A DNA stretch of 64,000 nt from a virus (Duplodnaviria > Caudoviricetes). The position numbers and the translations under genes are program-made. The notes below the pieces were generated by a model. That model saw only the letters and a program-made list of their open reading frames with translations. It did no database searches and was not told where the DNA came from. The stretch spans positions 1,414 to 65,413 of IMG/VR virus record IMGVR_UViG_3300044699_000088; one strand, given 5' to 3'. This document shows, in pieces, positions 1-64,000 of this stretch (position 1 is the first letter of the stretch; each line of letters begins with the position of its first letter).

Positions 1-1338
1 AGGATGGAGGGCATTGTGGGTGTGTGTTCGTCGCAAGAGCTCGTGAATCTTGCGCGCGAGATGAAGCGCATAGAGCAGCGGTTGGGCCGTAAACCGGCCA
101 AGCGAGCTGCGCGGTTAAGGGAGGAAATCATGAGGAAGGCCCGACTATGGCTGTGTCCCTCGTGACGAACATCAAGCAGGGCTGGCTTGTCTGGCAATGC
201 CTCAGAGCAGGCCACGATATTCAGGATATGCCGTACCGGTTGCCTCCATGTGATCACTTAAGGAATTCGCCGCGCTCTCAGAAGCCGAGATGGCAGCGAA
301 AGGAGAAGGCAAAGCATTGAGATCAGCACCGACAGCAAAGCAATCAACCGTTAACCGCGGGATGCGTCCCGCTGCACGTGCGATTCAAACGGTCATCGTC
401 CTGACGGTGGGTAACCTGCTAATGGTCATGGGTCAACCGTCGCTGTTGGTGCTGATTTGAGTGCTTCGATCTTTGAAAGTTGAGCATGCGGCAGCACGGA
501 AAGACGTGCCCTGACTGCCCAACCTCGTGGACTAGAACACCGTCCGGACCGTCTGACAGTTGAATCGTCGGGAGCCGGGTAGCGCTGAGTTTAGACGAGA
601 GCGGCCTTGACCGAGCCGGCCAATCCGGCCCGCATGTTCAGCTTTGGAAGATTCGAAAAGGGGGTGATCTGGCCGAGATAACACACGACAACAGAAGTCA
701 ACGATGTTTCGGTACGTGGCGCCTCCGGCTCTGTGCGGGTTGGGGCGCCACAAAGACCACATGATTTCCTGAAGCACGCTCGCCTGCGCTTGCTTGCCTC
801 CAGCGGCATAACAGGTCGGCACAGCGTCCGATTCGCAGGCGGGCTGTTGTTTGAGGAAATCCAATCCATGAAACACAAGACAGGTGCCTTGGAGGCTGAG
901 GCGTGCGGCATGGTGCGCCGGGAGATCCGGCGACAAGGTAATCATCCGCCTTTATGAAATACCGCCGCTTCAGCCTCGAGGGAATCGACGCCATGATCAA
1001 ACGTAAGTATCCGATCCAGCACTTTCGCGATGAATCCCAACCCCGCGCAGATGCTTTGCGGCATTGATGCTATCGACGGGGATCGCACGACCAACCCGCA
1101 AGGGATCAGTTGCAAGGGCTGCAAGGCGGAGTGGCTGCGACGACAGAAGGCGGTGAAGGCATGAGAGAGCTTGATGAACCGTGCATCTGCCGCTACTGCG
1201 GCACAGTACAGGACCTCCGGTATATGGCCGGTTTGCTCTGCTTGCAAGTCGCGGCCTATGTGCATCGGATGCTTAGAAGAGCACGGGACACGTGCGAGAA
1301 CATTTGGGAAGACGACATAGATGAAGAGGCGGTGACAC

Positions 1339-2313
1339 ATGGCTGAAAACACGAGCATCGAGTGGACGCGAGGGCGGACGGTAAACCGGGCGCCACCTGG
1401 AATCCAGTAAGGGGCTGCACTCAGATCGCGCCGGGCTGCGCGCACTGCTACGCCCTTACCTTCGCTGAGCGCTGGCGAGGCGTCGAGGGCCACCCGTACT
1501 GAGCAAGGCTTCGATCCCCGCTTGGTGCCCGAGAAGCTGACGGAGCCATTTAGCTGGAAAAAGCCTCGCCGAGTCTTCGTCAACTCAATGTCCGATCTGT
1601 TCCATGAGTCATTCCCGTTCGAATATATCGCTGCGTGCTTCGGTGTTATGGCGGCTTGTTATTGGCACACGTTTCAAGTCCTGACTAAGCGCGCGGGCCG
1701 TGTGGTTGAATTCTTTCGCTGGGTCGAGGCGAATCACCGCCCTCGGTATAGACATCCAGAGATCATAGAGCACGCCGCGTGTGTGGCTGAGCAGCATAAC
1801 CAAGGTGACGCGGCCGATCGTTTGTTCAGTGCTGCCAATAAGCGTGTCGGGCGAAACCAGTGGCCCTTACCAAACGTTTGGCTTGGGCACTCGATCGCCA
1901 ACAAGACAGATGCTGACAGGGACATTGCAATCTTTCTTGAGAGCCCTGCTGCCGTGCACTTCCTGTCGGTGGAGCCGCTTCTAGGGCCGGTTGATCTTCG
2001 GCCATGGCTCCATGGCCATGAGGACGCCGGGACGCCTCCTCTCGATTGGGTCATCGTCGGCGGAGAGAGCGGGCCAGGAGCTCGGCCATGCAACGTCCAG
2101 TGGATTCGCTCGATTGTTGGACAGTGCAAGGACGCGGGATGTTGCGTGTTTTGTGAAGCAGCTCGGGCTCAGCCTCTGATTGACGTTCGCGATGATCGAA
2201 CAATCAGCGGTTGGCGTAAGCGGCCTTTGCGGGACAGAAAGGGTGGCGACTGGTCCGAGTGGCCGGAAGACCTCCGCATCAGGGAGTTCCCCGAGGTGCC
2301 CGCCAATGGCTGA
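1339..2313 (+). CDS. Phage Gp37/Gp68 (DUF5131) family protein, 5' part frameshifted
   Basis: Starts MAENTSIEWT at 1339; TWNPVRGC..PGCAHCYA, then RRVFVNSMSDLFH, FQVLTKR, FLSVEPLLG, LDWVIVGGESGPGARP, WPEDLRIREFP (ORF 1522-2313). Confidence 0.88.
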
Positions 2314-4811
2314 GCGAGCCTACGAGGTCAGCTACTCGTGTGACTCCTTCGCGCGGTCCAACTGTTCACTTCGGCCCGAATGTGGCCAAGGTACGCTACG
2401 ACGCGCTCTTGGATGCTCGTGAGTGGTGGCAGGACGTCACGTTCCGTGACATCCGAGTGCGATTCATCGGGCTACGCGAAACGCCGGCAGAAAACTGCCG
2501 CTCGCAAGGCGCAGCTCTTCAATCGGCTCTATCCGATCGGGACGCGCGTCGAAGTTCATCCGTTCCTCGACTCCGATGACCGAGCCCGCTGCACGGTAGT
2601 TCGGCCGCCCGGCGCGTTTGTGCTCCCTTCGCATGACTGCGTTGTGAAGGTGCCGGGTGATGCGTACGCCATCGAGGCCGTCTTTCCGATCTGCGAGGTG
2701 AAGTATGGCTGAGCACACGAAGGCCCATCACGCCCCAACAACTATGGCCGTGGAGCTTGCCGCGGAGACGATTGCCAACCATCGCGGAATGCGCCGAGGC
2801 GCTCCACCCATCGCCAACATCGGGGAGTTGATCAAGGCAACCAATCCGAGCATTTGGGCAGAGCTGATCGACGAATGTAGCGCTGCGCTATGGACGGTGG
2901 CCATCAGCGAATGTGAGGTTTGCCGGCAGATGTGATGCGTGCGAGGTGCCCAATGGCTGAGCGAGAGCTTCAGTTCGGCGACATGTTGGAACTGACCGAC
3001 GAGGGGGAGCGCCGCATCGGGCACTTGTGGGGCAAGAGTCCGAAACGTGCGGTGTTCCTTTCATCGGTCGTATACGCCCGCGACCGGCGCATTTGGATCG
3101 TTATGGAGGGCCATTGTGCGGCCGACCGCCACCATCGTGATTGGTACCGTCTCGTCCGCATACCGACAAGGACGCGGAGATCGCCTACCTGCGTTTCTGC
3201 AACGCTGAAACAGTGAAGGCGCTACAGGGCCTAGTGGAATCATTCAAGGGCATGTCCCTGTGCGATGACTGCCTACGGCAACTTACCACCGCAGAAGGCG
3301 CCGCGCTGGCGCAGGCGACACCATCAGCCCCAAAGGAAAGACCATGACCACAATTGAACTGACCGCAATAAACGCCCCACCGGCCGAAGTCGCGCCCGAG
3401 CACCGATCCCTCGAGGCGCTCCTGTACATCCTGGCCACCTTCCCGCCGATTGGCGTTATTGGCCTCCAACTCTCGCGCGTGGAGTCCTTCCGCACGCGAC
3501 GGGTCCAGCGACCAGGCGATCGGAGCGGATAGACTGCGGTTATTTCTGGCTGTGTGCGCTCTTAGTCATGTGGGGGAGTGTGCGGTCTATGTGTCGATCA
3601 AGCCGGAGGACGGAGAGGGAGGTGGTAGAGCGCGCCCGAAATGGATCGCGTAGAGAATTCGATGCCGAAAAGCGGCGTATCAGTGCTCGCCCCCTCCCTG
3701 CCCCTTTCCCGTCACATGAGTACGGACTGATGTGCGAATCCATCCGTGCTGAGTACGCCGCGCCCGCTATACGTTGCCAGTGTCCGGATGAGGCCAGACG
3801 GCCGCGGTGTATGGGACGAGGCGATTCTGGTCAGTACTACTGTGATAAGAGGGGTGGTACGAGTCTAACTACTATAACGAAACGGATTGGGGCGGTGACC
3901 GACCTGGTCCACGCACTGGATGACCGCAGTCCGCAGGACCCGCCGTGGAGTGTGAGACGCAGTGAAGGGAGGAGATGGACAGGGCTGTGGCCACGTTTTG
4001 CCGTGGTAGCGAGGAACTGGTAACCGAGCCGCAGTGGGGCTAGTGCGTGGATAGTTTTGGTGAACACCTGCGGCTGCGGCGCGGCGGTCGCCCGGGGCCG
4101 TACCATGAAGACCGTGGCGGTGGCGCGTAGCGCATGGGAACACCCTGCCCTCTAACGACATCCGAGGGGGTGAAGAGATGGAGTGATGTCAATCTGGAAA
4201 TATGACTCTGACGTATCCGCGAGCTCAACGAACAAGCCCGGATTTAACGCCCCCGGCGAGATCCATTGCAACCGAGTGTCTAGGTCAGTCTAGTGACGAG
4301 GGACGGATACGACAGAGAGCGGCGAAAATCCTAGACGCCAACTGGGGAACAAGAAGTCGGGGCACTGTGCCAAGGGTCCGTCGTTGTGACATGGGTGACA
4401 AATGGATGACTGGGAGGGTGCGCTTGTGTGTGGTGTGGTGGGGGGGGGGGGCGTGAAAGCCCGCATGCGCGGCCTGTAAACGCCTCTGCCCGCTGCATTG
4501 GCCGCGCGCTGCCATGACCTCAGCGCCCGAGAACCGGCTGCGACAAGCGCTCGAGAGCGTGGAGCAGCGCAAGGAGCGGCAGGGCGGGTGGGGCGTTTGC
4601 TGTTCGGAAATGTGCTTGGGGGCCGGCTCTGGGTCAACAACCTCGGGGGGTGGCGCAAGAGGGCCCTAGCGAGGGAAGTTTGCGGTTGTGCGGCCGAGGG
4701 GGTGAGGAATTGTGAACTATGCTCTCTCCTCTATTCATGGCATCGGCGGAATCGATCTGGCTGCTATATTTGGGCGTGCCATTGAGACCGCGGCGGCCTC
4801 GCGAGGGGGCA

Positions 4812-5838
4812 ATGGCCTCGCGTTGTGAAACGTTCGAGCAGAAAGCGTTTTACCACGATTCCCGCTTCGGGGCTGGAGGTCTAGGGCTTGATGCTCCTAA
4901 AAGCCGAGAGATCGGTGCCGCGGCTAATGAGGTGGTGTCACTTGGATGACCAGCTCAATGCCTTGGTATCGGTGTCGGATGGCAGGGATCTGGAAACGGC
5001 CTGCCAGGAGCGGGAAACTTATACGCTGAGTGAGACTGATCTTTTCGTCCCTAATTGGGATAGAGTAATTCTGCGGAAAATGCTCGTTGCGGTGGGGCTC
5101 GTGGGAAGCGCGGTTAAGGGTGGGAGAATCCGAATGGCAGGGGAAACGAAGGGTGCGAGCAGAGATGGCTCGGTAAAGCCAGGGACAAGCAGGTAGCTTT
5201 AGGGCGGTCCACACGGGCTTTTAAGGGGGACGTCCAAAGCAAACCCCATGACGGGGTTATCTGAAAAACCCAAGAGGGGTTATATGGAGAAACCTCCATC
5301 CTGCCTCCTGCTCCTTACTCCTACAGAAGAACCAAGATGAGAGTTTTAAACGCGCGACCCACTGACTTTTTCCGCCGCTGAACGGGTTCTCAAGCAAGCT
5401 CGGAGCGCGAGCAGACCTGAACCCCGCGCCTGCCAGATCAAATCGTCGTCGCATGGCTTGGCGAATACGGCGAAGCTCTAATTCTCGAAACACTTGCGGA
5501 CCTGCGAAGCCTGACTATGGCGGCAAGCATTATCGCTACCTAGAACGGATTCTAACCAACCGGAGAGACCAACCTCCATGAGCGACCCAACAACCGCCGC
5601 AAGCCTGGTCGGAAACGGAACAGGAAGCCGGACTCGATCATCGCCCAAGCGCAAGCGAAGCTCCTGGAAATCCGCCAGCAACTCGACCTCGAGCGGCGAC
5701 TATGGGCTAGAGAAATCGATCCCGTTACCGGCGAACTTGTTCCCCTTGGCGAGGGAAGGAAAGTGCGGTGAGATGTCAGAACCCGCTGCGGCGGAGCGGG
5801 GAACTCAGTGCGCTGACTGTGACGAATATGTGGGCTGA
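4812..5838 (+). pseudogene. Probable phage replication initiator, broken by many indels
   Basis: RBS+ATG at 4812; position directly upstream of DnaC-like gene; low-complexity Pro/Ala/Thr linker-like stretch ~5300-5325; no intact ORF. Confidence 0.35.
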
Positions 5839-5889
5839 GCAGCTCCACGCAAACGCCTTGCGCGATCAAGCCGAGGTCGAGCGACACGG

Positions 5890-6427
5890 TTGGATCGCAG
5901 TGGTCTGCCCATCGATTACCGATCATTCAGGCGGGGTATGGCTAATATCCCGGCTTTGCGAGCTAAGAACGCGTGCCTTTCGCTTGGGGCCGAGTACCGA
6001 GGATTGACTCTAATAGGCCCGCCGAGGACATACAAAACCTCCATCGGCGCCTCCGCTTTAGCTAATGCCATTGCTGCGGGCCAATTGGGATTTTACGTTT
6101 TCGGCCCTGGATCTCATGGCCGAGGTGCAGGCTAGTTACTCACGCAATGATGGAGAGACTCGGTTAGAGATCGTGAGTAAGTTGGTCAAGGTTCCATGCC
6201 TCGTGATCGACGACCTTGGGAAAGAAAAATCATCGGAACACGCGAGCAACGTGTTCTTCCAGGTCTTCGACGGGCGTATAGAGACGCACGAGAAGGTTGG
6301 TTAATCATCAACGAGTCAGTACTTACTCGATGCTCTATGTGACCGTTTCGCCACCCCATGCGAAACAGGCGACGCGATCCGCCGTAGGCTCGCAGAAATG
6401 ACCGTTGTTGTTGAGGTGACCGTATGA
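5890..6427 (+). CDS. DnaC/IstB-like AAA+ helicase loader, frameshifted
   Basis: Walker A GPPRTYKT (ORF 5890), FSALDLMAEVQASY and Walker B CLVIDDLGKEK (ORF 6065), C-terminal AIRRRLAEM..VVEV in a further fragment. Confidence 0.8.
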
Positions 6428-6708
6428 AAGCCGAAGTCATCGAAGACGATCAACTCGAGTACGTCGAGCTCGACACGTCTATCGCGATCGCACTCTCCGA
6501 AGCCAGGTGTCGCGCAGGGCTAACGCAAAAGGAACTTGAGAGTGTTTCCGGCATCCATAGCCGCATCAATTTCCTCATTCGAATCCATGCAGCCTACTGG
6601 AGGACCGGGGCACTACACGGGATACAGGACGCCATCAGCGCGCAGCTTCTTCGTCTCGTGGCGGCATGCGAGGGGGTCGATCCTGGAAATGTTGCTGCGC
6701 GCGGTTGA
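6424..6708 (+). CDS. XRE-family HTH protein (internal frameshift)
   Basis: ALSEARCRAGLTQKELESVSGI / SISSFES HTH_3 pattern split across two frames. Confidence 0.6.
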   Translation: MKAEVIEDDQLEYVELDTSIAIALSEARCRAGLTQKELESVSGIHSRINFLIRIHAAYWRTGALHGIQDAISAQLLRLVAACEGVDPGNVAARG

Positions 6709-6744
6709 CGGCGAAGGCTTCACAGGGGCCCACAGTGAGACGCA

Positions 6745-7236
6745 ATGGTTGTTCATCGCATCGAGTTCCGCTATGTGGACGAGCCGGATATTCGGGGGGA
6801 TCGCGTGACGTTCTCCGCCTCATTCACTATCCCCGGCTGTCCCGTGGCAAAGGGGCGAGCTCGTTCCGTCATCCGGAGGAGCGGCAATCGCTCATTCATC
6901 GGCAACTACACACCCTCGAAGACGCGCCAGGCGGAGGCAACCTTAGCCGCTCGGGTCATGGAGTTTCGGCCAGCGGTGCCAGTGTCTGAGGCGCTCCGTC
7001 TTGCGGTCGTGTTCTACCTGCCAATTCCGCAGAGCTGGTCACAGAAGAAGACCAGCGCGGCATTGAGTCGAGTGCTCCCGCACGTGTCGAGTCCTGATCT
7101 CGACAATCTCGTGAAGCTCGTAAATGACGCACTCAATGGCGTGTTCTGGATCGACGATCGACAAATCATCGCGCTCCACGCGCAGAAGTTTTATTCAGAC
7201 AACCCGCGCACGGTTGTCGAGATTTGGGAGGTTTGA
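6745..7236 (+). CDS. rusA: RusA-family Holliday junction resolvase
   Basis: IPGCPVAKGRAR, YTPSKTR, PDLDNLVKLVNDALNGVFWIDDRQI, KFYSDNPRT. Confidence 0.92.
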   Translation: MVVHRIEFRYVDEPDIRGDRVTFSASFTIPGCPVAKGRARSVIRRSGNRSFIGNYTPSKTRQAEATLAARVMEFRPAVPVSEALRLAVVFYLPIPQSWSQKKTSAALSRVLPHVSSPDLDNLVKLVNDALNGVFWIDDRQIIALHAQKFYSDNPRTVVEIWEV

Positions 7237-8562
7237 ATGAGCGAGAACTACGATCCGAATGGCAGACGCTCTAATGACGAGAAAATTCAGCACGCTATGG
7301 GCCAGGCAAGTCAGTCCGCGATGATGGCATGGCTCGGCATGAATCAGCGTGTCTTCGATGACATGGTACGCTCAATCAGCAAACAGATTCTCAATGCCCT
7401 GCAAGCTGAAGCGGCCAGCGCTTGGCACTCTGGCGTGGGGCATGTGTGGGACAGAAAGCCCGCGGCTCCTGAACCCGCCGAGCCAGCGCCCAACTCAGAC
7501 TCAGGAAGCGAGCGGTATGTGTGCGACGAATGCCTGGTCGGTAGGTACTCCCACCCGCAGCATGTTGCCGATGGCGTGAGGTGCTCGTTTCGGCGAAGCC
7601 CTGATGGTCGGCACTGTGAGTGCAACGCGGCGGTCGAGCAGTCCAGTCTCCCAACGGCGGACGAGCTCCTAGCGGCGATTCCGTCTGGAGACATCGCACC
7701 GCTAGCACGCGAGCCCAAGTGCGAGCGGAAGCATATTGACGATTGTCCTACAGCGGATGAGCCGCCAGCTCCTGGTCTCGCCAAGAAGCTCTTCGACCGC
7801 TTTTATCGCACCCCAAATGAGCGAGCCAACGAATTCTTCCGGAGCCCTGTGGAAAGCGACGACGGGAAGCATCCGCTCGATTTGGCGAAGGCTGAACTTG
7901 AGGCCGCGACCACGAGGAATGGTCAGCGATACGATTGCACCGTGCCGACCGGCACCGAGACCAGGTGGAATATCAATGTCGTGCCTGGAGAAGAAGGGCC
8001 GCCTCGGGACACGCCAGTTCAGCAGCAGGCGCCACAAGACCGCTGTAAGGCATGCGGTTGGTGTCCGCCCGATGACGACAATAAGCTCAGCGTGACGAGC
8101 GAAGGGGTGATGCTGTGCGGCGCATGCGCGCGGGTACTAAGCGCCGAACGCGACTACCACAGGGAGTCCGCTGGCAGACTTGCTGATGCTCGCAAGGAGA
8201 TGGTGCAGGTCAAGGCCGAGCGCGAAAAATACAAGGCGGAGGCGGCCGATCTCGCCGAGAGGCTGAAGATCACAAGCGAAGCATACACGAGTCAAATCTT
8301 CACAAACGCTAAGCTGATAGACGAGCGCGACCGGTACAAAGCGGTAGTTAGCGAGCGATGCCGCGAGCTAGACAGGTGGCGCGAGCGCGAAGCCGCCGTC
8401 TGTCCCGAGGATGTTGGATTCGATGAGTACATCAAGGCCCTCATAGAGAACCGCGACAAGTTATCCATCCGGGTCACTGAGGCGGAACAGAAGGTTGCGG
8501 AGCTGATGGCGGAGCGGAATGAGCTCACCGAGCGCCTCGCCAAGGCCGGGCGGATGTCATGA
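7237..8562 (+). CDS. Hypothetical phage protein with Cys clusters and C-terminal coiled coil
   Basis: 441-aa ORF coupled to neighbours; CxxC motifs; heptad-rich C-terminus. Confidence 0.6.
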   Translation: MSENYDPNGRRSNDEKIQHAMGQASQSAMMAWLGMNQRVFDDMVRSISKQILNALQAEAASAWHSGVGHVWDRKPAAPEPAEPAPNSDSGSERYVCDECLVGRYSHPQHVADGVRCSFRRSPDGRHCECNAAVEQSSLPTADELLAAIPSGDIAPLAREPKCERKHIDDCPTADEPPAPGLAKKLFDRFYRTPNERANEFFRSPVESDDGKHPLDLAKAELEAATTRNGQRYDCTVPTGTETRWNINVVPGEEGPPRDTPVQQQAPQDRCKACGWCPPDDDNKLSVTSEGVMLCGACARVLSAERDYHRESAGRLADARKEMVQVKAEREKYKAEAADLAERLKITSEAYTSQIFTNAKLIDERDRYKAVVSERCRELDRWREREAAVCPEDVGFDEYIKALIENRDKLSIRVTEAEQKVAELMAERNELTERLAKAGRMS

Positions 8563-8930
8563 AGCCGATCACGCCGATCGATCCCGGTCAAGAGCTAGGT
8601 CCGACCGAACGCATAGCAGTCCTTTGCGCGCCGGATGTCTGCAAGCACGACCCAAAGCACCCGCCTCTGCCCGTGTTGGTTCTCGGTGACGTGGAGAACG
8701 AGGTCGTTACTCGGTGGCGCCTCACCGACGAAGAACGTGCCGCCGTTGCTGCTGGTGCGGATCTGTGGATATGGCAGACGCTTGGTAGCGGAGGGTTCCC
8801 GCCGATACTGCCGATGTTCCAGGCTCCGCGCGTTGGGTTGTCTTGCCCGCATTGTCGGCATGGAAAAGTACACGATCGTGAGGGCACGCGGTGTCAGTTT
8901 TGTCCGTGTGATACGGGGTGGAAACCATGA
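8559..8930 (+). CDS. Hypothetical phage protein
   Basis: ATGA overlaps; VVTRWRLTDEERAAVAAGADLW; C-terminal Cys cluster. Confidence 0.6.
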   Translation: MKPITPIDPGQELGPTERIAVLCAPDVCKHDPKHPPLPVLVLGDVENEVVTRWRLTDEERAAVAAGADLWIWQTLGSGGFPPILPMFQAPRVGLSCPHCRHGKVHDREGTRCQFCPCDTGWKP

Positions 8931-9307
8931 CGCAGCCTCTAAATTTTCCCGTGTACTTCGCTGACCCTGTGGCATGCGCCAAATGTGGCGCGCCAATCGT
9001 CTTGACGGAACACCTGCAGAAGCAACGGTTAGAAGACCATCAGATTTTTTATTGCCCTATAGGGCATAGCAACTACTGGTTGCAGGAAAACGAGAAAGAA
9101 CGGCTTAAGAAGGAGCTTGCAGCGGTGCTCCGAGAGCGCGATTTCGAGCGCGAGCGTGCCGCGACGAACTACGCGGCTCGGGAGAAAGCGGAACGGAAAC
9201 TGCGGAAGATCGAGCGCAAAGTTTCAGGCGGCGTGTGCCCGTGCTGTAACCGGACGTTTGTTGCGCTCGCCAGACACATGAAAACCAAGCATCCGGAGTT
9301 CACATGA
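8927..9307 (+). CDS. Zinc-finger/coiled-coil protein
   Basis: CAKCG..FYCPIGH N-terminus, coiled coil, C-terminal CPCCNRTF..LARHMKTKHP. Confidence 0.7.
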   Translation: MTQPLNFPVYFADPVACAKCGAPIVLTEHLQKQRLEDHQIFYCPIGHSNYWLQENEKERLKKELAAVLRERDFERERAATNYAAREKAERKLRKIERKVSGGVCPCCNRTFVALARHMKTKHPEFT

Positions 9308-10172
9308 GACGCGCGCTCGTACTGCTCGCGCTTCTATTCGCTTGCCGCCGCGAGACCCCCCACCCCGGCAACGAACAGAGTGCCGGTGACCACCACAACA
9401 ATGGAGGCGCCGGCCACGAGCACCACCATGGCCCCCGAGCCCGCGCCAGCGGTCAAGCCGCCGGAGACGCCCACGCCGCCGGCAGTGCGTCCTGTGGCCT
9501 CGCCCGTGGCCCGACCTAAGCCGCGGCTAGCTACTCTGCGCGTTTTTGCGCCTCAAACGAGTTCGAAAAGCGAGCAGACTTTGGTTGCGACTGGCCCAGC
9601 TCCAAGTGGCCATTGGCTGCCAGGGTAGGGAGTGTGTTGTCGGTGAGCAGTTCTATATCACCGAAGGGGCTGGCGCTGGGCTTTGGGTGTGCGTCGAGCC
9701 GAGGTTGTGGAAGCCTGCGATGGATCTTCCCGCGCCCGCACCGACGTCCGCGCCTCTACTAGCACTTGTGCCGGCGAATGGCGGCAAGCGCCGAGCGGTC
9801 GAGCACCCGAGCAACCCAGACGTGAAGGGGTACGCCGGGTTTCCACTCTCTCAGGGCGAGCCGAAGGACACTCTTGAGTTCAAGATTCTTCGCGATCCGG
9901 TAGATCAATATCCTTGGCACTGGGAGGTTCGCTGGGAGGACCAAGCCGCAGACAACCAGGCTACCGAGGGCGAAACCGGCGCCGAGCCGATCGTCAATGT
10001 GAAAGTGATTATCCCGTCGAAGCGTCCGGACGGTGAAATCTGGATGAGGCAGGGCGACGCGCGCGCGTATCGCATAAAAGTGTGGCGTGAGGGCGTGCTG
10101 GTTCATGACGAACGGGAGTGGGTAGGTACCGTTGATCTTGTTACTCCGCACGCAGTTGAGGCGAAGCCATGA
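9304..10172 (+). CDS. Putative lipoprotein with Pro/Thr-rich linker (two frameshifts)
   Basis: MRRALVLLALLFAC lipobox; pieces 9304/9380/9546 join; internal KRRAVEHP. Confidence 0.55.
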
Positions 10173-10510
10173 GCGTACCGATAGAGGGTCAACACGTCGA
10201 TATTGAGGATATGGAGGGACGCACCGTCGCACGAACATTCCGGTGCCAGACCAATGTGGCTATCGGGTTTACCGATGGCACCTTTGTGGCGTTCCGTATC
10301 GAACTCGGATATGAATCGGGCGATGAGAGGCTAGTTGTGGACCAGAGCGCTCCGTCGGACTACGCGTTGCGCAAGCTGGGGCTGATTACCGATGATGAGT
10401 TCCATCGTCGTCGTGATGAAAGAAGTCGGCTGGAGCTGGAGCGTCGCGAGCGTATGGATCGCGAAACGTACGAGCGTTTAAAGAAGCGGTTTGGTGAGGT
10501 GAAGCCATGA
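10169..10510 (+). CDS. Hypothetical phage protein
   Basis: ATGA-coupled 113-aa ORF. Confidence 0.6.
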   Translation: MSVPIEGQHVDIEDMEGRTVARTFRCQTNVAIGFTDGTFVAFRIELGYESGDERLVVDQSAPSDYALRKLGLITDDEFHRRRDERSRLELERRERMDRETYERLKKRFGEVKP

Positions 10511-10977
10511 AGAGGTGGAAGCGCCGCCAGAATGGCCAGCAAATCGCGCGACTACAAGACCGACACGTGGCGGCGATCGCCGCAGAGCAACGTGCCCATG
10601 CTAGACGACTCACCCAGCTCCGGAACGAACAAGAAGCTGAACTGCAGAAACTGCGCTGTCAGATGGCGCCTATTATCGACAAGCTGATAGACGTGCGTGT
10701 AGACGCGCCGGTACATCGCTACCGGGTGCCGGCGCCGCTTGCCACTAAACCGAATCGCGTTTGGCATGTTCTTGAAGAGGAAGAGAAAAAGGTCTATACC
10801 CGGAAGAATTACAGCATTTGTATTGATATCGCGCCGGATCTCTTCATGTACTCCGTTGGGAGTGGCGGAGTCGATCTAGCTATTCGTCACGTGGCGCGCC
10901 GCGCCGAGGACATTGTTTATCACGAGCTGACGAAGCTAAACAGTCAAGGGCCGGAGGCGAAGGAGATGAAACCATGA
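10507..10977 (+). CDS. Hypothetical phage protein
   Basis: ATGA-coupled 156-aa ORF. Confidence 0.55.
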   Translation: MKRWKRRQNGQQIARLQDRHVAAIAAEQRAHARRLTQLRNEQEAELQKLRCQMAPIIDKLIDVRVDAPVHRYRVPAPLATKPNRVWHVLEEEEKKVYTRKNYSICIDIAPDLFMYSVGSGGVDLAIRHVARRAEDIVYHELTKLNSQGPEAKEMKP

Positions 10978-11201
10978 AGCCAGTCGGAACGATCATCTGT
11001 CGCCGGCCTGTCTTCGCTTCGTGTCGGTACTGCTCACGGCAAAGCACAAAGCTCTGTGATTTCCCGGTAGTGAGGGATGGCAAGCCGGGAACGTGCGACA
11101 CGCGTCTCTGTGACCGTTGCGCTATGCCGGCCGGTAAGTCTATCGATTATTGCAAGCCTCACTCGGCTGTGATGATGCGGAAAGATCAGGAGGGCCAATG
11201 A
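10974..11201 (+). CDS. Small Cys-rich zinc-binding protein
   Basis: CRYC..KLCDFP..TCDTRLCDRCA..DYCKPH. Confidence 0.65.
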   Translation: MKPVGTIICRRPVFASCRYCSRQSTKLCDFPVVRDGKPGTCDTRLCDRCAMPAGKSIDYCKPHSAVMMRKDQEGQ

Positions 11202-11457
11202 GAGTATCTCTCAGCTTCGAAGATCGTTTGATTCTCGGATACTTCCTTCTGGCCCGCGCAACAGCATGCCGGAAGCACGCAAACAGCGGCAAGGCGTCCG
11301 CGGATGTGGCGGAGCTTACGAGCGAAGCGGAACACCATGAGGCGCTTGTTGAGCGTCTGATGCTGCCGCAGCCGGCGCCATCCCCTACGTTCGAGACGAA
11401 CCGGCCGGCAGTTAATCGGCCGCCGATCAGCACAGATCCCGGCGAGGAGACACTAAC

Positions 11458-11844
11458 GTGAAAGCGGCTGGCATCTCGGCGCTGCTCCTCCTCGTTGGAT
11501 GGCTCACATGGTGGTGTGTCGCTGATTACCAATCGGGCGAGGATGCTGTCTTTACAGCTCACGTCACGGGCAAGCGATTCGTGCCGGAGTCCTCTACAAC
11601 GAACTGCTACACGGATAGCAACCGGCACCTTCAGTGCAATACGACGCATCACCCCGCCGAGTATCACGTTTACACGTCTGAGCGTGATGGCACTGTAGGC
11701 GACTTCAACGACGCATGGGCTTGGAGCAACTTGCGGGACGGCGATCCCTGCTACATCAAATGCCGCATTGGCGGTCGGTCCAAGCGTCGATGGTTCGCGC
11801 GGATTGAATCGAAGCGAATCAGCAAGACGAACAGCGATTGGTAA
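11458..11844 (+). CDS. Membrane-anchored hypothetical protein
   Basis: N-terminal hydrophobic helix; GTG start overlapping upstream stop; RBS GAGGAG. Confidence 0.6.
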   Translation: MKAAGISALLLLVGWLTWWCVADYQSGEDAVFTAHVTGKRFVPESSTTNCYTDSNRHLQCNTTHHPAEYHVYTSERDGTVGDFNDAWAWSNLRDGDPCYIKCRIGGRSKRRWFARIESKRISKTNSDW

Positions 11845-11864
11845 ACGAGAAAGGAGAACGAAAA

Positions 11865-12494
11865 ATGGCCACGAAAAAGAAAACGGTGAGCGCCGCATCA
11901 AAGAAGGGAGTCGTTGCGCGGAAGACGAAAGCGGCTCGAGCGAAGAAGGCACAACCGTCGCCGCTTGCGCGTGCGAACGCGGTCGCGAAGAAGGGGACGG
12001 CGCCCAAGCGAACCATGAGGAAGGTTCAGCCGGCGAAGATGACGGACAAGTTCCCCAGTCGGGAGGCGATCAGTCGCGAACGCGCTGACAAGCACGCGGC
12101 GGACATGAAAAAGCCGTGGTTCCGCGCCTACCGCGAAGGAGCGCAGCGTGAGTGGATTGCCATCCGCAAGGCGAGGGAAGAGGGTGACACGAAGGCGTTA
12201 CGGCAGGCGGAGGCGCGGTTGGCCGAGCTCAAGGCACATCGTGATGTTGCCAAGAACGCAGAGCGGGGCGGGAAGCCCAAGGCGAAGCCCTATAAACGCA
12301 AGCCGTCGAAGATCAAAGAGACTCCCGTGCCAGTGGTCGATGATCGTCCGGAGTCAGCACCGGAGCCGGAGCCAGCACCGGAGTACACACCGGAAACGAT
12401 CTATGAACCTCCATCAGAAGAGTCGGCCACTTATGAGGAGCCGGTTCCTACGACCGACGATGGTTCACGCGACATGGATGAGGCGACTCAATAG
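11865..12494 (+). CDS. Histone H1-like Lys/Ala-rich protein with acidic tail
   Basis: AAGGAG RBS; MATKKKTVSAASKKGVVARKTKAARAKK; E/P-rich C-terminus. Confidence 0.65.
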   Translation: MATKKKTVSAASKKGVVARKTKAARAKKAQPSPLARANAVAKKGTAPKRTMRKVQPAKMTDKFPSREAISRERADKHAADMKKPWFRAYREGAQREWIAIRKAREEGDTKALRQAEARLAELKAHRDVAKNAERGGKPKAKPYKRKPSKIKETPVPVVDDRPESAPEPEPAPEYTPETIYEPPSEESATYEEPVPTTDDGSRDMDEATQ

Positions 12495-12501
12495 GGACGT
12501 G

Positions 12502-13161
12502 ATGCGGCCTTATTACGATCACGCGGGGATTCAAATCTACCTCGGCGATTGCCGGGAGGTGATGGCTACGCGCGGAGCACTTGACGTTGAATACAATCGC
12601 TTCACTGTCATCACCGATCCCCCTTATGGCACCGGGTGGATAGGTGGCGGCCAGAGTGACGGTGGATTCCATGCTCAACACGAGCGGCCGGAGTGGGACA
12701 AATGGACAACGGACTGGCTGCGCCTCATCAACGGCGCGGCCGCTTGTGCGGTCTTCTGTCCTGACCCAGGCATCGCCGATCTAGCCACGCACTTCGGTAA
12801 GATTCGCCTCCGCTACTACCTCAAGACGAATCCGCGCCCATCGCTTAACGGGAACGACGCCCCAAGCATTGAGCCGATCGTGATCTGGCCACGTGTGCGA
12901 TTCAGTGATGGTCCGTCCCATCGCGCGGCATTCAATGGTGACGCGGAGCACCCATGCCAGAAACCGCTGTCGATCATGAAATGGCTTGTCGAGGATGTTG
13001 CGGCGCCAGGGGAGACGATTCTTGATCCGTTCATGGGGAGTGGTACCACGCTCCGCGCGGCGAAGGACCTAGGGCGGAAGGCGATCGGCATTGATATCGA
13101 TGAGCGTTGTTGCGAGATGAGCGCGCGACTTTTGCAGCAAGAGGTTTTCGCGTTTCCCTGA
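12502..13161 (+). CDS. Orphan N6-adenine/N4-cytosine DNA methyltransferase
   Basis: IYLGDCREV, ITDPPYG, HPCQKP, ILDPFMGSGTT, AIGIDI. Confidence 0.93.
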   Translation: MRPYYDHAGIQIYLGDCREVMATRGALDVEYNRFTVITDPPYGTGWIGGGQSDGGFHAQHERPEWDKWTTDWLRLINGAAACAVFCPDPGIADLATHFGKIRLRYYLKTNPRPSLNGNDAPSIEPIVIWPRVRFSDGPSHRAAFNGDAEHPCQKPLSIMKWLVEDVAAPGETILDPFMGSGTTLRAAKDLGRKAIGIDIDERCCEMSARLLQQEVFAFP

Positions 13162-13489
13162 GGTGGAAAAGCAAGGTTTAGAAAGGTAAGGTCAGATTGT
13201 CGAATCGTAAACGGCTGTTGTTTTTGGCGCTTCGGGTGGCGCTTGGGGCAATGCTTGGGTTGGGTATTGTGACCACGTGCACCGGGATCGAAGAGGTAGG
13301 GCCACAGCGCAAGCAAGCAGAGGCCCCGCCACCTGAACCGCGCTTCGTTGTGGCGTCGATTAACAGTGGGATCGCGCATTGGAGTTACTACATCCGCGAC
13401 AACGATTCCGGCGCCGAGTTCCTCGTGTTCTGCCGCGATGGGTGTGCGATGGCTCAACTGCCAGCGGTGCAGGTGGTGAAGGAAGCCAA

Positions 13490-13935
13490 ATGACCGACCC
13501 CGTGAACCACCCTTTGCACTACCAGATTGGTCGCTTTGAGGTAATCGACGTCATCGAGGAATGGCAACTTGGGTTCCACCTCGGAACGCCATCAAGTACA
13601 TTGCCAGGGCGGGGAAGAAGGGCGATCGGGCGGAGGACTTGCGCAAAGCAAGATGGTATCTGGACCGAGAGATTGCGAGGGAGACCGAGCCGGTCAAGCC
13701 GCCGGAGCGTATCTGGTACAAGCCGCCCGAATGTATCTGCTACGAGAGATTTTCTGCGGATGGGCGGCGAGCACTAGATCCGAGTGGTGAGGTGCTGAAT
13801 CATTGCAGCGCGATTCCCGTGCATCCAGATTGCCCCGTGCATGCTGACTTTGTGGGTCGGTCGATAATTCCCAATCACATAGAAAAGAGTCAGCCTATTT
13901 GTCGCTGTGTTGCTTGCTGGGCTGGACCCGTATGA
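13490..13935 (+). CDS. DUF3310 domain protein (frameshift ~13585)
   Basis: MTDPVNHPLHY..EVIDVIEEWQLGFHLG / NAIKYIARAGKKGDRAEDLRKARWYL. Confidence 0.85.
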
Positions 13936-14544
13936 CAACCCGCAACCTCTCTCCGCTCCTCCAAGACCTCTCTGACACCTTGCGGTGCGCCGATGGCTGC
14001 TTGTGGCTTGACCACGACGCGGACGGTATTTGCATGCGGGACTGTGAGCGGTGCGGGTTGCGTTGCGAGGGGAAAGGGAAGCGGATGCATGAGTGATTTT
14101 GTGGGGTTTCTGCGGCTGAGGAAATGTGAGGGCTACGGCACGGTGCCCGTTCTCGTTTCCATCGGTGAGATTGTGACCATCGACGACTATAACCCGCGGT
14201 CGCGCGTATCTGGCTATGCTTCCGGGATGGCGGAGATCGTGCTCCAAAACGGCCGACGAATTGTTACGGATATTGGCATCGCAGATATTGAGAGAGCGAT
14301 CGCTGAAGTTTTCGCGAGTACGGCTCGCAAGAAAGCGGAGGATAGCGATGCAAAAGGATGACGCGGAGTTCTTGCGGGGAATCGGGATTGAGTCCGTAGC
14401 GAACGAGACTTCGTCGCTGGTGGATAGTAGCCTCTCACCTAAGGAGTGGTTTGTGCGGAAAGTGGCGGACTACCGCGCAGAGAATCCCCCGCGCAAGTTG
14501 GCGTATCAGGCGCCCAAGATAACGCTGTTGCAGTGGAAGAAGTG

Positions 14545-15090
14545 ATGCGCAAGGCAAAGCTAAAAGCGAAGACGAAGAGCAAGCGGAAGCCAGCGCGGCG
14601 CAAGCCAAAGACGATCCCGGTTACGCCGAGCCAGCCAGAAGCCAGCCGCGGCCGGGGCAGGCCGGGCATTGAGCTCACCGATACAGAAGAGTTCCAGATC
14701 GAAGAGATGGCAGTCTGCCAGAACACCAATGAGGACATCGCGCGAATCATGGGGTTCAGCGTTGACACGCTGACGAGGAAATTTGCGGAGATTTTAGACA
14801 AAGGGCGAGCGCGGGGAAGAAATACGCTCCGCATGTGGCAATGGAACCTCGCTAAGAGCGGCAACGTTGTGATGTGTATTTGGCTTGGCAAGCAGATGCT
14901 CGGCCAGCGCAACGAGGCGCGCATCACCGTCGACCCGCACACGGGCACTGATCAGATGGACGTGTCGCAGTTGACCACCGAAGAGCTGACCGAGTTGGAG
15001 CGGCTCTTGGTCAAGGCTGCCCCTGTCGGTGTGCTCGGTGGACCTGATGCGCAGGGTGAAGAACAGTCGAGCCAGGAGACGACCAACTAA
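14545..15090 (+). CDS. terS: Terminase small subunit-like protein
   Basis: GRP..HTH (EDIARIMGFSVDTL), AKSGNVVMCIWLGKQMLGQ, DVSQLTTEEL; directly before TerL. Confidence 0.8.
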   Translation: MRKAKLKAKTKSKRKPARRKPKTIPVTPSQPEASRGRGRPGIELTDTEEFQIEEMAVCQNTNEDIARIMGFSVDTLTRKFAEILDKGRARGRNTLRMWQWNLAKSGNVVMCIWLGKQMLGQRNEARITVDPHTGTDQMDVSQLTTEELTELERLLVKAAPVGVLGGPDAQGEEQSSQETTN

Positions 15091-15093
15091 CGC

Positions 15094-16707
15094 ATGACAT
15101 CCGCCGTTCCACAACCCGAAGCCCGCAGGATGCTCACGGTCCCAACGCTGGAGGTTGTGCGCGCCGAACTCGCGAAGCGCGCCCCCGTCTGGGTACCCCA
15201 ACCGGGCCCGCAAACCATGGCGTATGCGTCGGAGGCAAACATCCTGGGATATGGAGGCGGATCAGGAGGCGGGAAAACGGACCTCCTACTCGGTCTAGCA
15301 GTGACGCAGCATCGTCGTGCGATCATCTTTCGCCGTGAACACACCGAGGCCCGCGACATGTTTGCACGATGCCAGGAGATCATCGAGAAGGCGAACGTCG
15401 TCGCTAGGCTGAACCGTGCGCTCTCCACGATTCATCTTGAGGCCACCGATCGACTGTTGGAACTCGGCGGTATTCGCAATCCGGAAGATTGGCGGAAGCA
15501 GCGTGGCAGGGCGAGAGATCTGTTCGGGTTTGACGAAGCCACAGAGTTCGAGGAGTTGATGGTTCGCTCTCTTCTCGCATGGAACCGAACAACGATTCCA
15601 GGGCAACGGTGTCGGTACGTTCTAGGATTCAACCCGCCGAGCTTGAAGCGTGGGCAGTGGCTCCGCCAGTTCTTCGGGCCATGGCTCGATTCGAAGCATC
15701 CAAACCCAGCGGAGTACGGGGAGCTGCGCTGGTTTACGACGATCAACGGTCAAGATGTGGAGTGTCCCAACGGCGAACCATTCGCCACAGGCGAGACGGA
15801 CCCGAACACCGGCAAGCCTGAGATCGCGCAGCCGTTATCGCGTACCTTCATCCGCGCCCTTCTTGATGACAACGCCTATCTCCGCGACACGAACTACCGT
15901 GCTGGCCTTCAAGCCCTCCCTGGCACCCTCCGCGCTCAGCTCCTCTACGGCGATATGGACGCCGAGGACTTTGACGACGCCTTCCAGGTCATCCCTACCA
16001 AGTGGGTGCAGCTTGCACAGGAGCGGTGGTCCATCGATGGCCACAATGGCGGCGCCCTTTCCGCCCTCGGCTCCGACCCGGCGCATGGTGGCCATGACGA
16101 GAACGTAGGCGTTGCTCGCGTGGGAACGTGGTTCTCTGAGCCGGTGGCGAAGCCCGGCCACGAAACCCCGCACGGGAGAGACACGATTGTCATGCTGGCT
16201 AAGCTCGCGCAGCAGTTCCCATCCGCCGGCAAGGAGGTTCCCATCGGAATGGACGTGTGCGGCGTGGGGGAGGCCGTAGGCGCCATCGCCGAGGACATGG
16301 AACTCCTGTTGGTAGGCCTTGACGGCTCCAAGCCAGCCCCCGACAAGGCAACCGACCGCTCCGGACTGCTCGCGTTTTTCAACATGCGCGCTTACATGTG
16401 GTGGCGCTTTCGCGAAGCGCTGGACCCGGAGAACGGTGAGAACCTCGCACTCCCTCCCGATCGTGACTTGCTAGTCGATCTATGCTCCGCACATTACGAG
16501 GTCGGGCCGCGGGGGATAAAGATCGAAGCAAAGGAGCACATCAAGAAACGCATTGGTCGGTCACCGGGCAAGGGTGAGGGTGTAATCTACGCCTACATGG
16601 CGCGACCTCAAGTGATCGGCTACCAGACCGTGGAAACACGGTCGCATGGGGCGGAGAGTGTGTCCGGAGCGATGACGAGCAAGTGGAAGCAGCAGAGGGG
16701 GTTCTGA
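15094..16707 (+). CDS. terL: Terminase large subunit
   Basis: PQPGPQ, GYGGGSGGGKT Walker A, FGFDEATEF Walker B, GFNP, nuclease LGSDPAHGGHD, KKRIGRSPG. Confidence 0.95.
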   Translation: MTSAVPQPEARRMLTVPTLEVVRAELAKRAPVWVPQPGPQTMAYASEANILGYGGGSGGGKTDLLLGLAVTQHRRAIIFRREHTEARDMFARCQEIIEKANVVARLNRALSTIHLEATDRLLELGGIRNPEDWRKQRGRARDLFGFDEATEFEELMVRSLLAWNRTTIPGQRCRYVLGFNPPSLKRGQWLRQFFGPWLDSKHPNPAEYGELRWFTTINGQDVECPNGEPFATGETDPNTGKPEIAQPLSRTFIRALLDDNAYLRDTNYRAGLQALPGTLRAQLLYGDMDAEDFDDAFQVIPTKWVQLAQERWSIDGHNGGALSALGSDPAHGGHDENVGVARVGTWFSEPVAKPGHETPHGRDTIVMLAKLAQQFPSAGKEVPIGMDVCGVGEAVGAIAEDMELLLVGLDGSKPAPDKATDRSGLLAFFNMRAYMWWRFREALDPENGENLALPPDRDLLVDLCSAHYEVGPRGIKIEAKEHIKKRIGRSPGKGEGVIYAYMARPQVIGYQTVETRSHGAESVSGAMTSKWKQQRGF

Positions 16708-16954
16708 ATGACTACTGAAAATACGCTCTGCCTGAGCTGCGGGCATGTTGGCGGAAGCTCGGGTATGTCAACGACGACCCACGGCTCGTTTGCGCGCGGT
16801 GCGCTAAAGCTCATGTGGCCGAAGCTCGGCGCAAAAGCATCATTGAGGCGCCGAATTCAGTCCTGATCGTTGATGCTGCGCACTACGCCCGGTTCCCGTT
16901 TTGCAATTGCTCCGGAGGGAGCCATCCATGTCGAGCACTTGGGCGGTATTTACC

Positions 16955-17197
16955 ATGAGCAACTCACCACGGCGCAAGGCAATCAAACGACGGCAACGTT
17001 TACGGAAGGAGTACGGGGAACTCTTCCGGAGAAACTTCCTGTGGTATCGCGAGCAAACTGAGCCCGACCCCGATATTGTGTGGCCAAGCGGCGTTCCGGC
17101 CACAGACTACCGTGCCGCTCTCGAACCTCTCTCGCCCGAATTGCGCAATCGGCTTCTCTACGGCGATTTGATTCACGAGGACACTTTAGCGCCATGA
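16955..17197 (+). CDS. Small basic protein carrying a TerL-like segment
   Basis: DYRAALEPLSPELRNRLLYGD resembles TerL NYRAGLQALPGTLRAQLLYGD. Confidence 0.55.
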   Translation: MSNSPRRKAIKRRQRLRKEYGELFRRNFLWYREQTEPDPDIVWPSGVPATDYRAALEPLSPELRNRLLYGDLIHEDTLAP

Positions 17198-17423
17198 CTT
17201 CAACCAAAGCCGGCCCTCTCTCCCGCACCTGCCTCAACTGCGGCAAGGTGCATCGCTTCGATCATCTCATGGTTGACCGCGAGCCGAAGCTGATCCAGAC
17301 CCTTGAGGATGTTCGCCGCTTCTACTTCCGCGTGGCAGAGAATCGGGCCCGCGAGATGATGGCATTGCTAGCGATAAAACGGCGCGAGAGAGAGAAGTTT
17401 CTGCGGAGTCACAGGAGGCGGTG

Positions 17424-17867
17424 ATGGACGAGAGTAAGACGACGATCAAGCCCGGCGATGTCGTGTACGTCGGCGGGATGAAAGCGCGGGTAATGTCGGC
17501 AGATGAAGCCGAGGAAGCTGATGACGAACCAACGGTGATCATTGCGGACGAGGATGAGCAATATGAGGCTCGTCGGTGCGGTGTAACCTTCTCTGACGAG
17601 AATGGCGTGTCCTGCGTGAGGCTCCCTCACCCCGACGACGAGGAGCACCAGGCCGGCATGGTTACTTGGCGGGAGAGCACCCGGCGCGTAGCGGCGAACG
17701 ACGGCGACGCCCTCACAATCGCGTGCGTCGAGTGTGGGGCGATCTTCACGGAGCCCGCATTGCGCCCGCTCACCCTTGGGAGCGCGATCGCGGTAGAGAA
17801 TCTCGACGAGGCGCAGCGGACACTGCGTTGGCGGATGATGAAGCATCGGCGGTTGCGGCACACCTAG
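17424..17867 (+). CDS. Hypothetical protein
   Basis: AGGAGG RBS; acidic ORF with CxxC. Confidence 0.55.
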   Translation: MDESKTTIKPGDVVYVGGMKARVMSADEAEEADDEPTVIIADEDEQYEARRCGVTFSDENGVSCVRLPHPDDEEHQAGMVTWRESTRRVAANDGDALTIACVECGAIFTEPALRPLTLGSAIAVENLDEAQRTLRWRMMKHRRLRHT

Positions 17868-17951
17868 CAATTCTTCCCCGAATCCATCCCCCGAATCCAT
17901 CCCCTCCCGATTTACCCTCCCGCAGCCCGCCGCTCCGCCATTCTCCCTAAT

Positions 17952-19613
17952 GTGAGCTTAGGCGAACGCTTCCGCCGTGCCCTTACTACGCCCCTGTTTG
18001 GCAAGGCACTTGATCGGCCTAAGGCCAGCGACGCAGTAGCCAAGGCAACCGACCCCCTCGACGAATGGGGTCGGCCCCTCACGGCCATCCGTGACCCGAT
18101 GATCGGGTCAATCTTTCAGCCGCGGACAATCGACCGGCTCTCCACGGTCACCCCGCCATGGTTGCCTGATCAGATCCTGGGCGCCCTTGCCGCGGCTGAG
18201 AGCGGCGACATGGGACAGCAGGCGGAGCTAGCCGAGTGCATCCGTGAGCGCGATGGTGCAACGGCTGGCTTTATTCAGAGCCGATGCCTCGCTCCAGCAG
18301 GCCTCAAATGGTCAATCGATCCTCGGGGCGACTCCCCTTTAGCGCAAGACATCGCCGAGATGGTCAGGGACGAGATCAAGGCGATCCCCAATTTCCCGAT
18401 TGCCTTCCGTCACATGCAAGACGCCATTTGGGTGGGACTCTCCGCCCTGTGGATTGACTGGCAGCTCGGCGGCCGGCATCCCAAAAGCCGCTATCGCATC
18501 AATGGCCTCCACCACATCAACCCGAAGCGCTACCGCTTCGACTGGCAGGCGGAGAAGTTTCTGATCCTCCCGGATGCCCCATCGCCGGAGATCGCCACCA
18601 ACGCGCATTTCTTCGGCCCTACGCGCTCCCCGTTCGCAGTCGGTGCGTTCGGAGTCGGCGTTGAGCCGGCGCCGTGGAAGGTGCTCATCCATCAGACGCG
18701 CATTCGTAGCGGTCACCCGGCGAAGGTCGGGGTTATGCGGATCTGTGCACTATATTTCCTGCTGCGCAACTTCGCGCTCAAGGATTTCTCGACCTACGTC
18801 GATGTGTATGGCATGCCCCTGCGCATCGGGAAGTATCCCGAGGGGGCGAGCGACGCTGACAAAGCCGCGCTCTCCGAGGCGATCACGAGGCTCGGGACGG
18901 ACGGTGCAGCGATCGTATCCAAGCTGGTGGAGGTCGAATATCTCAAGGCGCAAGGGGGGGGAGCATCCGGCACGGAGCCTTTCACTGCACTTCTGCGGGA
19001 GTGCGAGCGACAAATTCAGCTCGCCATATGCGGGCAGGACCAAACCAACACGCACAATTCCGCTGGTGGCCGCACGCAGGTTGCCGAGGGAGGCGCGCCC
19101 ATTCGGCAAGACCTACTCGAGGCCGACTGCGTCGACTCCATGGCAACGCTCACCGGGCAGCTCTGCTATCCCATCGTGGCGTCGTCGGAGTATGGGATTA
19201 AGGCGGCCGATGACCTGTGCCCGAAGTTCCGGCTGCATTACGAGCCGGAGGACGACTACGTCTCGATGGCCCAGGTTGACGAGATCCTTCACACGAAGCT
19301 CGGGCTCAAGACCACACAGGGTCAGCTCGCCAAGCGATACGGACGGGAGCTCCCCGAGGGGGTAGACGCAGCGGAGATCATTGAGTTCAACATTCATCAG
19401 CCACCGCCTTCGCCGTTTGGGGGACTGCCGCCCGCGGACGATGAAGTTCCGGAGTCGGAGGTTGCTCCGCCGTTGCCGTTCGGGAAGAAGCCGGCGAAGG
19501 TACCTTCTGCTGCGAAGAAGGCGCTAGATGTTGAGCTCGATATGAATCCCCATGTCACGGATGAGTACCGCGCCGCGGTTCGCAATGAGGTATTACCGGA
19601 GGTTCCCGCATGA
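17952..19613 (+). CDS. Portal protein, Mu gp29/DUF935 family
   Basis: ALAAAESGD, ERDG, DVYGMPLRIGKYPEGAS, AICGQ; between TerL and protease. Confidence 0.92.
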   Translation: MSLGERFRRALTTPLFGKALDRPKASDAVAKATDPLDEWGRPLTAIRDPMIGSIFQPRTIDRLSTVTPPWLPDQILGALAAAESGDMGQQAELAECIRERDGATAGFIQSRCLAPAGLKWSIDPRGDSPLAQDIAEMVRDEIKAIPNFPIAFRHMQDAIWVGLSALWIDWQLGGRHPKSRYRINGLHHINPKRYRFDWQAEKFLILPDAPSPEIATNAHFFGPTRSPFAVGAFGVGVEPAPWKVLIHQTRIRSGHPAKVGVMRICALYFLLRNFALKDFSTYVDVYGMPLRIGKYPEGASDADKAALSEAITRLGTDGAAIVSKLVEVEYLKAQGGGASGTEPFTALLRECERQIQLAICGQDQTNTHNSAGGRTQVAEGGAPIRQDLLEADCVDSMATLTGQLCYPIVASSEYGIKAADDLCPKFRLHYEPEDDYVSMAQVDEILHTKLGLKTTQGQLAKRYGRELPEGVDAAEIIEFNIHQPPPSPFGGLPPADDEVPESEVAPPLPFGKKPAKVPSAAKKALDVELDMNPHVTDEYRAAVRNEVLPEVPA

Positions 19614-19783
19614 ACGGCGGCGACTACTACGAATTCGCCGCGCGGGCGATGGCGGCGCTGATCCTTAGCGACGTGAATAACAATGACACGTGGGAGGATA
19701 CCGCGCGCATGGCCTTCAAATATGCCGACGCCATGATGGCCGAAGGTGATCGGCGGTTGACGAAGAAAGAAGAGCGGGCATGA
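19610..19783 (+). CDS. Small phage protein (57 aa, not in ORF track)
   Basis: MNGGDYYEFAARAMAALI..ARMAFKYADAMMAE; ATGA overlaps at both ends. Confidence 0.6.
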   Translation: MNGGDYYEFAARAMAALILSDVNNNDTWEDTARMAFKYADAMMAEGDRRLTKKEERA

Positions 19784-20296
19784 GTGCCGACGCCTTTGCC
19801 GGACTTGGGCCAGAGGCGCCCCCGGAGCCGGACGTTTCGAATCTCCTCATCCGCGAAGAACGCCCCGGCACCTTCCGTGCGCTCTGCTACGACTGTCTAA
19901 GCGTTTTCGATCTATTCGGAACACTCGCCCCGCCAACGGAGTTCGGGGAGTCGCCGATCGTGCAACGATGCATTGACCACCTTCACCAGTGCAACACGAA
20001 GCGGAAACGGATCGAAAGCACGCAGGTGCTACAAAATCGCAACAGCCCTCACTACCTCCTCAAGGTGATCTGGCATTCATAGGTGACCTATGCCAAACCC
20101 TAAGACGATCGCTCATCCACAATTCAATCTCCGCGCAACGCGCAAGGTGTTCGGCTCCGACGTAGGCGGTCAGGGTGACGTGTGGCCGGACCAGCACCGA
20201 GACGAGGCGGGCAAATTCACGACTGATCCGAACGCGAAGCCGGAGCCTATCAGTACCGACCAGACTCCGAAGGCGCCGAAGTGACCCCTGAATTCT

Positions 20297-20959
20297 ATGC
20301 CCAATGATCATCAAGCCCCACCCGTGCCTGATCCGACCGTGCTTTCGACGGACGCCATTGCACGGGCGGTCAAGGCAGAGCGAGATTACGAAACCGCCCA
20401 GCTAGACGTCTTGCGCGAGCGGCTCCGTGGCATTGACAAGGCTACGGAACTCCTCAACGAAACGGTCAACCGGGTTCCGACCGATGTACAGAGAGAAGTC
20501 TCTCATCTGCGCGAGCTCTCGAACGAGAAGTTCAACTCGATCGCGATTCAGTTCGCTGAGCGAGACACGCGATCGGAGCGCGAGTCGCGCGATAACAAAG
20601 TCGCGGTTGATGCGGCCTTCGCCGCGCAGAAAGAAGCAGCAGCTCGTCAGGATGAAGCGAATCAAAAAGCAATCGACAAAAGCGAGAAATCCACCGCCGA
20701 GACAATCGCGAAGCTCTCCGAGCTGTTCAAGACTTCAGGTGATGGCTTCATGGGTCAGATCGCAGACATTAAGGAGCGAATCACTCGCGCCGAAGGTGCG
20801 GCAACCGCGGCGGCGTCGGCTGCATCGACGGCGCTTGCAGTGCGGTCCGAAGGGCTAACAGAGCGGCGAGGCTCGCAAGGAAACATGATCGCTATCGTGT
20901 CGATTGTTGGCGGTTCCCTCATCGGCATTGCCGGACTGCTGATTGCGGTTTTGAAATGA
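20297..20959 (+). CDS. Coiled-coil protein with C-terminal transmembrane helix
   Basis: Long helical body; C-terminal IAIVSIVGGSLIGIAGLLIAVLK. Confidence 0.7.
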   Translation: MPNDHQAPPVPDPTVLSTDAIARAVKAERDYETAQLDVLRERLRGIDKATELLNETVNRVPTDVQREVSHLRELSNEKFNSIAIQFAERDTRSERESRDNKVAVDAAFAAQKEAAARQDEANQKAIDKSEKSTAETIAKLSELFKTSGDGFMGQIADIKERITRAEGAATAAASAASTALAVRSEGLTERRGSQGNMIAIVSIVGGSLIGIAGLLIAVLK

Positions 20960-21481
20960 TAGCTTCATGATTTCTCTTCAACCGGCTGCGCATCGTTTCG
21001 TGAGCTGTCCGTGTGGACATACTGAGCACGTCGGCCTCGGCTACGGAGGACACCCTACAGGTGTCGAGTGTCCAGAATGCGATGCAATGGCTAAGCGCGA
21101 AGGCGTTGTTCTGGCCATTGAGTCGGCGGCGCGAATCGAGTTCCTGGCGATTGGGGTAGGCTCCCATGTCTTGTGCGGACGCAAACAATATCGGGTCATA
21201 TCGGTCGCAGAGGTGACGCGGCTCAATGGACGCTATGCCACCGGGCATTTCCTCATCAAGCTAAGGCCGGCATTGGAGGATTGAGGAGCGAAGAAAAAGG
21301 CCGCAGCGCCTGCTAAGGACTGCGGCCCTTCCCTGAATGGAAGTTGACCCGATCAAAGGCCATCATATGGTGATGCATGTATGCGGCCATACGGCAAGAA
21401 ATGGCGCGCCTCATGCTATTTTCATTTTCACAGCGTACCCGGCATTCAGCCGGCGCTATACCTTCAAGGAGAACCCCCCCC

Positions 21482-21784
21482 ATGGCCAAGGACAAGGACC
21501 GCGACAGCGTAATTGACCACCGCAATACACCCAACGTTCCTGCTGGCAATGTGCCGCAGGCGCCCGCTCCTCCGGTAGGCACTCGGGTGAATTCTACGAG
21601 CGTCGTCAACCCGGTGAATCCTCCGCGAAATCCGGACGGGTCGAAGGTCGGCATTGACCCGACGAGCGGCTTCTCGCCGCAGAATCCGGACAACATCCGG
21701 AAGCGGGATGAGAGTGAGAGCGAGAATGAACGCGACCGTCAGGCCGCGAAGCAGGCGAACAAGCGGGACCAAGACGCGCGGTAA
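21482..21784 (+). CDS. Disordered Pro/Asn-rich small protein
   Basis: AAGGAG RBS before MAKDKDRD. Confidence 0.5.
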   Translation: MAKDKDRDSVIDHRNTPNVPAGNVPQAPAPPVGTRVNSTSVVNPVNPPRNPDGSKVGIDPTSGFSPQNPDNIRKRDESESENERDRQAAKQANKRDQDAR

Positions 21785-22484
21785 GATGTACTGGTTAGTA
21801 GAGGGACCGGTGACAAGAGCCCCAGGGCTCTGCCACGGCGAACGTGGCTAGCCGGTTCCGCCCTTCTACTGGCTTTTGCTCCCGATTTCTGGCTTGCTAA
21901 AGAGTGCGGCCATGTCGCCCTTTCTCCCCTCGAAATCTATCTTTCTCGCGTCAAAATCGACCACGGACCATGAACCGTCTCCACGTACGAAGAGGTGTTT
22001 TTTGACGCCGCCCACGTCGATTAGGAAAACGCCAGGGCTGACGTAAACGCCGGGGCGTTTCATGAGCTTCCGGCCAGCCCTTACGCCGCCGTATATGGTC
22101 AATGGCGGATCAGTAGACCGCGCGCCGTCGCTCACAGGAAGCCCTTCCAGCGATCTTTGATCCTCTGCTCTTCGTGTCGCGTGATCGTTTTTCGTGCCAG
22201 CAATAAGCCGACGGCCCTGCGAATAATCCCGTGCGCAACCTGTGTCTCGGCCGGATCTAGTACGCCGCTATCGATGCGGGCTTCTAGTGCTTCCGCCACG
22301 ATCTCATGCCCCACTCTGCCCGTCGTAACTAGTTTGTATTCCAGTGTTGCCATAATGCCCCTTTCGCCCCTTGCACTGTATTCCAGAAAACATACCCCTT
22401 TTAAATCACCCTGGCTAGTGTCCCGAATCCATAGCCTCCCGCTTTCCCTTTCCCCTGCGCATCTGTGCCGCACCATGCACTTAC

Positions 22485-23759
22485 ATGTCACGGCATCGCC
22501 GCGCAGCCAAGCACTACCGATATCGTAAGGGCCTTTCGGTCAAGTCGGCGGCCACTGCCTACGCCGCCGACTCCGCCGCGACCGGGACTGTCTACAAAGA
22601 CCCGCTTTACATCGAGTCACCCCTTACGCACTCTCGCAATGCCGACGGCGATCTGATTATCGAGGGGTTCGTTTCCACCAAGGACATCGACGGGCATGGG
22701 GAAATTGTCCTGCCTACGGCGTTCGCTGGCTCCATCGCCGAGTACATGGCCACGAATCCGATTCTCCTTTTCGATCACGACACAGGCCGGCCAGTCGGCA
22801 ACGTCATTGAAGCGCAGATCGAGTCGGAGGGCGTGCGCATCAAGGCTTGCATCGACTCCGGCGAGACCGATGTCACGCGCAAGATCGAGAAGAACATCCT
22901 GCGGACGCTCTCCTTCGGCTTCACCTGGCCGGATTACGACGACGTTGAGTTCAAGGAAATGCCGGATGGTCGCGTAGTGATGGTCCTGACGGCGATCAAC
23001 TGGTGCGAGACGAGCATCGCGCCGGTCCCCTCCAACAAACATGCCATTTTCTCGATGGCCAAGGCCTTCAAGACCGAATACGCGCGCAAGAGCTTGGCGA
23101 TCGCCCAGGCCACGCCGCCAACACTCACTCCGCAACCCCAACTCCCACAGGAGGAACTGATGTACACGAAGGAATTCAAGCAACGCCTCGGGCTCGCCGA
23201 AACAGCAACAGACGCCGAGTGCGAAGCGGCGCTCGCCGATCTCGTAACCAAGAAGGCAACTATTGGCACCCTTGAAGCCGAGAATCAGCGGCTCAAGCTG
23301 GCTGGCGAAAAGAGCGCCGACGAGGCGTTCCTCCTCAAGTGGGCCGGCAAGATCGATCCGGACGTGCTCCTAGATATCAAGAGCATGTCCAATCGTGACG
23401 CCTTTGCCGAAAAGCTAGTTGCGAAAGGCGCCTCGCTCGCCGCTCCGGCCCCTCCCGCAGCTCCTCAATCAATCCCGCTCCCAGTCGGCAACCCATTGCA
23501 GGGCGCTGCGCTCGCCGCCGCGCCCTCACTTGCCCCGACTGCCGGCGCTCCCACGGAAGACGACATGTTTGTCCTCAAGGGGCTCGGCCTCTGTGACTCC
23601 TTTGAGATGGCAAGGGAAAAGGCTCTTACCGCTCCGTTCGAGGCAACGGCGAAGGTGCTCGGCGTCAAGCGACTTGGTATCGACGGAACCCAGCAAATGT
23701 ACGAGAAACAGGCAGTGGCTTCTCGCCGCGCCGCAATGGGGCTTCCTGCACAGGGCTAG
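22485..23759 (+). CDS. HK97-type prohead protease fused to scaffold region
   Basis: IEGFVST.DIDGHGE, NPILLFDHD..PVG, LSFGF, ETSIAPVPSN. Confidence 0.9.
   Translation: MSRHRRAAKHYRYRKGLSVKSAATAYAADSAATGTVYKDPLYIESPLTHSRNADGDLIIEGFVSTKDIDGHGEIVLPTAFAGSIAEYMATNPILLFDHDTGRPVGNVIEAQIESEGVRIKACIDSGETDVTRKIEKNILRTLSFGFTWPDYDDVEFKEMPDGRVVMVLTAINWCETSIAPVPSNKHAIFSMAKAFKTEYARKSLAIAQATPPTLTPQPQLPQEELMYTKEFKQRLGLAETATDAECEAALADLVTKKATIGTLEAENQRLKLAGEKSADEAFLLKWAGKIDPDVLLDIKSMSNRDAFAEKLVAKGASLAAPAPPAAPQSIPLPVGNPLQGAALAAAPSLAPTAGAPTEDDMFVLKGLGLCDSFEMAREKALTAPFEATAKVLGVKRLGIDGTQQMYEKQAVASRRAAMGLPAQG
23160..23759 (+). CDS. Putative nested scaffolding protein (internal in-frame start)
   Basis: CAGGAGG RBS then in-frame ATG (MYTKEFKQRLGLAETATDAE), as in Mu gpI/gpZ. 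Confidence 0.6.
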   Translation: MYTKEFKQRLGLAETATDAECEAALADLVTKKATIGTLEAENQRLKLAGEKSADEAFLLKWAGKIDPDVLLDIKSMSNRDAFAEKLVAKGASLAAPAPPAAPQSIPLPVGNPLQGAALAAAPSLAPTAGAPTEDDMFVLKGLGLCDSFEMAREKALTAPFEATAKVLGVKRLGIDGTQQMYEKQAVASRRAAMGLPAQG

Positions 23760-23783
23760 ACCCGCACAAGAGGAGAAATCACA

Positions 23784-24443
23784 ATGGCAAACCTTACCCG
23801 AGCCCGCGCCTCCGAACCCTACGCGTCGACGCTCCTCATTCCGGTTATGGGGCCCTATGGTGCCGCTGCAGCAACTCGATACCACGAAGGGCTAATGCAG
23901 GTGCTCGACACCGCAGGCCGCCCTAAGAATCCCGGTACTACTACCGATATCGTGGTTGGCGTTGTCACAGCGCAGGGCAAGAACATCGACAACACGGCGG
24001 GCGCCAATGACGCGACGCAGGTTTGCCTCCAGCCGGGTCCCTTCAAGTGGGATCTTCACGCGACGCACCCGCCAACGAATGCCGATCTGTTTCACCCAGT
24101 CTATGCCTCCGACAATCATACGATTTCTCGGCTCGCGTCCGATGGTTCGCTCGCGGGAATGCTCATTCTCGTAGAGGCGAGCAGTTGCTATGTGTGGGTC
24201 GGTCTTCCGGCGATTAGCGCTGCGTCTGCGCTCGCTGGTCTCACCGCGACGCCCTTGACGGGCACGCTCACAGGGACGGTAGACGGCGTTATCGCTGATA
24301 TTGCGCCCATTGCTACCGCTGGCGGCGCAACCCCGACGGCGGCGCAAGTCGATACTGCGGTCAACGGTGCCATCACAGCCATCAACGCCGTGCATAAAGA
24401 GTTCCAAGCAACGATCAACGCGATCATCTCCGATCTCTCGTAA
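23784..24443 (+). CDS. Capsid decoration/cement-like protein
   Basis: DNTAGANDA, VYASDNHTI, YVWV motifs typical of the gene before Mu-like capsid genes. Confidence 0.65.
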   Translation: MANLTRARASEPYASTLLIPVMGPYGAAAATRYHEGLMQVLDTAGRPKNPGTTTDIVVGVVTAQGKNIDNTAGANDATQVCLQPGPFKWDLHATHPPTNADLFHPVYASDNHTISRLASDGSLAGMLILVEASSCYVWVGLPAISAASALAGLTATPLTGTLTGTVDGVIADIAPIATAGGATPTAAQVDTAVNGAITAINAVHKEFQATINAIISDLS

Positions 24444-24467
24444 GAGGCGGGCCAAAGAGGAGCCAAC

Positions 24468-25370
24468 ATGTACGTCAATAACAACACATCCGCGGCGTTC
24501 ACCACGAACATCACCGGAGCGTTTTACAACGAGCTCGAAAACAATCCGGCTCCTCCGTGGCTGTCGAAGGTCTTCAAGATTCTCCTAAGCTCTGTACCAA
24601 CCGAGATCATCTCGTTTGTCACGGGCATTCCGGCCATGCGCGAATGGCTCGGTGAGCGGCGTATCCAATCGCTCGCCGCGTACAGCGTAACGGTCACCAA
24701 AAAGGACTTCGAGCTGACCGTAGGCGTTTCTCGTGATGACATCCTCTTTGATCGGTTCAACAACATCGCCGATCAGATCAGGGGGATGGGGCAGGCGGTG
24801 CCGCGGCACTTCGTCAAATTCTTCACAGACCTGTTGCTGGGCGGGTTTACCGCCTTGTCTTACGACGGGCAATACTTTTTCGACACTGACCATCCGAACG
24901 GGACCGGTGCGACGTACAGCAACAGCACCTCTGCGGCTCTGGATGCGACCTCGTTTGCGGCTGCTCGTGTTGCCTCGGCCAAGGTCGTCAACAACGATAC
25001 GGCCAAGCCGCTCAATATCCGGTACAACTGGCTCTTCTACGCCCCCGGCGCCGAGGCAGCGCAGCTCGCCCTTTTCGGAACGCAGCGCCTTGCTGGCGGC
25101 GCGGACAACGTCTACTTCAACGCCATCCCTGAGTCGCAGCGGATTCTCCTGCCGGAGCTTGGCAATACCGCGAAGTGGTTCCTACTCGATCTCAGTCAGA
25201 TCCTCAAGCCGTTCCTTCTGATGATCGTCAAGGGGCTCGACTTCGTGCCGTTCGACAAGCCGTCCGATTGGATCGTGTTTGCCAAGCGCGAGTACGTCTA
25301 CGGGATCGACACGATGGACAACGCAACGTACTTCCTTCCGGAGCTGGCATACGGGAGCTCGGTCGCGTAA
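24468..25370 (+). CDS. Major capsid protein, Mu gpT family
   Basis: PAMREWLGERRIQSL, FELTVGVSRDDI, SYDGQYFFDTDHP, WFLLDLS..KPF, ELAYGS. Confidence 0.95.
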   Translation: MYVNNNTSAAFTTNITGAFYNELENNPAPPWLSKVFKILLSSVPTEIISFVTGIPAMREWLGERRIQSLAAYSVTVTKKDFELTVGVSRDDILFDRFNNIADQIRGMGQAVPRHFVKFFTDLLLGGFTALSYDGQYFFDTDHPNGTGATYSNSTSAALDATSFAAARVASAKVVNNDTAKPLNIRYNWLFYAPGAEAAQLALFGTQRLAGGADNVYFNAIPESQRILLPELGNTAKWFLLDLSQILKPFLLMIVKGLDFVPFDKPSDWIVFAKREYVYGIDTMDNATYFLPELAYGSSVA

Positions 25371-25391
25371 TGAGTCCGCGCTACTGAACCG

Positions 25392-25775
25392 ATGGCGACG
25401 AACAAAGGAGCGAGCATGGCCCAGCAGCAGCAAGGGAGCGCAACGGCGGCAACGCAACCACCCGTGACGGGGACGCAACCGCAATCGGTCACGATCACGC
25501 CGCCGGGCGTTGAACAGCCAAAGACCGAACAGCCGAAGACTGAGCAGGCCAAAAAGCCGACCGTCAAGCTGCTGCTCCTCTCAATGAGCGGACAGCCGCG
25601 CAACAGGGGAGGATTCGCGATCCCTCCCAACAATGCGGCGCCGCTTGTTGTGGACGTGGCAACGCTCAGTGAGGCTGATCTGGCAGCCCTGGAAGCCGAC
25701 CCTCTGATCATCAGGCTCCGCTCCGACGCTCCGCTCACTCCCGAGACAGACATCGTTCGCTTGAAGCGCTCGTAA
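25392..25775 (+). CDS. Mu gp35-like head-associated protein
   Basis: LSEADLAALEADPLI motif; after capsid gene. Confidence 0.55.
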   Translation: MATNKGASMAQQQQGSATAATQPPVTGTQPQSVTITPPGVEQPKTEQPKTEQAKKPTVKLLLLSMSGQPRNRGGFAIPPNNAAPLVVDVATLSEADLAALEADPLIIRLRSDAPLTPETDIVRLKRS

Positions 25776-25782
25776 GGAAGCC

Positions 25783-26313
25783 ATGCCCTCCACCTTCGCC
25801 GGAAACTACCTCAAGGAACCGAGTGATATGGCGGTGGTGTGCACTGAGCACGGCATCATCCTCACTTGCGACGATCCGGGTGGAGAAGATGCGCGGGACG
25901 TCGATAATTGGGCGGATCTCTCCGTTCCCCAGAAGGCCGCGATTGTTGCGGTGATGAACTCGATCATCGGGCCCGTCGAGGCGACCATCAACGGCTACGC
26001 TCGCCGGTGGGGATACGCCATCCCGCTCTATCCCCTCGATACGATCGTCACTGAGCTCGCCGCCCGTCTTGCGTGGATTTCGATGCGCCAGCGCTCCGGA
26101 GGACTCACCTCTCAGGCTGCTGAGGAGGAGCGAGAGGTTTTCCGCCAAGGCATCCTCGAGGACTTGGCTATGGGGAAACTGATCCTCACGGCCGGCGATG
26201 ACTCCTCGTCAGTCGCTCCCCAGGCGCACGTCTACAGCTTTACCGACGCTGCCTCACGGGATACGACGGGCATGACCCCGCGCATGTCCCGGCACACACT
26301 GAGGGGCTTCTGA
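25783..26313 (+). CDS. Head-tail adaptor, Mu gp36/DUF1320-like
   Basis: ATINGYARRWGYAIPL, LEDLAMGKLIL, MSRHTLRGF. Confidence 0.75.
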   Translation: MPSTFAGNYLKEPSDMAVVCTEHGIILTCDDPGGEDARDVDNWADLSVPQKAAIVAVMNSIIGPVEATINGYARRWGYAIPLYPLDTIVTELAARLAWISMRQRSGGLTSQAAEEEREVFRQGILEDLAMGKLILTAGDDSSSVAPQAHVYSFTDAASRDTTGMTPRMSRHTLRGF

Positions 26314-26928
26314 TGATTCGCCCAATCGTTCGGATCATCGGACTCGCATCGATCGAGAAAAAGATGCATCTCGGCCGGCGAGGACTCGCTACGCCCGAAG
26401 TGCTCGAGGGCGTTGGCAAGCTCGGTGTGAAGTCAATCCAGCGGGACATGCGCGCTCAGCGCTCGCCTGATGGCACGCCGTACCCGCGGGTGAACCGCTA
26501 TGGCCGCGGGGGGAAAGCGCCTCCTGGATACGCTGCGCCTCCTCCGGTCAGTCATGGCCACCGTCTCAGGCTCCCGCGTTGTCATCACGTCTGACGTGTT
26601 CTATGCCGCTCGCCAACACTGGGGCGGGGTTGTGAGGCCACGGAAAGCGAAGATGCTGGCCATCCCCCTCACTCGGGCGGTTGCACGCGCTGTGGCGTCT
26701 GCGGGCTCGTTCCGGAGCGCATTCCCGGATGCATTCGTCTTCACCTCGAAAGCCGGCAACATCCTGCTCTCACGGAAACGGGCAGACAGAAAGCTGGACC
26801 CGATCGCGGTACTCAAGAGAAGCGTTCGTATCCCGCCAACGAAGTTCCTCGGGATCTCTGAGCAGGGTACGCAGGAAATGTTCGCCTACATCAACCGCAT
26901 GGTGCTGCGCGCGATGGAGGCCGCATGA
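26313..26928 (+). CDS. Phage virion morphogenesis protein (Mu gpG-like), frameshift in G-run ~26510
   Basis: QRSPDGTPY / LLDTLRLLRS, YAARQHWGG, IPPTKFLGIS. Confidence 0.8.
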
Positions 26929-27413
26929 CGTTCGCCCCCGACCTAGAAGCGCTGGAGTCGGCCATTGCCACGAGGCTCATGGAGATCGATAACACCAGCT
27001 TCACGCCGACCGAGCCCCTCTTGCGTTCCGTGTTCAACCTGATCGACGAGAGCCTCAGTGACGATGAGACTCCCCGCAAGCTGCCCGGCGTCGGGATCTT
27101 GCACGAGTCTGAAGATTGGGAGCCAGATCGACTCTTAGGGGAAGCGGTAGCGCAAGAGGGGCGCGAGCGTTGGCAGCTCTACGTACTTTGCGATGCGCCT
27201 AACCGAGAAGGCGGCATGCGCGGCAAGCGCGGCGCCTACAACGTCACCAAACAGATCATCGAGGACATGGACGGGTGGCCAATCCTCGCCGGCTGTCCGC
27301 TTTCTATTGATCGCCGGCACCGCTATCAAGCCCGTAACGAGAACGGCGAGCTGGTTCCGATCGCCGGCTACGTGCTCGAGATGTCCCACCCCGTCTACTA
27401 CGAGACCGACTGA
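26925..27413 (+). CDS. Tail terminator-like (Mu gp37-like) protein
   Basis: Position; LESAIATRL, GAYNVTKQIIEDMDGW. Confidence 0.5.
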   Translation: MTFAPDLEALESAIATRLMEIDNTSFTPTEPLLRSVFNLIDESLSDDETPRKLPGVGILHESEDWEPDRLLGEAVAQEGRERWQLYVLCDAPNREGGMRGKRGAYNVTKQIIEDMDGWPILAGCPLSIDRRHRYQARNENGELVPIAGYVLEMSHPVYYETD

Positions 27414-27427
27414 CCCGGAGGTACATC

Positions 27428-27967
27428 ATGACTGATCCAATCAATACGGAGCCGGGTGCAATGACCACGACCTCAACTCCTCAGCCGAACGGTAAACGGC
27501 GAGGGGAGACCGATACGGGGTCCGCTGCATCCGAGTCGAAAAGGGTCCATCTCATTCATCACGGCAAATCAACCGTCACCGTGCCGGCTGTCAAGCGCGA
27601 AGTGATCGTGAGCGATGAGAACGATCCCGATTACGGGAACGTCCGAGAGATTGAGGTTGAGCCCTCTTATGAAATCAAGGGGGAGCTCCCCAAGGGAACG
27701 AAGTTCGGACGATACCGCGTAGGCGTTGCACACGAAATTACCGATCCGATCGAAGAGAAAGCCCTCCGCGCACGCGGCTTCGAGGACGCGACTCCGGCTG
27801 AAGTTGAGGAATCCACAAAGGCCGGCTCAAGTTCCGTTGACGCAATCGCGAAGCGTGAGCGCGAACGGGCAGCAATCAACTATCAGACATTGACAACGGG
27901 ACGGCGGCCCCGCGCGGCAATAGAGAACACCGAAAAGACCGACACCGAAAAGACGCCGAGGGGGTAA
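27428..27967 (+). CDS. Hypothetical structural-module protein
   Basis: GGAGG RBS; between neck and tail-tube genes. Confidence 0.55.
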   Translation: MTDPINTEPGAMTTTSTPQPNGKRRGETDTGSAASESKRVHLIHHGKSTVTVPAVKREVIVSDENDPDYGNVREIEVEPSYEIKGELPKGTKFGRYRVGVAHEITDPIEEKALRARGFEDATPAEVEESTKAGSSSVDAIAKRERERAAINYQTLTTGRRPRAAIENTEKTDTEKTPRG

Positions 27968-27970
27968 TCC

Positions 27971-28930
27971 ATGGCTCAGGGAAGAGGCTCTAAAGCGTCA
28001 CTTCGGATGTATGAGGAAGCCACATACGGCGCAACACCAGCGTCGCGCCCAGGAGTGCGCCTTCCGGCCGTCGATATAGGCGTCAATCTCACGCAAGGGA
28101 AAGTCAGCAGCCGTGTGTTGCAGGGCAACCGATCCGAAACGATGCCGAGCGTTGACAGCAAGACCGTCGGCGGCGGTACGACCTTACAGCCGGACGTCCG
28201 CTCCATCGGATGGATTCTGTATGGGCTGTTCGGCACATACGGGGTTGCTGGCCCAGCGAGCGGCCTATACACACACACGTTTACGGTCGGAACCCTCGCC
28301 AAGACCTACATGCTGGAGAAGTGGTTCTCGGATTTGTCCATCTCCATGCAGTACGTAGGGTGCAAGCCCAACGGTCTGACATGGGAGGTTGGCACAGGCG
28401 GATTACAGGAATGCGGTGTTGATTGGATCGGCCAGAATGAAATTGTAGGGACTGCTCCCGAGGATGCCACGCCTCTGCTGCATTCCGTCGTTGGTTTTAA
28501 AGTTCCCACCGTCACGCTCTCGCAGGGTGGGGCGGCGTTGACTGCAGCGACCAAGTTTGGGATGAACATCACGAATAACATCGAAGGCACAAGGACTATC
28601 GGCAACGCTGGCCTCATTAGCGACGCGCCGGAGGGGATGATTGGCATCAGCGGTGGTTTCGAAGTCACGTTTACATCGATCACGCAGTACAACAAGGCAA
28701 TCAATGCGACGGAAGAGGCGCTCATACTCACCTATCCGGCCGCGGCCGCGATGTCACTCCAGTTCCTGATCGACGAGGTTCAATACGACGTGCAATCACC
28801 GGGCGTGCCGGGACCGGGCGGGCTTGTGGTCCCGATGAATTACAAGGCGTATTACGACGATGGTGCGGCCGCGAGCGCGATTCGAGCAATCCTCGTGAAC
28901 GACGTCGTTACCTATGCCGCAATTCCGTAA
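27971..28930 (+). CDS. Major tail (tube) protein, non-contractile
   Basis: YEEATYGATP, YTHTFT, QYVGCK, SPGVPGPGGL; no sheath gene nearby. Confidence 0.85.
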   Translation: MAQGRGSKASLRMYEEATYGATPASRPGVRLPAVDIGVNLTQGKVSSRVLQGNRSETMPSVDSKTVGGGTTLQPDVRSIGWILYGLFGTYGVAGPASGLYTHTFTVGTLAKTYMLEKWFSDLSISMQYVGCKPNGLTWEVGTGGLQECGVDWIGQNEIVGTAPEDATPLLHSVVGFKVPTVTLSQGGAALTAATKFGMNITNNIEGTRTIGNAGLISDAPEGMIGISGGFEVTFTSITQYNKAINATEEALILTYPAAAAMSLQFLIDEVQYDVQSPGVPGPGGLVVPMNYKAYYDDGAAASAIRAILVNDVVTYAAIP

Positions 28931-28991
28931 GACGAGAGAACGAGACACTAGCTAGAGACCAGATAGGCCAGCAGCAACCGGCGCAGTACGT

Positions 28992-29044
28992 GCCCCCACG
29001 ATCTCGGAGTGAGTACATGCCGAGGGGATCGTGGGGGCTTTCTA
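28992..29044 (+). terminator. Long hairpin/intrinsic terminator after tail tube gene
   Basis: GCCCCCACGATC...GATCGTGGGGGC followed by TTTCT. Confidence 0.6.
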
Positions 29045-29078
29045 TTAACCGCAGATCAGACGACGAGGAAAGCTCCCA

Positions 29079-29597
29079 ATGAAGCTCGGCATTTTCACCA
29101 GTAACGAAGACTTGCAACGCACTCGACCCTGGATTTACCCACCCTCTGTCGAAGATGAAGAGAAAGTCATCTTTCATCTTCGACCCTGGACCCGCTCATC
29201 GCTGGCCATCGTCGAAAAACGAGCCAAGGCAAAGAACATTGCTGTCATGGATGCGGATCAAGTTCTGTGGGGCATCGGAGGCAACGACAAGGACCGGCGC
29301 AATGAGGCCTATCTCCGTGAGCTCGCGAATTACCTTATCGCCGACTGGGAGGGCATTACCTTCGCGAATGAGTTCGTCGATCCGGACACCGGGACAGAGT
29401 ACAAGGTCGGCGACCCGATGCCCTGCGACTATCGCATGAAGGTGTTCCTCTTCGAAAATTCACAACTCGCGGTTGACATCGTAAGCGCGGCGCAGAAATT
29501 CGCCACGATCGAAATCACTGATGACGCAAAAAACTCAGAGCGCTCATTCGCTGGCGAGGATGCCCGAAAGAACTCGCCGAACCGGGTGAGCGCGTAG
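29079..29597 (+). CDS. Tail assembly chaperone (gpG-like)
   Basis: IADWEGI..PMPC; precedes tape measure; slippery A AAA AAC at 29528-29534. Confidence 0.8.
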   Translation: MKLGIFTSNEDLQRTRPWIYPPSVEDEEKVIFHLRPWTRSSLAIVEKRAKAKNIAVMDADQVLWGIGGNDKDRRNEAYLRELANYLIADWEGITFANEFVDPDTGTEYKVGDPMPCDYRMKVFLFENSQLAVDIVSAAQKFATIEITDDAKNSERSFAGEDARKNSPNRVSA

Positions 29598-29983
29598 CGG
29601 GGCAGTGCAGGGACACATGCCACTTTCAGGGCGTGTGCAGGAGTCCTGAGGATTGCTGGTCCATACCGCCAACGGTAGAGCCCACGAATGAACGCGCATG
29701 GTCGATCTGGTGTTTGCTCGAAAGCCAATGGCTAGTGGCCGGTATGGGGGGCGTCATCGGGTGGGCGGGCTATGAGAGCGCGCTGGAGCTTCTCATTCAC
29801 GGCTATCGGGTCAGGGGAGGGGAGCTGATCGCAGAGGTGGAGCGCTTGAAGATCCTTGAAGCATCGCAAATGGAGATTGAGAACAAACGGCTAGCCATGA
29901 AGACCAAGGGCACAGACACGAAGCTCGATGCTGAGCGCGTAGAAGGTGATCTCTCGGATATCGAGACAGAGGAACCGGACTAG
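29528..29983 (+). CDS. -1 frameshift extension of tail chaperone (gpT-like)
   Basis: -1 frame is open from the slippery site (KLRALIRW...) into ORF 29633-29983 (NERAWSIW..QWLVAGMGG). Confidence 0.8.
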   Translation, partial: KKLRALIRWRGCPKELAEPGERVAGQCRDTCHFQGVCRSPEDCWSIPPTVEPTNERAWSIWCLLESQWLVAGMGGVIGWAGYESALELLIHGYRVRGGELIAEVERLKILEASQMEIENKRLAMKTKGTDTKLDAERVEGDLSDIETEEPD

Positions 29984-32900
29984 ATGCGCTTAGCGTTAGA
30001 GATCGACGTAAAGCAGGTGGGCAACGGTTTCGAGCTCACTAGCGCTGGCTTGCGCCAACTCGAAGGCTCCGCTGCTACGGCGAACTCCGGGCTTGCCGGC
30101 ATGGGCACCACCCTTGGATCGATGGCCGGAGTGGCGTCTGCGGCCGTCGCCGCAGTCGGTGCCCTCGCGGGTTCATTCGCAGCGCTCAAGTCCGCTCTGA
30201 CAACGGGCGTTGAATTCAACGCGCTACTCGAAACATCGAAGCTCGGCCTCGCTGCCATCATCGCGCAAACCGGAAACATCGTCGATGCGCAAGGGAAGGC
30301 GCTCAAGAGCCAGGAGAAATTCAATGCTGCCCAGGTTTTCGCGGTGCAGGTGCAAAAGGATCTGCAGGTAGCGGCACGGGAGACGTCCGCTACGTATCAG
30401 GAGCTACTCGCTGGCGTACAGGCAGCAACGCCCAAGGCGATCGAGCAAGGCTTTTCCATCAAACAGATCACCGAGTTCGTGAAGCTCGCCTCGCAGGCAG
30501 CCACGGCGATCAATCCCCTCCTCTTACGCGAAGGGCAATTCTCTCAGGAATTGCGCGGCCTTATGGAGGGAGATCTCTCGCGCATGTCACAGCTTTCCCG
30601 CACGGTGTTCTCTGAATTCGCCGGCAACGCCGCAGCACTACGCAAGCACATGAACGAGCTCGCGGCCGAGGGCAAGCTCTTCGACTTCATGAAAGAGAAG
30701 TTGGGCGCCTTCGGTATCGCCGGGAAACTGTCCATGGGTACGCTCACCGTGGCTACGTCGAATCTGAAGGACAGTTGGCAGCAGGCGATGGGGCAAGCCA
30801 CGCAGAGCTTGACCACGGATCTAGCCGGCTCTGTAGTGAAGCTTAATGATGCCCTTTTCGTCACCGATGTAAATGGGCAGAAGGCGTTCAATCCGGTGAT
30901 CGTCGAAACGATCCGGTCTATGGCTGATGTCATCGGAACGGTCGTTGTCAAGCTAACTGACCTCATCGCGCTGTTCCCGAAATGGGCCACGGCGATCAAG
31001 GATACCGCCGCGCTCTGGTACGAGAAGCTCATTCCAATCCTCGCAAAGATGGAGGATTTGATTCAGCAGGCGCAAAGGGTAGCCACCCCGGCGCCAATTG
31101 CGGCTGCCAATAGAGCCGGCGAAGGGTTCAGGGGCATCGTAAAAGACACATTCAGCCAAGTCGGCGATGCATGGACCGAGGTTATGGGTCCGGTCGTCAA
31201 GGACTGGAAAGGAATGTTCTTAGAGCTGTCAGGAGCAGTTCCACGCGGCAACACGGGGATGTTTCAGCGACAGCGAACGGCAAGAGAAGCACCCATCGAA
31301 GAGCAGGCGATTGTCGGACTATTGGGGCCGCAGGGTAGCCCTCGGCTGCTTCCTCCTCCGCCGAAGCCGACCGACCCCGCCATTGCGGCTAAATCGCTCG
31401 CCGATGCCGCCAAGCGGCTAGCCATCTTCGAGAGGCTGCGTCTCCAAGTAGATGCCATCGGCGATCGTCAGGAACGAGACCTGGTTACGGCGGAGGCGCA
31501 CTCCCGCATTGCTGCGCTCGACGCCAAGGCCGCAGAGGCGAAATTCCAGTTTGAAGTGATGGCATCGAGCGGATTGATGAAACAGGGCGATCTACTGAAG
31601 CTCGAGCAGAACCAACAGCAAACCCTTCTTTCCATTGCCATCAAAAAGGCGAAGGTCGAGGGTGAAGCTCGAGCGGCAGAGACACTGTTCCGGCACACAC
31701 AAGGGATGAACAAAATTGCTACGGAGGAGATCGCGGTCAAGGCAGCTCAAAGCGCCAAGGGAGTCGAGCCGTTTCTTAAATTGCAAGCCGACGTACTCCT
31801 AGCAGACCTTGACCGCAAGAGGACCGCCCTACTTGCGCAACATGGGGAAGACATCGAGGAAAACGCAAAAAAGACCGATGCCGCGGTAACTGCGATCGAA
31901 CGGCAGGGAATCCTTGATCGAAACAAGCTCGCTCTTGCTGCCTATGAGAACCAAAACCGCCACATCATCGCCCTCTACGAGGACATGAATCGGACCATTG
32001 CCAAAGGTGCAGAAGATGCGTTCTCCGACCTGGTGGCCGGGCGCGGTCTCAAGGACGCAGCGAACAGTTTTGCCGATGGCCTCCGGCAAGCGCTCGCCTC
32101 GCAAGTCAATGCGCACGTGACAGAGTGGATGGCGGCGCTCAAAACGGCCGCACTGAGACCTGACACCCGAAAATATGACGCGACCGGTAAAGTGATCAGC
32201 GGTCAAGCCAGCAGCCCAATGTCCGCCGCGGCTTACGGCGGCATCCAGGGCGCAGCCGCCCTTTATGGCATCTACCAGACGCGCGGCACCATGTCGAAAA
32301 ACGAGAGCGCCCTGTCTGGCGCCGCGTCGGGCGCCGCCGCAGGCGGGATGTTCGGGCCGTGGGGAGCTGTCATCGGCGGAGTTGTCGGCGGCATCGCTGG
32401 CTACGCAGCCGGCGGCAAAAAGGAAGGCTATGAGCTGACCGTATCGGGCGGGAAGGTCCATGTCAAAGCGCTCGGCAAAGCGACCGCTGCACATGCCGCA
32501 CAAGCCGAGCGTGATCTGAATCGAGCCATCGAAGCGACGCAAGACGTCATCAAGAACATCTTCGACTCGCTACCAACGTCCATTATCGACGCTCTTGCCG
32601 GCAACATGGCGAACATTGGTGATCAGGTGCTCGGCCCGGCTGCGGAACCGTGGAAGGATAAGACGTTTCTTGGTAAATCGTCCAAGGTGCTCGAGGATCT
32701 TCTTTTCGGCCCAGTGGTCGGGAAGATGCTTTCCAACTTCAGGACCAAGGTGCATCAGGAAGTTGGCGGGTTGTCCGGCGAAGAGCTGAAAGATTTCGTC
32801 GAGAACGGTATTCCGACGATGCTCTTCAAGGCTTACGAGCCGATCTTTAAAGAAGGTCTCGGAGCTCTTGGTGTCACTGAAGGCAAGCTCAAAGAGCTGC

Positions 32901-34525
32901 TCGACCAGTTACCTGGCTTCGACCCCAAGGCCGCTCTCCAGAAGGTGCAGAACTTCATCGCGCTGCTCGTCGGCATCATGGATTCCGCCGACTTCAACAA
33001 GCTCACCGGAACCGAGCTAACAGCCCGTGCAATCGCCGAGGGCGGGGCAACGCAGATCGAATCCATCACTAAGCTCGGCGACAAGATGAAGCTGTTGGCC
33101 AGAAACTTCGAAGGCCTCGGTACGGCTGATCAGATCGAGCGCGGAAAGAAGATCCTCGAGCTGGAGAGTGAGCGTCAACAAGCCGTCCTTCAATACCTCT
33201 ATCAGATCAAGCAAGTTCAGGACGAGCTATTCCGCTCTATCGACGCGCAGATCGTCGCCATCGGGCTCGAAGACAAAGGGCCCGGCTTCACGAAGTCCGC
33301 GCTTGAACGGCAGCTCCAAGGAACCCTCGGCAAGATCGGAGTGGCGAAGACCCCCGAGGAACTCGCTGCCCTTGGAGCCGAGGCGCAAGCGCTCATCGGG
33401 CGAATCTATGAGCTGAGCCGGGGGCTTACGGCAACCATCACCGAACTGCTCGATGGGTTCAAGAGCCTAGACGAGATGTTTGCGCCTGATAAGTCGCCGG
33501 CAAAGAAACTAGCTGATGCCTTCGAGGCTCTCAATTCGGCGTCGTCTACTGATGAACAAGTCGCCGCCGCACGAAACGTCCTAGAGCTCACTCGCGAGAA
33601 ATTTGCCCTTGAGAAACAAATGCTCGCGGAGATCAAGCAGGTAACGGAGACCATCAATCAAACGTTGAATGCGTCCATTGCAAATTTTGCTCTCGAGGGC
33701 AAGATCACGGCAGCAACGGCGGCGGGGGCGAGCCCCCAAGATATCGCAAATATTCGTATCGGCGACTTGATGGGAAAGCAGCGCGGCCTCCGGGACGAGC
33801 TTAAGACCGCTGGAAGCGCACAGGATATCGCGCGGATCGTGGGCGAGCTGAACTCGAACGCGAATTCCCTTTTCGACCTCATGGGGAAAACGCCCGAAGC
33901 GGCCGCGCAGCTCACGAAGATGCTCGAGGACGTGCGCAAGGTGGCGGATGCGCAGCTCAAAGCCTTCACGGACGCCATCACGGCCGATAACGAGGCGATC
34001 AAGTCACGAGTGAACACTGCTGTCGGTCTGCTCGAGGAAGCGCTTAAGGGGCTACCAGATGCTGCCAAGGTGGCCACGGATGGACTTGCGGGACTGAAAG
34101 ATACGCTCGGAGCGAGATTTACCGAGCTGACCGATCAGATTATCAAGGCCAACACGGATCTGTTGGGTGTCATCAGCGGCATCCTCGAAACGCTACGGGC
34201 CGGAATTGATGGTCTTTTCCCTGCTGCCGTCACGCCGGGCACCGGAACGGGCATAGGTGTAGGTGGAGGTGGCGGAACAGGCGGTGATGGCATCGGCCCC
34301 TTCAACAATGACATCGGCGCGAACTCCTACACGCCGCCGATGATCCCGGTATCGATGAGCACCACGGTTAACGCCAGCGTCGGCCAGCCCCTCGTTTACG
34401 TGACCGTCTCCGGCTCCGCCGAAAAGCTCATTGACAACGTCGTGGCGATGGCCGAGCTCCGCGGGGCACAACGTGCTGTGGCCGTCGTGTCTCAACAGCA
34501 GCAAGCGCGCAGGACGGGGTTCTGA
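29984..34525 (+). CDS. Tape measure protein (1513 aa)
   Basis: Long Ala-rich helical ORF after chaperones; SNLKDSW; glycine-zipper GPWGAVIGGVVGGIAG. Confidence 0.92.
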   Translation: MRLALEIDVKQVGNGFELTSAGLRQLEGSAATANSGLAGMGTTLGSMAGVASAAVAAVGALAGSFAALKSALTTGVEFNALLETSKLGLAAIIAQTGNIVDAQGKALKSQEKFNAAQVFAVQVQKDLQVAARETSATYQELLAGVQAATPKAIEQGFSIKQITEFVKLASQAATAINPLLLREGQFSQELRGLMEGDLSRMSQLSRTVFSEFAGNAAALRKHMNELAAEGKLFDFMKEKLGAFGIAGKLSMGTLTVATSNLKDSWQQAMGQATQSLTTDLAGSVVKLNDALFVTDVNGQKAFNPVIVETIRSMADVIGTVVVKLTDLIALFPKWATAIKDTAALWYEKLIPILAKMEDLIQQAQRVATPAPIAAANRAGEGFRGIVKDTFSQVGDAWTEVMGPVVKDWKGMFLELSGAVPRGNTGMFQRQRTAREAPIEEQAIVGLLGPQGSPRLLPPPPKPTDPAIAAKSLADAAKRLAIFERLRLQVDAIGDRQERDLVTAEAHSRIAALDAKAAEAKFQFEVMASSGLMKQGDLLKLEQNQQQTLLSIAIKKAKVEGEARAAETLFRHTQGMNKIATEEIAVKAAQSAKGVEPFLKLQADVLLADLDRKRTALLAQHGEDIEENAKKTDAAVTAIERQGILDRNKLALAAYENQNRHIIALYEDMNRTIAKGAEDAFSDLVAGRGLKDAANSFADGLRQALASQVNAHVTEWMAALKTAALRPDTRKYDATGKVISGQASSPMSAAAYGGIQGAAALYGIYQTRGTMSKNESALSGAASGAAAGGMFGPWGAVIGGVVGGIAGYAAGGKKEGYELTVSGGKVHVKALGKATAAHAAQAERDLNRAIEATQDVIKNIFDSLPTSIIDALAGNMANIGDQVLGPAAEPWKDKTFLGKSSKVLEDLLFGPVVGKMLSNFRTKVHQEVGGLSGEELKDFVENGIPTMLFKAYEPIFKEGLGALGVTEGKLKELLDQLPGFDPKAALQKVQNFIALLVGIMDSADFNKLTGTELTARAIAEGGATQIESITKLGDKMKLLARNFEGLGTADQIERGKKILELESERQQAVLQYLYQIKQVQDELFRSIDAQIVAIGLEDKGPGFTKSALERQLQGTLGKIGVAKTPEELAALGAEAQALIGRIYELSRGLTATITELLDGFKSLDEMFAPDKSPAKKLADAFEALNSASSTDEQVAAARNVLELTREKFALEKQMLAEIKQVTETINQTLNASIANFALEGKITAATAAGASPQDIANIRIGDLMGKQRGLRDELKTAGSAQDIARIVGELNSNANSLFDLMGKTPEAAAQLTKMLEDVRKVADAQLKAFTDAITADNEAIKSRVNTAVGLLEEALKGLPDAAKVATDGLAGLKDTLGARFTELTDQIIKANTDLLGVISGILETLRAGIDGLFPAAVTPGTGTGIGVGGGGGTGGDGIGPFNNDIGANSYTPPMIPVSMSTTVNASVGQPLVYVTVSGSAEKLIDNVVAMAELRGAQRAVAVVSQQQQARRTGF

Positions 34526-34526
34526 C

Positions 34527-35291
34527 ATGAAGCCGCTCGACACGTACATCAACGCGCATCTCGGAGATGGCAACGACGGGGTAAACCATATCACCGCCTT
34601 CCTTCTCTGTGAGCTGGTAGGGGAGTCGGCGACGTACCGATTCACTGATGCGCCAATCGCCATTGCCTGGGACGGGCACACTTGGCTCAACGTCAGTTTC
34701 ACGATCTCCGAGATGGTTGCTGACGGCGAGGGGGAGCTTTCCTGCTCGGTCACTTTTGAGGATGCGAGTAAGGTCATTCGCGCGATCGCGTTCGCCGAGA
34801 ACCTTCAAGACAACAGCATCACGGTCTGGGAGGCGTGGGCAGACCCGGCCACGAACGTCGTTCAAGGCGTGGATGTCATCGCCCAAGGCATCACCGACGG
34901 GGTCCGCTGCATGGGGGAGGACACCGGTATACCGACCGCCGTTGTCACCGTGCGCTCGGTCTATGGCGCATCGGGGCAGGCAGTGGGGCCGACGCAGGAG
35001 TACCTCCGCAATTGCCGATACTTCATCTTCAAAGGTCCGCAGTGCAAATACGCGGGCGGCGCCACAAGCTGCGATCGTCTTTACTCAACGTGCCTGACGC
35101 TCGCGAACACGATCAACTTCGGCGGCTTCCGCTTCGCCCTCGATCCAGGGGAGAAAGTGCAGTGGGGAACGAATGACCCCGGCTATGTGCCACCGCGCCC
35201 ATCGCAGCCGATTGATCCGTATGTTCCCGCGTCTGGTGATGTGATCTCACCCCCGCCGCTTCTAGGGCGCGGAGCAGGGAGGGGACGCTGA
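34527..35291 (+). CDS. Minor tail/hub protein (gpL/DUF2163-like, Cys cluster)
   Basis: YRFTDA, CRYFIFKGPQCKY..SCDR..C..NFGGF. Confidence 0.8.
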   Translation: MKPLDTYINAHLGDGNDGVNHITAFLLCELVGESATYRFTDAPIAIAWDGHTWLNVSFTISEMVADGEGELSCSVTFEDASKVIRAIAFAENLQDNSITVWEAWADPATNVVQGVDVIAQGITDGVRCMGEDTGIPTAVVTVRSVYGASGQAVGPTQEYLRNCRYFIFKGPQCKYAGGATSCDRLYSTCLTLANTINFGGFRFALDPGEKVQWGTNDPGYVPPRPSQPIDPYVPASGDVISPPPLLGRGAGRGR

Positions 35292-35860
35292 TGGCTATCT
35301 TCCCCGAAAGCGCCCGACGCAAGCCGCAGTACGGCTACGACAACACGCCGGAAGACAACATCAAGCGTACGCCGCCTGAGGCGGGGAACAGCTACATCCG
35401 CGACTCGTGGGGCGGTCTGCGCTGGACCGCGCGCATGGACTTTCTTGTGTCCAGAGCCGACGCGAACATCATTTGGGCGTTCTATCTATTGTCCCGGCTC
35501 TCCAGCTTCACCATATTCGATTTTGAAACCTCGGTAGTGACTGCCGTCTCGATCGGCACCGGGAACGGAGTGCTAACCGACTTCACGATCCCCGGCAAAG
35601 AGGTCGAGGCGAGCGGTCTTCTCGTCTACAAGAACGCCGTAGCCACGGCGCTGTATACGAAGCTCGTAGGGACCGGGTCACAGGGAGAGGATCAGATCCG
35701 CTTCGCCACGGCACCAGCCAACGGCGTCGCGCTCACTCTCACTGGCACGCTTCGCCGCCGCTACACCGTCGAATTCGCCGAGCGGGCAACGCGCAACTCT
35801 CCGTCGTTTGACCGTGTTCACATTTCCATGAAAGTACAGGAGCGCTTTCCCTTGAGCTGA
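35291..35860 (+). CDS. Distal tail protein (DUF2460-like)
   Basis: IGTGNGVLTDF, IRFATAPANG. Confidence 0.65.
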   Translation: MAIFPESARRKPQYGYDNTPEDNIKRTPPEAGNSYIRDSWGGLRWTARMDFLVSRADANIIWAFYLLSRLSSFTIFDFETSVVTAVSIGTGNGVLTDFTIPGKEVEASGLLVYKNAVATALYTKLVGTGSQGEDQIRFATAPANGVALTLTGTLRRRYTVEFAERATRNSPSFDRVHISMKVQERFPLS

Positions 35861-35864
35861 CACT

Positions 35865-38800
35865 ATGGCCGATCGCCGCAGACCATCGGAACACCCGACC
35901 TTCACGTCGCTCTACCAGCAGCAGTTCACGCCGGAAGGTCAGGCCTTTTACGTCTTGCGAAGCGATCCTACGCGGGCATATCTCGTAGACCCGACGACCC
36001 ACAGCGGCGCGATCGAGTATCCCGTTGAATACGTCAACTGGCTCCTTCGTCCCGCTCCTCCAACAGCCGGCGACGTTCGCGGCGCCGTCACCGGGCGCGA
36101 GTCGCGGGAGATCGGCGGCCAAGGCCTCAATGGGCGCATCGGTGTCGCTTACGGGCAAGTGCGTATTGCGCCGAGCATCTTCTTTGGGCCGCGCAACTTC
36201 GCCGCGGGCGGAGCCCCTTACGTCAACGTCATCGGCGTCGGCTACGGACTCTCTCAGGGTCCGTGCGATTCCCTCGTGGATATCGTTTTCCCCGCACGGC
36301 AAAACGCTTGCGGCGATGGTGGCGTCGGGAGCCTGGCAGTACGAGTTTTTCCAGGGCCTGCTCTCGCCGCCGGCCGCGTCCGTGCATTTCCTAAACGTGA
36401 TTGCGCCAGGAGATGCAGGCGTGGCGGCGACATTCGAAAGGTATCCCGGCCTGTGCTATGTGGCCGCGACCCTCGTATGGGAAGCCGCCGCATGGGCTGG
36501 CATTCCCGGTGCGTTCCCCATCCCGCTCTTCATACTCAAGGGTCGGAAGGTGCGCAACTATACGTCGGGGCTTGACGTCTGGTCGGACAACCCCGCCTGG
36601 TGTCTTGCCGATTACATCGTCTCGACGCAGTACGGAAGGGGAGCAACTGTCAACACGCAAAGCGTGATCGACGCCGCAACGTACTGCGATGAGACCTTTG
36701 TCAATACGGCGACCGGGCTCTCTGCCAAAAAGCACACGTTGAACTATTTCCTCCTTCGCGGCGCGAGCCACAAAGCCCACATCGACGCCATGCGTGCGCA
36801 CTTCCGTTGCAATGTCATCGAGCGCGGCGGGGAAATGATCTTCGTCATCGACAAGGACAAATCCCCGGTGATGACGTTCAATGAGGCGGAAGCGGTGCCT
36901 ATCTCCATCGAGCGTATGGGCGGGAGCGGCGTTCCGAATCAGGTCGTCGTCAAATTCCCCGATCCGCTCAACAACTATGAGCCGGTGCCGGAGTACGCGA
37001 GAACTGCCGCTGTCGATGCTGGCACGGCGATCACCAAGGAAGCGGACTACGAGCTCGAAGGTGTGAGCGACGGGGTTCACGCTGCGAGCGAGGCGTTTTA
37101 TCTGCTCAATTCGCGGCTGAATAATCTCCGAGTCGTCTTGCGTGCCGTGCATCCCAAGGCCATGCAGCTCGAGCCGGGTGACGTGATCGAATACACGACC
37201 GCGACGTTCGGGCTTGCGTCGTTTCTGCTTCGCGTGCTTCGTGTGACACGGGCCGCCGATGGAACGGCATGGACGATTGAGACATGCGGGCATGACCCGG
37301 CGGTCTACACGTTTCAGTCGCGAGCGATCGAGACGTATCCGATACCGGCCCTGCCGGACCCATTTGCCGTACCTTCGGCGCCGACGGCTCCATCTGGCGC
37401 ATCAACGCTGACGATTGGCGACGGACTCACCGTGTATCCCAACAAGGTCGGCGTGACTTGGGATCATCCGGGATGGCCGTATGCCTTGATGTATGCGGTT
37501 ACAGCGCAGACCGCGATTGAAGCTGAGTCAACAATTGCAGAAGTAGAGAGCGGACCGGTCTTCGTCAATGTCGAAACCCTACCTGTCACGATCCGTGTCT
37601 ATGCATTCCGGGCAATCAGTGGCGTCGTGAGTGCAGCATGCGCGGGCACGGTTGACCCGGTGACGATGTATGGCACAGCGGAATGGCCGCAAAACATAAC
37701 GCTCATGCCCGAAGCCGATGGACGAGTCATGCTCGCCATTGTCAAGGCGCCACGGAGAACCCGCGCACTCTATGGCACCTCATATTGGACGCAAAGCGGC
37801 ATCACGTCATTCGACGGAACCAAGATCAACGACGGAAATCTGGTTGTGGCGGCCGGTGTCATCAGCAACGGCGACACGCTCACGATTGACTTTGGCTTGG
37901 GCAATGCAAAGACAATTCGTGAGGTACGCGCCACATTCTCTTCCTTCACTGGAGCTGCGCTCGATAATCCAAATCCCATCGTAAGCCTGAAAACGTCGGC
38001 AGACGCGGTTACGTTCGGTTCGGATGTGATCATTGACGGTACGCAGTACATTGGTTTCGCGAAGGTCGGCGATGTCCCGTTCTCGATCCACGTTCCGATC
38101 CCGGAAGTAGGGGTGGATCTGGGGCCACATCGAGCATGGCGATTCAAGTTTGCGACAACCGCGCTGCAGACCGCCTACACACTCTCTGAGTTTCAGATCT
38201 ACGAGTTCGCGAGTGATGAATCCGACTTCATGCTCGGTTACAACATTTACGACATGGCAACAGGCACAGCGCGCTTTCATAAGTTCGTTGCCCAGGATCA
38301 TGATTTTACAGTCTCGCCGATTGATGTCACCGCATTCACGCGGAATGAAATGACCTGGAGCAATTTCCGCGTTGCAGTTCGGGTATGCGGCGTGAGTTTG
38401 TCCAAGCTGCAAAGCAACAACCTCGACGCCTACTACGGGTTTGGCTATGGGGGTGCCAGCACGTCGAGTCAATTGGCATCGACGGCGGGCGCCGAGACGC
38501 TGCAAAACAAGACGCTAGATGTACCGGTCGTCGCGGACTTCACCAACGCGCAGCACAATCATCAGAGCGCAGCCGGTGGCGGCCTGCTCTCTGGTGATGG
38601 CATCTCGCCGACAACGGGCACGGGGGCAGTCGTGCGGGCAGCCTCGCCTCAGTTCACGCTCAACGTCGGCATTGGCACGCCGGCACAATCGAAGATCGGC
38701 GAAATCATCGCTGGTGTTTTGGCTGCCGTGAGCGACGCGGCCGGACTCCAGGTTAGTCCAACATTTGGAGCCGGTGCGCAGGCTACCGCCTACGGAATCT

Positions 38801-39732
38801 CGACGGCAATGAATTCTGCTCCTGGTGTCTACACGATTGCCCATGTCATGGGAAACCGTGTTCATGATGGCTCCGTTGGAGCGGGCGCGACCTGGACGCA
38901 ATTCACGTCTCTCTATATTGACGCACCCACGGCCGGGTCATCGATCAATCGGGCGATTCTCGTGGCTGGGGGAACGAGCGAGTTCGGTGGGCCCGTGCTC
39001 GTCCCTACTGCCGCCGTTGACACCAATACGACGCAAGCCGCGTCTACCGCCTTCGTGCTCGCACAAGCCGCGTCCGCGAATCCCCTCATGAATGGCACGG
39101 CGGCGCCCGGAACCTCCACCCGCAATGCCCGCGGTGACCACGTGCATCCGACGGACACAAGCCGCGCGCCGATCGCCTCGCCAGCATTCACCGGCACGAC
39201 GATGTCCATCACGAGTACTGCGAGCGTGCGCTACACGCTTACAGGCGCAACGGCAAGCGGAGACTCTGACATCCGGTTCATCAATTCTGCCGCCACCGTT
39301 CCTTACGATTGGTTGATTCAAGCGCTCCAGGGCGGCACATTACGAATCTACGACAACGCAGGCGGATCGGTCGGCGAGCGGTTCACCATCGACCAAGCGG
39401 GCCTTGTGGGAATCAATCAGGCGATCCCGCTCAAGAGGCTCGACGTGACTGGCGATATTGCTGTCAACACCGCCGGGAATGGGCTGTACGTCAAGGAAGG
39501 AACCAACGCCACGATGGGAGTGGCCGTACTCGTAACGGGGGTCAAGGTCGTCTCGACGACAAAGGTAACCGCGAACAGCAGAATCTTCCTGACGGTCCAA
39601 GTCCTCGGGACTGTCGCAGCGCCGAAGGCAATCGCCGTGACCGCGCGGACTGCTGGCACGAGCTTCACGATCACGAGCTCCGACGCGACGGACACCAGCT
39701 CTATCGGCTGGCTCATTATCGAGCCCTACTAG
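35865..39732 (+). CDS. Tail tip/host-specificity protein fused to fibre (frameshift ~36295)
   Basis: VAYGQVRI; YPGLCY, LKGRKV, WSDNPAWCLADY; fibre repeat TQAASTAFV..ARGDHVHPTDTSRAP; C-terminal VTANSRIFLT..SFTITSS. Confidence 0.88.
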
Positions 39733-39737
39733 GAGCG

Positions 39738-40022
39738 ATGACGATGGCAGACGCAACCCCAACAACTCCGATAACAGACACCGTAACTGGCGTCGACCTC
39801 ATGAAGATTTCGATTCAACCGGTGCCGGGTAGCGCAACTGGCGAGATTCACTATGTGATTCAAGAAACATGGAGCAGCGGGAAATTGACGGTACGGCAGA
39901 ACACCGTCCGTCCAACTGAGTTCATTGCGTGTCTGGCCGCGTTCTGTCAGGCAACGCCGAAGAAAAAGTTTCTGCAGTTCTTGGTAGCAAACGGTTACGA
40001 AAACAATCTAACGGCTACGTAA
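39738..40022 (+). CDS. Small protein after fibre (possible fibre chaperone)
   Basis: AGGAG RBS; position. Confidence 0.5.
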   Translation: MTMADATPTTPITDTVTGVDLMKISIQPVPGSATGEIHYVIQETWSSGKLTVRQNTVRPTEFIACLAAFCQATPKKKFLQFLVANGYENNLTAT

Positions 40023-40037
40023 AGGAGGGATCGACAC

Positions 40038-40193
40038 GTGCTAGAGACTCTGCTCGTTGTCGGGGTGGTCATTATTCTGCTCGTGCTCTTCAATCAATAC
40101 GTGAGCTTAGGCCAGCCAGCGCGCAACGTCATCACCGTGATTGTCGCAATTCTCCTATTGGTTTATGTGCTTCGGGCGTTTGGGATCGTTTAG
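40038..40193 (+). CDS. 51-aa two-TM membrane protein (holin/antiholin-like; not in ORF track)
   Basis: AAGGAGG RBS; MLETLLVVGVVIILLVLFNQY..VIVAILLLVYVLRAFGIV. Confidence 0.7.
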   Translation: MLETLLVVGVVIILLVLFNQYVSLGQPARNVITVIVAILLLVYVLRAFGIV

Positions 40194-40204
40194 GCAAGGT
40201 GACT

Positions 40205-40600
40205 ATGGTCATTGTTTGGAAGCTGGCCCCGGAGCTCGAAAAGCTCCGCTCGCAAATCGACGAGCGATGGCCGAAGCGTAACCGCGCTTCGGACGGGACC
40301 ATCGCGGACGATGCGCATATGGCAGCCGGGACGAGCGACCACATCCCCAACGCCGATGGCATCGTTACCGCGTTCGATATCACGAACGATCCAAAGGGCG
40401 GATTCGACGCTGGCAAGTTTGCGGAAGTCCTTCGGATCAGTCGCGATCCGCGGATCAAGTATGTGATTTTCGACAGGCGCATTTTCAGCTCACTTGTTCA
40501 GCCATGGATCTGGCGCGAGTACAAGGGCGCAAATCCACACACCAAACACGTGCACGTCTCCGTCGGCGGGGATCAGGTGCCGTGGAAGCTACCAATGTAG
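40205..40600 (+). CDS. Endolysin, M15-like zinc peptidase
   Basis: RASDGTIADDAH, SDH, AFDIT, IKYVIFDRRI, NPHTKHVHVSV. Confidence 0.75.
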   Translation: MVIVWKLAPELEKLRSQIDERWPKRNRASDGTIADDAHMAAGTSDHIPNADGIVTAFDITNDPKGGFDAGKFAEVLRISRDPRIKYVIFDRRIFSSLVQPWIWREYKGANPHTKHVHVSVGGDQVPWKLPM

Positions 40601-40615
40601 GAAAGAGGGAGGGCG

Positions 40616-40924
40616 ATGATGAAGCTGTTCGTTGAATTTGTGAAATCAGGTATTCGGTATCTCTTAGCAGCGCTGTTCGGTGCGCTTGTGCTTAGGAACG
40701 TGGTCTCCGCGGAACTAGCGGCCAGCATCTTGGACTCGTGGCCGATGACGATTGCCACATGGATCGTCACATTCGCGTTTCCACTCGCCTGGATGTGGCT
40801 AAAAAATCAGAAATGGATTCAAACAATCGTGACGGCTCTACGAATGCCGGCCGGTACATCGACGGAAGTACTGGAGGCCACGGTCAAAGCCGACGGGCCA
40901 AAGATTGTGACGGTGGTGCCGTGA
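40616..40924 (+). CDS. Holin-like membrane protein
   Basis: Two TM helices directly after endolysin. Confidence 0.65.
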   Translation: MMKLFVEFVKSGIRYLLAALFGALVLRNVVSAELAASILDSWPMTIATWIVTFAFPLAWMWLKNQKWIQTIVTALRMPAGTSTEVLEATVKADGPKIVTVVP

Positions 40925-41289
40925 GGCGGGCTCAGTGCGGCATCTCGGCACTGCTCGCGCTACTGATGCTGAGCTGCTCATCCGCCGCGGGCATGCCTGC
41001 ACGATCGCCGCTAGAGATCGCGCGGCTGTCTTACGTCGATGCTTCTCTCGTTTACGAAGTCACTATGCGCACGGTGAGCGATCTCCGTGCGGCACGTCTA
41101 CTGAGCGACCCGCAATGGTCGCGAGTGGAACACGCACAGAGTGTGGTGCGCGTTTTGGGGCCTCAAGTGAGGGCAGCTCTCGACCTGTGGGCCGTTACAG
41201 GTCGAGAGCCTGTGGACTATTCGGTCGCGATCGGGAAGCTGTATGCGGCCTTCGCCGAAATCAAAACGGTGCGAGCGGAGGTGTTTTGA
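40921..41289 (+). CDS. Lipoprotein in lysis cassette (spanin-like)
   Basis: GTG start; ALLALLMLSC lipobox. Confidence 0.55.
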   Translation: MRRAQCGISALLALLMLSCSSAAGMPARSPLEIARLSYVDASLVYEVTMRTVSDLRAARLLSDPQWSRVEHAQSVVRVLGPQVRAALDLWAVTGREPVDYSVAIGKLYAAFAEIKTVRAEVF

Positions 41290-41693
41290 TGGCGAATAGC
41301 AATGCGACGCTCACCCTAGAGGCGTTTAAGCTGATCGCCGATCTTGCCGCGCGAGCGATGGAGGCGCGCAACAGAGCCCGCGCCGTCGCCGCCGCTGCCG
41401 GTGTGTCAGACGCTGACTTGGACGCAGCCGATGCTCGTTTCGCGACGGTCTATCCCGATCCATTGCCGCCAGTGGTCACGCCTCCACCGCCTCCACCGAT
41501 CGAGTTCCCCGCCGCCGGCATGCCGAAGTACAACGACAACGTGACGGGACCCACGCCGAGCGATGACGTTCTTAAAGCCATGGGATTCAAGGTGACCGAT
41601 TATGTTTGCGAGAACAACCTTGGCCAGTGGTCGGTCACGCCATTCGATCAGCTCAGGAATCCAGACTTCCGCCCCGTGCGGCAGATTAAATAA
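41289..41693 (+). CDS. Hypothetical protein
   Basis: GGAGG RBS, MANSNATL start overlapping upstream stop; Pro-rich linker. Confidence 0.5.
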   Translation: MANSNATLTLEAFKLIADLAARAMEARNRARAVAAAAGVSDADLDAADARFATVYPDPLPPVVTPPPPPPIEFPAAGMPKYNDNVTGPTPSDDVLKAMGFKVTDYVCENNLGQWSVTPFDQLRNPDFRPVRQIK

Positions 41694-41703
41694 GCGAGGA
41701 GGA

Positions 41704-41994
41704 ATGAAAACTAAACGAACGATTCTCAGGTCCATCCAGAAAACAGTGCGAAATCTCCCTCAGCAACTCGCTCAGCAACTCACTAAATTTGAAAGGAAAA
41801 TCATGTCCAAAATTGAAGAAGTCCTAACCAAGATCGATACCGCCACTAACGAAGCAGCGGACAGGGTTGCAGCATTGATCGCCGATATCGGCAATCTCAC
41901 CCCTGAGCAGCAGGCCGAAGCTGACAAGATCGTGACGCGGCTGCAGTCCATCGCGGCCAATCCGGACAACCCCGTTCCCCCGGTTGAAGTCTAA
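41704..41994 (+). CDS. Small coiled-coil protein
   Basis: GAGGAGG RBS; KIDTATNEAADRV..NPDNPVP. Confidence 0.55.
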   Translation: MKTKRTILRSIQKTVRNLPQQLAQQLTKFERKIMSKIEEVLTKIDTATNEAADRVAALIADIGNLTPEQQAEADKIVTRLQSIAANPDNPVPPVEV

Positions 41995-42072
41995 ATACGA
42001 AAAGCCCTGCTCGTTGCAGTCCGATCTGATGCCGAGTCTCTCCGGCTGATGGCGGCGCACCAACGGGCGAGG

Positions 42073-42117
42073 CGAAGGCTCCCCGGTTCGGTCTGCCGGC
42101 CGGGGGGCTTTCGTTTT
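42073..42117 (+). terminator. Intrinsic terminator of late operon
   Basis: CGAAGGCTCCCCGG...CCGGGGGGCTTTCG plus TTTT. Confidence 0.7.
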
Positions 42118-42256
42118 GATGCTTCATTTCACGGAAAGGAGTGCTTCACCATGGAAATCTTGATCGCGTTGTTTGTCATCTATTCGACGGTCGTCGCGGT
42201 GCGGCCGGCGATTGTGACGTGAGCGCATGCCGCCGGTTTGCCCCGCTAGATTTCTG

Positions 42257-42285
42257 TTGACAGTGTACACGTATCGGTGTACAGT
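42257..42285 (+). promoter_or_regulatory. Sigma70-type promoter with palindromic operator for hicAB
   Basis: TTGACA-17bp-TACAGT; TGTACAC-N6-GTGTACA overlapping the spacer; ATG 5 bp after the -10 (leaderless). Confidence 0.8.
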
Positions 42286-42290
42286 GAGTC

Positions 42291-42470
42291 ATGAAGCGCC
42301 GAGACCTAGAAATCAGCCTGACCAAATGCGGCTGGCGATTTCTGAGGAGTGGCGGCCGACATGACGTGTGGACGAACGGTGAACGCGAAGAAGCGATTCC
42401 GCGCCACCGTGAGATCAACGAACGGCTAGCTCGCGCGATTCTACGGCGCGCATGCAAGGGGCAATCATGA
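42291..42470 (+). CDS. hicA: HicA-family toxin (59 aa, not in ORF track)
   Basis: MKRRDLEISLTKCGWRFLRSGGRHDVWTNGEREEAIPRHREINERLARAIL. Confidence 0.92.
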   Translation: MKRRDLEISLTKCGWRFLRSGGRHDVWTNGEREEAIPRHREINERLARAILRRACKGQS

Positions 42471-42880
42471 GATTTGAGGGACGAGTAGTTCGCGATGGGC
42501 GGCTGTGGCTCGCGGAGATCCCGATCCTACAGGCAATGACGCAGGGACGGACGCGAAGAGAAGCGCTAGAGATGATCGGCGATTGGTTAGAGGCCATGGT
42601 CAACCGAGACGGGTTCAAGGCGACGGTTTACCCGCTGGGCTCAGTGTTTGAGGTCGCCGGGAACGATGCCGCGGCGATGACCGCGTTGCTGCTCAAACGT
42701 CGACGGGAGGCCGTTGGGCTCTCTCTACGGGAGATGGCCGCGCGGCTTGGGGCCTCCTCGCGAAACACTTACGCTCGGTATGAGCGTGGCGCCTCGGTGC
42801 CCACCGTGGAGAAACTCGACGCTCTTCTCAAGGCGGCGTCACCGGGCGAGGATTTCGTCATTCGCGCGTCCGCACACTGA
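42467..42880 (+). CDS. hicB: HicB-family antitoxin with C-terminal XRE HTH
   Basis: WLAEIPILQAMTQGRTRREA; GLSLREMAARLG..YARYERG; ATGA overlap with hicA. Confidence 0.9.
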   Translation: MRFEGRVVRDGRLWLAEIPILQAMTQGRTRREALEMIGDWLEAMVNRDGFKATVYPLGSVFEVAGNDAAAMTALLLKRRREAVGLSLREMAARLGASSRNTYARYERGASVPTVEKLDALLKAASPGEDFVIRASAH

Positions 42881-42899
42881 GCCGACCCGCGCTCGTAGC

Positions 42900-43151
42900 T
42901 CATTCCCGTTCCCGCGCTTTCGCAGCCCGCGCCAACCCACCCATCCGCGCGATCTGACTTCGCCGCCACGGGCTCTCTTTGGCGCGGGCGGCTCTTCCCG
43001 CTTTGCCTGCAATCTCTCGGCGGAGCTCCGGGGTGCGCGCAGCGCAGGAGGCGAACCCGCCCATGCTGGCGATTTCGCGGCGACGCTCTAGGGTGAGGGT
43101 GGCGAGACCTCGGGGTTTGTGGGTGGTGCGTGGTGGCGGCGATGATCTCAT
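42900..43151 (-). CDS. KGG-type repeat protein
   Basis: RRREIASMGG / RREIAGKAG / RRSQIARMGG repeats. Confidence 0.65.
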   Translation of the reverse strand: MRSSPPPRTTHKPRGLATLTLERRREIASMGGFASCAARTPELRREIAGKAGRAARAKESPWRRSQIARMGGLARAAKARERE

Positions 43152-43171
43152 GGAGTTACCCTTCTCTCGGC

Positions 43172-44092
43172 TCAGTGACTCACGGCCCGTCGTCGGCACG
43201 GGTCAAGCGGCTCATCTTCAATGGTGATTGTGAACGTGCCGCTGGTAGGGGTGGCGACGTCCTGGCCAATCCATACGAACTGTTGACCGGACGTAAGCGG
43301 ATAGAAAATCAGGTATGGTTCTGCGGGCTCGCTTCGCTGCGTTAGCCGAGAAGACGCATTCACGGACGCTGCTTCGAGATATTTTGGGAAGCTAGTCGAG
43401 ACAACAATACGGATTGGAATGCCTGCGGTTGCGGTGAATTCGTAGCGTTTGAAATAGGTGGTCTTGGCGACAGAGCAAGCGGCATCAGCGGGGCCGATGG
43501 CGCCGCTGACCTGCACATTCCGTGTCAATGTGCCGGCCGTTTGACAAGTCGTCGGTAGAGTCGGTGTTCCGCAAGTTAGAGCGAGGGTATATGCACCAGT
43601 GGCGAACTTCGCGACGAAGCCGAATCCGATGTAGTACGCTCCGGCCGTCGTAAACGTGTAGGTCACCGTTACTGGTGATGGTCCGTTGCTTTGCTTCAGG
43701 ATGCTTCCGTTACTCTGGATGGTGACTAGCTGTTGATATCCGGTCGCCGTCGTTGCCGTGATCGTCAGCGTTTGGCCAGCCAGAGCGTTGAACGTCCACA
43801 GATCGATGTAGTACTCGCCGCTGAGGCATGATGGGTTTCCGTTCATGGTGGTATTGCACGACAGCGTAGGGGCAACAGTGCACGACAGGGGGCCGATTCT
43901 TTGCGCCGATGGTTGCGCCCGCTCGGCCAGCAACTTAGATACTTGCTGGACCATCCCCGGATCGGTCGTTTCGATGGCCGAATGGCCGCCGAGTGATTGG
44001 CGTGACTCCGGCCTGATGACGTGAGTCTGTCCGCCGAGAACTGACACGAAAACGAAAACCACAAACGCGGTGCTCGCTACCACTTTGCCCAT
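43172..44092 (-). CDS. Secreted protein with two PPC-like beta domains and C-terminal RRRAVSH
   Basis: Signal peptide; YIDLWTFNALAGQTLTI, GAYTLAL, YFKRYEFTATAG. Confidence 0.75.
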   Translation of the reverse strand: MGKVVASTAFVVFVFVSVLGGQTHVIRPESRQSLGGHSAIETTDPGMVQQVSKLLAERAQPSAQRIGPLSCTVAPTLSCNTTMNGNPSCLSGEYYIDLWTFNALAGQTLTITATTATGYQQLVTIQSNGSILKQSNGPSPVTVTYTFTTAGAYYIGFGFVAKFATGAYTLALTCGTPTLPTTCQTAGTLTRNVQVSGAIGPADAACSVAKTTYFKRYEFTATAGIPIRIVVSTSFPKYLEAASVNASSRLTQRSEPAEPYLIFYPLTSGQQFVWIGQDVATPTSGTFTITIEDEPLDPCRRRAVSH

Positions 44093-44165
44093 TTGATCGC
44101 CCCTCTGCTTGCCAGTCTACCCTAGGTAGAGCCGGCAAGCAGGAAGGCGGTAGTTATTCGGATGT

Positions 44166-44537
44166 CTACTCGACCAGATGGACGGCATCCGCTGAGCAAA
44201 CCACGGCGCCTGTGCAGTTGTTCTTTACGCCCGCGCCCTTCTCCTCGCATGCGATGTGAATCACGGCGTCTCCACCGTGCTTGGCCGCATAAACGGACAG
44301 CAGTGCCAGTGCCTCTTCTGTCGCCATCGCAGGGCTGGAATTGGTGCTACATGCGACGCTCTTGATTCGCGCTACAAGCTGGTAGGCGCCGGGTGGGTTC
44401 TTGTTCGTGGTGAACATCTGGACCTGGCGAAGCGGTTTGTTGGCTTCCTTAATCGGGTCTGAGGTTGTTTGGCAGCCGACGAGAGTGACGGCGAAAAGGG
44501 CGGCAAGATGGAATGCGGGAACTAGGTTTGCGTTCAT
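44166..44537 (-). CDS. RcsF-like lipoprotein
   Basis: LVGC lipobox; four Cys with RcsF-like spacing (SVAC..AAKHGGDAVIHIAC..C..VVCSADAV). Confidence 0.6.
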   Translation of the reverse strand: MNANLVPAFHLAALFAVTLVGCQTTSDPIKEANKPLRQVQMFTTNKNPPGAYQLVARIKSVACSTNSSPAMATEEALALLSVYAAKHGGDAVIHIACEEKGAGVKNNCTGAVVCSADAVHLVE

Positions 44538-44555
44538 GCCGAAGTCTAGCATGAG

Positions 44556-44579
44556 TGCCCGATTGCCGGCAAGTGGGCA
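44556..44579 (-). promoter_or_regulatory. Palindromic operator overlapping lipoprotein promoter
   Basis: 22/24 match to the 44968 palindrome; -35 TTGCCG, extended -10 TGCTAGACT on minus strand. Confidence 0.7.
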
Positions 44580-44584
44580 GAAGA

Positions 44585-44884
44585 CTATTTTCCTGATTGC
44601 CCGCGTGGCTTCTTTGCTGAGGCTTTCTTTGCCAAGGCCTTCTCTGCTGCCGCCTTCTTCGCCTTAGCCTTGCCTCCCCGGCTGCCGATCGCCCGGCGTT
44701 CTTCTGGTGTGCGCGCCGCTTGAGAAGCCTTCCCCCCCTTGACTCCGATCTCTTGACGTTGCCTTGGAGCGAGAGCTTCCGCTCTAGCGAGCCCGCCTCT
44801 CTGAGAGAACTCGACCATCGTTAGCGGAGACGGCTTAGTTGTGCAGCGGGTTCCTGCGCGTTTTTGACGTGGTGCCTTCGCCAT
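44585..44884 (-). CDS. KGG-repeat basic protein, probable regulator
   Basis: SQRGGLARAEALAPRQRQEIGVKGG..PEERRAIGSRGG; flanked by operators. Confidence 0.65.
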   Translation of the reverse strand: MAKAPRQKRAGTRCTTKPSPLTMVEFSQRGGLARAEALAPRQRQEIGVKGGKASQAARTPEERRAIGSRGGKAKAKKAAAEKALAKKASAKKPRGQSGK

Positions 44885-44967
44885 GCACTTTTATTTTGCC
44901 GCACGAACTAGCCCGTCGGCAAGTGTGCCTATTGATGGAGGGTTCCATAACCAACAAATATCTTCTC

Positions 44968-45003
44968 TGCCCACTTGCCGGCAAGTGGGCAATAGGCTAT
45001 ACT
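44968..45003 (+). promoter_or_regulatory. Promoter TTGCCG-17-TATACT covered by perfect 24-bp palindrome
   Basis: TGCCCACTTGCCGGCAAGTGGGCA at 44968-44991; upstream of rightward operon. Confidence 0.8.
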
Positions 45004-46127
45004 GCCTTCAGTAAAGACAACCGCCCAACAGGAGAAACCAAAATGACCTGCTTCGTCCTTCGCCTCGACACCGTAACCAAGACCTGGAAGCTCGTAGCGG
45101 CCTGCAATTCGAAGGTGAAGGCCGAGGCAATCGCGAACGAGATGCGGAAGGCTTGGCACCAGGTCAAGATCACCGAGATTCAGACTGTGAAGACAGAGCG
45201 CTCGGCGGTGGCAGCATGAGCGGGCGTTGCGATACCCACTGCGGGCAATACATGGTCGAGCTTTCCAAAGCCGCTATGTATCGCCGCCTCGCCCTCGCCG
45301 GTCGAATCAACAACGTCACCGGCAAGCGCGATTACGCGAGCCTTGGCCGGGTCGCGATCGACCTAGCGCGCGCTATTCGGCAGCAGGTTCCGCATGGTTA
45401 CCCGTGGGCCGTGGGGTATCGATACGAGCCGGCGGAGTTGGGAGCGGTTGGACGGCGGATGGTGGTCTATATCGAAAACGTTGAAGCGAAACTCGAAGAA
45501 ATGGCAGCGTAAACAGTAGGAGACGACAAATGGAGTATCTAGTGAGCATCCACATCCCGACCACGGAATCCACTCCAGAGCTTGCGGCGCTAGAAGTTGC
45601 GAATGCGCTCCGCACGTGGCCAATCGAAGACGTAATAGCGGCGATGGAAATTCGAGAGTGGCCGATCGAGCATCGCCAGCTATAGCGGAGGTCAATCATG
45701 CACCCCGAAGAGCAGGAAGACATCCAAATCGTGCGCGAAGCAATGGATCACGCCGCGCGCCAGATCCTGACCGCGCATCGCGCGTTCAACCGGGACGAGG
45801 TAGAGAAGTGGCCGGCGTGGCTGGTCTCGTGGATCGCGCCAGCCGTTGCCGAGGCTAATAGAGCAAGTCTGTATACGACGGTCGTCATGAGGAGAGAGCG
45901 ATGAGCACCGCGCATGGTTACGACTACGTGATTCTTCATCCAGGTAATTGCGGATGCCGGCACGACGGATGGTTGCCTGATGAGGCGGCAGCCGGTGATA
46001 TGTGCCGGATCTGTGACTACTCGCTCGGTCTCAATGTGCCGGTAACGCTCGACGATGGGAAGCTCCATGCGCATTTGAGCTGCCAAGTCGAGAGGGAAGA
46101 GCGGGAGTGGGAGAGGGAGGAGCGGCG

Positions 46128-46418
46128 ATGAAGGGCACCGTGATCTATCCAGACGGCCGGCGCGAACCCATCACGCTCACCGAAGAGAACAAGCTCCGCG
46201 AGATCTACGCGGTGATCGGCTGCACTGTGGTCGAGCATGTAACGCTAAAAGGTGGGGGTTGTATGTGGTTCGACGGTGAGGGGACATTTCATGTTGATAC
46301 GCTACCGACTGCGGAACGGGTCGCGATCAGCAACGACGAGGCGACCCTGCTACTGCTTGATGCTACTGGCGTTCCGTGGGATTGCGTCACTGGCGTGGTG
46401 GTGGTGGAGGCGCGATGA
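46128..46418 (+). CDS. DUF3846-like protein
   Basis: LREIYAVIGCTVVE, MWFDGEG, NDEAT, VTGVVVV. Confidence 0.55.
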   Translation: MKGTVIYPDGRREPITLTEENKLREIYAVIGCTVVEHVTLKGGGCMWFDGEGTFHVDTLPTAERVAISNDEATLLLLDATGVPWDCVTGVVVVEAR

Positions 46419-46434
46419 GCGCGACCCGCGTTAC

Positions 46435-46632
46435 CTACGCCTTCCACCGCGCCTTAGCCGCTTTCTTGGCGATGTCCGACCGGCGCTTTTGGCTGAGCTT
46501 CAAGGCTCTAGCGTGCCCGCCCTTGGATGCTCCCAGCTTCGAGAGGGCCGAGGCCGCAGCGCTTACAGCCGGGTCCACGGTGGGCTCTTCTGGTGGTGGG
46601 TCAGCCGTGCTCTTCTTGGCTCTTCGCGGCAT
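46435..46632 (-). CDS. Small basic KGG/AAKARW-type protein
   Basis: AASALSKLGASKGGHARALKLSQKRRSDIAKKAAKARW. Confidence 0.7.
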   Translation of the reverse strand: MPRRAKKSTADPPPEEPTVDPAVSAAASALSKLGASKGGHARALKLSQKRRSDIAKKAAKARWKA

Positions 46633-46699
46633 CGAGACACAGGGTACCGCTGAAGTCCGAATAAGTCACGCTGCGATGCCTCACTAAGACCGAATTCGC

Positions 46700-46728
46700 T
46701 TGCATCCTTGCCCGAGCAAGCATACAAT
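46700..46728 (+). promoter_or_regulatory. Promoter TTGCAT-17-TACAAT with CTTGC..GCAAG dyad
   Basis: Spacer holds CTTGCCCGAGCAAG; divergent from the 46435-46632 gene. Confidence 0.65.
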
Positions 46729-47430
46729 GGTTCAGCAATGAAAACGATCCGCATGGCTTCTCATCTCGTGACTGGCGGTCATGGCTTCGCGGTCAAGCTG
46801 TGCGATGCGTGCAACGTCATCGCGCTCGCCAAAGTCCCCGACGCCGACTCCATTCCGATGTTTGGAGAAGACACGCGACGTTGGGCTTGCGATTCGTGCG
46901 GACCTGGGCGGCTGGCAGTGGTGATCCCGTTCCCGAAGAGAGGCAAGCTATGAGTTACTACACCGTCCCCATCGAACCCGACACATGTGTCTGCACTCAC
47001 CACGTTGACGAGTGCGAAGAGGGAGAAGACTTAGACGAATGCTATGCCTGCTATCTCGAGGACTGTGAGATGGAAGAGGGGCAGGCGGATGACGACGGAG
47101 ATTACGAAGAGATGCACAGGAGATTGCAATAATGGCAGCCAGACAACTACCAGCCCCAGGAACCAAGTACGGACCGTGCGAGGGAGAGTGCGCCGATCGC
47201 GACTGCGCAGCAATACGAGCAGAAGCCGCCGCGATCTGCGAATACTGCAATATCTCGATCGGATACGAGGTGTCCTTCTATCGTGATGGCACCGGAGTGA
47301 GGGCCAGCTACCACGCGGTTTGTCTTGAGGATGCGATAGACCGTGAAGCGAAAAGGGTATAGCCAATGAGGTGAGGGGGGGAGGAGTTCTTCGCAGTAGA
47401 ATTGAACAATCAACCGCAGGGAGATTTCAG

Positions 47431-48252
47431 ATGACCGAGATTGCTGCACTACCAACACGACGCAACAACGGACCGAGCCCAGAGCTTATTGAGCAGGTTG
47501 TCATTAAAGGCGATCTCTCGGCGCTTACCCCTGCACAACGAAGCGAGTATTACGCACAAGTTTGCAGCTCGCTTGGACTCAATCCGCTTACCAAACCATT
47601 CGACTACCTTACACTCAAAGAGAAGGAAGGCAGCGCGAAGCTCGTTCTCTACGCAAAGAAGGATTGCACCGACCAACTACGGCAGCTCAAAAACGTTTCT
47701 GTCCAGATCGTCGGCCGTGAGCAGGTCGGGGAAATCTATCTAGTCACCGCCAGGGCTGTCATGCCTAATGGTCGCCTCGACGAGTCTGTTGGCGCGGTCA
47801 CAATTGCGAACCTCCGTGGCGATTACCTAGCTAACGCTTTGATGAAGGCTGAGACGAAAGCGAAGCGGCGTGTAACGTTGTCGATTTGTGGCCTCGGTCT
47901 GCTCGATGAATCGGAGCTTGAAGAAGCTGGCGCTTTCGCTGGCGACGATACTCCCGCACAACATCCGCAGTTTGCAGAGCCCCAGCCGGCCGAACAGCCC
48001 GAGGAGGGAGTGGTCGACGGTGATGCTCCGCGTGTTGTTGGGGTTCGGGTCGCGAAGACTGGCAAAAACACTAACGGCGAATGGCGGTTGTATGTAGTGA
48101 AGCTGAGCAACGACAAGGAATACACGACCTTTAGCGAGACAGTCGCGACAAAAGCAAAGGAACTTTTGGCTGCCAAGGTTCCCGTTAGCTTTGAGGCTGA
48201 TGACAAGGGTGACGGAAAATTGAGCCTCATCCTGATCGAGGCCGCTCAATGA
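47431..48252 (+). CDS. Single-strand annealing recombinase (RecT/Bet-like)
   Basis: CSSLGLNPLTKPF, NALMKAETKAKRRVTLSICGLG; next to an exonuclease. Confidence 0.75.
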   Translation: MTEIAALPTRRNNGPSPELIEQVVIKGDLSALTPAQRSEYYAQVCSSLGLNPLTKPFDYLTLKEKEGSAKLVLYAKKDCTDQLRQLKNVSVQIVGREQVGEIYLVTARAVMPNGRLDESVGAVTIANLRGDYLANALMKAETKAKRRVTLSICGLGLLDESELEEAGAFAGDDTPAQHPQFAEPQPAEQPEEGVVDGDAPRVVGVRVAKTGKNTNGEWRLYVVKLSNDKEYTTFSETVATKAKELLAAKVPVSFEADDKGDGKLSLILIEAAQ

Positions 48253-48863
48253 GCAACGTAGTCCCATTCCCGGCGCCTGACCTCCGGTTCGAACCGGAAG
48301 AGCACCGCTACTTTCTCGGCGATGACGAGCTACCAAGCGTGACGACGGTCCTCAAGCGCGCGGGATTGGTAAACTATGATTTCTGCACGGAGTACGCCCG
48401 CGAGCGCGGGAGTGTCATTCACAAAGCCATCCACTTAGAGCTCTCCGGTAAGGGGCTGGACTGGAGCACTCTAAACGAGGAGCTTCATCCTCCTGTGTCG
48501 GGCGCGCTGCAATTCGTTGAGGACATGAAAGCCAAGACGATCGCCACCGAGGAACGCGTCCACTCCACCCTCTACCGCTACGCCGGCACGCTCGACTGGC
48601 GCGGCATTATCGACGGCAAGCTATGGATTATTGACTGGAAGAGCTTCATGACGCCCACAAAAGCCACAGGCTGGCAGACCGCCGGCTACGCCGACGCCTC
48701 GACGGAGATGACCGGGCAGCGCGTCTCCAAGCGTTGCGCCGTGCACCTGGCCCCCGATGGGCGCTACAAAACAGAGCTGTACGAATCGCGAGCTGACCTC
48801 CAAGTTTTCCGTGCTGCTCTAATCATTGCCAACGTGCGAAGGGAAGTAGGACTGCTGTCTTAG
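48249..48863 (+). CDS. PD-(D/E)XK phage exonuclease
   Basis: HRY, PSVTTVL, RGSVIH, YAGTLD, IIDWKS, QTAGY. Confidence 0.85.
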   Translation: MSNVVPFPAPDLRFEPEEHRYFLGDDELPSVTTVLKRAGLVNYDFCTEYARERGSVIHKAIHLELSGKGLDWSTLNEELHPPVSGALQFVEDMKAKTIATEERVHSTLYRYAGTLDWRGIIDGKLWIIDWKSFMTPTKATGWQTAGYADASTEMTGQRVSKRCAVHLAPDGRYKTELYESRADLQVFRAALIIANVRREVGLLS

Positions 48864-49080
48864 CGAGGATATGACAAATGGAAAACAACACGCATCATCA
48901 GTGGGGCGCGCAAAAACCGAACGGCGAGCAATGGTGCGAAAGGTGCGATTACGTCAAGGCCCTTGTCAGCAACGGGTACACGCTTCGCGTTCGCTACCGT
49001 AGACACAGCGACACGCGTTGGAGTACGCGTACGCGCGCTTGCATGCCGACCGAAACACTCGAAGAAATTACAGGACTGTT

Positions 49081-49785
49081 ATGACTACCACCGAGCTAGT
49101 TGCCGCGTCAGTGGCCTCTTCCGTCGAACTAGAAACCCGCGCGATTGCATGGCCAGATCGCGCCCGCGCACTAAAGATTGTGGACGCGCAAAGCTATGTT
49201 GAGTCTGCGGAGCTGCTGAACGAGATCAAGGATCTCCGCCGAGAGATTCACAACACGTTCGATCCGATTGTGGGCAAGGCATACGACGCTCACAAGGAAG
49301 CGATCAAGCAAAAGAAGCGGCACGAAGACCCGCTCGTGATCGCCGAGGCAATCATCAAGGGGTCGATCGTCGCCTACGATTACCAGCAAGAGCAGATCCG
49401 CCAAGCGGAAGAGGCGCGGCTCCGCGACGAGGCGCGCAAGCGGGAAGAGGAACGCATCCTCCTGGAGGCCATCGAGGCAGAGCAGGACGGTGATACGGAG
49501 TCGGCGGCGGAGATCCTAGCCGAGCCGATCGTGACGCCCCTGGTTCACGCGGCGCCCAACGTGCCCAAGGTCTCCGGCATCTCCATGCGGGAGACCTGGA
49601 CATTTGAGGTGACAAACCTCCATCAACTCATCGCCCACTGTGCCAGCCACCCCGAGGACGCGAATCTCCTGCAGGCGAACAGCGTGGCCATCGGCGCCAT
49701 GGTTCGGGCCCGTGGCAAGGCGTTCAACGTGCCGGGCATTCGGGCCGGGCTCAAGAAAGGTGTTGCGGCAGGCGGGAAGCGATAG
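49081..49785 (+). CDS. Coiled-coil protein in recombination module
   Basis: Helical body; KVSGISMRETWTFEV, NVPGIR. Confidence 0.7.
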   Translation: MTTTELVAASVASSVELETRAIAWPDRARALKIVDAQSYVESAELLNEIKDLRREIHNTFDPIVGKAYDAHKEAIKQKKRHEDPLVIAEAIIKGSIVAYDYQQEQIRQAEEARLRDEARKREEERILLEAIEAEQDGDTESAAEILAEPIVTPLVHAAPNVPKVSGISMRETWTFEVTNLHQLIAHCASHPEDANLLQANSVAIGAMVRARGKAFNVPGIRAGLKKGVAAGGKR

Positions 49786-50368
49786 GCAGTCACCAGTATA
49801 AGAACAGGATAAATATCATGGCAAAATGCACGAAACACGACTTCAGCACCGAGCACGTAGAGCTGCTCGTCACTCTGGTTGACGCCCACCTGGAGTCCAT
49901 CCGTTACGCCAGCGATCTAGACGCCGTCGGCAACGCCTGGACGGTGCGCAAGATCTTGGGTGCGATGCTTCCCGGCACAGAGGCCAAGCCCAAGCGAGCG
50001 CGCCGGCAATCTACGCTCGCTCTGGCCGTTACGCCTGTCGAGCCTGTGGCCGATCGCGACACGTTCCCAACGGACAGTACGCTTTTCTTTGAAGAGGAGC
50101 TGCTCTGATGCAGCGGAAGAGTTGCTTGGCGCGCAGCGAGGACGGACGGTATGGGTGGGCCACGTTTTACCTGGATGGACACCGGATTGACCTTCACGTG
50201 GGAGATGGGAAGTTCACCCTAGAAGTCGATGCGAAGTCGATCACGGTGGCTGCTAACGCCAACTATCCCGTCAGCTTGGCCATGACGCTTGAAGAACTCG
50301 CCGCTACATTTAAGGATGCAGCAAAGCAGGAGCGCGAGCGCCTTGCCGCTAGAAAGGAGGCACCCTAA

Positions 50369-50737
50369 GTGGGACTCGACACCACACACGATTGCTGGCA
50401 CGGCCCGTATAGCGCGTTCATGCGCTGGCGATGCTGGCTACACCTGTTCATCACCGAGGACCCCAAGGGGGCCACGGAGGAGGCTCTACGGGATGCATGG
50501 GTATCAGGTCGGTATTCTGATCAATCCGTACCGATCAATGTGCTCATGAACCACTCCGACTGTGATGGTGAGATCCCGGCCGACGTGTGCGGGCCGCTGG
50601 CTGATGCGCTGGAGGCTCTGATGTCTAAGAAGATGCCACCGCGCGCCCTGTACGACCAGATGCGGCCTGCTACAGAACGGTTCATTGCCGGCCTTCGCTT
50701 GGCCGCATCACGCAGCGAAGCGGTAGGGTTTCATTAG
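50369..50737 (+). CDS. Conserved hypothetical phage protein
   Basis: MGLD..YSAFMRWR..LMNHSDCDGEI. Confidence 0.65.
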   Translation: MGLDTTHDCWHGPYSAFMRWRCWLHLFITEDPKGATEEALRDAWVSGRYSDQSVPINVLMNHSDCDGEIPADVCGPLADALEALMSKKMPPRALYDQMRPATERFIAGLRLAASRSEAVGFH

Positions 50738-51520
50738 TTGAAAAGGAGGACTTTTGATGACTCGCGAGATCAACGAACCGGGCGACTGTCCCTCGCTCCC
50801 GCTAGCCGGCGGATCGTGCAACGGAAAGGCGGGTCATGTCGGCAAGCATTGGCATCCGCTCATTCACGCTGATGGCTGTCGAACTATTTTGGAGTGGGAG
50901 CGTGACGGTGAACCGCCATATCCGGCGAACGTTCCTCGCATTCCGCACTTCCTCGTGAGCTGGAAGCATCCACACACGATTGAGGACTAATCGAAGAGGA
51001 GGAGCCTCGACAGCCATGAGTCGAAGAAAATCAACATATACAGTCCGTTGCGTCGAGCCGGGTTGCCACGAGTCGTCTTTCTATGAGTTCGATTCGCAGC
51101 GGGAGCGGCACGACTCTGGGGTTGTTGGCAAGCCGTGGTTCTGTGTTCGCCATAGCATGAAAGAGCGCGTCATCACGCCAGAGCGCCCACGAGTCGAATG
51201 GACTTCCGAGCCGGTTGCCGAAAGGTCGTATGGCAAGTTCGCGGGCGGAGATGGCGTGCTTATAAGCCGAGCCTACTATGCGGAGGTGAAGGACTTCCCT
51301 GTGGGCACTGTGTTCAAAATTACCTGCGAGGCGATCATGCCATGACTTACCTATACGATCCGCCTGATCCCGACCCGCGCGAAGATGCGCCGGAGTGCAT
51401 CTGTGATGATCCCGGCAACCCCGACGCGGACTCGGCGCCCGATTGCTACTACCATGGCGATCACCGTTCGCGAGCGCAAAGGCAAGCCGATGAGTACATT
51501 TAAGGCTAGAGGAAACGACG

Positions 51521-52069
51521 ATGAGCGAACCTGATGACGATGACTATGAGATGCCTCGCTACTCGGAAGATGCGGCGCACGCTCATGACACAGACTTGGA
51601 AAACCACCAGTTAATGTTCCGCATGCCGAGCAATGCCGTCGTCAACGTGACGACGCATTGCAGCGCGGAAGATGCGGCGATGCTTCGCGATCCGATGCTA
51701 GTATTCGCTCGCCTCTGTGGCGCGGAAATGGCCGGCCCTTTGGCAACGCTAGTCAAGGATTGGCCGGTGATGCGGGCGCAGCTACTGGGGCTGATCGACA
51801 ACGCCAACAAGGAAACGCCTTTTCTAGTTCGCCACGAAGTGCAAATCGTCCTTCCTAGCGGTACCGTCATCACAATCGACGCCAAGCTGCACGGTGATCT
51901 AGATGACCGCCCTATGCTGCGAGACCCGGCTTTAGTCTTTGCGTTCCTTTGCGGAGCGAAGGTCGATGAGCGAGCGTGGGCGCGGGTCGGAGACTGGCCC
52001 GCACTGCGCGCAGCCCTGCGCGGTTTGATCGATGACTCTGAGAGGATGAGCTGGGGCGTGAGCTCATGA
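51521..52069 (+). CDS. Hypothetical protein with internal duplication
   Basis: Two copies of MLRDPxLVFAxLCGA..DWPxxRAxLxGLID. Confidence 0.7.
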   Translation: MSEPDDDDYEMPRYSEDAAHAHDTDLENHQLMFRMPSNAVVNVTTHCSAEDAAMLRDPMLVFARLCGAEMAGPLATLVKDWPVMRAQLLGLIDNANKETPFLVRHEVQIVLPSGTVITIDAKLHGDLDDRPMLRDPALVFAFLCGAKVDERAWARVGDWPALRAALRGLIDDSERMSWGVSS

Positions 52070-52721
52070 AGATTGTCGTCACTGCACGCGAAATCATCGA
52101 CGTAGACGGAGCGTGGGAGGAGTTCTGCGCCGATCACGGGATCAACCTCTACGCGCGGCGCGAAGGACTGATGGGCGACGACGAAGAATTCGTGCTCACG
52201 CTGGAACAAGCGGAGCGTTATAGGCTCATTCCTCGGCGCGGGGGCGTGTGATGGCCAAAAGAGGATTCTATAACGTCTACGCCGCCTTCAGCGCCGCTCG
52301 TCTTGCCATGCAGCATGCCCGTGGCCGAACCGAAGACAACGGATGGTCGCGCTCCGGCAATTGGTACGATGACCGGAAGCTCGAGCTGGCGACGGCGGAG
52401 CAGAAATACGCGAAGGCTCGAGAGGAGTGGGAGGCGGCGGGGTGCCCCACACCGAAGCGCAAGCGGAAGCGAGGATAAGGACACATCCAAAATGACCGAC
52501 CGAATCAACGATAGCAAACGGATGGCTACCGCAGTGCACGTGATGATTGAGGCGGCGACGCGTTTGGGCCAGATGGTCGCCTCCCTCGCTGCGCAAGATG
52601 ACCCCGGACCTGATTGGGCAAACTGGAGGGCCCGGCTAACCATCGCCCTCGGTCGATTTGACAGGGCGCGGGAGGCATATCTGGAAATCGCGCGAGAGAT
52701 TGTCGAGGGGGAGGACGCGAA

Positions 52722-53177
52722 TTGATTGACACCTCCGAAAAGCCACGCCTGCCCGTAATCGGCGAGTTCGTTCGCGGAGTCGGAACGCTCCACGCGATCG
52801 AGCAGCCACCACCGAGTCATCCTCCGCTGGAGTACATCTTCGCTGAGATCAGTGCGCGTAAAGAGATGCGCAGACGAGGGCACCTCATCCGCAAGCTGGA
52901 TACGCTGAATGATTTCTACGGGCGCGGGACCAGCGTCGAGATGGCGATCCAAGAAATGAAGAAACTCGCTGAGTTGGAAGAGATCACCGCCGATAGTGAG
53001 GTTGAGCTGGTTGTCGTCCGCGTGGTGAGTTACTTTCGGGCACACCCGGACTCCAGCAAGAACGTCTATGACAAGCGCTTCGTGAATATGGAAACGTTGC
53101 CACACGGCTCTCAGTGGAATGTGCCGGACGATGAGGAGGCCGAGGTGTGGTCATCGCAACGAGGCGACCTTCGATGA
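52722..53177 (+). CDS. Hypothetical phage protein
   Basis: 151-aa ORF in coupled early operon. Confidence 0.55.
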   Translation: MIDTSEKPRLPVIGEFVRGVGTLHAIEQPPPSHPPLEYIFAEISARKEMRRRGHLIRKLDTLNDFYGRGTSVEMAIQEMKKLAELEEITADSEVELVVVRVVSYFRAHPDSSKNVYDKRFVNMETLPHGSQWNVPDDEEAEVWSSQRGDLR

Positions 53178-54039
53178 TTGACCTGGACGCGATCAAGGCG
53201 CGCAACGAGGCACGAAAAGCCAGCCCCTACCAGATGGTGGCCCGCAAGGACTTGGGCGCTATGCGGTCAGCGGACGGCGCCGAGGAAGACGTTGATGTGC
53301 TCATCGCTGAAGTGGAGCGGCTCCGCAAATGGCTAGAGGGTGTTCGCGACTTCGCTGAGCGCACCATGCCACACGCTACGGGGCAAGCGCATCTCGCGCT
53401 CATGTCGCTCCGCAGTGCGGCGATAAAAGCGCTCGACGGCGAAGACGAGGGCAACTACCGCTATCGAGCCCGTGGGGACGAAGCTGGGGCGGAGGAAAAA
53501 GGTGTGAGCTGCGACTGCGAATTTGATCCCGACCCGACCGACCCTGATGATGACTGGCACTACCGCCGGACGTGCCAGTTCTGCGGGCGGCATTGGTATG
53601 GGCTCCACTGTCCGCATGATTTGATCCAGAATCCATGCGCACACTGCGGAGAAACGCCAACGGTGCAGCCATGAGCTACCGCGTACGTCTTTCGTGCAGC
53701 GACTGCACTGGCGAAGATCCACTCGGATGTTTTGACGGCGGAACGGAGCTGCTGAACAACGGTCAAGAATTTGCCACTATCGAGGACGCAGAGCGGGCTG
53801 GCGACGACGAGACGCGCGGTTGCGCGCCGTGGGATTACGAGATCGAGGAGATGCCGGCCCGCGTGCTTAGCGGTGAGGGATAGGGTGATAAAAGCGACCA
53901 GAATTTTTCTCGTTGATGGTGATTCAGCGGTCGTGGAGCACGGAGAAAATCGGTGCTGGGCCTCTGAGGAGGTGCAGGAAATCGAGATCGAAGTTCCGAA
54001 GGGGACGCGATGCGATATTTGTGACGAGACAATCCCCTC

Positions 54040-54411
54040 CTAATCCCGTCCCTGTCGCCCCGTCTTCACCCGCACCTGCTCCCTCTCTCGAAGATCCGCC
54101 ATCCCCTGGCGAAGCGCATCAAGCCGCGCGATAATCTCCCGCTGATCCCCCGCCGCAGCTTCCTTCGACTGCTTCTCGACCTCGAGGCGCACAATCGCCC
54201 GCTCAACCTCAACGAACTGTCGTGCGTGCACATCCACCCGCGCGCTCATCCCAAACCACGCACTGAGCGCCACTACGAGAGAGCCCATGAGCGAGATAGA
54301 CCAGCTCACCAGGTCACGAGCGGAAACGCGGAACGGAGTGCCCTGCTCCGCCCGCGTGAAATCATTGGCCGACACGCCTCCGTTGCCACTTCGCCCCGTC
54401 CAATCGCCCAT
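54040..54411 (-). CDS. Single-TM coiled-coil membrane protein
   Basis: LVSWSISLMGSLVVALSAWFGM then helical region; purine-rich RBS. Confidence 0.55.
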   Translation of the reverse strand: MGDWTGRSGNGGVSANDFTRAEQGTPFRVSARDLVSWSISLMGSLVVALSAWFGMSARVDVHARQFVEVERAIVRLEVEKQSKEAAAGDQREIIARLDALRQGMADLREREQVRVKTGRQGRD

Positions 54412-54862
54412 GGCACACACGCCCCCTACTCCTGGAGTGACGAAAGCGGGAAGAACCCCACCCCCTGCGCGGGAAAGATTCTGATTGATCCTCCGGGCGA
54501 GGGAGAGTGTGAGGGAGGGGTTGAGTGTGGCCCCCGCCCGGAGGCGTGTCGGCGAGCTAGGGCGAGCTCGCGAGCGGCGGGAATTATAGCAAAAAGGCCC
54601 CGCCCGCTGGAGAGGGCAGGGCCAGGGGAAGCAGCTCCCGGTCAAACGAGAGCCGCGGGGGAGTGTAGCAAATTGCGCATGGGGAAATGCTGCGCTTTCA
54701 TTTGTTTTCGGCACGCTGTTTGACCGTCGAGAAGGTGATGGCTTATTCTGCGAGCAGGGTGATGAGGGTCAAAGCAGGCGCGACGGCGAAGGGAATCGCT
54801 TGCTTTCTAGGTTGTTACTTTCCTGCCTAGAATTTGTCCGGTGGTGAAAGGAGGAGGTCTGG

Positions 54863-55246
54863 ATGCAAAAGGCTAATCATCTTCATGAGTCCGCGTCAAA
54901 CAAAGACATCGACGCGCACATCGTTGCGGTCTGGAACCTCCGCGTCTGGGTCACCGAGGAGGATGATGGGTTCTTCTTCGCGCAGGGGCTGGAGGTTGAC
55001 TACGCGGCGCAGGGTTCTTCGCTGGAAGAGGTTATGAACACATTCTTCGAGGGATTCACCCGCACGATTGACGCACATCTGCGGGAGTACAAAGACATAT
55101 CGAACTTCCTCAAGCCGGTATCGGCGGCAGTGCTCATGGATTTCAATGCGAGGAAAGGCGAGAAGGAACCAATCCAGTGCATGGCTATTAGTTTGCACTT
55201 GCATTCAGCAAAAATTGAGTTTTATGAGGTTTCGAAGGTCGCCTAG
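54863..55246 (+). CDS. HicB-like antitoxin
   Basis: AGGAGG RBS; EEDDGFFFAQGLEVDYAAQGSSLEEV. Confidence 0.65.
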   Translation: MQKANHLHESASNKDIDAHIVAVWNLRVWVTEEDDGFFFAQGLEVDYAAQGSSLEEVMNTFFEGFTRTIDAHLREYKDISNFLKPVSAAVLMDFNARKGEKEPIQCMAISLHLHSAKIEFYEVSKVA

Positions 55247-55277
55247 TTGGCGACCTTCGAGTTTTGACGCTTTGAGT

Positions 55278-55541
55278 ATGTCAGGCCCTGGTCCGGTCAA
55301 TCGCGATGATGTAATTCGCGTCCTCACGGCTTTCAAGGTTCAGGTGACTCCGTTGAGCAATGATTGGTTTGAGATCAGGCGATGGGGCGCTCTTCTCGAA
55401 GAACTCAAATTTCCGGTAAGCGTCGATCCTCGACACGTAGTGCGCTTGGCAAATAGGTTGAAGATTCCTACGCACCTGTTTTGGCATGTGGACATGCTGG
55501 ACGAGTACGTTAGCCTCAACTTGATCGCCGGCCCAGGCTAA
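55278..55541 (+). CDS. Putative HicA-like partner
   Basis: RDDVIRVLTAFKV, beta strands, then VVRLANRLKIP; directly after the HicB-like gene. Confidence 0.4.
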   Translation: MSGPGPVNRDDVIRVLTAFKVQVTPLSNDWFEIRRWGALLEELKFPVSVDPRHVVRLANRLKIPTHLFWHVDMLDEYVSLNLIAGPG

Positions 55542-55565
55542 CGGCAGCCCTTGGCTCAACCGATT

Positions 55566-55925
55566 CTAGACCCCGATCACCTCAACCGGAATCCCCTTCT
55601 CACGCGCAAACCCGATCGTCATCGCCGTCCCGCCCGACTCGCCATCCCAGAACGCGATGAGCCGGTCGGCCATGCGCACGATCTCCCGGTTCCGGATGGC
55701 CGGAGCACGATAGCGACCATATCTCTTGTAGTTCGGCCGGATGATGTGGCGGTGCCGCTCCTCCATACCCGCCTGCTTGCACCAGAGCTCCGCCAGCGTG
55801 TCCGCACCCTCAGCCCCACCCGAGACTAGCTCCCACGGTCGGGAGATGGCGGAGAGCGCCTTAGCGATGGCTTCGGAGTCGGTCCATGAGCGGGAGCCGA
55901 TGACGGCGATACGTTTAACGCCCAC
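55566..55925 (-). CDS. SLOG-superfamily protein (DUF2493/YspA-like)
   Basis: IAVIGSR, LVSGGAEGADTLAE, IRNREIV, LIAFWDGESGGT. Confidence 0.9.
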   Translation of the reverse strand: MGVKRIAVIGSRSWTDSEAIAKALSAISRPWELVSGGAEGADTLAELWCKQAGMEERHRHIIRPNYKRYGRYRAPAIRNREIVRMADRLIAFWDGESGGTAMTIGFAREKGIPVEVIGV

Positions 55926-56058
55926 GCTTCACTCGAATCTTTCTGCCGTTAGGACGTGGCCGGTTGTGGGCTCTCACGGCACGTTTCCCGTGCCGCATGA
56001 CAGCCTTGGCGCGGCGTCGATGCTGCCGGGTGATCCGACGTTTCTTGCTTGCGCTCAT
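55915..56058 (-). CDS. 47-aa Arg/Lys-rich peptide (not in ORF track)
   Basis: MSASKKRRITRQHRRRAKAVMRHGKRAVRAHNRPRPNGRKIRVKRGR; stop overlaps SLOG start. Confidence 0.4.
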   Translation of the reverse strand: MSASKKRRITRQHRRRAKAVMRHGKRAVRAHNRPRPNGRKIRVKRGR

Positions 56059-56402
56059 GGGCATTGTCGCCCGGTTCGCGGCGTCACCGCCGGGCTCGAT
56101 GATAGCTAAGGGTCGTGCTAGCGAGCCGTGATCGCGAAGTTCTCAGATTCCTCGCGGCCGTGCTCTCCGAGTTCTCCCCCGCCGCTATGCGCTGCGATGC
56201 CGCCCTAGCCAAGCCGCCTCACGGCGGTTACCTTCCGGACTGCGCCGAGGAGCCACCTCGATGATCTCGGCTAGAAGTGCTGGTGTTCTTACGGTGCCTT
56301 CGATGCTGTTTGTCGTCGCAGCCCCACGGTTCACTTTCACGACCTTATCCGCTGGTCCTTTGGGTGACAGTTAATGCCACGTCACTGCTGGGAAGTGTAG
56401 CA

Positions 56403-56648
56403 GACAGAAAGGGGCCCAAATTCGCTCCACTTGTCACACCCCAAAACTGCAGAACCGGAGTAGGGGAAGGGGGCTGCACGCAACCGCGAGTCATGGTGAG
56501 CTACGCACATTTTCAGAAACCACGAAAGTTTTCCGGTTCACATTCCGAGAGGGGCCCGGAACAATCCGCCAAAACCTGCTTGATTGTTTCACTTTCCTCG
56601 CCTGACAGAAACCCGCCCGAAATCGCCCTACTTGTCACACCCCAAAAC
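56403..56648. repeat. 45-bp imperfect direct repeat, two copies 201 bp apart
   Basis: 56403-56447 vs 56604-56648, 38/45 identical, shared ACTTGTCACACCCCAAAAC. Confidence 0.85.
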
Positions 56649-56675
56649 GGCCAGTGCCGTGGTAAGGAGGCTGGC

Positions 56676-57823
56676 CTAGTTCACTTCGATTGCCTTCGCC
56701 GCGCGCTCGATGGCTTGTCCGTCGAGCCGCAGATAGTGCTTGCGCAGAATCTTCGCCCCCTCGGCCGGCCGGTCTGCCACTGGATGACTAAACACGTGAC
56801 CGGTCATCTGCGCGATTTCCGCTTCCGAGAGCCCCGCTTGCAAGAGCCGCGTGGCGATCGTCGCGCGACAGTCGCGCCACTGGAAGTCCTTGATGTGCGC
56901 CGCACGCTTGGCTGCGGCGAAATCGTCGAGGATCTGCCACAGGCTCATGTCAGCCAGAATGAGCCCTCCATGCGCAGCGCGCGGTTCGAGAATCGTCCGG
57001 ACCGTTGGCGACATAGCGATAATGCGCCCCTTCTTCGCCTTGGTGATCTCCCATGGCAAGCGGAGGACGCCTGCTTCAAAATCGCAATATTCCGCATCGA
57101 GCTTCAGGAGCTCACCCTGGCGCATACCCGTGTGCAGGGCAAGGATGAATGCTTCACGAGTGCGCGCCGCGTAAACCTTTAGCATGGCTGCCTGCTCCTT
57201 GGCTGAGAGCACGCGAGTTCGCGGGGTTTCCGCCTTGAGCTGCACGATCGAATTTCCTCGCCTGGCTCGAGTCGGGCTCTTCGCGATGAGGTTCATTTCT
57301 ACGGCACGCGAAAAGATGCATACGAGCACAGCCATCTCACGATTCACTGTCGCGATAGACCGCGGCCCCGACCCTTCGGTGATCTTAGAGCCGCCGTGTC
57401 GTTTCGGAGCGACTAATCGGGCATCGCGCAGCGCTAGGAGCTCGGGGAACGTGATGCTCGTCAGCAGGCGCGGACCAAGCGCCGGGATGAGCACATTATT
57501 AATGATGTTCCGCGTGAGCTGCGGGCGAGCGAGGCCGCGAAGTTTGACCCCGTTTTGATAGACCGGCTCGACGCAGCAATGGGTCGCGTAGTCGCGGGCC
57601 ATCTCCGCAAACGTGGTGATTGTTGGTCCGGTCGCGGCGCTTGCCTTTTCGCGGTTCGCTTCATCGACGAGGTCACGAAGAAGGTCGCTGGCCGCTGCCT
57701 TGGTGTCGCTCTCCTTCGGTTGGCGCCGCAGTTCGTGCTTCTTGCCGTTTGCGTCGGTGTACGAGACTCGAGCTACCCACTTGCCCGATATTTCTTGACG
57801 TAGCCGATTGGTTTGTTAGCCAT
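56676..57823 (-). CDS. int: Tyrosine integrase (frameshift ~57600-57640)
   Basis: ATVNRE, LALHTGMRQGEL, TKAKKGR, WRDCRATIAT, QMTGH, KHY; N-terminal arm-binding region from ATG 57823. Confidence 0.92.
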
Positions 57824-57827
57824 GTTT

Positions 57828-58069
57828 TTGTACCGCTATTGTACCGCTATGAGCTGCCATCCTCTACTTGTTGCGTCTCGTTTTGTCTCACATTTGCTAT
57901 GTTTTCTTGAAATTGCTCTCTCAGATACAGCAGACTCAAAATCTGCCGGGGTTAACCCCCATGTCGGTTCGAGTCCGACCTCGGGCACCAACAAAACAAA
58001 GGACTTAGCGGGATTTGTTGGGCAAAAAAAGACAAAAAGTTATTTACGGTTGTACCGCTTATTGTACCG
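57828..58069. repeat. Integrase arm-type sites (TTGTACCG x4) flanking attP core
   Basis: Copies at 57828, 57839, 58050, 58062 in two tandem pairs. Confidence 0.75.
57923..57990 (+). tRNA. 3' fragment of tRNA-Leu(CAA), the attP core (not a full tRNA)
   Basis: GCAGA-CTCAAAA-TCTGC anticodon arm, long variable arm, GTCGGTTCGAGTCCGAC T-arm, CTCGGGCACCA end; 5' acceptor strand absent. Confidence 0.9.
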
Positions 58070-58093
58070 GGTTGCGCCGAATCGTGAGGGTGG

Positions 58094-58504
58094 ATGAGGA
58101 GCAACAAGAAGAAAAGCGCGGCGGAGCTTCTTGCCGAAAATCGCGTCCTGCGCCAGGCGCGCGTCACCGATGGATTGGCAACGATTCTAATCACTGCGAT
58201 CAAATGGGGATGCGCCTTGGGCGTCGTTCGCTACATTAGCGTCATGGTAGTGGCGCTAGCCGGCGAGACGACAACGGCTAATATCGCAATGAAAATCCTT
58301 GGTAACTTCTCCATTTCTCAGGCACTTGCCTGGTCTCTTAGTGCAGGGTCGGCCGGTTATGGACTCGCACAGAATAAGCTGCGAAAGGACACCGTTGAGC
58401 GGTTACAGAGTCGGATTCGTGAGCTTGAGGAGAGTTGCGATCCGCGGCGCTCCTCCAGTCGCTTGACCCCACGTGGAGACACGAGACCAGAGGACAAAAC
58501 ATGA
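58094..58504 (+). CDS. Membrane protein (moron)
   Basis: Two hydrophobic segments; C-terminal DPRRSSSRLTPRGDTRPED. Confidence 0.65.
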   Translation: MRSNKKKSAAELLAENRVLRQARVTDGLATILITAIKWGCALGVVRYISVMVVALAGETTTANIAMKILGNFSISQALAWSLSAGSAGYGLAQNKLRKDTVERLQSRIRELEESCDPRRSSSRLTPRGDTRPEDKT

Positions 58505-59052
58505 GCGAAGCACAAGCGGTAACCGGGCTCGCAAGCGCCGTGTCGTTACTCGGTATTGTCATGCTCCTGATGTGGCTATACAGGGACTATCGTGTCGATG
58601 CCTTCCGGCAACAAATGTTCGCCATGAGGGACGAGCTATTCGATTTGGCAAACGCCGGATTGATTAGCTTCGATGATTCGGCATACGGCATGCTGCGAAG
58701 AACGATGAACGGGTATATCCGCTTCGGTCATCGGCTGTCATTGCTGCACGTGCTGATATTCGCGGTCATCACAAGGTCGTCATCTCGTGAAAGATCATTC
58801 GATTCGCGATGGGTGGCGACCCTAGCGACACTTCCTCCGGAAGCACGGGAGCGGCTCCAAGAGTTTCGCCATGGCATGGATCGGCTCGTCGTCAAGCACG
58901 CTATCTTGAACTCGCCCTTGCTCGTGGCGATGGTCGTGCCCGCGCTGTTAGGCGCATTTCTCGCCGAGATGTGCGCCAGGTGGCTGTCTCGTCAGCTACG
59001 CACCGAATTAGACAAGATCGACACTGCGGCCCTCGCGTATGGCGAAGCATAG
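58501..59052 (+). CDS. Membrane protein (moron)
   Basis: ATGA overlap; N-terminal TM, YRVDAFRQQMFAMRDELFD, further TMs. Confidence 0.7.
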   Translation: MSEAQAVTGLASAVSLLGIVMLLMWLYRDYRVDAFRQQMFAMRDELFDLANAGLISFDDSAYGMLRRTMNGYIRFGHRLSLLHVLIFAVITRSSSRERSFDSRWVATLATLPPEARERLQEFRHGMDRLVVKHAILNSPLLVAMVVPALLGAFLAEMCARWLSRQLRTELDKIDTAALAYGEA

Positions 59053-59126
59053 CGACAGGTTCCGGCCATCCACATCGGCGACCCCGCCTGAATTGCCCCA
59101 GAGAGAGTAGGGGGGGGGCACGCTGC

Positions 59127-59266
59127 CCCTCCGGGCGGGAACTAGGGTTTGGGGATGATGACATCGGAGCCGGTGGACTTCGGGTGAAGCGTCTTATTGC
59201 ATTCACAAATCCTCCTGAGGGAAAGAAGGAGGGGGCGAAGACGCGACCCCCTCCGGGCGGGAACTA
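59127..59266. repeat. Direct repeat CCCTCCGGGCGGGAACTA plus hairpin after each peptide gene
   Basis: Copies at 59127-59144 and 59249-59266; each feeds a G/C stem followed by a pyrimidine tract on the minus strand. Confidence 0.85.
59142..59206 (-). CDS. Putative signal-less peptide MNAIRRFT(P)KSTGSDVIIPKP (needs one added C at ~59182)
   Basis: AGGAGG RBS + GTG; C-terminal VIIPKP-TAG followed by the same repeat as the upstream peptide gene. Confidence 0.5.
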
Positions 59267-59431
59267 AGGACGGGGAATGACCACTCCCTCGAGAGCCTGC
59301 ACCACTCTCAGTATTGTTCGCACGATAAGTGATTCTGATGTGCGCGTCGGGCGGGTTCGTGTTGAGGCCGAGACTGATGGTGCTAATACTACTGTTAGCA
59401 AAAATAGGGACACTAAGATGACGCGTTTCAT
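59264..59431 (-). CDS. 55-aa secreted propeptide (not in ORF track)
   Basis: AGGAGG RBS; MKRVILVSLFLLTVVLAPSVSA signal peptide, then STRTRPTRTSESLIVRTILRVVQALEGVVIPRP. Confidence 0.85.
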   Translation of the reverse strand: MKRVILVSLFLLTVVLAPSVSASTRTRPTRTSESLIVRTILRVVQALEGVVIPRP

Positions 59432-59519
59432 GTTTTCTCCTCCTGTAACTCAGCGGATTGCTGAGAACTTGGGAAGAGCGCCCTTCTTGTAGTTAGGAGT
59501 GTTTGAATTGAGCATTTCC

Positions 59520-60841
59520 CTACCCGTGTTTTCGTAACGGGACAAACATCGCCGCTGGATACAGGGCAGAAATAGAAATGAAATCTTTGACGTGGCGAAC
59601 CATTTCGGAATCAAGCACTCCATCTCTAGCATCTCGTCGCAGATGAGCCAGCGCTATTGCGCACTCGTTTGATAGCTGAGCTGCCTGCGCGCGAGTAACA
59701 ACACATCTGGCTCGATCAATCGCTTCTTCATTCGAGACGCCGAAGTGATCCAGTAAAACTTCGATGATGTCAAGACAAACCTGGATCTCGTCTCGAGCCA
59801 TCAGCAGATCCTTAAATTCGTCCTCAACTTCTCGTAGTGTTTCGAGTCCTTCGTCCACACTGCCTTTCGCAACCTGCATCAAGCCGATGCTCCAAGTAAC
59901 TTTGATGATTTCCGTTGTCATGTTGCATCGCGTGAAGAGCAATTTCGCCCTAGCCCAAAACTCCAGCGCCTCGTCGTATGCTTGTTCCTTCATCAAACAT
60001 TGCCCGGCGTTGTAGTAGCACGCCGCTTCCATCTCTCGATCACCAGATTCCTTCATTTCGCTCGTCAATTCGACAAACTGCTGGCGCGCGGCAAGAATCG
60101 ACCGGCTCGATAGTCGATCAAAGCGAGAACCATGCGTGCATCGATGACGTGCTTGGTGTCTCCCCATGTGCGAAAAACTTCGATAGCGTCTTCTATTAAT
60201 TGGATGGCTTCAGCGGATCGGCCCATGACCTGGAGCACATTCGCACGGGCATAACCAAGAATGGCGTTTTGCAAGTCGGCATCTGGCCATGGCCCGATAG
60301 CACTCTCGGCGTTATACAGAGCGCCAAGGGCTTCCGCGTGTTCGCCGAGTCCGACATAGGCTGATGAGAGCTTGCGGTATGCGAGCGCTTCCAGTCGGTC
60401 GCGCTCCTCGGTATCCTTCAGTGCGCGTGTGATATCAATGGCCAATTCTGCCAACTCTCTAGCGCGCGATGGTTGAGAGTAGAAGGCTTGCTCGGCTCGG
60501 TTTAAGATCGCGCCACCGACGGCTGCTGTCTGAAATCGCTGGTCAAGAGAGACAATGTAGTGCCATCGCGCGGGGGCTGATCGCAGGAGCTCGTCGACCA
60601 ACTCGTCTACGCCCACCTGTTCTCGCTCCATTCGATCGGCGAGCACGCGAATTATTCGGATCGTCTCGTCTGGCGTTGTTGGTCCATTGGGCAATTGCCG
60701 TTTACGCTTTCGGTCACCGAGTTTAACCACACGTAGGGCACAGCTCGGGCAGGCTAGGAGATGATCCTCTGCGCGCTTCTCCTCCGTCTGGCTCAATTCT
60801 CGGAGAGCGTAGCGGGCGATCAAATCCCAATTGCATTTCAT
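59520..60841 (-). CDS. ~440-aa zf-HC2 + tetratricopeptide-repeat protein (one-base frameshift ~60095)
   Basis: N-terminal HLLACPSC; repeated TPR helices (ALAYRKLSSAYVGLGEHAEAL, YARANVLQVMGRSAEAIQL, CYYNAGQCLMKEQAYDEAL); ORFs 60065-60841 and 59520-60167 join at GRF/LAARQQF. Confidence 0.85.
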
Positions 60842-60862
60842 GGAGGAAGCGACCTTCCCGGC

Positions 60863-61753
60863 TTACTTGCGACTCGGGTTCTGGGGGTTATCGGTGAGGG
60901 CCAGCATCGGAGTCCGGTTGAATGCGATGAGGAGGGTGTCAATCGTGTTTTGGAGGGTATCGATGCTGTTTTGTGGAAACTGCGCCCTGCCGGCGAGTCC
61001 TTTGATAATTCTTTCAATGTCCGTAGGCTTGAATCCAACCTCGGTGCCTACGGCGCTTGTGTCCTTGCCGCTGCGCTCCGTCCACAACGGTGGTTTTCGC
61101 GTATCAGTACCGAGTCGATGAAGCATATTGACGAGCATCCGGGCGTTAACCGCGAGTGCCGCGATGATCTCTTCGCGCATCGCTCCGCTGACCCCGGAGA
61201 GAACCGCCAAAACATCCCTGAACTCGTCCGAGACAGGGTTTGCTCCGCTGTTTGGCAAGAGGTCGCCGATCGGTTCGTTTACGTGGTCGGCCAATCTTTG
61301 CAGCTCGTCCAGCGAGGGGTCTACTACATCACTTAGAACCAAATGCAGCATGTCGGGCTGTTCGTAGCCCATCACTTGTGCGGCTTCGGCCATAGACAAC
61401 CCGTGACGCCGCAGCGCCCTAGCTATGTTACCGCCGTGCCGACGCTTAGATAGATTCGAAGGTGGCCTGCTCATGGATGGGCTCGGCACCTCATGCGTTG
61501 TCGTTGACAGCAAGATCTCCAGAGGAACGTTTAGCGCTTGGGCAAGCGCAGAAGTGGTTTTAAGGTCGGGCGAGCTTACACCCCGCTCGATGTTGCTAAG
61601 CGTCTGATAGTGAATGCCGGCATTCCGGGAAAGCGTACGCTGCGACAAGCCGGCGGCTAGCCTCAGGCGGCGCACGTTATCGCCAACTGTGGAAGCATCC
61701 TGCACCTCGGCCTGGCCATCGACGCCATCTTGAACACGGTCTCCCATACTCAT
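60863..61753 (-). CDS. CI-like repressor with two XRE HTH domains
   Basis: VRRLRLAAGLSQRTLSRNAGIHYQTLSNIERGVSSPDL and NIARALRRHGLSMAEAAQVMG..PSLDELQRLA; divergent from cro/xis. Confidence 0.8.
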   Translation of the reverse strand: MSMGDRVQDGVDGQAEVQDASTVGDNVRRLRLAAGLSQRTLSRNAGIHYQTLSNIERGVSSPDLKTTSALAQALNVPLEILLSTTTHEVPSPSMSRPPSNLSKRRHGGNIARALRRHGLSMAEAAQVMGYEQPDMLHLVLSDVVDPSLDELQRLADHVNEPIGDLLPNSGANPVSDEFRDVLAVLSGVSGAMREEIIAALAVNARMLVNMLHRLGTDTRKPPLWTERSGKDTSAVGTEVGFKPTDIERIIKGLAGRAQFPQNSIDTLQNTIDTLLIAFNRTPMLALTDNPQNPSRK

Positions 61754-61974
61754 AACGCTAACATTTTTGTATCGCACTATGCTAGCTGCGCGTCCGCGGA
61801 AAGCCGGGCCAACCCGCCAAGTGAGCGGGACCAAACCGTGTTTCTTGCTTGGTTGTGTAGGCATAACGATCTTATTTTCAATGAAATAGGGACCTACAAG
61901 CCGCGGCGTGGCCGCCGTTAGAAGCTTAGAATATCACTTATCTCGGCTTGCGTACAAGCCTGCTAGAATCTTTA

Positions 61975-62003
61975 TTGACTTATGACCGAGTGGACTATAC
62001 ATT
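61975..62003 (+). promoter_or_regulatory. Rightward early promoter
   Basis: TTGACT-17bp-TACATT just before GTG at 62010. Confidence 0.6.
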
Positions 62004-62009
62004 GAAGGC

Positions 62010-62278
62010 GTGAAAGCGAACAAAGTCGTTTCTCCCCTCAAGGTCTGCCGGGAATACCTTGCCGAACGGAACATCTCAAAGACAAGCCAGCGCAAAAGTT
62101 CCCGCGGATGCTCTTTTATTCGTTTCGTAACCCGAGGCGCTACGACCGCCACCGGCTAAGTCAGAAGAATCTGAAGCGGTTGGCTGAAATGCTCCGCCTC
62201 GACGTCCGCCTCGTCGAGCTCGACTACGTATCCCGCGGCGGGATCATCGCTCGCCCGCGTCGGAGATCGCCCAAATGA
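62010..62278 (+). CDS. Cro-like protein (frameshifted)
   Basis: REYLAERNIS.. / NLKRLAEMLRLDV; divergent from repressor. Confidence 0.4.
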
Positions 62279-62355
62279 AATCCCGTTCCTCAACCACTCC
62301 GCGCATCTGGGGCTGTCCGCCGATTCCTTTGGTTTGACGATCCCATGGAGGAGCC

Positions 62356-62554
62356 ATGGCCATAACGGTCTACGACAAGCGTTCCGCCGCCGAGGCGATC
62401 GACGTCAGCCCTCGGAGACTGCAAGAGCTGATGCGCTATCGAAAGATTTCATTCCGGCGCATCGGAGGGCATGTTCGTGTTTACCGAGGCCGACATCGCC
62501 GAGTACCTCGAAGCCGTCAAGGTTCCGCGGGTCGTGAAAAGGAGCGTCGTATGA
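62356..62554 (+). CDS. Excisionase-type HTH protein (frameshift ~62478)
   Basis: AAEAIDVSPRRLQELMRYRKISFRRIGG / FTEADIAEYLEA. Confidence 0.75.
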
Positions 62555-63609
62555 GCCAGGAATGCCCCGGAGAACCCAACCCAAAGATCCGCCACGACTG
62601 CAATCACGATCACCGGAGGCTATCAATGAGCGTATTCGACGAAATCACATCCGGCCTTTTCGCCCCCGTTACCACCGGCCCACTGCATGACCCCAGACGA
62701 GCAGGCAGAGAGCGACAAGAGCAACAACGAGCAAGCGCTTGTGACCATCGTCGAGCTCCGGTTGCGCCTCAAGGCCATGGAGGAGAAGAACCGCGCCCTT
62801 GAAGCCGGCCTAGTCCAGGCCGATCGGAGCATGTCTTTCGCCCGCCGACAGATTCAGGCGATGAGCACGGAGATGAAAGCTCAGGATGCGCAAATTCTGA
62901 AGCTACGGAAGGTTGAGGTTTTGCGCGAGCTGGACGTGGTGCGACTCGCGCCAGCTCGCCGAGAGGGACGAAGTGATCTGGGCTCTTGAGTACCCCGAGA
63001 GCGTTTGCGTCGAGACCTGCGCGCTCGATTACGACGGGGAGGTGCGACCGGACGTGATCACGCTCGAGAGTGCGATTGACGACCCGGCGCCACCATTCGG
63101 TCATTGCATGGTTCGCGAACGCGCTCACGGGTGGGCAGTGGAGTTTGTCAGTCTGGGGGAGGTGTAGGCGATGACCGAAAAAACAAATCGCCAACCTTCT
63201 CACCATCGAAGTCGACGCTTGCCGACGAGTCCTCGGCAACAAGGCGGATGGTCCATCGGGGATTCGTGACGGCGTGGTTCAACGCTTCGGCGGCGGACGC
63301 ACCCGAGTTGCGGCCATTCCGCGCGGAGTTCATCGAGCGCGTTTACCAGAAGGTACAGCCATGACTGAACCCGAAGTGCTGGCAATTCTTGACGGAGAGG
63401 TTGTCACCTGTCGCGCGTTCATCCATAGCGGCGGATACACGCGAAACCTTGTGGGCGCCGCATGGAATTGGTTTGGCGCCGCGGCCATCGATACGCCGGA
63501 GCTGCAGCCTTACCGCGCTAGGTTCATTGCGTCAGTGCTGGATCGTGAGGTCTATCAATAGTGGGCACGCGCAGCACGGCGCCATAAGCAGGTATTGAAG
63601 GAGAAACCG

Positions 63610-63960
63610 ATGCCACAACACAAGATCGCGTCCCGCACCCTTCCCGTCAATTTCACCGTCGATGAGTTGAATGACCTCGGTTTCCGTCTCGCGAGTAAGC
63701 ATCGAGAAATCGCCGAAACGCAAGGCCACAAGAAGCTCGTCATGGATGAGTTCAAACAAAAGATCGAAGAACTCAAACAAGAGGAACACCGGCTGGCCAC
63801 CGACAGAACGAACGGCTACCGGCTCCAAGAGGTGGCTTGCGAGATTCGCTATGACTTCCCCGCTGGTCGGAAAGAATTCGTCCCGCCACCGACACCGGAG
63901 AGATCGCGATCACTGAGCCGATCACGCCGGAGGAGCGTCAGATTGCGCTCGATGACATGA
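63610..63960 (+). CDS. Conserved hypothetical early protein (3' frame uncertain)
   Basis: AAGGAG RBS; LPVNFTVDEL..coiled coil..EVACEIRYDF. Confidence 0.55.
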   Translation: MPQHKIASRTLPVNFTVDELNDLGFRLASKHREIAETQGHKKLVMDEFKQKIEELKQEEHRLATDRTNGYRLQEVACEIRYDFPAGRKEFVPPPTPERSRSLSRSRRRSVRLRSMT

Positions 63961-64000
63961 CGCCGACGCCGGATCAGCTTAACCGCGCGTTCAACGATGG

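What the first reader, a model, noticed from the sequence alone, without database searches (positions are those of the whole stretch)
59264..60841. TPR receptor plus secreted propeptide inside the lysogeny switch: candidate arbitrium-like communication system in a non-Firmicute phage
Seen: between attP and the repressor, a ~440-aa TPR protein with an N-terminal HxxxCxxC zinc finger is followed 88 bp later by a 55-aa ORF missed by the ORF track. It has a strong RBS, a Sec-type signal peptide, a basic linker, an amphipathic helix and the end GVVIPRP. Known: RRNPP systems (Rap-Phr, PlcR-PapR, phage arbitrium AimR-AimP) are a TPR receptor with an adjacent short secreted propeptide, and are described mainly in Firmicutes. 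Inference: the C-terminal peptide is exported, matured, re-imported and sensed by the TPR protein to bias lysis versus lysogeny. The receptor has no HTH, so it would act through protein contacts (repressor or sigma factor). Lipoproteins and an RcsF-like gene point to a diderm host.
Basis: partly seen in the sequence, partly recalled or inferred. Interest (0 to 1): 0.92.

Follow-up and report, generated by a model that had tools for sequence, protein, structure and literature searches.

The report
Phage peptide-sensing anti-sigma-like cassette
A temperate phage of soil Acidobacteria carries, next to its repressor, a receptor-like protein and a small secreted peptide gene from a large, undescribed host family that looks like peptide signalling so far known mainly from Gram-positive bacteria.

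Summary
On the minus strand lie an XRE repressor-like gene (60863-61864), a zinc-finger/TPR gene (59520-60841, split by one frameshift) and, 88 bp on, a 55-aa signal-peptide ORF (59264-59431).

The phage's attP matches the 3' end of tRNA-Leu(CAA) of Thermoanaerobaculia genomes. Five such genomes each hold 8-16 strong paralogues of the receptor. There it follows an ECF sigma gene (10 of 10 tested). A homologous 53-69-aa propeptide gene follows it in 24 of 29 loci.

A reverse search with the peptide profile gave 20 hits in two genomes, and all 20 sit beside a receptor gene. A predicted complex puts the peptide's last eight residues in the TPR groove (score 0.80, best control 0.23; 58 of 80 solved complexes and 2 of 110 mismatched pairs reached the mark).

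Best reading: a secreted-peptide/cytoplasmic-receptor pair that works like Rap-Phr or arbitrium. It is wired to a sigma factor in the host and to the repressor operon in the phage.

Export, maturation, re-import and any effect on lysogeny are untested. My six paper searches found no description. The scan had not noted this module on other DNA.

The parts
60863..61864 (-). XRE-type repressor-like protein, 333 aa, with two HTH domains. First gene of the minus-strand operon; ends 21 bp before the receptor gene.
   Evidence: Pfam HTH_3 6e-19 (residues 64-118) and HTH_37 (142-192). PHROG transcriptional regulator/repressor families. No sigma-70 region 2 anywhere in the phage record.
59520..60841 (-). 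ZAS (zf-HC2) plus TPR receptor-like gene, split by one frameshift into 60065-60841 (258 aa) and 59520-60167 (215 aa).
   Evidence: Family of 435-447-aa proteins, best match 37% identity. AlphaFold model of relative P0002 has pLDDT 94.6: three or four N-terminal helices plus a TPR superhelix.
60740..60763 (-). Codons for the zinc motif H27-x3-C31-x2-C34 of the anti-sigma domain. C3 stands in the column where host copies have His.
   Evidence: H27, C31 and C34 are invariant in 27 of 27 aligned N-termini. Pfam PF13490 is above its cut-off. The best Foldseek rows of the window's own N-terminal model are anti-sigma domains RslA, ChrR, RsiW, DdvA-Nt and RskA, but with E 0.3-3.
60092..60093 (.). Frameshift site in a short run of A (T on the coding strand).
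   Evidence: A 151-nt contig of public run X1 (depth about 2) covers 60037-60186 with no other difference and one extra A behind 60092. By my reading, that puts the two pieces in one frame.
59264..59431 (-). Propeptide gene, 55 aa plus stop. Putative Sec signal peptide is residues 1-22 (59366-59431) and the exported part residues 23-55 (59267-59365).
   Evidence: Matches the peptide-family HMM at E 4.8e-10, though it was one of the 22 seeds. Alignment with 21 homologues. dN/dS below 1 in 10 of 10 orthologue pairs of the host copies.
59267..59290 (-). Codons of the last eight residues (EGVVIPRP), the proposed mature signal.
   Evidence: By analogy with L002, where only residues 52-59 (the last eight) of the peptide touch the receptor groove in the predicted complex. 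The tail class follows the receptor tree with one change.
59437..59444 (-). Shine-Dalgarno-like AGGAGGAG, 5 nt before the ATG of the peptide gene.
   Evidence: Read from the sequence.
59228..59254 (-). G+C-rich hairpin (8-bp stem) just after the peptide gene.
   Evidence: Read by eye. The terminator scan did not call it because there is no T-run (0 found).
59142..59177 (-). Remnant of a second, decayed peptide copy ending STGSDVIIPKP plus stop. It has no signal peptide in frame.
   Evidence: Frame 1. A 33-nt direct repeat at 59126-59158 and 59248-59280 is 85% identical with 122-bp spacing. Host loci have two or three tandem copies (L025, L030).
57922..57990 (+). attP core: the 3' 69 nt of a tRNA-Leu(CAA) gene.
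   Evidence: 93-94% identical to tRNA-Leu(CAA) of G001, G002 and G004. ARAGORN finds no whole tRNA in the window.
56676..57602 (-). Tyrosine integrase.
   Evidence: Pfam Phage_integrase 1.9e-13. PHROG integrase 1.2e-30.

Best explanation
The three minus-strand genes form one signalling cassette.

The 55-aa product is exported through Sec and cut. A short C-terminal peptide of about eight residues, ending in hydrophobic-Pro-x-Pro, is the signal. It reaches the cytoplasm again and binds in the concave groove of the TPR superhelix of the ZAS-TPR protein.

In the host (Thermoanaerobaculia, Acidobacteriota) this protein is the soluble anti-sigma factor of the ECF sigma factor encoded just upstream, so peptide binding would set that sigma factor's activity. 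Each genome keeps 8-16 such private channels.

The phage has taken one channel and replaced the sigma gene with its XRE repressor gene. The receptor would then act by protein contact, on the repressor or on a host sigma factor. This would tie induction or lysogeny to the density of cells that make the peptide, much as Rap-Phr does on Bacillus phages, plasmids and ICEs.

Shown here:
- gene order, family membership and conservation
- purifying selection on the peptide ORF
- exclusive two-way linkage of the peptide and receptor genes
- host assignment

Modelled only: the peptide tail in the groove.

Inferred:
- export, cutting and re-import
- which way the peptide acts on the receptor
- the receptor's target in the phage
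- any effect on lysogeny
For: 1. Conserved synteny. L002, a metagenome contig whose receptor is 33% identical, has HTH, receptor and a 55-59-aa signal-peptide ORF ending GFPKP. Of 30 paralogous loci in five Thermoanaerobaculia genomes, 29 have downstream DNA. 24 of those hold an HMM-detectable peptide gene, and 2 more hold a divergent one with internal repeats.
2. Reverse test. With the peptide profile, 12 of 12 hits in G001 and 8 of 8 in G003 lie within about 130 bp of the 3' end of a receptor gene.
3. The peptide ORF is under purifying selection: dN/dS is 0.09-0.55 in 10 of 10 pairs.
4. Predicted complex of P0011 with residues 27-59 of its own peptide. The ipSAE scores were 0.81, 0.80 and 0.76; the best of 3 controls was 0.23. 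This mark was reached by 58 of 80 solved complexes and 2 of 110 mismatched pairs. The runs agree in at least 56% of contacts and partner pLDDT is 46-50. The contacts are peptide residues 52-59 with receptor groove residues 114-310.
5. The tail class (P[KHR]P against PPG) needs one change on the receptor tree, and 0 of 500 shuffles were as low (quick tree).
6. Precursors with two internal copies of the tail motif (L026, L031, L060) and tandem gene copies (L025, L030) fit a signal released by proteolysis.
7. The receptor fold is a peptide-binding TPR superhelix. Rap of phage phi105 with its peptide scores Z 22.3, NprR-NprX 20.4 and PlcR-PapR 18.8.
8. The ZAS domain sits after an ECF sigma gene in 10 of 10 host loci tested, 9 of them above the Pfam cut-off.
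9. Variants of the same family pair the TPR body with a separate XRE gene (L087, L002, the window) or a fused XRE domain (P0158 and others).
10. The hosts encode 3-6 Opp/Dpp-type peptide-binding proteins each. One module is followed directly by such a lipoprotein.
11. An allele with the frame intact occurs in a public run.
Against: - Nothing here is experimental.
- The receptor gene is frameshifted in this record. The one contig that mends it has depth about 2.
- The second peptide copy in the window is decayed, so the phage cassette may be eroding.
- In the second locus set only 7 of 12 close full-length loci had a peptide gene (5 by HMM, 2 by design). None of 17 distant subfamily loci did.
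- L023, L037 and L039 have none.
- The predicted groove contacts are no more conserved than the background: entropy 2.75 against 2.63, and 7652 of 10000 random sets scored as low.
- The fold search does not separate RRNPP receptors from unrelated eukaryotic TPR proteins (APPBP2 Z 24.5, LGN 23.6).
- From recalled general knowledge, Acidobacteria are diderm, so an octapeptide would have to cross an outer membrane twice, and no route is shown.
- The strongly conserved amphipathic helix in the exported part has no role in this model.
- The phage record holds no sigma factor gene, so the target of the ZAS domain there is unknown.
- Only 2 loci of the phage-type clade could be inspected.
Confidence: 0.55

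Rival explanations
1. Cell-autonomous, secretion-coupled switch. The TPR domain binds the C-terminal tail of the propeptide before export, inside the producing cell. The rate of Sec export sets how much receptor is occupied, and so how much sigma factor or repressor is free. This is the logic of FlgM and sigma-28, or of TPR chaperones of type III secretion (both recalled). No re-import and no cell-to-cell signalling would be needed.
For: The receptor has no signal peptide in the model and looks cytoplasmic. The peptide is made in the same cell from the same operon. The predicted tail-in-groove contact fits this reading equally well. It also removes the problem of crossing an outer membrane twice.
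Against: Eight to sixteen paralogous pairs per genome with diversified tails are hard to explain for a general secretion sensor. Precursors with internal repeats of the tail motif, and motifs followed by extra residues (L026, L031, L060, L048, L049), point to proteolytic release after export. One module is followed by an OppA-like binding protein.
Confidence: 0.15
2. The small secreted protein is an output of the regulator, not its ligand. It could be a 33-aa amphipathic envelope-active or bacteriocin-like peptide, expressed under the ECF sigma factor or the repressor operon. The TPR domain would sense something else.
For: The most conserved part of the exported region is an amphipathic, basic helix, which the signalling model does not need. 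ECF operons often carry their target genes (recalled). Groove contact positions are not specially conserved.
Against: The linkage is exclusive in both directions: 20 of 20 peptide hits lie beside receptor genes. Tail class and receptor clade diverge together. The predicted complex uses only the tail, at 0.80 against 0.23 for the best control. No immunity or transporter gene was seen in the flanks I read, though the flanks were only 1.5 kb.
Confidence: 0.15
3. In this phage the cassette is a decaying passenger. It is a piece of host DNA picked up near the attachment site, with a broken receptor gene and a decayed second peptide copy, and has no role in the phage's decisions.
For: Frameshift in the record. 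Decayed second copy. No other IMG/VR contig with the family was found in four scans. G+C is slightly lower at 58-62 kb, 0.54-0.56 against about 0.59.
Against: The window's receptor belongs to a distinct, well-supported clade (100 SH-aLRT) with seven other metagenomic proteins. The one other locus of that clade that I could see also has an XRE gene upstream and an excisionase-like gene nearby. This suggests a lineage adapted to mobile elements, not a recent capture. A contig from a public run has the frame intact. The cassette is co-oriented with the repressor gene and starts 21 bp after it.
Confidence: 0.12
4. The 55-aa ORF is a chance open frame and not a gene.
For: It is short, and the first-stage ORF track missed it.
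Against: Homologues occur at the same place in 24 of 29 host loci and in L002. The HMM scores split in two groups, E <= 5e-10 against E >= 0.34. dN/dS is below 1 in 10 of 10 pairs. The ORF has a strong ribosome-binding site.
Confidence: 0.02

Closest known systems
Rap-Phr cassettes of Bacillus chromosomes, plasmids, ICEs and phages (RRNPP family). Examples: Rap of pLS20, an anti-repressor switched off by its peptide (PMC7430634, title and abstract seen in the listing); Rap of phages phi3T and phi105 (PDB 8rtc, 8rte).
   Same: Both have a cytoplasmic TPR superhelix without an HTH that acts by protein contact. Both have an adjacent gene for a roughly 40-60-aa Sec-type propeptide whose C-terminal part is the signal. 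Both occur as many paralogues per genome with copies on mobile elements, and both include tandem or repeated propeptides. Fold match: Z 22.3 over 315 residues at rmsd 4.7 to phi105 Rap with its peptide.
   Different: There is no specific sequence kinship: RapJ scores 1.7e-16 while eukaryotic LGN scores 1.2e-43 in the same profile search. The N-terminal effector module is a zinc anti-sigma domain, not Rap's helical bundle. The partner is an ECF sigma factor or an XRE protein. The host is a Gram-negative-type phylum. The peptide tails end in PPG or PxP.
Arbitrium (AimR-AimP) of SPbeta-like Bacillus phages
   Same: Both are phage-borne pairs of a TPR-type receptor and a short signal-peptide propeptide, encoded in the lysis-lysogeny region. 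In both the proposed signal is a C-terminal short peptide.
   Different: AimR binds DNA through an HTH, and this protein has none. AimR is only rank 40 in the fold search (Z 15.5, rmsd 8.1). Here the cassette lies in the repressor operon, so I infer it would be expressed in lysogens.
Class I zinc-binding anti-sigma factors (ZAS): RsrA, ChrR, RslA, RsiW; and DdvA of Myxococcus, a ZAS with a TPR-CHAT part. The DdvA lead came from earlier scan notes.
   Same: The [H/C]...H-x3-C-x2-C motif is present and Pfam zf-HC2 is above its cut-off. The best fold rows for the window's N-terminal domain are RslA, ChrR, RsiW, DdvA-Nt and RskA. Host copies overlap the stop of an ECF sigma gene.
   Different: This protein is soluble and carries a roughly 350-residue cytoplasmic TPR sensor. 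It has no transmembrane segment in the model, no CHAT protease and no redox or periplasmic sensor. A secreted-peptide gene comes as a third component. The passages I read of the ECF classification paper (PMC7826278) and of the review PMC8999054 mention soluble anti-sigma factors in 10 groups and TPR extensions on sigma factors (ECF42), but no such trio.
PlcR-PapR, NprR-NprX and Rgg-SHP (HTH-TPR receptors of the RRNPP family)
   Same: The same TPR body occurs fused to an XRE HTH in relatives of about 495 aa (P0158, P0159, P0164 and others; precomputed Pfam). That is the PlcR/NprR architecture. NprR-NprX scores Z 20.4 and PlcR-PapR Z 18.8.
   Different: I did not check whether those fused relatives have a peptide gene beside them. 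They come from Acidobacteriota-type metagenomes, not Firmicutes.

Membership tests
RRNPP-type peptide signalling (Rap/Rgg/NprR/PlcR/PrgX/AimR) | Cytoplasmic receptor whose sensor is a TPR-type superhelix | tested here: met
   Pfam TPR_12 31.8 bits against a cut-off of 30.1. The AlphaFold model of relative P0002 has pLDDT 94.6 and is all-helical, with TPR pairs at residues 89-424.
RRNPP-type peptide signalling (Rap/Rgg/NprR/PlcR/PrgX/AimR) | Adjacent small gene for a secreted propeptide | tested here: met
   Present in the window, in L002 and in 24 of 29 host loci. 20 of 20 reverse hits lie beside receptor genes. The wider set gave 7 of 12 close and 0 of 17 distant loci. The signal peptide was judged by rule of thumb only, since SignalP was not available.
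RRNPP-type peptide signalling (Rap/Rgg/NprR/PlcR/PrgX/AimR) | Mature peptide binds in the TPR groove | tested here: inconclusive
   The model supports binding but does not show it. Score 0.80, best of 3 controls 0.23; 58 of 80 solved complexes and 2 of 110 mismatched pairs reached the mark. Runs agree in at least 56% of contacts and partner pLDDT is 46-50. Contacts are peptide residues 52-59 with receptor residues 114-310. The pair tested was L002's, not the window's, because the window's receptor gene is split.
RRNPP-type peptide signalling (Rap/Rgg/NprR/PlcR/PrgX/AimR) | Common descent with the family (specific sequence or fold similarity) | tested here: inconclusive
   Rap, NprR and PlcR are among the top fold rows (Z 18.8-22.3) but are not separated from unrelated eukaryotic TPR proteins (Z 22.3-24.5). 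The profile search ranks LGN and designed TPRs far above RapJ.
RRNPP-type peptide signalling (Rap/Rgg/NprR/PlcR/PrgX/AimR) | N-terminal HTH (or Rap-type helical bundle) as output module | tested here: not met
   The N-terminus is a zf-HC2 anti-sigma domain. No HTH was found in the protein.
RRNPP-type peptide signalling (Rap/Rgg/NprR/PlcR/PrgX/AimR) | Export, extracellular maturation and re-import through an oligopeptide permease | not testable with these tools
   Only the capacity can be shown: 3-6 SBP_bac_5 genes in each of 5 host genomes.
Arbitrium AimR-AimP | Receptor is a DNA-binding HTH-TPR protein related to AimR | tested here: not met
   No HTH. AimR 5zvv is at rank 40 with Z 15.5 and rmsd 8.1.
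Arbitrium AimR-AimP | Peptide level biases lysis against lysogeny | not testable with these tools
   Only position is shown: the cassette lies in the repressor operon between attP and the divergent early region.
Class I anti-sigma factor, ZAS type (Pfam zf-HC2) | H-x3-C-x2-C zinc motif with an upstream His or Cys | tested here: met
   H27, C31 and C34 are invariant in 27 of 27. The upstream column is at least 90% His, and the window has Cys3 there. PF13490 scores 24.4 bits against 22.2, and 28.5 bits.
Class I anti-sigma factor, ZAS type (Pfam zf-HC2) | Anti-sigma-domain fold | tested here: inconclusive
   The window's N-terminal model has pLDDT 81.5. The listed Foldseek rows down to rank 14, and rank 17, are anti-sigma domains solved with ECF sigma factors or alone (RslA, ChrR, RsiW, DdvA-Nt, RskA). 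Their E-values are 0.3-3 and probabilities range from 0.96 down to 0.21.
Class I anti-sigma factor, ZAS type (Pfam zf-HC2) | Encoded next to, and binding, an ECF sigma factor | tested here: not met
   For the window this is not met: no Sigma70_r2 in the 65-kb record at E <= 1, and the upstream gene is XRE. For host paralogues the adjacency is met in 10 of 10 tested. Binding was not tested.

The most novel reading that the evidence does not exclude
Thermoanaerobaculia run a set of 8-16 private peptide channels per genome. In each, a Sec-exported, processed oligopeptide is sensed in the cytoplasm by a soluble zinc anti-sigma factor with a TPR sensor, and so switches its own ECF sigma factor. If so, this is a peptide quorum-sensing logic of the Rap-Phr kind that arose, or survived, in a diderm phylum, and it is a new way to control ECF sigma factors. 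Their temperate phages have rewired one channel to the repressor operon, so that prophages count peptide-producing kin before induction. To my knowledge and in my searches, this would be the first phage peptide-communication system described outside the Bacillota.
Probability: 0.4. Interest if true: 0.93.

Novelty: new variant of a known kind. Interest (0 to 1): 0.86.

Why it matters
Peptide signalling through secreted propeptides and cytoplasmic TPR receptors is treated as a Firmicutes trait. The detection tools for it are aimed at Gram-positive bacteria (PMC10075063 and 10.1101/2021.08.18.456871, abstracts seen; passages of the former).

A sequence-unrelated family with the same logic in Acidobacteria, in many copies per genome, would widen the known range of this kind of signalling.

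It would also supply a missing input signal for a class of soluble anti-sigma factors. And it would give an arbitrium-like decision system in phages of one of the most abundant but least tractable soil phyla.

The pairs are small and modular: a sigma factor, an anti-sigma receptor and a peptide. That makes them directly testable in vitro and possibly useful as orthogonal switches.

Tried and rejected
Searches that led nowhere:
- The near-identity protein search found only the window's own protein.
- Four scans of viral contigs found no other phage with the family.
- blastn against 50,697 phage records gave no match.
- A genome-contig scan with A3 gave no relative.
- The metagenome scan gave one locus only.
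- Rfam found nothing at 57500-59600, and ARAGORN found no whole tRNA.
- The terminator scan called nothing, and the two promoter-like sites are at chance level.
- PHROGs has no family for either half of the receptor.
- NCBIfam gave only a weak 'anti-sigma factor' hit, 21 bits against a cut-off of 100.
- No RNA holder was listed for the stretch. X1 covers only 13 of 30 bins.

Ideas tested and dropped:
- The window's XRE protein as a degenerate sigma factor: no similarity to the host sigma genes.
- Kinship between the window's XRE protein and the one in L002 beyond the HTH domain: none beyond 84 residues at 33% identity.
- Groove contacts as a conserved site: they are not more conserved than the background.
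- A crude hydropathy screen for membrane segments is not clean. 20 of 107 family proteins have a 19-residue window above 1.6 (maximum 2.16), which I take as Ala/Leu-rich TPR helices.

Limits:
- The 'careful' tree did not finish, so the quick tree is reported.
- Six literature searches and passages of four papers gave no precedent. Supplements were not seen, and the ECF group tables there could name this sigma group.
- The contexts of P0002, P0003, P0004, P0007, P0009 and P0013 could not be seen.
Full report
WHAT IS THERE

The window is bases 1414-65413 of a 65,413-bp IMG/VR virus record. It is a tailed temperate phage. PHROGs finds a large terminase, portal, head protease, major head protein, tail proteins, tape measure and J-like fibre, and an integrase and repressor.

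On the minus strand at the right end lie three genes:
- an XRE-type protein of 333 aa with two HTH domains (60863-61864)
- 21 bp later, a gene in two overlapping pieces: 60065-60841 (258 aa) and 59520-60167 (215 aa)
- 88 bp later, a 55-aa ORF (59264-59431) behind an AGGAGGAG ribosome-binding site

The split gene carries Pfam zf-HC2 (24.4 bits, cut-off 22.2) and TPR_12 (31.8 bits, cut-off 30.1). An exhaustive HMMER search gave 341 relatives at E <= 0.001. Most of the best 150 are 400-470 aa (107 of them), and the best match is 37% identical. So the window's gene is one gene broken by a frameshift.

A 151-nt contig of one public run is identical over 60037-60186 except for one extra A behind 60092. 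By my reading of the frames, that joins the two pieces. The depth is about 2, so either version could be the error, but an intact allele is plausible.

THE SMALL ORF IS A REAL, CONSERVED GENE

The one related metagenome locus I could fetch is L002, whose receptor is 33% identical. It has the same order: HTH_3 gene, receptor, then a small ORF with a signal-peptide-like start, an amphipathic helix and the end GFPKP.

Through P0028 I reached six loci in Thermoanaerobaculia genome records. All six had a 56-60-aa ORF of the same design about 100 bp after the receptor gene.

Searching five of these genomes with the family profile gave 12-24 matches each at E <= 1e-8. At E <= 1e-60 the counts, made from the table, are 16, 15, 10, 9 and 8.

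Thirty loci were fetched, and 29 of them have downstream DNA. A profile built from 22 peptide ORFs hit 24 of those 29 loci. All 29 hits at E <= 5e-10 lie directly after a receptor gene, 28 of them on the same strand. The next hit in 196,915 bp has E = 0.34. Twenty of the 24 positive host loci were themselves seeds. The non-seed hits are L013, L024, L033, L034 and the extra tandem copies in L025 and L030. Two further loci (L026, L031) have a 72-77-aa signal-peptide ORF with two internal copies of the tail motif. L023, L037 and L039 have none.

The reverse search is the stronger test. With the peptide profile, 12 of 12 hits in G001 (6.6 Mb) and 8 of 8 in G003 lie within about 130 bp of the 3' end of a receptor gene listed. 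Fourteen are co-directional and six convergent.

The peptide ORF is under purifying selection: dN/dS is 0.09-0.55 in 10 of 10 orthologue pairs.

Limits of the association:
- In a second set from ten other genomes of the phylum, 7 of 12 close full-length loci had a peptide gene (5 by HMM, 2 by design).
- None of 17 distant loci in that set did.
- The family itself was found in only 12 of 301 sampled genomes of the phylum at E <= 1e-40.

WHAT THE RECEPTOR IS

The N-terminal zinc finger is the ZAS anti-sigma domain:
- H27, C31 and C34 are invariant in 27 of 27 aligned N-termini.
- A fourth ligand column is His in host copies and Cys3 in the window.
- A model of the window's own first 95 residues has pLDDT 81.5.
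- Its best Foldseek rows are RslA, ChrR, RsiW, the N-terminal domain of DdvA and RskA. The E-values are only 0.3-3, so this is suggestive rather than significant.

In the host, the gene whose stop overlaps the receptor's start is an ECF sigma factor. Sigma70_r2 was found in 10 of 10 tested, 9 above the Pfam cut-off.

The body, modelled on relative P0002 at pLDDT 94.6, is a TPR superhelix. It resembles peptide-binding TPR proteins in general:

| Structure | Z |
|---|---|
| APPBP2 | 24.5 |
| LGN | 23.6 |
| Pins | 22.8 |
| Rap of phage phi105 with peptide | 22.3 |
| NprR-NprX | 20.4 |
| RapH | 19.7 |
| MalT domain III | 19.5 |
| PlcR-PapR | 18.8 |
| AimR | 15.5 |

The profile search of solved structures gives the same picture. 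The fold fits an RRNPP-like receptor but does not show kinship.

The same TPR body also occurs in other arrangements:
- with a shortened ZAS domain and a convergent peptide gene (L086)
- without a ZAS domain, behind a separate HTH_3 gene, with a convergent peptide gene ending WSWPRP (L087)
- fused to an XRE HTH in proteins of about 495 aa

RECEPTOR AND PEPTIDE AS A PAIR

The window's own pair could not be tested because its receptor gene is split. I therefore used L002's pair: P0011 with residues 27-59 of its peptide, each with an alignment. The result was:
- ipSAE 0.81, 0.80 and 0.76, against 0.23 for the best of 3 controls
- a mark reached by 58 of 80 solved complexes and 2 of 110 mismatched pairs
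- agreement between runs in at least 56% of contacts
- partner pLDDT 46-50

Only the last eight residues of the peptide touch the receptor, in the groove formed by residues 114-310. The helix is not placed. This supports binding but does not show it.

On a quick maximum-likelihood tree of 37 receptors, the peptide tail class (P[KHR]P against PPG) needs one change, and 0 of 500 shuffles were as low. The window, L002 and six metagenomic proteins form a clade with 100 SH-aLRT support. Related rows share labels, so this shows clustering rather than proven co-evolution.

The predicted contact positions are no more conserved than their surroundings. That fits specificity sites or no constraint, so it is neutral.

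HOST AND PLACE IN THE PHAGE

Window 57922-57990 is 93-94% identical to the 3' 69 nt of tRNA-Leu(CAA) in three of the five Thermoanaerobaculia genomes. It lies next to the integrase gene. This is an attP of the usual kind, and it names the host group.

The phage record has no sigma-70 region 2 at E <= 1.

The cassette is co-oriented with the repressor-like gene and follows it directly. I therefore infer that it is expressed with the repressor, in lysogens. That is closer to Rap-Phr on phages, plasmids and ICEs than to arbitrium.

The hosts have 3-6 Opp/Dpp-type binding proteins each. In one module such a lipoprotein gene follows the receptor gene directly. This is a single case.

READING

The most likely reading (0.55) is a secreted propeptide and cytoplasmic TPR receptor pair whose output module is an anti-sigma domain. 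The phage has rewired it to its repressor operon.

Rivals:
- a cell-autonomous, export-coupled switch (0.15)
- the peptide as an output, not a ligand (0.15)
- a chance ORF (0.02, refuted)

COMPARISON AND NOVELTY

It works like Rap-Phr, but I do not file it in the RRNPP family. The output-module feature is not met, and kinship is inconclusive.

It is a ZAS-type anti-sigma protein by motif and Pfam. In the window itself, though, the sigma-partner feature is not met.

My six paper searches found no description of a soluble ZAS-TPR anti-sigma factor with a propeptide gene, nor of RRNPP-like systems in Acidobacteria. Supplements were closed.

Earlier notes of this scan on other DNA concern a different module, with a membrane ZAS anti-sigma factor and an exported TPR-CHAT protease.

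Noticed in passing
window 59142-59177 (-), with direct repeat 59126-59158 / 59248-59280: A decayed second copy of the peptide gene's end (STGSDVIIPKP plus stop) lies 122 bp after the first. It has its own AGGAGG/GTG in another frame and no signal peptide. Host loci have 2-3 intact tandem copies (L025, L030).
   Followed up: partly
window 57922-57990 (+); L040-L042 1501-1587: The attP core is the 3' 69 nt of tRNA-Leu(CAA), 93-94% identical to the gene in three Thermoanaerobaculia genomes. This assigns the phage's host group.
   Followed up: yes
window 60092: A 151-nt contig of one public soil-metagenome run has one extra A here and no other difference, which would close the frameshift in the receptor gene. 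Depth is about 2.
   Followed up: partly
L026 and L031 (ORF about 100 bp after the receptor gene); L060 (+86 bp): These propeptides carry two internal copies of the tail motif (such as EISVPPG and EIHFPPG, or GKLIIPWP and GKLILPHP). They resemble multi-pheromone precursors of Bacillus.
   Followed up: no
L047 613-5774 (G003:C30): One host module reads: TPR protein whose N-terminal stretch looked HTH-like to my eye (Pfam found TPR only), ECF sigma, ZAS-TPR, then directly an SBP_bac_5 (OppA-like) lipoprotein gene in place of a propeptide gene.
   Followed up: partly
L011 629-1507, also L016, L017, L018, L020, L023, L024, L028: The ECF sigma genes of one receptor clade have an extra N-terminal stretch of about 130 residues that looks like an XRE-type HTH to my eye. 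Pfam named only Sigma70_r2/r4 there.
   Followed up: no
L087 794-2854 (G001); L086 573-5153: Host variants of the module. L087 has a separate HTH_3 gene, a ZAS-less TPR receptor and a convergent peptide gene ending WSWPRP. L086 has two tandem modules of sigma, short-ZAS receptor and convergent peptide gene.
   Followed up: partly
window 58094-59052 (+): Two overlapping plus-strand ORFs between attP and the peptide gene match PHROG families of unknown function (phrog_27816 at 8e-15, phrog_13156 at 4e-25).
   Followed up: no
window 58001-62000: G+C is 0.54-0.56 here against about 0.57-0.62 in the rest of the phage.
   Followed up: no
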